From: Acidimicrobiia bacterium
GTDB lineage: Bacteria > Actinomycetota > Acidimicrobiia > Spongiisociales > ZC4RG35
DNA: 26,076 nucleotides
Reading direction: 5' to 3'
Assembly: GCA_035281305.1 (NCBI GenBank)
Contig: DATEEG010000351.1
Span: 1 to 26,076 of the forward strand
Shown: one piece after another, positions 1-26,076 of the stretch
How the letters are laid out: each line of letters begins with the position of its first letter
Numbering within the stretch: the first letter of the stretch is position 1
Translations under genes and position numbers: made by a program
The notes under the pieces: generated by a model
What the model saw: only the letters and a program-made list of their open reading frames with translations
Told to the model about the DNA's origin: nothing
The model's database searches: none

Positions 1-969
1 GGCCGGCGGCCCCGCGGCCGGGTGTGCGGCCGGGGGCGGTTGGGGCGCTGGCGCCATCACGGGTTGGGAACGCTTGTCGTCGGGCGGCAGCAGAACCGTC
101 GCCTCGTCCGAAGAGCCGGCGAACACCACCGGAGGGGCCGCACGGCTGACGTCGGGCAGCGCGACAGGCAAGACCAGGGTCGAGTCCCGAGCCAACTCGG
201 ACGCGAAAGCACGAGCCGAGTCCGGGCGCAGGCCAGGATCCCGGGCCAACCCCCGGGCCAACGCCGGCACGGCCTCGGGCGGTAATTTCCCGAGGTCGGG
301 GCCCTCCCCCGCACGAATCATCTCGAGTAGGCCAGCGGTCGTCTCCGCCGAATACGGCTTCTCACCGGTGAGCATCTCATAGGCCACTGCGGCCAGCGAG
401 TAGATGTCGGATGAGGCCGACGCCGGCTGACCAGAGATGAGTTCGGGGGCCACGTACGAGATCGTCCCGACCATCTCGCCGGGTGAGGTGACCGTGGCGG
501 GATCGTCGAGGGGCTTGGCAATGCCGAAGTCCGCCAGTCGGATCCTCCCGCCGGGTTCGATCATGAGGTTGGCCGGCTTGATGTCGCGGTGAACAATGCC
601 GTTTTCGTGTGCATAGTCGACCGCAGCAGCCACCTGTCCAATGAAAGAGCCAACCGATGCCAGATCCATCGGGCCACTCACTGCCAGTCGCTTCGCGAGC
701 GTTTCACCCGCTATGAGCTCCATGGCTATCCAGGGGCCGTCCTCGTCTTCACCGGCGTCGAACACCGTGAGAATTCCCGGGTGATTGAGCCCGGCAGCCG
801 CCTGGCTTTCACGCCGGAACCTATCCGACGCCGCCCGGTCGGACCTCAAGTGAGGAGACAACCGCTTGATGGCCAATTGGCGCTCGAGAAGGGTGTCGGT
901 AGCCCGCCAAACAGTGGCCATACCCCCTATCCCGATTTGCTCCTCCAGTGAGTAGCGACCGTCGATCAC
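1..969 (-). CDS. Hanks-type Ser/Thr protein kinase (PknB-like), C-terminus runs off the window
   Basis: Not in the ORF track because there is no stop in the window. Manual translation from GTG 969: MIDGRYSLEEQIGIGGMATVWRA..AIK..RFRRE..HRDIKPAN..DFGIAK..GTISYVAPE..SDIYSL, followed by a Pro-rich linker. Confidence 0.95.
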   Translation of the reverse strand, partial: MIDGRYSLEEQIGIGGMATVWRATDTLLERQLAIKRLSPHLRSDRAASDRFRRESQAAAGLNHPGILTVFDAGEDEDGPWIAMELIAGETLAKRLAVSGPMDLASVGSFIGQVAAAVDYAHENGIVHRDIKPANLMIEPGGRIRLADFGIAKPLDDPATVTSPGEMVGTISYVAPELISGQPASASSDIYSLAAVAYEMLTGEKPYSAETTAGLLEMIRAGEGPDLGKLPPEAVPALARGLARDPGLRPDSARAFASELARDSTLVLPVALPDVSRAAPPVVFAGSSDEATVLLPPDDKRSQPVMAPAPQPPPAAHPAAGPPA

Positions 970-975
970 CGGTCA

Positions 976-981
976 ACCCTA
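976..981 (-). promoter_or_regulatory. Putative -10 box (TAGGGT), leaderless kinase promoter
   Basis: TANNNT ending 6 nt before GTG 969; no RBS. Confidence 0.45.
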
Positions 982-1014
982 CCTAGAGCCCCGCGCTTGC
1001 CAACAAGGCACCCG

Positions 1015-1374
1015 CTATCCGATGAGGGTTGCGGCGGTGGCAGCCACTGCGAACGCCACGAGCCAGGAGGCCAGCGACCCGACCAGGACGTACTCGGGCG
1101 AGATCTTGCTGTTGGCTCCTGTTATCTCGGGGAATCGGAGGAGGCTCTTGGCGGCGGCGACCAGGCCGGCGGCCCCCGCCTCGCCCATCAGGACCAGGAG
1201 GAATATCAAGAGCCGCTCCATACCTCCGATCCAGCGGCCGGCACCCGCTTCGGCAGGAAGTGCCACACCGCGGGCCCGCCGCAGGATCCAGCGGACTATG
1301 AAATTGGCCGGAGTGATCAGAACGGCCGCTCCGATCAGGACGATGACCAGGTCGCGGGGGCCGTCGATATTCAT
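1015..1374 (-). CDS. Membrane protein resembling the C-terminal half of SatE/DUF3307-associated proteins (119 aa)
   Basis: IGGMERLLIF..AAAKSLLRF..EYVLVGSLAS motif and hydrophobic helices. ATGA overlap with the satD stop. Confidence 0.8.
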   Translation of the reverse strand: MNIDGPRDLVIVLIGAAVLITPANFIVRWILRRARGVALPAEAGAGRWIGGMERLLIFLLVLMGEAGAAGLVAAAKSLLRFPEITGANSKISPEYVLVGSLASWLVAFAVAATAATLIG

Positions 1375-2021
1375 GCTGACGACCCGATCAAGTGGTCCCG
1401 CGATCGGAGCAATGCAGCCAGCCCGTGGCTTTGCATTCTCCGGCTCACCGAACTCTTGTTGACACCGAGGCGGGCGGCGGCTTCCTGTTGAGAGGCGCCA
1501 CCCATCAACAACTTGAGGATGGTGGCGTCAGCCTCGTCGATGCCCGCGATCGTCTGGTCGCGCAGCACCAGGATTGCGTTGTACGACGGCTCCCGGGCAT
1601 TGCCGGTCCGGCAGACCGTGCGAAGCGAATTGGGTTCCTGGTTGGAGCGTTCCGTTCGGGCCAGTTCCTGCAATGCCTCTCGCGCCCGCCACCAACACGG
1701 GCCGTCCTGGCCGAACGGCGTACGGCTGTCGTCTTGCGTCCGCAGAGTTCCCCACCCGATTCCGATCCTCACATCGACCTTGCCCAAGAGCTCAACCCTG
1801 AGACGAAAGGAGGCGTCGATGGCATCCTCGATCCGCTCGAACATCCCCTGGAATTCATCGCCCAGAGTCGGTGTGAGAGGCTGGACGGTCGGCATGGCGG
1901 CATTGACGTTCGCCAAGGCCCGGTCGAGACGCTGCTGCAAACGTGAGCGGCTGCCGGCCTGGCGCGATCCCACCACATCCCCGATGACTGCCGCCCGGTT
2001 CCGGCGGTCGGTTGCGTTCAT
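1371..2021 (-). CDS. satD: SatD family protein with C-terminal HTH (216 aa)
   Basis: IGDVVGSR, TLGDEFQG, VRIGIGWG and DGPCWWRAREA motifs; C-terminal SQQEAAARLGVNKSSVSRR helix-turn-helix. Confidence 0.85.
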   Translation of the reverse strand: MNATDRRNRAAVIGDVVGSRQAGSRSRLQQRLDRALANVNAAMPTVQPLTPTLGDEFQGMFERIEDAIDASFRLRVELLGKVDVRIGIGWGTLRTQDDSRTPFGQDGPCWWRAREALQELARTERSNQEPNSLRTVCRTGNAREPSYNAILVLRDQTIAGIDEADATILKLLMGGASQQEAAARLGVNKSSVSRRMQSHGLAALLRSRDHLIGSSA

Positions 2022-2024
2022 AAT

Positions 2025-2086
2025 GCAACTTTAGCCAAGTTGTCGTTCATCTGCAACTCTGGAGCAGGTGCGTCGCTCAGGCAACT
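2025..2086 (-). promoter_or_regulatory. satD promoter (TTGCAG-N17-TAAAGT) with overlapping inverted repeat and three GCAACT repeats
   Basis: -35 at 2056-2051 and -10 at 2033-2028, 6 nt before ATG 2021. CAACTT-N5-AAGTTG at 2026-2042. GCAACT at 2025, 2053 and 2081. Confidence 0.6.
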
Positions 2087-3057
2087 CAAGCGAGACGCGA
2101 ATCAAATCCGAAAGTGAGCCGCTCCTCTACCTGGTACGGCACCGGTATATCCCTGGTTTCACGATTCCCGCTAACCAGACGCCGCCCGATCTCAGCGAAC
2201 CATGTGTTGTTGGGCACCACCCACGGCCATAGCCGCAAACCGACCCGGGCCCCCACCATGGCCCCGACCATCGAAGCCATCTCACTTCCTCCGAGCGTGG
2301 CCGCGACCTCGATCAGACGATAAGGCTCGATCGAAGGAGATGAGGCCAGGCTGATTGCGACTATCGGTTTGTCCAAAGCAGAAGGCGGTCCGTCTTCGAC
2401 CACCTTCCTGAGAAGGTCGATGGTGGGATCATTCACCCAGGCGGCTGCTTTGCGAAGCCGCGCCGGCAAGCCCCGGGCGTCATCCATCCGGCTGAAGAGG
2501 TAGTCCTCCCGGCCGATCTCGGCCAGGGCCCGTTCCATCAGTTCGGCCGAGGCTTGCAGGAGGTCGCGCCCGACCTGGGCGAACGAAGAAGCAGCGACCG
2601 CTCCGGCGACAGCCGCGGCTCCAACCACACTGGCGGCGTCGATGTGCGTGACTCTGGCAACCGAAATGGCGGCGGTGGCGAGGCGCCCGGGGTCGCGCCG
2701 AAACCAGACGCCGACCGGGTACACCCTCGAAGCCGGTTCCGCCGAGGGTTCGACCGTGGCGGCGCCCTCGCCTCTCGAGATGGCGTCGAGCCACGCCAGG
2801 AAGCTGTCCGACGGTGCCCTATAGACGGAAGGGTTCTCGGTATCGGCCCCCAATTCCTTCCATTCCTCCCCCAGCAGGACGCGGTCGACCCCGTCGTTGC
2901 GGAGGACGTGATAGGCAACAACGGTGGCCTGCTGGGTAATGGCCGAGTACCCGATCGGGCTGTTACCTCCGGCGACGTCGCCAGCGGCGGCGGCCAACAT
3001 CACGCCGGCTCCTTCGCCGTTCAGGAGCGAAAAGAGGGGCGTGCTCGAGTCCGTCAC
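2086..3057 (-). CDS. ADP-ribosylglycohydrolase (ARH/DraG)-fold protein, catalytic motifs degenerate (323 aa)
   Basis: GVMLAAAAGDVAGG, ARVTH and ASMVGAMVGARVG match the ARH scaffold; the TDD and GDxD acidic motifs are absent. Confidence 0.7.
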   Translation of the reverse strand: MTDSSTPLFSLLNGEGAGVMLAAAAGDVAGGNSPIGYSAITQQATVVAYHVLRNDGVDRVLLGEEWKELGADTENPSVYRAPSDSFLAWLDAISRGEGAATVEPSAEPASRVYPVGVWFRRDPGRLATAAISVARVTHIDAASVVGAAAVAGAVAASSFAQVGRDLLQASAELMERALAEIGREDYLFSRMDDARGLPARLRKAAAWVNDPTIDLLRKVVEDGPPSALDKPIVAISLASSPSIEPYRLIEVAATLGGSEMASMVGAMVGARVGLRLWPWVVPNNTWFAEIGRRLVSGNRETRDIPVPYQVEERLTFGFDSRLA

Positions 3058-3066
3058 AGGCGGCCG

Positions 3067-3084
3067 AGGCTAGCTCGGTAGCCT
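3067..3084. promoter_or_regulatory. Back-to-back -10 boxes (AGGCTA-N6-TAGCCT) of a divergent promoter
   Basis: TAGCCT on each strand, each ending 9 nt before a divergent GTG (3057 and 3094). Confidence 0.45.
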
Positions 3085-3093
3085 GGACGGCAA

Positions 3094-4026
3094 GTGCAAA
3101 GATTGCTCCTGGTCGCCAACCCCTCCTCGTCTCAGTTCACCGGCGGGGGTCACCGGACCGTTGTCCGGATCCTGCAACGCCGATTTGACGTGGAAACCGC
3201 CTGGCCACAGTCCACCGAACATGCCAGGGCGCTTACCGCCGAGGCCACGGCCGATGGCTTCGAAGTGGTAGCCGCCATGGGGGGCGACGGCGTCGTCCAC
3301 CACGTCGGTCATGTCCTGGCCGGCACCGAGACCGCGCTGGCCGTGATCCCAACCGGCACCACCAACGTGTACGCGCGCCTTTTCGGAATTCCCCACAAAC
3401 CCGTCACGGCCGCCCGCCTCCTCATCGGCGCCCACCTTCGACGGCCCACCAGTGTTCTGGCGATGGACGGTCTCCAGGAGCAGGGTGAAGTCCGTCGCCA
3501 CGCCCTCTTCGCGGCAGGTTTCGGGTTCGACGCCGCCGTTGTGAGGGCAGCCGAGCAGGAGCCCTACCGGAAATATCATTTCGGAGCGCTCCACTACGCC
3601 AGGACCGCGATCGGCACCCTGCTCCGCGACTATCGAAAACGACGGCCCCACATCCGCGTCAGTGCCGGGGCCCGGGCTGCCGACGCGGTGGCTGTGCTGG
3701 TTCAGTTTCAGCCCGTCTATACCTACTTCGGGCGCAAGGGTCTGCGATTGAGCCCGGAGCCGCCCGACCCCATGTCGGCACTCGTGGTGGAGGCGCTGCC
3801 GGCCCGCCGGCTCCCCCGGATCATCTCCGGTTTGATCGGCGGGGCCGATCTCGATCGATTACCCGGGATGCAGGTCTGGACCGGGCTGGAGTCCGTCGCG
3901 TTCGAGGCTGATCCCCCGGTTTGGGGCCAGGCCGACGGTGAGATGACGGGGGCCTGGAGGACTGTCTCCATCTCGCTGAAGCGGGACGCTCTGCACGTTC
4001 TCGTTCCGCCGAACCCTCCTCGCTAG
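3094..4026 (+). CDS. Diacylglycerol/lipid kinase family protein (DAGK/YegS-like, 310 aa)
   Basis: LVANPSS, MGGDG, IPTGTTNVYAR, GFGFDA and QADGE motifs. Confidence 0.9.
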   Translation: MQRLLLVANPSSSQFTGGGHRTVVRILQRRFDVETAWPQSTEHARALTAEATADGFEVVAAMGGDGVVHHVGHVLAGTETALAVIPTGTTNVYARLFGIPHKPVTAARLLIGAHLRRPTSVLAMDGLQEQGEVRRHALFAAGFGFDAAVVRAAEQEPYRKYHFGALHYARTAIGTLLRDYRKRRPHIRVSAGARAADAVAVLVQFQPVYTYFGRKGLRLSPEPPDPMSALVVEALPARRLPRIISGLIGGADLDRLPGMQVWTGLESVAFEADPPVWGQADGEMTGAWRTVSISLKRDALHVLVPPNPPR

Positions 4027-4047
4027 GTGGAAGGCCCGTCGGTCTTC

Positions 4048-4093
4048 TGTCATCCTACGTTGACAGATGCGGAGCTGTCAACGTAGGATGACA
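4048..4093. promoter_or_regulatory. Perfect 19-bp inverted repeat / double operator overlapping a TTGACA-N18-TAGGAT promoter
   Basis: TGTCATCCTACGTTGACAG (4048-4066), 8-nt spacer, CTGTCAACGTAGGATGACA (4075-4093). -35 at 4060-4065, -10 at 4084-4089, ATG at 4096. Confidence 0.8.
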
Positions 4094-4095
4094 AA

Positions 4096-4299
4096 ATGGA
4101 TTTCAACCCAACGGCTCTCGAGGCGGCAAGTGAGGATCCCGCGGTCGGGCTGCGAGCGGTCGTCGCACTCCGTCGTCTGGCCGACCGGCTCGAAGTTGTC
4201 CAGGTTACGGCGGCCAGACGGGCCGGATGGACTTGGCAGCAAATCGGCGATGCCCTCGGAATCACCCGGCAGGCGGTCCACAAGAAGTACGGGAGGTAA
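4096..4299 (+). CDS. Small HTH DNA-binding protein (67 aa)
   Basis: ARRAGWTWQQIGDALGITRQAVHKKY, a pattern typical of actinobacterial small HTH proteins found next to Clp-N genes. Confidence 0.88.
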   Translation: MDFNPTALEAASEDPAVGLRAVVALRRLADRLEVVQVTAARRAGWTWQQIGDALGITRQAVHKKYGR

Positions 4300-4301
4300 G
4301 G

Positions 4302-4787
4302 ATGTTCGAAAGATTCACCCGGGCGGCCCGGGAGGTCGTCACCAACGCCGTCGAGATCGCGGGCAACCGCGGCGACTCCCGTATCGGCACCGAACACCTG
4401 CTGGCGGGGGTGGCGGCGACCTCCTCTCCTGCTGCGCAAGTGCTCGATCGCATGGGAGCCGGGTCAGAGCAAGTTCGAAGCGCGATCTCGAACCTCGACC
4501 GGTCCGCCCTCGCAGCCGTCGGCATCGACCAGGACTCGATCCGCCTGGGACCGGCCGCCAACGAATGGTTCACGAGGAAACGACACATCCCGTTCAACCG
4601 CGCCGCCAAGGCCGTGCTCGAAGGGGCCCTGCGCGAGGCCCTCACCATGCGGCACCGATCTATCGGTTCCGAGCACATCCTTGCCGCCCTGACCGCGACG
4701 GGCGCCGAGGACCCGGCCCGCCGGATCCTGGCCGGACTGGGGATAGACGTCGCTTCGCTTCGCCGCGAGGTGTTGACGCCGCGCTAA
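4302..4787 (+). CDS. Stand-alone Clp N-terminal (double Clp-N repeat) protein, no AAA+ domain (161 aa)
   Basis: MFERFTRAAREVV..IGTEHLL..IPFNRAAKAVLE..IGSEHILAAL. GGAGG RBS at 4292-4296; start moved from 4227. Confidence 0.9.
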   Translation: MFERFTRAAREVVTNAVEIAGNRGDSRIGTEHLLAGVAATSSPAAQVLDRMGAGSEQVRSAISNLDRSALAAVGIDQDSIRLGPAANEWFTRKRHIPFNRAAKAVLEGALREALTMRHRSIGSEHILAALTATGAEDPARRILAGLGIDVASLRREVLTPR

Positions 4788-4825
4788 TTCCGGACCGGGC
4801 CAGTGCCGGTCGTGGCGGAGAGTCC

Positions 4826-5776
4826 TCAGGCAGTTGCGGGGATCACTCCCAGTCGCCCTGCCTGGAAGTCCTCGTAAGCCTGAATCAGCTCATTGCGGGT
4901 GTTCATCACAAAAGGTCCGTACCAGGCCACCGGCTCCCCGATCGGCCTGCCGCCAAGGATCAGCACATCGAGGCCCGGGGTGCGGGTCTCCTGGATCGGA
5001 TCGGCGCCGATCGTCATCTGATCGCCCGCTCCGAATACCACCAGTTGTCCCATTCCGGCCGGCCGCCGCTGGACGCCGAAGCTCCCCTTCCCGCTCAACA
5101 CATACACGAGTGAGTTGAAGTCGGGCCTCCACGGCAGGCGGAGCTGCGCCCCGGGACTGAGCGTGGCGTGAACCATCGCGATCGGGGTGTGCGTGGATCC
5201 GGGCCCCTGATGACCTCCGACCTCTCCGGCGATGACCCGCAGAAAAGCTCCGCCATCAGGGGAACGGAGCAGTACCACCTCCCCAGCCCGCAGGTCCTGG
5301 TACCGGGGTGTGAGGAACTTGTCCTTGGCGGGCAGGTTCACCCAAAGCTGGAAGCCGTGAAACAGCCCGCCCGACATCACGAGCGACTCCGGTGGCTTCT
5401 CGATGTGCAGCAGGCCCGAACCGGCGGTCATCCACTGGGTGTCGCCGTTGGTGATCAGGCCGCCACCTCCCTGCGAGTCCTGATGCTCGAACGTGCCGTC
5501 GATCATGTAGGTAACCGTCTCGAATCCGCGGTGGGGATGCCAGGGAGTCCCCTTGGGCTCACCCGGCGCATACTCCACCTCCCCCATCTGGTCGAGATGG
5601 ATGAAGGGATCGAGTTGGTCGAGAGGGACGCCCGTGAATGCCCGTCGAACCGGGAACCCTTCGCCCTCGAAGCCGCTCTGGGCGGTCGTGACCGACCTGA
5701 CCGGACGTTCGTTCTGACCGGCATTCGGAACGACCACCGGCAATGACAGGACATCGGGAACGGTTACGGCTGGCAT
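4826..5776 (-). CDS. Pirin family protein (316 aa)
   Basis: WHPHRGFETVTY and GLLHIE metal ligands, QLWVNLP, GPFVMNT. Start moved to ATG 5776 (MPAVTV), which has a purine-rich RBS. Confidence 0.95.
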   Translation of the reverse strand: MPAVTVPDVLSLPVVVPNAGQNERPVRSVTTAQSGFEGEGFPVRRAFTGVPLDQLDPFIHLDQMGEVEYAPGEPKGTPWHPHRGFETVTYMIDGTFEHQDSQGGGGLITNGDTQWMTAGSGLLHIEKPPESLVMSGGLFHGFQLWVNLPAKDKFLTPRYQDLRAGEVVLLRSPDGGAFLRVIAGEVGGHQGPGSTHTPIAMVHATLSPGAQLRLPWRPDFNSLVYVLSGKGSFGVQRRPAGMGQLVVFGAGDQMTIGADPIQETRTPGLDVLILGGRPIGEPVAWYGPFVMNTRNELIQAYEDFQAGRLGVIPATA

Positions 5777-5811
5777 TGGATCTCTTTCGTCGTCGTGGTG
5801 GTGAAACAATA

Positions 5812-5825
5812 GTTGTGTGTGCAAC
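5812..5825. promoter_or_regulatory. Putative MarR operator GTTG-N6-CAAC
   Basis: Palindrome in the 71-bp pirin/marR divergent gap, adjacent to the pirin -10 (TATTGT, 5811-5806 on -) and upstream of the marR -10 (TAACAT, 5835-5840). Confidence 0.45.
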
Positions 5826-5847
5826 ATTCCTTCGTAACATGTCAAGT

Positions 5848-6327
5848 ATGAAGCGACGCCCCACCCGCGAAGAATTGGCAGCCTGGCGAGCCTTTCTCGA
5901 AGCTCATCACGCGGTAATGGCGGTTCTGGGGGAGGAGCTCGAGGAAATCGGCCTTCCGATCGGGTTCTATGACGTTCTGGTTCAACTGACCGAGGCTGAA
6001 CGGGGCCTGCGGATGTCGGAGCTGGCCCGCCGCGTCCTGCTCTCCAAAAGCGGGCTCACCCGCCTGGTGGATCGGATGGCAGACCAGGGCCTCGTTCGCC
6101 GCCGGCCCTCGCCGGAGGACGGGCGCGGCTTCTATGTCGTGCCTACCAGCCTCGGGCTACGGGCTTTGCGCCGGGCCAGTCCCGGCCACCTGAGAGGGGT
6201 GGTCGACCACTTCACGTCATTGCTCACTGCCGACGAGCTGGCTGTCATCACCAGGGTCATGAACCGCGTCGCCGATGCTGCCGGTTTCGGTCCTGCCGAC
6301 GAGGAGCCTCGGGCTCGGGCGGGTTGA
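5848..6327 (+). CDS. MarR family transcriptional regulator (159 aa; alternative start 5839)
   Basis: AWRAFL..YDVLVQL..LRMSELARRVLLSKSGLTRLVDRM..GLVRR..DGRG winged helix; divergent from pirin. Confidence 0.93.
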   Translation: MKRRPTREELAAWRAFLEAHHAVMAVLGEELEEIGLPIGFYDVLVQLTEAERGLRMSELARRVLLSKSGLTRLVDRMADQGLVRRRPSPEDGRGFYVVPTSLGLRALRRASPGHLRGVVDHFTSLLTADELAVITRVMNRVADAAGFGPADEEPRARAG

Positions 6328-6356
6328 GCCGGCCGGCCGATGGTCGATCGCAGGGC

Positions 6357-9300
6357 TCAGAGGCGCTGACCGAGGGCGACGGTCGCGGCTGTCAAGGGGT
6401 CCATCTGGCGGCCCGTCACTCGTGCAGCGACAAGTTCGGGATCGGTGACCGCGTCGGCAGTCATCACCAGGAACTCGAAGTACCACTTTGCCGCCGGCCA
6501 GGGCCGGAGGCTCAAGCGGTCACGGGTCGCCTCGGCGGCTCCGAGCGCGATCATGGCCCGCGATGCGTCGGCCTCTTGCATCGAAAGTCCGGCGAGTGCT
6601 TCAAGTGTGTAAACGAGCCCTTCTCGATACGAAATCGTGCGGTGGATTTCGACGGCCAGGCCCAGGGAACTTCGCGCCTGATCAATTGCGCCGGCGGCCA
6701 GGTGGGTGAACCCAAGTTGAGTGTGGGCCATCGCCAGCATCGAACGATTCTCGAGACGTTGGGCGATTTCCAGGCAGTTCCGGTAGTGCCTCGCCGCCTC
6801 TTCTATGTCTCCCGATGAGGCCGCCAGAAGCCCGAGACTGGTGTGCGCCCAGGTCTCCCCCCACTCGGTGCCGATAGCCCTGAACCGCTCCAGCGAGTCG
6901 ATGTACATCTCCCGCAGGTCGGCGGCCGATGCGCCGAAGGCCGGGAGAGTCGCGGCCCGCAGGTACTTGGCCCAGGCCAGGCCTTCCAGGTCGTCGGTAC
7001 CGGAAAGGACTTCTATAGAGCGTTCGAACGCTGCCAACGCGTCAGCGTGGTCGCCCCGCTCAAAGAAAACTCCCCCGGTCAGCCAAGTCAGGCGTCCGAG
7101 GGACACCGCCGGCAGGTTCGGATCGGGTGGACCGGCTTTCCGCATCCACTCCCCCACTTCGGCGACGTGTCCCCGCACCCACACGTAGATCCACAGCGCA
7201 TGGGTGAGCCGGACCATGTTCACGATCTCACCGTTTTCGGCGAAGTGCAGGACCGCCAGGCGCAGGTTCTCCCATTCCAGATCGAGCCGCCGCATCGAGG
7301 CTCCGTGCCCGGCGCCGTTCAAGCCCGGCTCGAGCTCTTCGGCCAGATTCAGAAAATGAAGGGCATGGTGATCCTGGAGCGGCTCGAACTCACCGGCCTC
7401 ACGCAGGCGCTCCAGGCCGTATTCCCGAACCGTCGCCAGCATCCGAAAGCGGGGCTCGCCTTCCGAATCGGACTCGATCCGAAGAAGGCTCTTCTCTACC
7501 AATGACTCGAGCAGCGACATCGTGGACGAGACATCCAGTTGGCCCAGGTCGACCGCCGCCTCCAGGCTCCAGTTCTGGGCCAAAACCGAGAGACGACGGA
7601 AGATCTGCCTTTCGTCGACAGTCAGGAGTTCGTAACTCCAATCGATCGTCGCCCGCAGGGTCCGCTGCCGGGCCGGAAGGTCCTGCGGACCATGACCGAG
7701 GGCATCGAACGATTTGGCTAGCTGGGTCAGCAACGTGGCCGGGGTCAACATCCGGAGCCGTGCGGCCGCCAGTTCGATAGCCAGTGGAAGACCGTCGAGG
7801 CGGCGGACGATGCCGGCGACGTCACCGGCATTCGATACGTTGATGGAGAAGTCGGGACGAACCGACCTGGCTCGCTCGACGAACAAATTGACGGCTGCCG
7901 AGTTCAGGACCGCCTCGAGGCCGTAGGTGTCTACCGAGGGAACGGGCAGCGGAGGCACGAGGTACTCGTGCTCACCGATGACTCGCAATGCGACCCGGCT
8001 GGTCACGAGCATGTTGATTCCGGGGCACCGGGTCAGCAGCCTCGTGAGAGCCGGGGCTCCGGCGACCACCTGTTCGAAGTTGTCGAGGATCAAGAGTGCC
8101 CGCTTGGCGGCGAAATGGTCGGCGACGGCCTCGAAGGAGGAGCGGTTGATCGTGGTGCCTATGGCTTCTGCGATCGCGGTCATCACCTGGTCGGGGTCGC
8201 GGACTCCGGCGAGGCTGACGAAAAGCACCCCGTCGGGGTAGTCCGCCGCGACCTGGGCAGCCACCGCTACTGCCAGACGGGTTTTACCGATTCCACCGGA
8301 GCCGCTGAGGGTGACAAGGCGCACCTCGGGGCGGGAGAGCAGCGCACCGATCTGCGCGATCTCGGGACCGCGCCCGACGAGGGAGGTGAGCTGGGCCGGG
8401 AGGTGGACCTCGGAAGCCTGGCGGGCCCGCGGGACCGGAAATTCCTCAGCCAGGCCGGGAGCCAGTAATTGGTAAAGGTGCTCGGATCGCGAGAGTCCTT
8501 TGAGGGCGAATGCCCCGAGATCGCGCAGGTGCCACTCCTGGCCTGCGATGACGTCAGCGAGAAGGCTGGCGGCCGTCGATGACACGATGATCTGGCCGCC
8601 GTGACCGGAGGCTCCGATGCGGGCGGCGCGGTGGACGTCGAGACCCACATACCCCTCGGGGGTGACGGTGGCTCGACCGGTATGCAGACCGATCCGGGCC
8701 CGGATGCCGGGGCCGGGATCATGGGGTCGATCGAGGTCGCCCCCGCTCAGTGGCTCCAGGGCCATGGTTCGTTGGATCTCAACTGCAGCCCGGGCGGCGT
8801 CGGCCGGTTCGGTGAACACCGAGAAAGTCCCATCACCTTCGGTGTCGACTACCTGGCCGCTGTGCGCGTTCACGGTGGCGCGGATCATCGATCGGTAGGC
8901 GCCCAGGACCGCGGGATACGTCTCGCCCAGCTCTTGGACCAGTCGGGTCGAGTCCTCGATATCGGAGAAGAGGAAAGTCAAGGTTCCGCCCGGCAGCTCG
9001 ACCCGTCGGGGGGACGCATCGAAGTGGTCGGTCATCAACCGGGCCAGGTCGTCGAGGAGCAGCTCGGCCAGCTCTCCAGCCGATTCGAACTGCTTGTAGA
9101 CGACTCCCCGGTCTGCTCGAATCTGATCGAGCAAGATTTCGAGGGCCGGATCCCGCTCGCCGGCCGGTTCCTTGACGTAAATCAAGCGGGGCCGATCTCC
9201 GGCGAGTCTGAACTCATCCTCGATCGCCGAGATCTCCATGTCGGGAGCCGTCAGTCCGTAGCTTTGCCAGTAGATGCCGACGAAGATGTCGCTCTGGGCG

Positions 9301-9569
9301 AGATACGACCGGTAGAGGTCGCGGGGCGGATGGGGACGTGCACCGAGCTCGAACATCACCGGGGCGAGGCGCAGAGTGCGAATGGCCGTCTTGGCTGCCT
9401 CACGCTCGGAGGCAAGCTCACCGATCGTGGAACTGATGAACACGCGCAAGCGCCGCCCGGGGACGAAGTTCTGGACCCCGGCCCCGTTCGGTTCCTCACC
9501 GGCAACGGCGATTCCGGGACCGAGCGGGTCCGGAGATCCTTGCTGGGGGCTGTCTGAGAGTGAGGCCAT
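6357..9569 (-). CDS. DUF4062 - class III adenylate/guanylate cyclase - STAND (NB-ARC-like) ATPase - TPR protein (about 1070 aa)
   Basis: VFISST..FVGIYWQSYG (DUF4062); FLFSDIEDST, EGDG, RIGLHTG, VHRAARI (cyclase); GSGGIGKT, LLILDNFE, GLPLAIELAAAR (STAND); C-terminal helical TPR-like repeats. Confidence 0.9.
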   Translation of the reverse strand: MASLSDSPQQGSPDPLGPGIAVAGEEPNGAGVQNFVPGRRLRVFISSTIGELASEREAAKTAIRTLRLAPVMFELGARPHPPRDLYRSYLAQSDIFVGIYWQSYGLTAPDMEISAIEDEFRLAGDRPRLIYVKEPAGERDPALEILLDQIRADRGVVYKQFESAGELAELLLDDLARLMTDHFDASPRRVELPGGTLTFLFSDIEDSTRLVQELGETYPAVLGAYRSMIRATVNAHSGQVVDTEGDGTFSVFTEPADAARAAVEIQRTMALEPLSGGDLDRPHDPGPGIRARIGLHTGRATVTPEGYVGLDVHRAARIGASGHGGQIIVSSTAASLLADVIAGQEWHLRDLGAFALKGLSRSEHLYQLLAPGLAEEFPVPRARQASEVHLPAQLTSLVGRGPEIAQIGALLSRPEVRLVTLSGSGGIGKTRLAVAVAAQVAADYPDGVLFVSLAGVRDPDQVMTAIAEAIGTTINRSSFEAVADHFAAKRALLILDNFEQVVAGAPALTRLLTRCPGINMLVTSRVALRVIGEHEYLVPPLPVPSVDTYGLEAVLNSAAVNLFVERARSVRPDFSINVSNAGDVAGIVRRLDGLPLAIELAAARLRMLTPATLLTQLAKSFDALGHGPQDLPARQRTLRATIDWSYELLTVDERQIFRRLSVLAQNWSLEAAVDLGQLDVSSTMSLLESLVEKSLLRIESDSEGEPRFRMLATVREYGLERLREAGEFEPLQDHHALHFLNLAEELEPGLNGAGHGASMRRLDLEWENLRLAVLHFAENGEIVNMVRLTHALWIYVWVRGHVAEVGEWMRKAGPPDPNLPAVSLGRLTWLTGGVFFERGDHADALAAFERSIEVLSGTDDLEGLAWAKYLRAATLPAFGASAADLREMYIDSLERFRAIGTEWGETWAHTSLGLLAASSGDIEEAARHYRNCLEIAQRLENRSMLAMAHTQLGFTHLAAGAIDQARSSLGLAVEIHRTISYREGLVYTLEALAGLSMQEADASRAMIALGAAEATRDRLSLRPWPAAKWYFEFLVMTADAVTDPELVAARVTGRQMDPLTAATVALGQRL

Positions 9570-9697
9570 GATCGAATCCAAGACTATCCGACGCCTCTCC
9601 CCAAGCCCCCACGAATTGGATCTCGGGGTGCCTCTGCTAACCCACCCGACCGAGTCTTCGGTGGCGTGGCGGCCGTGTTATCGCAGGGTGAGCGTCC

Positions 9698-10117
9698 TCA
9701 CGATGCGTCGGCGGCCGCAGCTTCCGGGTCGATCCGGAGGGTGCCGTCGGAGTAATAGCCGACGACCGAGACTTCCCCGTCGCTGGTTCTGACTTCGCCG
9801 TCACCCACCAGTAGACCCGCATATTCCGGGAACAGGTCGAGATCGGTTATCGAAATCTGGGCGCCGAGGCACTGCACGGGGAAGGACTCCCCGATCGCCT
9901 CACATAACTTGACCCCGTTGGCATCGGCAAAAAGGGTGCCCCGGACGAAAGCGGGCGTCTCCCCCTCGAATGTCAGGACCTCTTCGATCGAAACGGACGC
10001 CAGGCGGCCCCCTCCATCGCCAGTTCCGTCGGTGCCGTCGTCTGAGTCGGCAGCGTTGCATGCGGTCAACGCAAGGGCCAGCAACGCCCCGGCTGCCACC
10101 ATTCTTCTTACATTCAC
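9698..10117 (-). CDS. Putative lipoprotein of unknown function (139 aa)
   Basis: GGAGGA RBS 6 nt before GTG 10117; signal MNVRRMVAAGALLALALTAC with lipobox; LCEAIGESFPVQC Cys pair. Confidence 0.8.
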   Translation of the reverse strand: MNVRRMVAAGALLALALTACNAADSDDGTDGTGDGGGRLASVSIEEVLTFEGETPAFVRGTLFADANGVKLCEAIGESFPVQCLGAQISITDLDLFPEYAGLLVGDGEVRTSDGEVSVVGYYSDGTLRIDPEAAAADAS

Positions 10118-10167
10118 TTTGGGTCCTCCGCTGGTTTTCAACTCGTTGTTTAATCGGGCATCAGTCC

Positions 10168-10193
10168 GACGTGACGGCGGAGTGAACGGTTCC
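10168..10193 (-). promoter_or_regulatory. Possible ECF-sigma promoter GGAAC-N17-CGTC
   Basis: Motif in the 130-bp gap upstream of the lipoprotein gene, on the same strand. Confidence 0.35.
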
Positions 10194-10247
10194 GTTTGTT
10201 TCATTGGTCATGGCAGCCTTCGACGGTGTGGCCCGGGACGGTTGCTC

Positions 10248-11342
10248 TTACCGCGGCAGCAACAAGGCCAGTTCATCGGCCAGGGCGCGTGTGGTAGCGC
10301 GGGGTCGGAGGCGGTCCCGCAAGTATCGCCCCAGCCCGGCGTCGAGTTGGCGGCCGACGCTGGACTGGTCTCCGGTCGGTGATCCGATCAGCGCGTCGAG
10401 ATCGACGTCCGAATCGATCCCGGCAGCTTCCGACGACAATTCGAACACGAAGGCCCTCAATTCACGGGCCGCCTCGGCTCTCCGGCCCGCCGCCCACAGC
10501 GTGGCCGCCGCTTGACGCGCCTGGTCCCACCGCAGCCCGAAGCCGATAGGGCGAATGTGTGGAGCGAGCAGTTCGAGCCCCCTCCTCAGCTCGGACGCCA
10601 GGCGGGTGTCGTTATCGGTCTTGAGATTCAATTCCCCGATGAGCGCTTCCCAAATCACCTCGACGCCGATCGGGGGTCCGAGCGGGGGGTCGGCCGCCGC
10701 GACCCAGATCACCGGACTCTCGACGCCGTCGGATCGGAGGGCCGCGGCTAAATCGCCGACCAGGATTGCGATGTCATCGTCTGCAACCCGGTCGATCTGA
10801 TTGAACACAAAACGGAATCGCTCGTGATGTTGCATCAGCGGCACCAGGTGCTCGGAATGAAGGACTCGATCTCGATACTTCTCGGGATCGACCACCCAGA
10901 CCATCAGATCCATGATGGGGAGCAAGCCGGCCACCGTCTGGCGATGGCGGCCGTCGACCGAATCGACATCCGGCAGATCGATGATTGCGACCGGTTGATC
11001 GAGATCGTGGGCGACGACGTCGACGATCCCGAACCGATCGAAGAGCCCTTCGAGGCGGGATAGGTGACCGGTTGGCACCCATGCCAGGGCCTCTGAGGTC
11101 GTCGGCCTCATCGCGCCCGCGGGAGAGATCTCTCCGCCGGCCAGTGCGTTGAGCAGGCTCGACTTGCCCGACCCGGTCCCTCCCGCCAGACCGACCAGAA
11201 GGACGTTCCCGGCGTACGCCCGACGCTGCCGCTGGTCGGCCGCGATGGCGGCGATCCCGGTCATCGCCTCGTCGGGCAGGTGCTCGGCGGCAGCCGCCAC
11301 CACCCGGTCGTATTGATCGAGCCAGCGGGTTGCGTCAGACAC
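10248..11342 (-). CDS. Dynamin-like/TRAFAC P-loop GTPase 2 (364 aa)
   Basis: GGTGSGKSS, RPTT, DLPD, NQID. True start GTG 11342 overlaps the upstream stop by 8 bp; the ORF-track start of 11603 is an extension. Confidence 0.85.
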   Translation of the reverse strand: MSDATRWLDQYDRVVAAAAEHLPDEAMTGIAAIAADQRQRRAYAGNVLLVGLAGGTGSGKSSLLNALAGGEISPAGAMRPTTSEALAWVPTGHLSRLEGLFDRFGIVDVVAHDLDQPVAIIDLPDVDSVDGRHRQTVAGLLPIMDLMVWVVDPEKYRDRVLHSEHLVPLMQHHERFRFVFNQIDRVADDDIAILVGDLAAALRSDGVESPVIWVAAADPPLGPPIGVEVIWEALIGELNLKTDNDTRLASELRRGLELLAPHIRPIGFGLRWDQARQAAATLWAAGRRAEAARELRAFVFELSSEAAGIDSDVDLDALIGSPTGDQSSVGRQLDAGLGRYLRDRLRPRATTRALADELALLLPR

Positions 11343-12612
11343 TTCGCCAGTCGAGGTCGTCGATGAGAGCGGCCCCGTTCCGAAGTCTCTCCAACAGGTC
11401 CTCCGGAACGGACTCCAAACGCTCCAGGAACCTCCGGCGATCTTCCTCGATCGCCGCCTCGATCCAAACTGTTTTTGGCCAGTCACTTTTTGGCCGATCC
11501 GTTTTTGGCCGATCCGTTTTGGCCAGGGTTCGGTTCCGCCTGGGTGCGGGGTGCTCCGGGAGCGCGGCGAGAGCGGCCCGGCCCACGGTCGGAGGGGCGT
11601 CAAACCCCTCGCTCTCCATCGCCTTCACGGCGGCGGCAGCGGCGGTCTCCAACACGTTGATGGTTCTTCCCACAACCACCTCGAGGTCACGCCGTCGCTT
11701 GGGAAGCTTCTTTGTGTTGCCGCCGGCCCCGGCCAGGGGCGCCAGCGCCGCGGCGGCTGTTCCATAGGCAGCCATCACCCCTTTCGCGGCCCGAGCCGCC
11801 CTCGACGACTCCTCCTCGAGATGCCCGATGAGCACAGTCAGATCCCTGGCAAGCTGATCAGTCGCCGCCCCCGCCGCCGCGGTTCGATGGAACGTCGTTT
11901 TTCCCGCCCATTCTCTCAGCACGAGGGACAACCGTTGCACTGATTGCGGCTTGAGCAGTCCACTCACCGGATCGACCCTTTGTTCGCTGATCGTCAAGAC
12001 CGGGATCGATCCCAGGCCGTGGGACCGCAGGCGGGCGGTCAGGTCGTTGCGGGCGCCGCTGGCCCTGGTCGGAAGGCGGTTGATCACCACCACCACCGGT
12101 TTGTCGACGATGGAGGCCAGCACCTCCCAGGGCGAGGCATCGCCGTAGCGCGACGCTGTGGTGACGAATACCGCTGCGTCCGAAATTGCGAGCGCCTCCA
12201 TCGCCCGAACCCGGTGCTCGACCACATCGGAGTCGAGATCGGGCGTATCGATCAGGGCGACCGACTCGGCCAACGGATGTGCGCCCACGACCACCTGGCC
12301 GGGCCACGGACGCCCGGCGTGGGAAGCGCCGGTCCACACGACCGGTTGCCTCGTCGTAGGGCGCAGGATTCCCGATTTACCCACGGTGGAACCGGCCAGC
12401 GAGTTGACCAGGGTGGATTTGCCGGCCCCTGTCGAACCGACGAAGGCGACCACTAGCGGTGGAGGCGGATCGGTCAGACGCGGCATGAGGAATTGCCGAA
12501 TCTTCAGGATGAGTGGTGCCACCGACAATGCGCCGGCGTGACCTTCGACCTGCTCGAGAGCGTCAGCCAGTTCGCCCAGCTGTTTGCCTAGTCGTACGCG
12601 TCGCCGGGTCAC
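11335..12612 (-). CDS. Dynamin-like/TRAFAC P-loop GTPase 1 (425 aa)
   Basis: GSTGAGKST, RPTT, DTPD, VTTASRYGD, INRLP; helical C-terminal region. Confidence 0.87.
   Translation of the reverse strand: MTRRRVRLGKQLGELADALEQVEGHAGALSVAPLILKIRQFLMPRLTDPPPPLVVAFVGSTGAGKSTLVNSLAGSTVGKSGILRPTTRQPVVWTGASHAGRPWPGQVVVGAHPLAESVALIDTPDLDSDVVEHRVRAMEALAISDAAVFVTTASRYGDASPWEVLASIVDKPVVVVINRLPTRASGARNDLTARLRSHGLGSIPVLTISEQRVDPVSGLLKPQSVQRLSLVLREWAGKTTFHRTAAAGAATDQLARDLTVLIGHLEEESSRAARAAKGVMAAYGTAAAALAPLAGAGGNTKKLPKRRRDLEVVVGRTINVLETAAAAAVKAMESEGFDAPPTVGRAALAALPEHPAPRRNRTLAKTDRPKTDRPKSDWPKTVWIEAAIEEDRRRFLERLESVPEDLLERLRNGAALIDDLDWRSV
11464..11523 (-). repeat. Intragenic 4 x 15-bp tandem repeat encoding (A/P)K(T/S)(D/V)(R/W)
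   Basis: Coding-strand units GCCAAAACGGATCGG, CCAAAAACGGATCGG, CCAAAAAGTGACTGG, CCAAAAACAGTTTGG. Confidence 0.9.
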
Positions 12613-12800
12613 AGAGCCTGACGGTAATCAGCACCTGCGGTTGGCCCGGGTGGCCGGCGCACCTGTCCCGGATCGGACGAACCTGGCGCAGGGTCTTCCC
12701 GGGTCGGCCCGCGGGAGCCGGACGGCCAACCACGAGGGGAGGTCCGCCCCCGCAACCGCCGCCCAGGAAACTGTCACACCGGGACCGTAGCTTCGTGCTC

Positions 12801-13973
12801 ATGGCTATCGACCTGAACAACGGGACCGTCCGCATCGACCAATTCGAGACCGCCGACCCGGCCGTGGTGGGCCTGTTGACCGGCGTCGAGCATGGCGCCG
12901 AACGGGAACGTATGGTCTCCAACGCTCTTTCGACCGGTGCCCGGGGCCTGATGTCGATGGGACTTGGCATCAGGGTGGAGGATCTCGAAGCGCGTCTCCG
13001 GTCGGCCGCCGAGGCCGCCGCGGCCGAGACGCTCGGCCAACTCGAGGCAGCGGTGATTCGGGCCGCCAGAGGTCTCGAAGCGGGCATCGACCTCGGGCGT
13101 TCCGGCAGCCACAGCAGCGTCTTCCTCGGTGAATTGCAGGCTTTGCTCGGTCCCCAAGGGCGTCTGCTGGCCGGCCTCAGGGCCGCGTTGGATCCGCTCG
13201 GTGACTCACCCCTGGCCCAGGCCTTCTCCGGCGTAAGGTCCGAATTGGCCCACCTTCGCGACGACATCGTCCGCAACCAGGGTCGGGTCGAGGAGTCAGC
13301 CAGAGGAACCGCCAAAGGGGTTGACTTCGAAGTTCGTCTGGAGGGGACCCTTCGCCAGATCGCCCGTAGCATCGGCGCAGTCGTCGAACACACGGCCAGA
13401 TCCGCCGGCAATCTCTCCTCCCTCTCCGTAGTTGGCGACTATCTGGTGCTGCTCCCGGACGGCCGCAAGGTGGCCGTCGAGGTCAAGAACCAACAAAGCA
13501 TCAACCTGACCGGGAAGAACGGCATCCTGGCCGAGTTGGACCGGGCCATGACCAACCGATCCGCCCAGGCCGGGCTGTGCATCTCCGCCCTCGACGCGTA
13601 TCCGGCCGAGGTAGGGGCGTTCAACGTCTACGGGAGCCGGGTACTGGTTGTGGACGACGGCGAAGGGACGATGATCACCGCAGCACTTCGCTGGCTCATG
13701 TTGACCGGTGAGTCGCTCAACGAAGGCGACGACTCGATCGATGTCGGTGCGATCAGCGAAGGCCTCGAGCGACTCCGGGGAACCTGTCAGCGTTTCGCCA
13801 CCACCCGTTCGGCCCTGACCGAGGTCACCAAGTCGGTCACGAGAGTCTCGGAGGGCCTCGGGGAGATGCGCGATGAAGTCTTGACGATCGTCGACGAGCT
13901 CATCCGGAGCATCCGCCGGGCCGACGCAGCTGAGAGAGCCAGGCTCGTCGATCAGGTGCGAAGGGCGGGGTGA
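12801..13973 (+). CDS. Coiled-coil protein with a central PD-(D/E)xK nuclease-like domain (RmuC/DUF2130-like, 390 aa)
   Basis: KGVDFE..VGDYLV..VAVEVKN motif flanked by long predicted helical/coiled-coil segments. ATG 12801 lies 7 nt after TAGCTT. Confidence 0.7.
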   Translation: MAIDLNNGTVRIDQFETADPAVVGLLTGVEHGAERERMVSNALSTGARGLMSMGLGIRVEDLEARLRSAAEAAAAETLGQLEAAVIRAARGLEAGIDLGRSGSHSSVFLGELQALLGPQGRLLAGLRAALDPLGDSPLAQAFSGVRSELAHLRDDIVRNQGRVEESARGTAKGVDFEVRLEGTLRQIARSIGAVVEHTARSAGNLSSLSVVGDYLVLLPDGRKVAVEVKNQQSINLTGKNGILAELDRAMTNRSAQAGLCISALDAYPAEVGAFNVYGSRVLVVDDGEGTMITAALRWLMLTGESLNEGDDSIDVGAISEGLERLRGTCQRFATTRSALTEVTKSVTRVSEGLGEMRDEVLTIVDELIRSIRRADAAERARLVDQVRRAG

Positions 13974-14003
13974 TTCGCCCGCACTGGGCCCATCCGTGAC
14001 CGA

Positions 14004-14774
14004 CTACTTGTTGATGGCGTCGGCTGATTGCCCCTCGGGGCAAGCCTCCAGCAGCGGACAGTATCGGCACCAGGGTCCACCGCGGCGTTCGGTGGTGGCA
14101 CCAACGGAGATCCAGGTGGTCCTGACCTCGGTGACGAGATCGGCGACGTGGCGGGCGACAGCGGTCAGTTCCGCTATGGACGGGGTTCGCCGCATCCGCT
14201 CACCCGTCTGCAGAGAGACGGCCTCGACCGCGTCGGCCATCTCCCCGCGTTCCATGACCCAGACCAGGGCATAAAACAGAAGCTGTTCCATCGGCTCGCC
14301 CAGGCTCCCGGTCTTCCAGTCGCGGAGGATCGGGCCGGGCCGCTCTTCCCGAAACACTGCGTCGATCTTCCCAACCAGCTTCACCCCTTCCGAAGGCTCC
14401 GCCTCGAGGGAGATCTCGGCCGCCTCAAAGCCATCCGCGGGAAAGTGGCGGAAGCGGTCATATAGGGCCGATGCCTGCTTGATCATCTCGGTCAGCTCGG
14501 AGGGTCGATGAACGCCGATCGCTGCCATCTTTCCATTGAGAGCGGCACCGATCTCCTCCCGGACGGCCTGGCCCACATCGTCGATCGGTCCCGTATTGAG
14601 GTGGCGGGCGAACAGCCGGTGAGCCAGGGCCCCGGTGAAACTTGCCTTCGATTCGGAGGAGTACACACCCTGCAACCGCGCTTCGGCCTGGGCCGGGCAC
14701 TGCCGGAATGCGAGGTAGGTCGTGGCCGACACCTTGATCGAGTCGCCGGCCGGGACCGCGGGAAATGGGATCAC
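14004..14774 (-). CDS. RecB/Cas4-like PD-(D/E)xK nuclease with a 4-Cys Fe-S staple (256 aa)
   Basis: SATTY..QCP, GALAH, GKIDAV, DWKTG, QLLFY, WCRYCPLLEAC. GTG 14774 lies 6 nt after the -10 TACCAT. Confidence 0.88.
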   Translation of the reverse strand: MIPFPAVPAGDSIKVSATTYLAFRQCPAQAEARLQGVYSSESKASFTGALAHRLFARHLNTGPIDDVGQAVREEIGAALNGKMAAIGVHRPSELTEMIKQASALYDRFRHFPADGFEAAEISLEAEPSEGVKLVGKIDAVFREERPGPILRDWKTGSLGEPMEQLLFYALVWVMERGEMADAVEAVSLQTGERMRRTPSIAELTAVARHVADLVTEVRTTWISVGATTERRGGPWCRYCPLLEACPEGQSADAINK

Positions 14775-14780
14775 CGGGCG

Positions 14781-16739
14781 ATGGTACGAGCCGGGCCTGA
14801 CCGAAAACCACCACCATTTCCTACAATTGCCCCATTCGGGGGTTCCAAAATATCGACTGACGCGCCTGTTCAACGACGCCGCTCAACCGCGCCATGGCTA
14901 GTGGCGCTGGGTTTGATCGCGCTCATACTGACCCTGTACGGAGTGTCCCGGGCCGCTTCGGCGGGTCAGATCATCGGCTCGGTCCAGGCCGAAGGGATCG
15001 AACTGGGAGGCTTGGGCCCCGTGGAGGCGCGGACCGCCCTGGTCGACCTGGAGGCCAACCTGGCCGAGACGCCGACCACTTTCACGGTGGGCGGGGAAGA
15101 GGTTCAGATCACCCCGGCCTCGATCGGGCTCGATCTCGACGAGGAGACGATGGTGAGCAGGGCGATGGAAGTTGGCCGGGAGGGCAACTTCCTCGGCCAG
15201 TTCTGGTGGTGGCTCACCCATCTCTTCTCGACTCACGAGCTGGCGGTCAGTGCCGTCGTCGATCGGGACGCGGTTGAGGCTGTGATGTCGATCTGGGATA
15301 GCGACGTCATCGGGAACCCACCATTTCCGGGTGGAGTTGGAATCAACGGGACGGTCGCCGAGGCCCTGTACCCGCGGTCCGGTCAGCAAGTCGATCGGAC
15401 GGTGGCACCCCATCTGATTCTCGGGCAGGCGGCGACCTTCGACCGCACCGTGACGGAACTGCCGGTGGTCACCGCCGAACCCACCTTGACCAACCGGGAC
15501 ATCGACCAGGCGGTGCTCCGCGCCCAGCTCATCCTGGCAGGACCGGTCACCCTCAGAAATGCCGAGCGCGAGCGCGAGGTCACCTTCAGCGTCAGCCAGA
15601 TCGCCTCAGGACTGCGATCCGAGGTCTCTTCCGATCGCATCGACTTCTCCATCGACCCCGAGGTGATCAACGAAATCCTGGCGCCTTTGAAGGCCGGGCT
15701 GGAAGATGCCCCGGTCGACGCGCAACTGGTGATCGAAGGCGACCTGGCCGTCGTCGTACCCGGACGGCGCGGCACCGTCATCAACCCGGAAACCACCGCC
15801 GAACATCTCCTCCTTGCCGCCAACTCCGCCGCCCGGGTGGGGACCTTCCCCATCGACGAGTCGGCCGAACCGGAGGTAACCACGGAGGAGCTGGAGGCTC
15901 TGGGCATCCGGCACAAGGTGAGTCAGTTCACGACCTACCACCCGTGTTGTCAGAACCGCGTCACCAACATCCACCTCATCGCCGACAAGATCAACAACAT
16001 CATGGTGCTGCCCGGTGAGACCTTCTCGCTCAACGAATCAGCCGGCGAGCGGACCACCGAGGACGGATATCTGGAAGACGGAACCATCATCGGGGGGGAG
16101 ATCACCGACACGGTCGGCGGCGGTGTCAGTCAGTTTGCCACCACGTTCTACAACGCCGTCTTCTGGGGCGGCTTCCAGGACGTCGTCCACAAGCCGCACA
16201 GCTTCTACTTCTCTCGCTATCCCCTGGGCATCGAGGCAACGATCTCCTGGCCGCTGCCGGATCTTCAATTCCGCAACGACTCCGACAGCGCCATCCTCAT
16301 TCGCACGTCGTACTCCAACTCATCGATCACCGTCGCATTGTTCGGCGACAACGACGGACGGATCGTGGCGGGCGAACAGAGCGAAGGCCGGCTGCGGATG
16401 AGTGTCGTGGCCGAGGGGGGTCCCCAGGCGCGGGTGGTGACCGCCAACGTGTCCGACCCTTACAACCATCGGGACCCGCCACCGGCCCGCTATGTGGGCG
16501 ATGAAACCATCATGCCGCCCGAGCAGATCGTCGATCAGGCGCCGGCCCAGGGCTACATGGTGAACGTGTCGCGGACCATCACGATCAACGGAGTCTCCAC
16601 CACGACGGAATGGACGGTCGTCTACTCCCCACGACAGGAGATCATCAAGCTTCACCCGTGTCAGATCGAGGGTTCGGGAGTGTCCTGTCCCACTACGACC
16701 ACCTTGCCGGTGGAGACCACCACGACGCTGGCTCCCTGA
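14781..16739 (+). CDS. VanW family protein with N-terminal anchor and peptidoglycan-binding-like repeats (start uncertain)
   Basis: NRVTNI, PGETFSLN, GGGVSQFATTFYNA, HSFYFSRYPLGIEATI, DLQFRND; N-terminal TM segment; Thr-rich tail. Confidence 0.85.
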   Translation: MVRAGPDRKPPPFPTIAPFGGSKISTDAPVQRRRSTAPWLVALGLIALILTLYGVSRAASAGQIIGSVQAEGIELGGLGPVEARTALVDLEANLAETPTTFTVGGEEVQITPASIGLDLDEETMVSRAMEVGREGNFLGQFWWWLTHLFSTHELAVSAVVDRDAVEAVMSIWDSDVIGNPPFPGGVGINGTVAEALYPRSGQQVDRTVAPHLILGQAATFDRTVTELPVVTAEPTLTNRDIDQAVLRAQLILAGPVTLRNAEREREVTFSVSQIASGLRSEVSSDRIDFSIDPEVINEILAPLKAGLEDAPVDAQLVIEGDLAVVVPGRRGTVINPETTAEHLLLAANSAARVGTFPIDESAEPEVTTEELEALGIRHKVSQFTTYHPCCQNRVTNIHLIADKINNIMVLPGETFSLNESAGERTTEDGYLEDGTIIGGEITDTVGGGVSQFATTFYNAVFWGGFQDVVHKPHSFYFSRYPLGIEATISWPLPDLQFRNDSDSAILIRTSYSNSSITVALFGDNDGRIVAGEQSEGRLRMSVVAEGGPQARVVTANVSDPYNHRDPPPARYVGDETIMPPEQIVDQAPAQGYMVNVSRTITINGVSTTTEWTVVYSPRQEIIKLHPCQIEGSGVSCPTTTTLPVETTTTLAP

Positions 16740-16740
16740 A

Positions 16741-17094
16741 CTATTCCGACGAGAGCACCCGGGTGTCGACGGACGCCTCGGCGTCGGAGGGCGTCTCGGC
16801 CCCGTAGAAGAGAAAGAAGTTCGCCACGACCTCGTTGGTCGAAGCGATCGACGCCTCGTCCCAGCCCCCCGGGCGCCGGATCGAGAGGACATTCGACATC
16901 ACATACACGTGGTCGATGGAAGGATCCGACTGGAACAGTCGCAATGCCAGTTGGGCGGGGAAGATGGCGTCCACCGTGATGGAGTCGGCGGGGGTGTAGG
17001 TCTCCCCGTCCTGGCCGGTCAGCGAGCGGTCGGTGGAGACCAACAGCATTTCGGCGACGACGTTGGCATCGCGGATTTGGATGGTCTGACCCAT
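16741..17094 (-). CDS. Small protein resembling the Nfu/NifU N-terminal domain (117 aa)
   Basis: PAQLALRLF..IDHVYVMSNVLSI..W..V..F pattern; -10 TAGGAT at 17109-17104. Confidence 0.6.
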   Translation of the reverse strand: MGQTIQIRDANVVAEMLLVSTDRSLTGQDGETYTPADSITVDAIFPAQLALRLFQSDPSIDHVYVMSNVLSIRRPGGWDEASIASTNEVVANFFLFYGAETPSDAEASVDTRVLSSE

Positions 17095-17125
17095 GGGGCG
17101 CAGATCCTAGCCGGGCCTTTTCTAA

Positions 17126-17179
17126 CCCTTCTTGTGACGCTGGACCACCGAATGGGTAGGCGAACCGACACGAGAAGGG
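17126..17179 (-). terminator. Possible hairpin downstream of pyk
   Basis: CCCTTCTTGTG (17126-17136) and CACGAGAAGGG (17169-17179): 11-bp stem with one mismatch, 11 nt after the pyk stop; no good U-tract. Confidence 0.35.
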
Positions 17180-17190
17180 GACTGGCTTCT

Positions 17191-18657
17191 TCAGCCTCCT
17201 CCTTCGGGTGAGGTGCGGGCGTCCCGTTGCGATTGGACGCCGCGGTCGCGCTCTCCGATCATGTGCACCTTGAGAAGGTTGGTTGAGGCTTGTCGATTGG
17301 GGGGAATCCCGGCGACCATGACAACCGTCTCTCCGCGGCTGCACATGCCCTCTTTCTCCAAGAACTTCTCGGCGGCCGCGATCATCAGATCCGTGTAGTC
17401 CCGACGTTCGAAGGGATACGCGGTCACGCCGCGGTAGAGCGACATCACCCGCCGGGTCGAAGGGACCGGGGTGAAAGCGACAATGCGGGCGGCCGGACGA
17501 TATTTGGAAAGCAGGCGAGCAGTCGACCCGGACTCGGTGAAGGCGACGATCGTCTCGATGCCGAGGTTGGCGGCGGCATCGACGGCTGCCTGGGCCACCG
17601 CCGAAGCAACCGCGCTGACGTGGGTCAGATAGGTGTGCTTGACGTTGGCGGTCGAGGTCTCGGATTCAACCGAGGCGCAGATGCGGGCCATGGTCGAGAC
17701 CGACTCGATGGGATAGAGACCGACCGCCGTTTCGGCTGACAGCATGACGGCGTCGGTTCCGGCCAGCACGGCATTGGCCACGTCGGTGACCTCGGCCCTG
17801 GTCGGGCGGGGTGAATGTGTCATCGACTCGAGCATCTCGGTGGCGGTGATGGACACCACGCCGACTTCGTTGGTCCGGCGGAGGATGTTGGCCTGAACGA
17901 GTGGGATCGTCTCCAGCGGGAGTTGCACGCCGAGGTCGCCGCGGGCGACCATCACCCCGGCTGCCTCCGAGAGGATGTCGTCGAGATTGGCGTAGGCCGC
18001 GGCCAGTTCGATCTTGGCGATCAGCGGGACGTCTCCGGCCAGTTCACGGACCCGGCGCAGGTCTTCCCCGCTGCGCACGAACGAGGCCGCAATCCAATCC
18101 ACTCCCAGTTCCCTTCCGAACGCGAGATCGGCTTCGTCTTTCTCGGTGATCGTCGGTACGCGGAGGTCGGTGTGGGGAAACGCCACCCCCTTGCCGTCGC
18201 CAAGGATGCCCCCGATCAAGACGCGGGCCCTGAGGTGGTCGGCTTCCCGTCCGATCACGACGAGGCGAATCAATCCGTCGGCGAGAATGATCTCCTCTCC
18301 CACTTCGACGTCCTCGAGCAGATGGGGATAGTCGACGTAGACAAGATCGAGTTCGGTCGACAGCATTCGGCCCGGCGCCATCCGCAGAATTTCGTTCCCT
18401 TCGAGCTCGATGAAGCCACCCGGGAACGATCCGACCCGCAGCTTGGGGCCCTGGATGTCCTGGAGGATCGCAACGTTCTTTCCGGTGTCCTCGGCCGTCT
18501 GGCGGACCCACTCGGCGAACTGCCGGTGATAGCTGTGGTCTCCATGGGAGAAGTTGAGCCGGGCCACATCCATGCCGGCCGTTACCAGGGCCCGAACCTT
18601 CTCGGGACTGGCCACCGCCGGCCCCAGGGTCGCCACGATCTTCGTGTACCGCTCCAT
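17191..18657 (-). CDS. pyk: Pyruvate kinase, K+-independent type (488 aa)
   Basis: [26 protein letters not shown] (Lys at the E117-equivalent position), [25 protein letters not shown]. Start moved to ATG 18657. Confidence 0.97.
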
Positions 18658-18696
18658 CGGGATCGGACAGTAGCGATGCCCCATACACTTTCTCCG

Positions 18697-19341
18697 GTGA
18701 ACCACCTCGTCGAGCTCCACGAAGTCGCCGTGGCAGTCGATCTGGTGCCGATCATCTCGGCGGTGTCGCTTCATCTCGACCCGGGCGAGTGCGTTGGCAT
18801 CCAGGGACCGAACGGAGCCGGCAAGACCACGCTCCTTCGAGTGATTTCGACTTTGCTGGCGCCGACCGGGGGACGGGGCCGGGTGCTCGGGGTGGAGCTC
18901 GGTTCGAGCGACGTCCCCTCGGTGCGGCCCCAGATCGGGCTGGCGGGCCACGTCCCCGCCCTGGCCGGGCCGCTCACCCTGATCGAGAACCTCATGGTGG
19001 TGGCCCGCCTCACCAATCGCACGAAAGGGGATGCCGCCGACGCCCTCGCCCGGGTTGGTCTGGCCGGAGCCGCCGGCCGGGCGGCCGATCGGTGTTCACA
19101 CGGAATGCGCCGGAGAGCCGACCTGGCCCGTCTGCTGCTGGTTCCCCCGCGATTGCTCCTGCTCGACGAGCCTCAGGCCGGTCTCGACGCCTCGGCCCAG
19201 CCTCTGGTCGAGGAGTTGATCCGACAGGTCAGGGCGGGCGGCGGCGGTGCCATCCTGGTCTCACACGACCCCCAGGGTTTGTCCGGCCTGGCCGACCGGA
19301 TGTTGACACTGCGGTCGGGTGTGCTGGAGGGAGCCCCGTGA
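18697..19341 (+). CDS. ccmA: Heme exporter ATP-binding protein CcmA (214 aa)
   Basis: GPNGAGKTT, LTLIENL, SHGMRRR, LLLDEP, SHD. First gene of the ccm operon; GTG lies 7 nt after TACACT. Confidence 0.88.
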   Translation: MNHLVELHEVAVAVDLVPIISAVSLHLDPGECVGIQGPNGAGKTTLLRVISTLLAPTGGRGRVLGVELGSSDVPSVRPQIGLAGHVPALAGPLTLIENLMVVARLTNRTKGDAADALARVGLAGAAGRAADRCSHGMRRRADLARLLLVPPRLLLLDEPQAGLDASAQPLVEELIRQVRAGGGGAILVSHDPQGLSGLADRMLTLRSGVLEGAP

Positions 19342-20009
19342 CGTTCTGGGGACAGGTCCGGGCGATCACGTCCTACGAATTGCTGCTCGAGCGGCGGTCG
19401 GGAGAAACGTGGTCGATCATCACGCCTTTCGCCGCCGCCGCTCTGATGACGATCCCCCTGGCGATTGGCATCAATCTCCCGCTGATCTCATCGATCGGCT
19501 GGCCGATCTTCTGGAGCATCGCCCTGTTGTTCGGAATGCAGGTCGCCTGGCGTCATGTATCGAACGAACGAAACGCAATGCGAGACACGATCATTTTGCT
19601 CGGGGTGGACCCGGCCGCCCGATTCACGGGCCGGGCCGTCGCCAGCGGGGTCCTCCTGGCGGGATTCATGGTGGTGATGGGCGCCCTCACAGTATTCCTG
19701 TACACACCGCACCACCTCAACCGCTGGCCCTGGCTGATCGTGATCGGGCTCCTCTTCGCAGCAGGGTTGGCGCAGTTGGCGACGCTGGCATCGGATCTCA
19801 CTCTGGGACTCGGAGCCCGATCCTCGCTGGCGCCTTTGCTGGTGGCCCCGCTGGCGCTGCCGCTTCTCATCGGAGCCGCCCAGGCGACGGATTCCCTGCT
19901 GCGGTCCTCCGGTATCCTCCCCTGGTTGCTGATGCTGGTCCTGGCCAACCTGTTGTTGGCCATCGTCGGGGTATTGACCGCTCGCCCTCTCCAGGAGGCC
20001 GCCACATGA
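19338..20009 (+). CDS. ccmB: Heme exporter permease CcmB (223 aa)
   Basis: Multi-TM protein, LAPLLVAPLALPLLI; GTGA overlap with ccmA; operon position. Confidence 0.85.
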   Translation: MTFWGQVRAITSYELLLERRSGETWSIITPFAAAALMTIPLAIGINLPLISSIGWPIFWSIALLFGMQVAWRHVSNERNAMRDTIILLGVDPAARFTGRAVASGVLLAGFMVVMGALTVFLYTPHHLNRWPWLIVIGLLFAAGLAQLATLASDLTLGLGARSSLAPLLVAPLALPLLIGAAQATDSLLRSSGILPWLLMLVLANLLLAIVGVLTARPLQEAAT

Positions 20010-20749
20010 CCCAAAGTGCCCAAATGCGGGTGAAGTTGCTGATGGCCCTGGCCGGACTCGTCTCCGCCCTCGGGATCTGGCTGGCCTATTCCACGCCACC
20101 AGACGCCCTGCAGCGGACTTATGCCCGCATCATCAACATCCACGCTCCCGCCATGTGGGTCGCGTTTCTCGCTTTTGGTGTGACCGCTCTGGGATCGATC
20201 GTCTGGCGCTTCACCCGCAATCGCCGCTGGGATCACCTGGCCGGCGCCTCGGCCGAGATCGGGGTTCTCTTCACGGTCATCGGCCTGGTAACGGGCATGA
20301 TCTGGGGCAAGCCCGTGTGGGGGGTCTACTTCGATTGGGCCGATCCCCGGATGGCATCGACCGCGGTATTACTGCTCGTCTATGTCGGCTACCTGGCCTT
20401 GCGTCGGGCCACGATCGATCCCGAGCAGAGAGCATCCCGCTCGTCGATCCTCGGCATCGTCGCCGTGATTCAGGTGCCGCTCGTCTACTTCTCGGTGAAT
20501 CTGATGCGGAGTCTCCATCAAACCCAGTCGATCCGACCCGGTGGCTCGACGATGCATCCGACCATGCTGCGGGCACTGCTCTTCAATCTCGGCGCCTTCA
20601 CCCTCGTCTATGTCGCCTTGATGTCGGCGAGGATGGTCGTCGCCCGCCTCGAAGAGGCTCGGGCCGCACGGGAGGTCTCGGCGGCGGGCAGCGCAGTGAT
20701 CCCGCCGACCCTCGGTGGACCCAGTCTGGGGGGAATCGGCGATGGGTGA
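20006..20749 (+). CDS. ccmC: Heme exporter protein CcmC (247 aa)
   Basis: IHAP, WGKPVWGVYFDWADPRM (WWD domain), SLHQ; ATGA overlap with ccmB. Confidence 0.93.
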   Translation: MTQSAQMRVKLLMALAGLVSALGIWLAYSTPPDALQRTYARIINIHAPAMWVAFLAFGVTALGSIVWRFTRNRRWDHLAGASAEIGVLFTVIGLVTGMIWGKPVWGVYFDWADPRMASTAVLLLVYVGYLALRRATIDPEQRASRSSILGIVAVIQVPLVYFSVNLMRSLHQTQSIRPGGSTMHPTMLRALLFNLGAFTLVYVALMSARMVVARLEEARAAREVSAAGSAVIPPTLGGPSLGGIGDG

Positions 20750-20867
20750 AGCAGCAGTCGTCAATGTCGCATACATCGTGACTTTCGGGCTCATCCTCTG
20801 GTACGCCACGCGGATGCACCTTCGACACCGCCGATTGACCCGCGAGTTGGATCAGACCCGGGACTGA
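20742..20867 (+). CDS. ccmD: CcmD-like small membrane protein (41 aa), absent from the ORF track
   Basis: MGEAAVVNVAYIVTFGLILWYATRMHLRHRRLTRELDQTRD: one TM helix and a basic tail; overlaps the ccmC stop and ends 3 nt before ccmE. Confidence 0.8.
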   Translation: MGEAAVVNVAYIVTFGLILWYATRMHLRHRRLTRELDQTRD

Positions 20868-20870
20868 CCC

Positions 20871-21269
20871 GTGCCATACCGAAAATTCGTGTGGCCGGCC
20901 ATGGCTGCTGTGGCGGCGGTTGTCGTGGCTCTGATCGTCATCAACCTCGGCGGCAGCCTCACTTACTACCTCACCCCCTCGGAGGCGGTGGATCGGCGTA
21001 CCGAGTTTCCGGACGGTGATCGCTTTCGCCTGGGAGGTCTGGTCGTGGTGGGATCTCTCGACGACCTCGGCGCCGTCAAAGTCTTCGACGTGACCGACGG
21101 GGCTGAGACCATCACCGTGAGATTGCAGGGAGTGGCGCCGCCGCTGTTTGCCGAAGACGTCGGCGTAGTCGTCGAAGGCTCCTGGTCCGGCGACGAATTC
21201 GCCGCCGACCTGGCCCTGGTCCATCACGACGAGAACTACCAGCCGCCGTCGACCGCCGCGCCGGGCTGA
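20871..21269 (+). CDS. ccmE: Heme chaperone CcmE (132 aa)
   Basis: YYLTPSE, RLGGLV, PPLF, VVVEG, HDENY (HxxxY heme-binding motif). Confidence 0.95.
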   Translation: MPYRKFVWPAMAAVAAVVVALIVINLGGSLTYYLTPSEAVDRRTEFPDGDRFRLGGLVVVGSLDDLGAVKVFDVTDGAETITVRLQGVAPPLFAEDVGVVVEGSWSGDEFAADLALVHHDENYQPPSTAAPG

Positions 21270-23284
21270 TGTTCGCACTTCTCGGAGCGATCGGGATCCT
21301 CACCGGAGTGGCCGGGTCCATGTGGCTGACCTTCGCCGCGATACGGAACGCCCGCAGCGACCTGCGCGACCCCGAGCGGCTCACCCGGCCGGTGTGGACC
21401 CTGCTCGGCGGAGCCGTCCTCGCCATGCTCGCCCTCGAGGCGGCACTGATCTTCAACGACTTCAGCCTCGAATACGTCGCCAACCATCACGCCCGGGTCA
21501 CCCCGTTCCCCTTCAATGTCGCCACGGCCTGGGCCGCCCTGGAAGGATCGATCGTCCTGTGGGGCCTGGTGCTGGCCATGTTCACCTGGTTCACGTGGAG
21601 GTCCTACCGCCGGGCGCCCGACCGCCTCGGGGCCGGCGCCCTGGCCGTGATGGGCATCGTCGGGACCTTCTTCTTCGGATTGCAGCTGTCGGTGGCCAAC
21701 CCGTTCCAGGTTTGCATCGAGGCTGTTGCCAACGGCTGCCTCAGTTCGAGCCCATTGCCCTGGATGGCGGCCCAGGCCCCGCCCGACGGGCCCGGTCCCA
21801 ATCCCCTCCTGCAGAACCACATCCTCATGGCCATCCATCCACCGATGCTCTACCTCGGCTACGTCGGTCTCACGGTGCCCTTCGCGTATGCGATCTCGGC
21901 CCTCGCGCTAGGTCTCCCCGGGGTTGAGTGGCTGCGGCGGAGCCGTCGCTCGACCCTGGTGGCATGGACCTTCCTCACCCTCGGCATCACCCTCGGAGGA
22001 TGGTGGGCGTACGAGGTGCTTTCGTGGGGTGGCTACTGGGCGTGGGACCCGGTCGAGAACGCCTCGTTCATGCCGTGGCTGGTGGCGACGGCGTTCCTTC
22101 ACTCGGCACTCGTTCAGGTGAGGCGCGGCGCGTTGCAGGCGTGGAACTTCGTTCTCGTGATCACCGCGTTCTCCCTGACGATCCTCGGTACCTTCCTGAC
22201 CCGTTCAGGAACAGTGGCCTCGGTCCACTCCTTCACGCAGTCGGCCATCGGCCCGGTCCTGCTCGGCTTCCTCTTCATCGTCCTCGTGGGCTCGTTCGGG
22301 CTCTTCGCCGCCCGCTCCCACCTTGTCTCCGAGTCGCCGAGGCTCGACTCGCTCTTCAGCCGCGAAGGCAGCTTCCTGCTCAACAACCTCCTTCTTACGA
22401 TCTACGCCTTCATCGTCGTCACCGGAACCCTCTACCCGATCGTGGTCGAGGCCTTCAGCGGCGATCGGGTGTCGGTGGGCGAGCCCTTCTTCAACCGGCT
22501 GGCGGTCCCGGTCTCCTTTGGCCTTCTGCTGGCGATGGGAGTGGGGCCGCTGGTGCCGTGGAAGGACGCCGATCCCCGCGTGGTGGCGGGGCGTCTGCGA
22601 CTTCCGCTCCAGGTCGGCCTCCTGGCCGGAGCCGTGACGGTGATCACCACCAGCCGGATCGGTTATGTCGTCATCGCAGTTGTCCTCGGAGTGTTCGTCA
22701 TCACGTCTGCGATCGCCCTTCTCGTCGAACGGGCGGGCCGATCCGCCCGAGCCCGCGGTGGGAGCATCGGTCCGGAGATACGGCGGCAAGTGCGATCGGA
22801 CACCGGGTTTTGGGCCGGCCAACTTTCACACTCCGGGGTCGCCCTGGTAGCGATCGGAATGGCGCTGGCCGCCAACCTCGCGCTGCATGGCGAAGTTGCG
22901 ATGGCGCCCGGAGAAACGACCCGGTTTGCCGGTTACGAGTTGACGTATCGCTCGCCGTTCCTGACCACCGAACCCCACCGCCGGGTGCAGGGGGCGACGA
23001 TCGAGGTCTTCCGGGACGGTGAACTGGTGACGACGCTGCAGCCCCGGGCCAACTTCTTCGGCACCGACACGTCCGGCATCACAACCCCGGCGGTCCACTC
23101 CGGAATCGGCGGCGATCTCTACCTCACCCTGATCGATATCGACCCGACGGGGATTCTTCTCCGGCTCAACACCTCACCCGGGATCTGGCTGTTGTGGACC
23201 GGCGGTCTGGTCACAACCGCCGGCGGCATTTGGTCCCTGACCGCCCGCCGGCGCCAGCCCGCCGAGGTGGCGGTCGGTGTCTGA
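21269..23284 (+). CDS. ccmF: Holocytochrome c synthase CcmF (671 aa)
   Basis: WAALEGS, NPLLQN, IHPP, WGGYWAWDPVENASFMPWL, FLTRSG, SVHSF. Confidence 0.97.
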   Translation: MFALLGAIGILTGVAGSMWLTFAAIRNARSDLRDPERLTRPVWTLLGGAVLAMLALEAALIFNDFSLEYVANHHARVTPFPFNVATAWAALEGSIVLWGLVLAMFTWFTWRSYRRAPDRLGAGALAVMGIVGTFFFGLQLSVANPFQVCIEAVANGCLSSSPLPWMAAQAPPDGPGPNPLLQNHILMAIHPPMLYLGYVGLTVPFAYAISALALGLPGVEWLRRSRRSTLVAWTFLTLGITLGGWWAYEVLSWGGYWAWDPVENASFMPWLVATAFLHSALVQVRRGALQAWNFVLVITAFSLTILGTFLTRSGTVASVHSFTQSAIGPVLLGFLFIVLVGSFGLFAARSHLVSESPRLDSLFSREGSFLLNNLLLTIYAFIVVTGTLYPIVVEAFSGDRVSVGEPFFNRLAVPVSFGLLLAMGVGPLVPWKDADPRVVAGRLRLPLQVGLLAGAVTVITTSRIGYVVIAVVLGVFVITSAIALLVERAGRSARARGGSIGPEIRRQVRSDTGFWAGQLSHSGVALVAIGMALAANLALHGEVAMAPGETTRFAGYELTYRSPFLTTEPHRRVQGATIEVFRDGELVTTLQPRANFFGTDTSGITTPAVHSGIGGDLYLTLIDIDPTGILLRLNTSPGIWLLWTGGLVTTAGGIWSLTARRRQPAEVAVGV

Positions 23285-24305
23285 GACCGTCCGCAATCGC
23301 ATCGCCTGGATCTTCACTGCCGCCCTGGCAGCATTCGTCCTGGTTTTCACGCTGACTGCCCCCGATCCCGAAGAGGATCGGGCCCGTGCCCTCGGCTCGC
23401 TGATCCGATGCCCGGTCTGTCAGGGAGAGTCGATCGCCGACTCCCCGTCGCAGACCGCCCGGGACATGATGGACCTGGTTCAACTGCGAATCGACCAGGG
23501 CCTGTCCGACGAGCAGATTCTCGACGAGTTGCTCGCTTCCTATTCCGGCGCCTTGCTGCTCGACCCTCCGCTGGCGGGGGCCACCGTGTGGGTGTGGCTG
23601 GCACCGGTCGCTGCCCTGGCGGTCGGCTTGGTCCTGGTCGCCCGGCGGGTGAGGCCGGCCCCGGAAGCCTCGGCACGTTCCCGGCAGGAGAGACTCGCCA
23701 CGCCTCGCCCCGTGCGATCGAAGCGGAGGATTGCGACTGGGGCGGTAGTTCTGCTTCTCGCCGGGGCCGGAGCACTGGTGGCGGTCGGGCAGTTTCGCCA
23801 GGCCCGGGCCGACGACAACCTCTTATCGGGGATCGCCGGCGGTGAGGTTGATCCGGACTCGATCTCCAACGAGACCCTCGAGGCCGTGATCGCCGCCAAC
23901 CTCGACAATCCCGACATAGGCGGAATGCGGCTGGCGTTGGCGAACCGCTACTTCGAAGAGCGGAACTATCAGAAGGCGTTCCCTCACTATCAGGAAATAC
24001 TCGACGGCAACCCGACGCCGCTCCAGGCGGCCGCGGCTTACACCCGGCTGGGCTGGATGGTCTACGACGGCAACGGCGAAGTCGACCTCGGGCTTTCGTT
24101 GATCGACAACGCCCTCGAGATCGCCCCCGGCGATCCCTTCGCCCTCTATCTGAAGGGGCGGGTGCTGTGGTGCGGGCGGGATGACGCCGAGGGAGCAGCC
24201 GGGATCTTCACCGAGGTGCTGGCGTCGTCGGCTCTCGACGATGCCGTGCTGCAGCAAGTGGAGGACGATCTGGCGGCGGCGTCGGCCGGAGAGAGCTGTC
24301 AATGA
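23277..24305 (+). CDS. ccmH: CcmH (CxxC) fused to a CcmI/CycH-like TPR domain (342 aa)
   Basis: IRCPVCQGESIADS, LLDPP, two TM segments, then TPR-like helices. Confidence 0.9.
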   Translation: MSETVRNRIAWIFTAALAAFVLVFTLTAPDPEEDRARALGSLIRCPVCQGESIADSPSQTARDMMDLVQLRIDQGLSDEQILDELLASYSGALLLDPPLAGATVWVWLAPVAALAVGLVLVARRVRPAPEASARSRQERLATPRPVRSKRRIATGAVVLLLAGAGALVAVGQFRQARADDNLLSGIAGGEVDPDSISNETLEAVIAANLDNPDIGGMRLALANRYFEERNYQKAFPHYQEILDGNPTPLQAAAAYTRLGWMVYDGNGEVDLGLSLIDNALEIAPGDPFALYLKGRVLWCGRDDAEGAAGIFTEVLASSALDDAVLQQVEDDLAAASAGESCQ

Positions 24306-24889
24306 GGGCCGTCCGCTGGGCCGCGATCGGGGTGGTGATCCTGTCGGTGGCGCTAGCCCTGATCTTCGCCAACCGATTCGGCGAAGACCCGAACCTGGTG
24401 CCCTCGCCATTGCTCGGACAGGCCGCCCCGTCGCTCACTCTCCCGCTTCTCGACGGGCGCGGAACCTTCGAGGGCGACACTCTCGACGGCAAGGTCGTAG
24501 TCGTGAATTTCTTCGCGTCCTGGTGCATCCCCTGCCGGGAAGAACAGCCCGACCTGTCCGCCGCGGCTAACGCCTTCGCCGACCGCGGCGTGGTGATCGT
24601 TGAGATCGCCTATCAGGATGAAGCCGGGACAGCCCTCGCATTCCTCAACGAGTTCGGCCGGTCGGAGGCGGCGGTCTACCTGGCCGATCCCGGAGGAAGG
24701 GCCGCTATCGCCTACGGCGTCTTCGGGATCCCGGAGACGTTCTTCGTAGCCGCCGACGGCACGGTGGTCGGAAAAGCGATCGGGGCTACTGACGCCCTCA
24801 CCCTCGGCACCACCATCGACGCCGTCCTGGCGGGCGAACGTCCCGGCCAGGACGTGCTGGGCGACACCTTCACCGGCCCCGGGGGGTGA
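24302..24889 (+). CDS. ccmG: Thiol:disulfide oxidoreductase CcmG/DsbE (TlpA family, 195 aa)
   Basis: VVNFFASWCIPC, YGVFGIPETFFV; N-terminal anchor. Confidence 0.9.
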   Translation: MRAVRWAAIGVVILSVALALIFANRFGEDPNLVPSPLLGQAAPSLTLPLLDGRGTFEGDTLDGKVVVVNFFASWCIPCREEQPDLSAAANAFADRGVVIVEIAYQDEAGTALAFLNEFGRSEAAVYLADPGGRAAIAYGVFGIPETFFVAADGTVVGKAIGATDALTLGTTIDAVLAGERPGQDVLGDTFTGPGG

Positions 24890-24900
24890 AACCCCGGTTT

Positions 24901-24942
24901 TGGCGCGAAAAACCCGCACCCGGGTGCGGGTTTTTCGCGCCA
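24901..24942. terminator. Perfect 42-bp palindrome containing a bidirectional terminator-like core
   Basis: TGGCGCGAAAAACCCGCACCC|GGGTGCGGGTTTTTCGCGCCA between convergent ccmG and hydrolase genes; core A5-CCCGCAC-CCGG-GTGCGGG-T5. Confidence 0.8.
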
Positions 24943-24956
24943 GAACGGGGATCTTC

Positions 24957-26075
24957 TTACGAGCCGATCACTTCGAGGGTTACCTCGTCGAAGGGATTCT
25001 GCTCGATGGCGGCGGCGCCGGTGCCGAGGAGGGTGCGATCGAAGAAGCCGACCAGGAACCGGTCGATTATGGGGATGATGCGACCTGCCGTGATCGGGCC
25101 TTTCAGACCCAGCCGGCCGGCGATCGGCGAGAAGAGCGGGGTGACGACGAAGTCGTTGTGGCCGGCGCCTTCGATGCCTATCCAGTACGTCACGTTCTCA
25201 CTGCGCTCGGCGAGACCGCGCAGCCTGCCGTCGTTGGGAGTGCCCCGCCAACCGTCGGACCGCATGAAGAGCATCGGGCGCACGGCCGGGATGGCGATCA
25301 CGCCGTCGGGTACCGGTTCCACCCAGGCATCCATTCCCAGCACCGCCTGGCAGCGCTCGTCGGATAAGCAGAACCGAACCACGGCCCCACCTCCGGTCGA
25401 GTGTCCGTACACGCCGACCAACCCGAGATCGATGTGGCTGGCGATCTCGCCGAAGGCCCCGGACTCGCCGGCGGCGACCGCATCCAGGATCCCGACGAGA
25501 TCGTCGGCGAAGGTTCCGACCAATCGAGCCGCGGCCTCGTCATAGACCTCGGGCTCGACGGTCGCTTCATCGGGCAACGCGGCTGGATCAAAGCCCACAA
25601 CGGTCCCGTCGGGAAAGCGAGTAGCCACCGCTCCGTAGGTGTGGTCGACGGCGATGACCACGTATCCATGGCTTGCCAGAGACTCGGCTTGATTGACCGC
25701 GATGGTCCTGAATCCGGTCCACCCGTGCGAGTACATCACCAGCGGGAAGAGCCCCGACAACGGCGTCGCATCCTCGAAGGAGTGGCCGCTGGTGTAACGA
25801 GTATGCGACAAGAAGAAGCCGGGAAACCCCAGACGCCTGGACATGGCCGGGCCGATCACATCGACATCGCCGGTCCAGGGACCGGGCTCGGCGCCTTCGG
25901 GCCGTTCAGCCGGATACCAGACCTGAACCATGATCCGCCGGGGCGTTGTTTCGGGCTGGGGACCGTACTGCTCGAGACGATCGGAAAACGTCAACTCCAC
26001 GCTCGCAGTACCGACCGCCAGGGGACCGCTGGGATCGGGCAGATTCGGGACCGGGAGAACTGTGGGCAGCAAAGC
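24957..26075 (-). CDS. Alpha/beta hydrolase (PAF-acetylhydrolase/dienelactone hydrolase-like), N-terminus off the window
   Basis: VQVWYPA, YSHG, LASHGYVVIAVDH, GHSTGG (Ser nucleophile), GMDAW, GAGHNDF. Confidence 0.92.
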   Translation of the reverse strand, partial: ALLPTVLPVPNLPDPSGPLAVGTASVELTFSDRLEQYGPQPETTPRRIMVQVWYPAERPEGAEPGPWTGDVDVIGPAMSRRLGFPGFFLSHTRYTSGHSFEDATPLSGLFPLVMYSHGWTGFRTIAVNQAESLASHGYVVIAVDHTYGAVATRFPDGTVVGFDPAALPDEATVEPEVYDEAAARLVGTFADDLVGILDAVAAGESGAFGEIASHIDLGLVGVYGHSTGGGAVVRFCLSDERCQAVLGMDAWVEPVPDGVIAIPAVRPMLFMRSDGWRGTPNDGRLRGLAERSENVTYWIGIEGAGHNDFVVTPLFSPIAGRLGLKGPITAGRIIPIIDRFLVGFFDRTLLGTGAAAIEQNPFDEVTLEVIGS

Positions 26076-26076
26076 C

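Follow-up and report, generated by a model that had tools for sequence, protein, structure and literature searches.

The SatD protein and the 119-residue membrane protein encoded directly downstream of it in an Acidimicrobiia bacterium form, at what we judge to be an even chance, a two-gene cassette that represses itself and is a reduced version of the SatD/SatE type, serving as a resident accessory module for signalling or homeostasis and not in phage defence. Both genes lie on the minus strand of the window, meaning the whole stretch of 26,076 nucleotides that was analysed. The satD coding sequence (1371..2021, minus strand; 216 amino acids) was assigned from its open reading frame, its match to the Pfam SatD family and its AlphaFold model; the partner gene (1015..1374, minus strand), encoding an all-helical membrane protein, was assigned from its open reading frame, its alignment to SatE-type partners and its model. 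Reading of the sequence shows the stop codon of satD overlapping the start codon of its partner as ATGA (1371..1374, minus strand), in agreement with the earlier note, and this overlap would couple translation of the two genes. The SatD family takes its name from a streptococcal gene, and the literature that we searched describes no fold, DNA site or activity for SatD-type pairs. What is new in the pair analysed here is the minimal partner, and a phased operator array is a new observation on SatD loci.

SatD matches Pfam PF16264 with an E-value of 6.8e-21 and 75.3 bits (cut-off 29), residues 11-209 covering profile positions 3-205 of 211. The host genome carries one satD copy, and relatives at E<=0.001 fall into 1455 representative clusters. 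The AlphaFold model of SatD (pLDDT 95.6, pTM 0.91) was compared with known structures by two independent searches. The best Foldseek matches were all class III cyclases (1ybt, E 4.3e-5), and VIA-align aligned the model to class III cyclases with Z-scores of 12-13.8 over about 140 residues at 2.8-3.0 Å, led by 5mbg (Z 13.8, 141 residues, 2.8 Å), 3et6 (Z 13.5) and 1ybt (Z 12.5). All 50 VIA-align matches listed belong to the cyclase/GGDEF/Cas10/Y-polymerase palm group, and the palm matches include Pycsar uridylate and cytidylate cyclases, GGDEF domains and Cmr2. On this confident model, residues 1-155 (1557..2021, minus strand), which contain D15, D55 and E56, are predicted from fold and motifs to adopt the class III nucleotidyl-cyclase fold. 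The earlier note had proposed such a palm or cyclase-type domain and a Foldseek comparison with cyclase and GGDEF structures; both structural searches returned the palm fold, with class III cyclases ranking best, and the SatD family profile also reached the M. tuberculosis cyclase Rv1900c (1ybt) at E 0.0028 with both acidic motifs on the metal-Asp motifs. The family profile was the only sequence route to a cyclase, a single-sequence search of PDB chains giving nothing at E<=10. A profile of the N-terminal domain only aligned no further than strand 4, and hhalign of SatD against an alignment of class III cyclases from its own lineage gave E 0.002 at a probability of only 13.8%, again with the acidic motifs aligned. 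Neither Guanylate_cyc (PF00211) nor GGDEF appeared among the SatD Pfam matches at E<=0.1, whereas Guanylate_cyc does match 13 true cyclase domains of the host genome.

The two acidic motifs, which had been read from the sequence as metal aspartates, are IGDVVGS (residues 13-19) and LGDEFQG (residues 53-59), and they do align to the cyclase motifs: D15 and D55 fall on the two metal-binding aspartates in strand 1 and in the β2-β3 hairpin. Among 110 relatives with 31-84% identity to SatD, D15 is kept in 108, D55 in 110 and E56 in 105; S19 (109), R85 (107), W110 (110), W111 (109), A113 (110) and R114 (109) are similarly conserved, and D15 and D55 are also kept in distant bacterial and archaeal SatDs. 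Class III cyclases carry a GxxVNxAxR motif in helix 4, in which the transition-state Asn is followed four residues on by Arg, and their substrate is specified by a Lys that precedes the GD-hairpin Gly by three residues, with an Asp or Glu/Cys partner. The α4 consensus of the SatD family, QDGPxWWxAR, has no conserved Asn at the transition-state position. At position 111, 109 of the 110 relatives have Trp and three distant members have His; all three of these, unlike the SatD here, are paired with partners carrying the DUF3307 half (shown for two, by annotation for the third). R114 follows position 111 by three residues instead of four and appears one out of register, a reading anchored on motif residues G107 and A113 and not on structural superposition, as the hhalign alignment ends at residue 97. 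The substrate Lys column aligns by hhalign to P51, a position occupied by P, V, I, L or M in SatD relatives. In the hairpin motif (T/x)xGDEF, G54, D55 and E56 are kept and the first Gly is not. With the canonical transition-state Asn and substrate Lys missing, catalysis by SatD is unproven.

Compared with class III cyclases (PF00211; Rv1900c 1ybt/1ybu, bPAC 5mbg, Rv1625c 7yz9), SatD thus shares the β-α-β-β-α-β palm, the metal aspartates, a D-x-x-G-[ST] phosphate loop and an R-x-G-x-G-x-G strand; it differs in having no Pfam match, in being about 30 residues shorter and fused to a helix-turn-helix (HTH), and in the absence of the conserved α4 Asn and of the substrate Lys/Asp or Glu/Cys pair, with the Arg apparently shifted by one. 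The Glu after the second Asp is unlike class III cyclases and like GGDEF proteins. The GGDEF diguanylate cyclases PleD (1w25) and WspR (3bre) matched the model at Z 9.5-11.4 over about 120 residues, below the class III enzymes; the SatD hairpin xGDEF resembles GG[DE]EF and retains the two acidic residues, but its first Gly is variable and there is no Pfam GGDEF match. SatD and GGDEF were never found together in the literature searched. A precedent for sensing over catalysis is the P. aeruginosa class III cyclase-like pseudoenzyme 6yii, ATP-binding by its entry title, which scored Z 10.7 against the SatD model; it has 473 amino acids and lacks an HTH and a coupled membrane gene.

These active-site features bear on a second reading, possible though clearly weaker than the first, in which SatD is an active cyclase or oligonucleotide synthase whose diffusible product activates the membrane partner or holds it off, the HTH setting expression only. 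The cyclase fold (Z 12-14), with Pycsar cyclases, GGDEF domains and Cmr2 among its matches, and the near-invariant metal aspartates and GDEF motif speak for a synthase, and so strict a conservation of D15, D55 and E56 points to an enzyme more than to a sensor, which counts against our favoured reading. Against a synthase stand the missing α4 Asn, the variable substrate Lys position and the absence of a Guanylate_cyc or GGDEF match at E 0.1. Fused or longer forms of SatD were also searched for and none was found, which is weak evidence against it.

The C-terminal part of SatD, residues 160-213 (1383..1544, minus strand), was assigned from profiles and model helices as an HTH resembling sigma-70 region 4 or LuxR. 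Residues ~160-205 match several HTH models, all below cut-off (HTH_23, E 8.7e-5; Sigma70_r4, E 0.0017), the SatD family profile reaches region 4 of SigF (8jzt) at E 0.0015, and the model places C-terminal helices at 163-173, 178-185, 189-198 and 201-213. The C-terminal HTH of the earlier note is thereby recovered in both profiles and model, and its suggestion of autoregulation through this HTH gains support from the DNA in front of the gene. Three 21-bp AGTTGC-N9-GCAACT palindromes, 28 bp apart, span the satD promoter and start codon. A palindrome scan placed candidate operator O3, AGTTGCATTATGAACGCAACC, at 2010..2030 (minus strand), where it overlaps both the -10 box and the start codon of satD; candidate O2, AGTTGCAGATGAACGACAACT, lies 28 bp upstream of O3 (2038..2058, minus strand), and candidate O1, AGTTGCCTGAGCGACGCACCT, 28 bp upstream of O2 (2066..2086, minus strand), immediately adjoining the upstream ARH-like gene at its stop codon. 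The satD palindromes, O2 and O1 among them, are conserved in two same-genus genomes. Scanning the 26 kb for the pattern with up to 2 mismatches gave 3 matches against 0.53 expected, all of them at the satD start; the genome-wide scan gave no second operator cluster (9 sites, against 23 for the reversed control).

The arrangement recurs in the family. At least two like palindromes were found in 43 of 86 SatD loci, 28 or 29 bp apart in 42 of them, as compared with 0.15 for shuffled sets and 2/77 for a control region; the arm sequences differ from AGTTGC/GCAACT, and the 28/29-bp spacing is the same. This phasing over the promoter, recurring in 42 of the 86 loci, supports autorepression, and SatD probably shuts off its own promoter, judging from the placement of the sites. 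A putative -10 hexamer, TAAAGT, was read from the sequence at 2028..2033 (minus strand), positions -12 to -7 relative to the first base of the satD ATG, and many other SatD loci have a TA-rich hexamer within the last palindrome, directly 5' of the start codon. A consensus promoter scan detected no -35/-10 promoter. From the hexamer position, the satD-partner transcript would be leaderless. An operator-binding HTH on the synthase itself would set SatD apart from CBASS, Pycsar and Panoptes, a further point against the synthase reading.

The partner is almost entirely helical, with hydrophobic helices at residues 6-33, 46-79 and 93-118 (model pLDDT 90) and only two short loops. An alignment of 28 sequences has 30 invariant columns, and conservation falls mostly on Arg, Lys and Glu within the short loops, a point in favour of the synthase reading. 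There were 177 relatives, those listed being 76-125 amino acids long with no Pfam domain. The partner corresponds to the C-terminal half (residues ~125-245) of the long, ~245-residue SatD-linked partners and aligns, in a DUF3307 protein from a haloarchaeon, to residues 147-250, so that the equivalent module is kept from Actinomycetota to a haloarchaeal plasmid. The Pfam DUF3307 model (PF11750) covers the N-terminal half of the long partners; since it models this opposite half, a 119-residue partner without any DUF3307 domain is accounted for. Accordingly, 28 partner family members had no Pfam match at E<=10, PF11750 had no match in the host genome (87.6% complete), hhalign of the partner against the DUF3307 alignment gave a probability of 0.2%, and the DUF3307 His/Asp motifs (AHxxxDFxxQ, H, HxxxD, DQxLH) are absent from the partner. 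The degenerate N-terminal half of long actinobacterial partners likewise gave no significant hhalign match to DUF3307. The earlier description of the partner as the C-terminal half of DUF3307 proteins is therefore right in that it equals the C-terminal half of long SatD partners and wrong in that it contains no DUF3307 domain itself, and the accompanying idea of a minimal version fits, the protein being the C-terminal module alone with the DUF3307 half gone. The 12 Acidimicrobiia rows all fall on one side of a branch, in keeping with the short partner being a lineage trait.

The partner model contains no soluble nucleotide-sensor domain of canonical type and no Pfam or PADLOC domain, which weighs against a synthase whose product the partner reads. 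Foldseek found no PDB match for it at E<=0.001, and the ESM Atlas returned unnamed clusters only. With VIA-align the best scores, reaching Z 8.3, were to membrane-spanning segments of proteins of the RND and sterol-sensing-domain kinds (MmpL5, NPC1, Patched, SCAP); as a Z of 8.3 is below the meaningful level for helical bundles, this likeness is a lead only. The mention of DUF3307 in the literature searched concerns a jumbo phage.

A comparison with SatD/SatE of the Streptococcus mutans sat operon (PF16264, its partner usually annotated as PF11750) places the pair within this type. The streptococcal SatD has the same size and CHD-plus-HTH layout as SatD here; the SatE-type partner has ~245 residues and includes the DUF3307 His/Asp half, compared with 119 residues and the C-terminal module only in our case, and no Pfam model exists for that module. 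A partner homologue lies directly downstream of satD in 77 of 80 other SatD loci (alignments left out the loci of relative genome G164), and in about 65 of the 77 the partner starts 4 bp inside satD; the stop-codon overlap is thus common to the pair here, a haloarchaeal SatD/DUF3307 pair and most partner-bearing loci. Such strict coupling to a membrane gene is also what a synthase with a membrane effector would have. No other neighbour recurs across the 80 loci. A three-gene system of ARH-like protein, SatD and partner was considered and rejected, since beyond the genus the ARH-like, Ser/Thr kinase and DAG kinase genes show no linkage to SatD.

The loci and plasmid records examined come from Actinomycetota, Planctomycetota, Alphaproteobacteria and Halobacteria. 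SatD exceeds the family cut-off in 17 of 301 Actinomycetota genomes and, within the genus, occurs in 2 of the 5 other genomes. This patchy, accessory distribution, the two-gene layout of a synthase-like and a membrane protein, and a palm superfamily shared with Cas10, mCpol and Pycsar cyclases are what a new anti-phage defence system of nucleotide-signalling type would have in its favour, and the earlier note had likened the pair to CBASS, Pycsar and Panoptes. We consider a defence role highly improbable. Flanking genes are housekeeping (kinase, DAG kinase, Gln synthetase, thiolase, cytochrome c maturation), and the survey of satD neighbourhoods that had been suggested turned up no recurrent defence neighbour in 80 loci. 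PADLOC (a 2023 release that predates Panoptes) gave weak HTH matches only, and SatD was found in none of 50,697 phage records. With no sensor domain, defence island, PADLOC system or phage match, the likeness of layout is an analogy only.

SatD copies also occur on plasmids beside toxin-antitoxin genes, one of them beside antitoxin and HEPN genes. Plasmid copies and patchiness are common in defence and addiction modules and count against a resident role. Together with the single-copy distribution and the autorepression architecture, they would suit an addiction or toxin-antitoxin-like cassette in which an overproduced partner is harmful, SatD is a mere repressor or antidote and the palm a degenerate structural or dimerisation scaffold. 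Such a cassette would also explain a gene that is essential only where present: in S. pyogenes, Tn-seq (PMC11323703) gave satD as the sole "essential accessory" gene, equated here by name and with polar effects possible, and the supplements of that paper contain no satD entry. We nevertheless hold the addiction reading to be improbable. A scaffold would not keep D15, D55, E56, S19, R85 and R114 near-invariant in 110 relatives; the pair is syntenic and vertically retained within genera; and the extra His/Asp domain of the long partners looks enzymatic, unusual for a simple toxin.

The S. pyogenes phenotype fits a gene restraining a harmful partner, and on the synthase side it mirrors the Panoptes synthase that restrains a membrane effector (PMC11323703; PMC12657218). 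Panoptes OptS/OptE (PMC12657218, PMC12657230, PMC13577387) and the SatD pair both consist of a gene for a small palm protein followed by a membrane-protein gene, and restraint of the second by the first may be a common logic. OptS is a Cas10-type minimal polymerase (mCpol) without the HTH that SatD has. OptE combines transmembrane helices with a soluble nucleotide-binding domain (S-2TM-beta, CARF or SAVED) (PMC12657218), which is missing from the 119-residue partner, and Panoptes adjoins CBASS in defence neighbourhoods, which the SatD pair does not.

For the self-repressed resident cassette that we favour, DNA binding and nucleotide binding by SatD and its contact with the partner are what we infer from sequence. 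SatD, presumably dimeric, would bind the three observed palindromes through its C-terminal HTH. The predicted operators lie over the front of the probably leaderless transcript, taking in its -35 region, -10 box and start codon, and binding would keep the operon at a low set level. The cyclase-homology domain keeps the two-metal and triphosphate-binding residues (D15, G18-S19-R20, D55-E56, R85) at near-absolute conservation and appears to have replaced the transition-state Asn (by Trp111) and the base-specifying Lys; it may bind a nucleotide triphosphate and metal and either tune repression or turn the ligand over by non-canonical chemistry. The coupled membrane protein would be the output or input that SatD holds in check. 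Conservation of the partner module from archaea to Actinomycetota implies that SatD works with this C-terminal module and not with the His/Asp DUF3307 half. A bolder version, which we think unlikely but worth stating, makes SatD an active non-canonical palm synthase fused to its own repressor domain, with the product or SatD itself holding a harmful membrane protein off in a Panoptes-like inverse logic. If this were true, the 119-residue module would be the smallest nucleotide-controlled membrane effector known, and bacteria and archaea would have a new second-messenger pathway.

SatD-type pairs are widespread. With an active cyclase-fold domain, they would represent a nucleotide-signalling family that has gone unrecognised; with a sensor in its place, they would represent a new wiring of this fold to transcription. 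The value of the Acidimicrobiia form is that nature has made the deletion: the DUF3307 half can be lost, while selection still acts strongly on the coupling to SatD, on the operators and on the C-terminal module. It thereby shows experimenters on which 119 residues to concentrate, and restraint of the partner suggests an explanation for the essentiality of satD in the S. pyogenes strains that carry it.

The satD gene (1371–2021, minus strand) encodes a 216-aa protein, and its stop codon shares an ATGA overlap (1371–1374, minus strand) with the start of a gene for a 119-aa membrane partner (1015–1374, minus strand). The window has a G+C content of 63–67% and derives from an Acidimicrobiia MAG of 3.07 Mb that is 87.6% complete. 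The 216-aa protein matched the Pfam SatD family (PF16264) with an E value of 6.8e-21 (75.3 bits; cut-off 29). Several HTH models matched residues ∼160–205, all below their own cut-offs. The pairing is strict: a partner homologue lies directly downstream of satD in 77 of 80 SatD loci (one genome per species), starting 4 bp inside satD in about 65 of those 77. The 119-aa partner itself had no match in Pfam, NCBIfam or PADLOC.

Among 1.84 billion representative proteins searched, 1455 SatD relatives were found at E ≤ 0.001. The AlphaFold2 model of SatD, built with an alignment of 110 relatives, had a mean pLDDT of 95.6 and a pTM of 0.91. The top Foldseek matches in the PDB were all class III nucleotidyl cyclases, the first being Mycobacterium tuberculosis Rv1900c (1ybt, E 4.3e-5). 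VIA-align was used both to re-score these matches and for an independent search of 48,161 representative chains. It superimposed ∼140 residues at 2.8–3.0 Å (Z 12–13.8) over model residues 1–155, and all 50 matches listed from the independent search belonged to the palm group. Palm-group matches included class III cyclases, GTP cyclohydrolase III (Z 12.8), the Pycsar uridylate and cytidylate cyclases (Z 10.4–11.8), GGDEF domains (9.5–11.4), Cmr2 (11.0), and a Y-family polymerase (9.6). The SatD family profile matched the same Rv1900c domain (E 0.0028), placing iGDvvgSR on F-x-D-x-x-G-S-T, tvGDEFQG on tAGDGF, and vRfGiGwGev on vRIGIHaGEV; hhalign against 25 cyclase domains from the lineage of the present genome aligned the same three motifs (E 0.002, with a probability of just 13.8%). 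The earlier note had proposed a palm domain from two acidic motifs, IGDVVGS (residues 13–19) and LGDEFQG (53–59), both of which are present. The fold matches and the motif alignment agree with that observation, and the modelled N-terminal domain is a cyclase-homology domain. In the literature searched, no paper connects SatD with the fold of cyclases or GGDEF domains.

Conservation was counted over the 110 relatives (31–84% identity with SatD). G54, D55, G91, G107, W110 and A113 were kept in all 110, S19, Q58, W111 and R114 in 109 each, D15 in 108, R85 in 107, E56 in 105, and R20 in 100 with Lys in seven more. D15, D55, E56 and R114 are shared even by remote SatDs of other phyla and of a haloarchaeal plasmid. 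Such near-fixed equivalents of active-site residues, retained over this distance, argue that the core function of SatD is to bind a metal-nucleotide. Canonical catalysis is harder to reconcile with the protein. Helix 4 of cyclases begins with GxxVNxAxR; SatD reads QDGPxWWxAR there, with Trp111 instead of the conserved Asn and Arg114 apparently one residue early, in a register anchored by sequence at G107 and A113. The column of the substrate Lys falls on a variable hydrophobic position, and SatD does not reach the Guanylate_cyc (PF00211) or GGDEF (PF00990) Pfam models, whereas 13 ordinary cyclase domains in the same genome do match Guanylate_cyc. A precedent for a sensing role is 6yii, a cyclase-like protein that is ATP-binding by its PDB entry title (Z 10.7 to the SatD model). 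We favour neither a sensor nor a non-canonical enzyme. The mechanism in the earlier note, in which SatD is a synthase paired with a membrane effector, is a live rival, albeit one that we consider less likely than not.

Within the 90 bases upstream of satD, AGTTGC occurs three times at exact 28-bp intervals, each time as the left arm of a 21-bp palindrome. When the whole window was scanned for AGTTGC-N9-GCAACT, allowing up to two mismatches, it contained just these three putative operators (2066–2086, 2038–2058, and 2010–2030, minus strand), each with one mismatch, against 0.53 expected. With up to one mismatch, nine sites were found genome-wide, vs 23 for the reversed control pattern; the only cluster is at satD, and by this simple count nothing points to a regulon beyond it. 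The last palindrome (2010–2030) spans both the satD ATG and a TAAAGT hexamer located at −12 to −7. A consensus promoter scan found no −35/−10 pair, and the position of TAAAGT would fit a leaderless transcript. All three sites are kept in both same-genus genomes that carry the pair, with better palindromes (GAGTTGC-N9-GCAACTC). Across the family, at least two like palindromes precede satD in 43 of 86 loci, with a spacing of 28 bp (30 loci), 29 bp (12 loci) or 20 bp (one locus). The corresponding figures were 0.15 loci for each set of shuffled sequences and 2 of 77 for a control region. The arms differ between lineages (AGTTGC here, TGAAG in Nocardioides, TTCACC at locus L082, CGCAAGTA at L137), as would be expected if a regulator and its operators had drifted in concert. 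Phased arrays with drifting arms make autoregulation of SatD through its HTH, as the earlier note had suggested, well supported at the level of sequence, with DNA binding itself the predicted step. The 28/29-bp spacing corresponds to ∼2.7 helical turns (loci L002–L083), which would place successive dimers on different DNA faces, an arrangement suggestive of DNA wrapping or of a helical array of protein more than of dimers simply bound next to one another.

The partner has 177 relatives; the 120 listed are 76–125 aa long, none with a Pfam domain. Thirty columns are invariant across 28 sequences, among them P22, N24, and the motifs GRWIG..ER, AA..V.AAK..LR.PEI and EYVL.GSL.SW. The partner was modelled (pLDDT 90) as an entirely helical protein (residues 6–33, 46–62, 66–79, 81–85, and 93–118), and structural searches with this model gave no convincing match. 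The downstream homologues in other SatD loci are mostly 235–260 aa, and the 119-aa profile covers their residues ∼125–245. A true DUF3307 domain (PF11750) with invariant H10, D14, Q18, H36, H67, D71, D88 and H92 forms the N-terminal half of the long partner in two Actinomycetota genomes. On a Haloplanus plasmid, the gene that overlaps the end of satD by 4 bp encodes a protein annotated as DUF3307, and residues 147–250 of this protein match the 119-aa profile (E 7e-20). The N-terminal half of most Actinomycetota partners has lost these His and Asp residues and can no longer be recognised as DUF3307; Acidimicrobiia partners have no such half, and no DUF3307 gene was found elsewhere in this 87.6% complete genome. 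In a FastTree tree of SatD, the 12 short-partner SatDs fall on one side of a branch (support 87), the root being unsure with long-branch outgroups. The earlier note had described the partner as only the C-terminal half of typical DUF3307 proteins, and the pair as a minimal version. Given the profile placement and the loss of the N-terminal half, this is right in substance as to reduction; what remains is the non-DUF3307 module, the one part of the partner conserved in all these lineages.

In the long partners of L082 (1498–2220) and L146 (3627–4385), the partner and DUF3307 profiles weakly match both halves, which suggests that the halves may have arisen by duplication long ago; in that case the short partner could work as a dimer. 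Aligning one module to the other with hhalign gave no significant match. SatD position 111 (codon at about 1689–1691), Trp in 109 of 110 actinobacterial-type SatDs, is His in all three SatDs examined whose partner has the DUF3307 His/Asp half (L082 and L083, where the half was shown, and L146, by annotation only). Rv1900c also has His at the Asn position. The residue at 111 and the presence or loss of the DUF3307 half may be linked, a pattern drawn from very few independent lineages.

Of 301 Actinomycetota genomes sampled, 17 have a SatD above the family cut-off, always in single copy. Within its own genus, SatD was found in two of five other genomes, not all of which are complete. In the window, an ADP-ribosylglycohydrolase (ARH)-like gene lies upstream and a Ser/Thr kinase gene downstream; neither these nor a diacylglycerol kinase recurs beside SatD outside the genus, and neighbours in other genomes include glutamine amidotransferase, glutamine synthetase and thiolase. 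Elsewhere in the window are genes for pyruvate kinase, cytochrome c maturation, a VanW protein, and a large cyclase-STAND protein. No SatD match was found in 50,697 phage records. Eight plasmid matches were found, one adjoining antitoxin and HEPN genes. The pair is an accessory module, but its context carries no defence signature. A defence system is very improbable, and a plain addiction module is unlikely; both rank below the synthase mechanism and a self-repressed cassette. At locus L145 on an Agrobacterium pAt plasmid (3010–4085), the only partner-like gene after SatD, beyond a gap, is an ORF annotated as 90 aa, with a weak match to the last part of the partner profile (E 9.6e-7); the strand-4 motif of this SatD has diverged, DUF4365, antitoxin and HEPN genes surround it, and the cassette may be decaying.

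The ARH-like gene (2086–3057, minus strand; Pfam E 3e-13) stops 65 bp short of satD, its stop codon abutting the first operator (2066–2086), and is syntenic with satD within the genus only. The family usually carries an acidic GGDTDT-type motif near the C-terminus; GGSEMAS stands at this position, so the protein may be inactive or altered. At 6357–9581 (minus strand), a 1074-aa protein combines DUF4062, Guanylate_cyc (E 1.7e-10) and AAA/STAND ATPase domains with TPR repeats. Guanylate_cyc matches number 13 in this genome and up to 35 in some relatives; the lineage is therefore rich in cyclases. Two overlapping-frame ORFs at 10248–12612 (minus strand), one weakly matching a dynamin-family GTPase (E 3.6e-7), may be a bacterial dynamin-like pair.

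In a Streptococcus pyogenes pangenome Tn-seq study, satD, present in 178 of 249 genomes, was the only accessory gene scoring essential, in emm1, emm28 and emm49 strains (PMC11323703). This is a hint, by analogy from a gene named satD and with polar effects possible, that SatD restrains something harmful, for which the co-translated membrane partner would be the obvious candidate. Panoptes, in which a palm-domain synthase keeps a membrane effector off (PMC12657218), shows that such restrain-the-effector logic exists, but its effector carries a soluble nucleotide-binding domain and the 119-aa partner has none. The most likely reading, held at about even confidence, is a self-repressed cassette: the HTH of SatD would bind its own upstream operators and repress the satD–partner transcript, its cyclase-homology domain would bind a metal-nucleotide, and SatD would both control and be co-made with a conserved membrane module that it may keep in check.

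Follow-up and report, generated by a model that had tools for sequence, protein, structure and literature searches.

A DUF4062–class III cyclase–STAND–TPR protein from uncultured Acidimicrobiia as a candidate two-enzyme signaling switch

RESULTS

The minus strand of the window (the whole 26,076-nt stretch of DNA that was analyzed) carries, at positions 6357 to 9569, a single intact open reading frame whose translation is 1070 aa long when counted from its ATG. An alternative TTG start lies at 9581, four codons upstream of the ATG and nearer than the ATG to a GGAGAGG motif at 9594 to 9600. A promoter scan found no sigma-70-like promoter upstream of the gene, a result that is uninformative in a high-GC actinobacterium. 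Pfam searches place a DUF4062 domain, a class III cyclase homology domain (CHD), an NB-ARC-type STAND NTPase, and a TPR region in that order, with E values far beyond chance, and the architecture is real. These searches detected no C-terminal GerE/LuxR domain or any other HTH in the protein, which ends in the TPR region and a 64-residue tail. The first-pass annotation of this gene, made from the letters and their reading frames, was thus correct in its coordinates, its domain order, and the lack of a C-terminal LuxR HTH. It had also called cyclase-STAND-TPR and DUF4062-STAND-TPR proteins familiar architectures, and both are present in the same genome or class.

The protein is 100% identical to its cluster representative, P0002, and full-length homologs span 1014 to 1107 aa. 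We used mean pairwise identity by region to compare conservation across this STAND family. DUF4062 was the most conserved region (0.60) and the TPR region the least (0.39), with the CHD at 0.52 and the NTPase at 0.54, so that both N-terminal heads are conserved on par with the NTPase. The helix that connects DUF4062 to the CHD is well conserved as well, and its GELAELLxDDLA motif is near-invariant. In a two-domain DUF4062-CHD model (pTM 0.63), the relative placement of the two heads was not confidently predicted. A Foldseek search with this model returned only cyclases, and DUF4062 was then modeled and searched alone.

The DUF4062 domain and its C-terminal helix occupy residues 36 to 186 (positions 9012 to 9464, minus strand), as delimited by Pfam, an AlphaFold model, and structural matches. 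The PF13271 match at residues 42 to 123 covers the full model (1 to 82), with an E value of 2.5e-18 and 66.5 bits against a cutoff of 24.7. The AlphaFold model (pLDDT 87.4) has a beta-alpha fold, and its best VIA-align matches were MilB (Z 12.8), RCL/DNPH1 (12.4), the RPS4 TIR (12.2), and TIR-STING (12.2), followed by the TIR folds of SARM1 (10.9) and ThsB (10.7); nucleoside deoxyribosyltransferases and many TIRs fall in the range of 10.7 to 12.8, although flavodoxin-like folds generally also reach Z values near 10. These matches support the TIR/nucleoside-deoxyribosyltransferase-like fold that had been suggested from the sequence. Three 2026 preprints describe DUF4062 as a TIR-like NADase, named "NIR," and NADase activity was demonstrated for other DUF4062 domains in the KpSwz, PsAvs2, TEP1, and Eva01 systems (bioRxiv 10.64898/2026.05.01.722283, 10.64898/2026.09.04.749371, 10.64898/2026.06.25.731849). 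Used alone as a query, the DUF4062 region of this protein retrieved nothing from the PDB sequences; only the family profile found the solved NADase KpSwz (E 3.9e-7) and TEP1 (E 0.009).

All of the DUF4062 signature motifs are kept (VFISST..EL..ER, FVGIYWQSYG, and S..E.E[YF]). The last of these contains the putative catalytic motif S114-A-I-E117-D-E119-F120 (SAIEDEF, residues 114 to 120; positions 9210 to 9230, minus strand), which was assigned by conservation and motif register. Among 106 aligned family members, 97 have a residue at this motif: S114 is Ser in 90, E117 is Glu in 82 and Asp in 9, and E119 is Glu in 83 and Asp in 13 (an acidic residue in 96 of 97), while position 120 is Tyr, Leu, Trp, or Phe. 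E119 is in register with the catalytic Glu of KpSwz (S-F-T-E-K-E97-F) and Eva01 (E87-Y88), all three following S-x-T-E-x-E-[FY]. However, the printed HMMER alignment to the KpSwz E97A mutant chain is shifted by two residues and sets E117 opposite position 97. The suggestion in the first-pass annotation that the second Glu of SAIEDEF may be catalytic agrees with the motif register but not with the HMMER alignment. We consider E119 the likely catalytic residue, the choice over E117 being made by the motif alone. As judged from these residues, the DUF4062 enzyme site looks intact.

The CHD covers residues 196 to 368 (positions 8466 to 8984, minus strand) and matches PF00211 (Guanylate_cyc) with an E value of 1.7e-10 and 41.3 bits against a cutoff of 21.9. 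Its closest solved sequence is Ma1120 (E 1.6e-18), on which the CHD model superposes with a TM score of 0.93 and an rmsd of about 2 Å. The key positions are D203 and D246 (metal), D242 (Lys position), G306 (Asp position), H313 (Asn position), and R317, and residue counts at these positions were taken over 105 aligned family members. Both metal positions align with the Asp pair of Ma1120; position 203 is Asp in 103 members, and position 246 is Asp in 63 and Glu in 42. In class III cyclases, the substrate-specifying pair is Lys/Asp for ATP, and Glu plus Cys, Ser, Thr, His, Ala, or Gly for GTP. The corresponding pair here, D242/G306, aligns with K101/D157 of Ma1120; position 242 is Asp in 99 members and Glu in 6, and position 306 is Gly in 79, Asn in 16, and Ser in 7. 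By its residues the pair is not adenylyl-cyclase-like, and it would be guanylyl-cyclase-like only if Asp can stand for Glu. Because Lys/Asp is replaced by Asp/Gly, which comes nearer to the Glu and small residue found in guanylyl cyclases, the predicted cyclase product is probably not cAMP-specific. Of the transition-state Asn-Arg pair, the Arg is kept (R317) and the Asn is replaced by H313, both residues being invariant (105 of 105). This replacement does not exclude the predicted cyclase activity, because active cyclases include Ma1120, in which Ala takes the place of the Asn (PMC4215837), and Rv1900c, in which His does (PMC4886424). The active site looks intact, but the CHD could be weak, specialized, or noncatalytic, given that the canonical Lys, Asp, and Asn are missing and that the second metal position is Glu in 40% of members.

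The STAND NTPase core spans residues 397 to 560 (positions 7890 to 8381, minus strand), with AAA_22, AAA_16, NB-ARC, and NACHT Pfam matches at residues 397 to 526. Its Walker A (GSGGIGKT, residues 423 to 430; positions 8280 to 8303, minus strand) and Walker B (LILDNFE, residues 493 to 499; positions 8073 to 8093, minus strand) motifs are intact, and the patterns GxGGxGKT and hhhhDNFE are near-invariant across the family. The best solved relative is AfsR (8k60; E 1.6e-12 over residues 390 to 713), the alignment to the AfsR NOD reaching residue 714 or so. The NCBIfam AfsR model also matched (E 3.9e-24), but with 84.7 bits against a cutoff of 1430, and the STAND-TPR module matches HaaT models too. 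The core is followed by a helical arm/winged-helix region (residues 561 to 800; positions 7170 to 7889, minus strand), identified by precomputed PF25872 (HTH_77) matches in the protein and its homologs. The TPR sensor region (TPR_12, TPR_1, TPR_2, and TPR_MalT matches) lies at residues 827 to 1006 (positions 6552 to 7091, minus strand), just before the tail. These similarities make the STAND-TPR chassis AfsR-like in sequence.

The DUF4062-CHD-STAND tandem makes up more than 100 clusters at 90% identity and about 40 representatives at 50%, and was found in 4 of the 201 sampled Acidimicrobiia species. The source genome has two full tandem copies and at least six CHD-STAND-type paralogs without DUF4062. 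DUF4062-STAND-TPR proteins without a CHD, with more than 100 representatives, are far more numerous than the tandem form. The rarity of the combination had been raised in the first-pass annotation; by this count the tandem is uncommon but recurrent, a diversified chromosomal family rather than a unique protein. Proteins of about 540 aa that carry both heads were considered as a separate architecture and rejected: P0137, the one that was checked, corresponds to the N-terminal half of a full-length gene that is split or frameshifted. The family tree shows at least 13 changes in N-terminal architecture. Among close relatives with genomes that are 96 to 99% complete, the spread is patchy, with the gene in one of four sampled species of one genus and two of three of another. 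A syntenic ortholog is 86% identical, and nearly all of its neighbors are 77 to 92% identical. In the same-genus genome G499, the MarR and dynamin genes seemingly lie about 230 bp apart, as if the STAND gene were absent; we rejected this reading, as the interval contains a 100-N gap, and the roughly 30 bp just before it match the 3' end of the STAND gene by homology. A whole-genome search of G499 (86% complete) found no DUF4062-CHD copy; because of the gap and the homologous 3' stretch, absence of the STAND gene from this genome is not established.

DUF4062 was also found on a second chassis. Ten clusters (P0129 and nine more) encode DUF4062-CHD-TM-propeller-SBP_bac_5 receptors, which have no STAND module. 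Their DUF4062 is of the same subtype as that of the STAND protein (about 60% identity), and on both chassis it is joined directly upstream of a His-variant CHD with similar short spacing. The CHDs of these receptors fall among those of the receptor family rather than those of the STAND family. This DUF4062-CHD fusion in transmembrane receptor cyclases without STAND, newly noted here, appears to have arisen independently.

We surveyed genomic context at 16 loci, the window and 15 others. The neighbors were metabolic or housekeeping genes, and at none of these loci did we recognize a complete defense system or find an integrase or tRNA nearby; the window itself contained no tRNA or Rfam match. 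The genomic setting was different for every distant homolog. Searched with PADLOC-DB v2, the 1070-aa protein matched no Avs or other STAND defense model at E values up to 0.1, and its only match above 20 bits was PycC (27 bits), a resemblance that concerns the CHD fold in general; the related DUF4062-STAND proteins L013 to L015 had no PADLOC match either. Among 73 neighbors, PADLOC matched mad3 (E 3.5e-27), mad8, AriA, and LmuB. The mad8 match, the one that was traced to its gene, was rejected as a defense gene because the gene encodes DNA polymerase III tau, and AriA and LmuB were read as generic ATPase matches, since ABC_tran and AAA_21 proteins occur among these neighbors. This is not an obvious phage-defense-island gene, and the Avs-type antiphage framing of the first-pass annotation finds no support in either the context of the 16 loci or the PADLOC models.

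DISCUSSION

The reading that we favor, and to which we give an even chance of being right, is that the protein is a cytoplasmic, NLR-like STAND switch of the AfsR-type NB-ARC-TPR lineage with two enzymatic outputs, an NADase and a cyclase, acting in stress or growth-control signaling. STAND modules as a family undergo nucleotide-dependent oligomerization, and class III cyclase active sites are completed in head-to-tail CHD dimers. In the proposed mechanism, the TPR region would bind a ligand, and the NB-ARC module, whose Walker motifs are intact, would open and oligomerize in a nucleotide-dependent manner. Oligomerization would gather the N-terminal heads, so that CHDs could pair head to tail and complete their active sites and the TIR-like domains could form the assemblies needed for catalysis. 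The protein would then be expected to cleave NAD+ and to make a cyclic nucleotide, probably not cAMP-specifically; that both enzymes fire upon activation is our inference. The assignment to stress or growth control is suggested by the chromosomal location, the several paralogs per genome, the housekeeping neighbors, and the presence of DUF4062 on a transmembrane receptor cyclase as well. On the other hand, the patchiness, the shifting context, and the 13 or more architecture changes count against a signaling switch, because they are also typical of immune or conflict genes. Such a switch could act in abortive infection, but not as a mobile, dedicated defense-island gene.

The main competitor, somewhat improbable but a serious contender, is a dedicated single-gene Avs/bacterial-NLR antiphage sensor, in which the TPR region would sense a phage protein, the STAND module would oligomerize, the NIR domain would deplete NAD+, and the cyclase would sound a second alarm. 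To our knowledge, single-gene Avs-type systems need no defense neighbors. The same tripartite logic is found in PsAvs2, a NIR-STAND-TPR protein that protects E. coli by NAD+ depletion, and NIR genes overall are enriched near defense genes, at 20% versus 3.9% expected (bioRxiv 10.64898/2026.09.04.749371). The patchy family with its several paralogs, its varied location in distant relatives, and a sensor that is the most variable region would also suit this role. It is less easily reconciled with the PADLOC result, in which no Avs or STAND defense model matched and PycC alone exceeded 20 bits, or with the 16 loci, near which no recognizable defense system, integrase, or tRNA occurs. Base composition is even along the whole window and the ortholog has diverged about as fast as the housekeeping genes around it; the chassis is AfsR-like; and the same DUF4062 subtype sits on a transmembrane receptor whose solute-binding domains are extracellular, an arrangement that does not follow the logic of a phage sensor.

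Two further explanations would leave only one of the heads as an output. N-terminal domains gate CHD dimer activity in other class III cyclases, and DUF4062 might likewise be a cyclase regulator that takes NAD+, ADP-ribose, or another nucleotide as ligand or substrate and controls the CHD dimer through the connecting helix, making the cyclic nucleotide the sole output. We regard this as unlikely. It would account for the direct fusion upstream of the CHD on two chassis with similar short spacing and for the well-conserved interdomain helix with its near-invariant motif, but the catalytic-type Glu motif in about 96 of 97 members argues for catalysis over mere binding, and the more than 100 DUF4062-STAND-TPR representatives without a CHD imply that the domain works without a cyclase. 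Slightly more doubtful still is the converse, a pseudo-cyclase serving as a dimerization scaffold that pairs TIR-like domains or STAND arms, with the NADase as the sole enzyme. Replacement of all three canonical residues (by D242, G306, and H313), Glu as the second metal ligand in 42 of 105 members, and a modest Pfam score of 41 bits all point this way. The replacements are nevertheless fixed (H313 and R317 in 105 of 105 members, D242 in 99 of 105), and the first metal Asp is conserved in 103 of 105; active mycobacterial cyclases also lack the Asn (PMC4215837, PMC4886424); and the receptor-type relatives, which share the VHRAAR variant, have the build of ordinary signaling cyclases.

More broadly, and tentatively, as a possibility that we rate below the switch itself, DUF4062-CHD may be a recurrently evolved two-enzyme signaling unit of Actinomycetota, combining NAD+ cleavage with a non-cAMP cyclic nucleotide made by a His-variant cyclase and co-switched by either a cytoplasmic STAND-TPR module or a transmembrane propeller/solute-binding receptor. 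If true, NIR/TIR-like NADases would have a part in everyday bacterial signaling (growth arrest, dormancy, and stress) and not in antiviral immunity alone, and a single protein would emit two nucleotide signals. DUF4062/NIR NADases came to light only in 2026, and the roles recognized to date are those of antiphage effector and of the vault enzyme TEP1. Here the domain keeps its catalytic motif, precedes a nucleotide cyclase in an AfsR-type STAND protein, and is encoded at ordinary chromosomal sites of uncultured Acidimicrobiia. With both heads active, the protein would be a single-chain switch coupling NAD+ consumption to cyclic-nucleotide production, linking two nucleotide-signaling systems, and an example of an "immune" NADase domain that may be put to use in signaling at large; with one head active, the family would be a natural system for learning how STAND oligomerization activates TIR-like and cyclase domains.

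Among the closest known systems is PsAvs2 of Pseudomonas chlororaphis (Le Mouellic et al., bioRxiv 10.64898/2026.09.04.749371), which likewise carries on one polypeptide DUF4062 and its catalytic Glu at the N terminus, a STAND NTPase in the middle, and a TPR sensor at the C terminus. The 1070-aa protein adds a class III cyclase between the NADase and the NTPase, and it differs in having no PADLOC Avs match, an AfsR-like NTPase-TPR module, and no defense-island context. It has the effector-STAND-repeat tripartite layout of Avs proteins, but by the PADLOC models and the 16 loci it shows neither membership in an Avs clade by sequence nor an association with defense islands or mobile elements. Swarozyc (KpSwz), Evangelion (Eva01), and human TEP1 have in common with it the DUF4062 family and the motifs VF.SST..(D/E)L..ER, (R/S)YG, and S..E.E[FY], and the KpSwz stalk is comparable in position to the helix after DUF4062. 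The partner modules differ, being a helical stalk and AUX region in Swarozyc and Evangelion and TROVE-NACHT-WD40 in TEP1 (bioRxiv 10.64898/2026.05.01.722283, 10.64898/2026.06.25.731849). The main texts of the three DUF4062 NADase preprints make no mention of a cyclase.

AfsR of Streptomyces coelicolor (SARP-NOD-TPR; PDB 8k60, 8jke) provides the closest solved NOD-TPR module, and both proteins have an LDN-type Walker B. Whereas the output of AfsR is an N-terminal SARP DNA-binding domain, the 1070-aa protein has two enzyme domains in that place and no DNA-binding domain, with no Pfam match to SARP (Trans_reg_C plus BTAD). Actinobacterial CHD-ATPase(-TPR)(-LuxR) proteins such as M. tuberculosis Rv0386, whose specificity pair we take to be Gln/Asn, likewise place a class III CHD before a STAND-type ATPase, but the present protein lacks their C-terminal LuxR HTH and has the additional N-terminal DUF4062. 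Its CHD is closest to Ma1120, although the specificity pair is Asp/Gly here and Lys/Asp in Ma1120, and it shares His at the Asn position with Rv1900c (PMC4886424). Among the CHD-TM-YVTN propeller-SBP_bac_5 receptor cyclases of Actinomycetota, the DUF4062-bearing subset (P0129 and its nine companion clusters) shares the DUF4062 subtype and the fusion site, but has a transmembrane extracellular sensor, no STAND NTPase, and a CHD of a different clade. No messenger-binding domain was seen in the 1070-aa protein. Defense systems of the Pycsar (PycC cyclase plus effector) and Thoeris/TIR-STING nucleotide-relay type likewise bring cyclic-nucleotide synthesis and NAD+ processing by a TIR fold into one signaling logic; there, however, the enzyme that makes the messenger is separate from the effector and a sensor domain links the two, whereas here both predicted enzymes lie on one chain.

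Gene and Domain Architecture

The STAND gene is an uninterrupted open reading frame on the minus strand (window:6357-9569) encoding 1,070 aa counted from ATG. An alternative TTG start at 9581, four codons upstream, lies closer to a GGAGAGG motif (9594-9600), and the start is thus uncertain by 4 residues. Pfam places DUF4062 at residues 42-123 (E = 2.5e-18), a Guanylate_cyc cyclase homology domain (CHD) at residues 196-368 (E = 1.7e-10), AAA_22/AAA_16/NB-ARC/NACHT matches at residues 397-526, and TPR families at residues 827-1006, and finds no C-terminal HTH; PF25872 (HTH_77), reported in precomputed annotation, belongs to the STAND module as its winged-helix part. The domain order and coordinates of the first-pass annotation are correct by both the reading frame and Pfam, and the SAIEDEF motif that it had noticed in DUF4062 is present at residues 114-120.

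Across the family, mean pairwise identity is 0.60 for DUF4062, 0.52 for the CHD, 0.54 for the NTPase, and 0.39 for the TPR region, so that both N-terminal heads are conserved at the level of the NTPase and the TPR region is the most variable. Both NTPase motifs, Walker A (GxGGxGKT) and Walker B (hhhhDNFE), show almost no variation. Among NCBIfam models, the NTPase-TPR part matches HaaT (E = 1.2e-28) and AfsR (E = 3.9e-24), both far under the equivalog cutoffs, and AfsR is also its closest match among solved structures (8k60, E = 1.6e-12).

The DUF4062 Head

DUF4062 has been described as a TIR-like NAD+ glycohydrolase (bioRxiv 10.64898/2026.05.01.722283, 10.64898/2026.09.04.749371, and 10.64898/2026.06.25.731849). 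The activity is described for the Swarozyc protein KpSwz, where the catalytic Glu is E97, for Evangelion Eva01 (residues F11 and E87-Y88) and for human TEP1 (E1008) (bioRxiv 10.64898/2026.05.01.722283 and 10.64898/2026.06.25.731849), as well as for the Avs2 protein PsAvs2 (E108), where the domain was renamed NIR (bioRxiv 10.64898/2026.09.04.749371).

A model of residues 36-186 built from 68 homologues (pLDDT 87.4) has a beta-alpha repeat topology. Compared with 48,161 PDB representatives, it best matches the CMP N-glycosidase MilB (Z = 12.8) and RCL/DNPH1 (Z = 12.4), along with nucleoside deoxyribosyltransferases and the TIR domains of RPS4, TIR-STING, TIR-1/SARM1, MAL, and ThsB (Z = 12.2 to 10.7). 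The TIR/nucleoside deoxyribosyltransferase-like fold suggested in the first-pass annotation is therefore borne out by structural comparison of the model. Against solved chains, the family profile matches KpSwz DUF4062 (E = 3.9e-7) and the TEP1 TIR-like domain (E = 0.009). All three DUF4062 signature motifs, RVF(I/V)SST.GEL..ER, FVGIYWQSYG, and S-x-(I/L)-E-x-E-(Y/L/F), are present here and conserved across 106 family members.

With a chain offset of 13, set from the published KpSwz residue numbers D16, R18, and D71, E97 (Ala in the deposited mutant) falls within S-F-T-E-K-[E97]-F, in register with S114-A-I-E117-D-E119-F120. This makes E119, the second Glu of SAIEDEF and the candidate originally put forward, the likely catalytic residue, as judged from motif register. 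HMMER's printed alignment instead falls two residues away, on E117, a displacement probably caused by the loss of the Glu from the mutant KpSwz chain. Both glutamates are conserved: family members have Glu (82) or Asp (9) at position 117 and Glu (83) or Asp (13) at position 119.

The Cyclase Head

Among solved sequences, the CHD is nearest to Ma1120 of Mycobacterium avium, an active adenylyl cyclase (E = 1.6e-18), and the CHD of a two-domain model of both heads (pLDDT 89.4) superposes on Ma1120 with a TM score of 0.93. Among 105 aligned family members, the first metal-binding Asp (D203) is Asp in 103, and the second (D246) is Asp in 63 and Glu in 42. The transition-state Arg (R317, Ma1120 R168) is invariant, as is H313, which occupies the canonical Asn position (Ma1120 A164). 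Ma1120 has Ala at this position, yet is active, and its A164N mutant loses activity (PMC4215837), while Rv1900c has His there and is also active (PMC4886424). We consider that the CHD is probably a selected, active cyclase. The specificity pair is D242 (Ma1120 K101; Asp in 99, Glu in 6) and G306 (Ma1120 D157; Gly in 79, Asn in 16, Ser in 7). In guanylyl cyclases, this pair is Glu plus Cys, Ser, Thr, His, Ala, or Gly (PMC4215837). The pair in this family does not look adenylyl cyclase-like, and the product is not predictable with confidence. The His variant is also found in two DUF4062-less paralogues of the same genome (L004 and L006), and the canonical Asn is kept in three others (L005, L007, and L009).

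Distribution and Evolution of the Tandem

In a search of a set of 5.8 billion proteins clustered at 90%, more than 100 of the best 120 matches were full-length proteins of 1,010 to 1,107 aa with the same four parts and 43 to 57% identity. At 50% clustering (1.84 billion representatives), DUF4062 and CHD occurred in one stretch in ~40 representatives, many of them fragmentary, and the matches listed included more than 100 representatives of DUF4062-STAND-TPR proteins without a CHD (~870 to 900 aa), whose DUF4062 is 57 to 65% identical to that of the window's gene. The fusion was present in 4 of 201 sampled Acidimicrobiia species genomes, every one in the window's family; within it, one of four species of one genus and two of three of another carried it, in genomes 96 to 99% complete. 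It was present in 3 genomes, two of them in one family of another class, of a 301-genome phylum sample that includes four genomes flagged as unpublished (G201, G283, G217, and G362), which enter this count and support no other conclusion. A tree built on the STAND-TPR part places the fusion family in one large clade (SH-aLRT 95), with DUF4062-only relatives basal to it and CHD-only members scattered within, and requires the N-terminal architecture to have changed at least 13 times; the row for L005 in this tree is wrongly labeled as having both heads, its stop-to-stop frame having taken in upstream sequence. These cluster, genome, and tree counts describe a DUF4062-CHD-STAND-TPR architecture that is infrequent yet firmly established, with N-terminal modules that are labile in evolution.

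The genome itself carries a second full copy on contig C80 (47% identity), a third DUF4062 as a fragment on C136, and at least six CHD-STAND-TPR paralogues without DUF4062. Some ten cyclase-STAND-TPR paralogues or fragments reside in this 3-Mb genome (contigs C80, C136, C391, C276, C353, C164, C104, C87, and C4), two or three with DUF4062; their CHDs have the canonical Asn in some cases and the His variant in others. In a separate case, the family member P0137, on a 3.8-kb contig, is split into overlapping open reading frames of 538 and 508 aa; we rejected a short isoform, as the split reflects a frameshift or an error in sequencing.

A Second Chassis for the Two Heads

The same two heads also occur on a receptor. 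P0129 (1,216 aa) has DUF4062 and a CHD followed by a single predicted transmembrane helix (~377-402), beta-propeller repeats of the YVTN type, and an SBP_bac_5 solute-binding domain, and it lacks a STAND module. Its gene (L023:730-4380) is a normal one amid housekeeping genes on a 48.7-kb contig. The layout is common to ten clusters (P0129 and P0266-P0275 are given), all ten with one transmembrane helix; by pattern search, VFVSS and SGLEDE(Y/F) are each found in nine. In such proteins, DUF4062 and the cyclase would be cytoplasmic and the propeller and SBP_bac_5 extracellular. They fall within a large family of CHD-transmembrane-propeller-SBP receptor cyclases (~1,035 to 1,050 aa), some of which have an N-terminal SARP in the place of DUF4062 (P0350, P0365, and P0382).

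Identity across the two chassis is ~60% for DUF4062 and ~45% for the CHD. In the CHD tree, the CHDs of DUF4062-bearing receptors join those of the receptor family (SH-aLRT 98) rather than those of the DUF4062-CHD-STAND family, and forcing both DUF4062-bearing groups together cost 45 log-likelihood units (AU p = 0.026), a soft test, as the group was named post hoc. These separate groupings indicate that DUF4062 came to sit immediately ahead of a CHD on at least two occasions, and such repeated joining argues for functional coupling of the two domains.

Genomic Context

The window is contig C351 of a metagenome-assembled genome (MAG) that spans 3.07 Mb in 542 contigs and is 87.6% complete. GC content is even along the window (63 to 67%), which contains no tRNAs or Rfam matches. 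By Pfam, the neighbors include a Ser/Thr kinase, SatD, an ADP-ribosylglycohydrolase-like protein, DAG kinase, pirin, a MarR gene that converges on the STAND gene, two dynamin-like GTPases, a PD-(D/E)XK protein, VanW, pyruvate kinase, and cytochrome c maturation genes. Gene order is shared with a related MAG (GCA_035525055.1), whose STAND ortholog is 86% identical; flanking genes are mostly 77 to 92% identical (54% for dynamin 2, 80% for a short Clp_N fragment), and the STAND gene thus evolves at its neighbors' pace.

Several other features were observed at this locus. The dynamin-like GTPases (window:11335-12612 and window:10248-11603, both minus strand) are diverging far faster than their neighbors: identity between orthologs is 54% and 77%, against 80 to 92% for most flanking genes. 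The STAND gene is preceded at a distance of 128 bp, on its own strand, by a 168-aa open reading frame without a Pfam family (window:9698-10204, minus strand); over 131 aa this frame shares 78% identity with the related MAG's syntenic locus (L011), where the matching sequence is called as two small pieces. Between that frame and the STAND gene, the related MAG has an inserted ECF-type sigma factor and glyoxalase gene (L011:8096-9569 versus window:9570-10247), an indel in otherwise collinear loci. The ADP-ribosylglycohydrolase-family gene (window:2086-3057, minus strand) is 3.3 kb from the STAND gene, and its syntenic copy is 91% identical. In a same-genus assembly (G499:C157), a run of 100 N (L024:2313-2412) occupies the expected STAND site in the MarR-dynamin interval, with ~30 bp homologous to the 3' end of the STAND gene retained ahead of it.

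We also surveyed five homologues (44 to 86% identity) and ten loci from species genomes. Apart from the near-identical ortholog, all loci differ from one another, with neighbors such as E1 dehydrogenase, methylmalonyl-CoA mutase, acyl-CoA dehydrogenase, DNA polymerase III tau, ribonucleotide reductase, BipA, and peptidases. The 57% identical homologue P0016 has a divergent adjacent cNMP_binding gene (340 aa), with a cytosine/purine permease, a PNP_UDP_1 phosphorylase, and an IS110 transposase nearby; PspC and LiaF-like genes come after another homologue, and one adjoins a SARP-BTAD-AAA_16 gene. Of the PADLOC matches at these loci, the one traced to its gene (mad8) proved to lie on DNA polymerase III tau.

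Possible Function and Relation to Known Systems

The analyses above show the architecture, the folds of both heads, the retained catalytic-type residues and NTPase motifs, and the AfsR-like chassis, together with the housekeeping contexts, paralogy, patchy distribution, and second chassis for DUF4062-CHD. In a working mechanism, the TPR region would bind a ligand and oligomerization would gather the N-terminal heads; CHD dimerization would then complete the cyclase active sites and TIR-like assembly would trigger NAD+ cleavage, the two outputs firing together. We give about an even chance to the protein being a dual-output signaling or growth-control switch of this kind. For NIR genes as a whole, proximity to defense genes has been reported at 20%, versus a background of 3.9% (bioRxiv 10.64898/2026.09.04.749371). 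A dedicated Avs-like antiphage sensor, a reading to which PsAvs2 lends itself, seems rather unlikely: no complete defense system was recognized in the five homologue and ten species-genome loci, and the STAND protein matched none of the STAND defense models in PADLOC, its sole match above 20 bits being PycC (27 bits) on the CHD. The placement of DUF4062-CHD behind a predicted extracellular sensor likewise shows ordinary signal transduction logic, not intracellular phage sensing.

The remaining two readings give output to one head only. A role for DUF4062 in regulating the cyclase would fit a coupled pair of domains, but the retention of the glutamates of its third motif in most members speaks for catalysis; we regard this reading as improbable. 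Slightly less probable still is a CHD serving as a pseudo-cyclase scaffold, for which one might cite the universal His at the Asn position, a residue that active Rv1900c shares.

NIR-STAND-TPR and CHD-STAND-TPR proteins are both already known kinds. None of the three 2026 DUF4062 preprints mentions the DUF4062-cyclase tandem in its main text, and a supplementary figure in one of them draws unnamed "auxiliary enzymatic domains," among which the tandem may be included. A close parallel is PsAvs2, whose DUF4062 (NIR) has a catalytic Glu, as is likely here, and for which Le Mouellic et al. described the same set of structural matches as we obtained for the window's DUF4062 (bioRxiv 10.64898/2026.09.04.749371).
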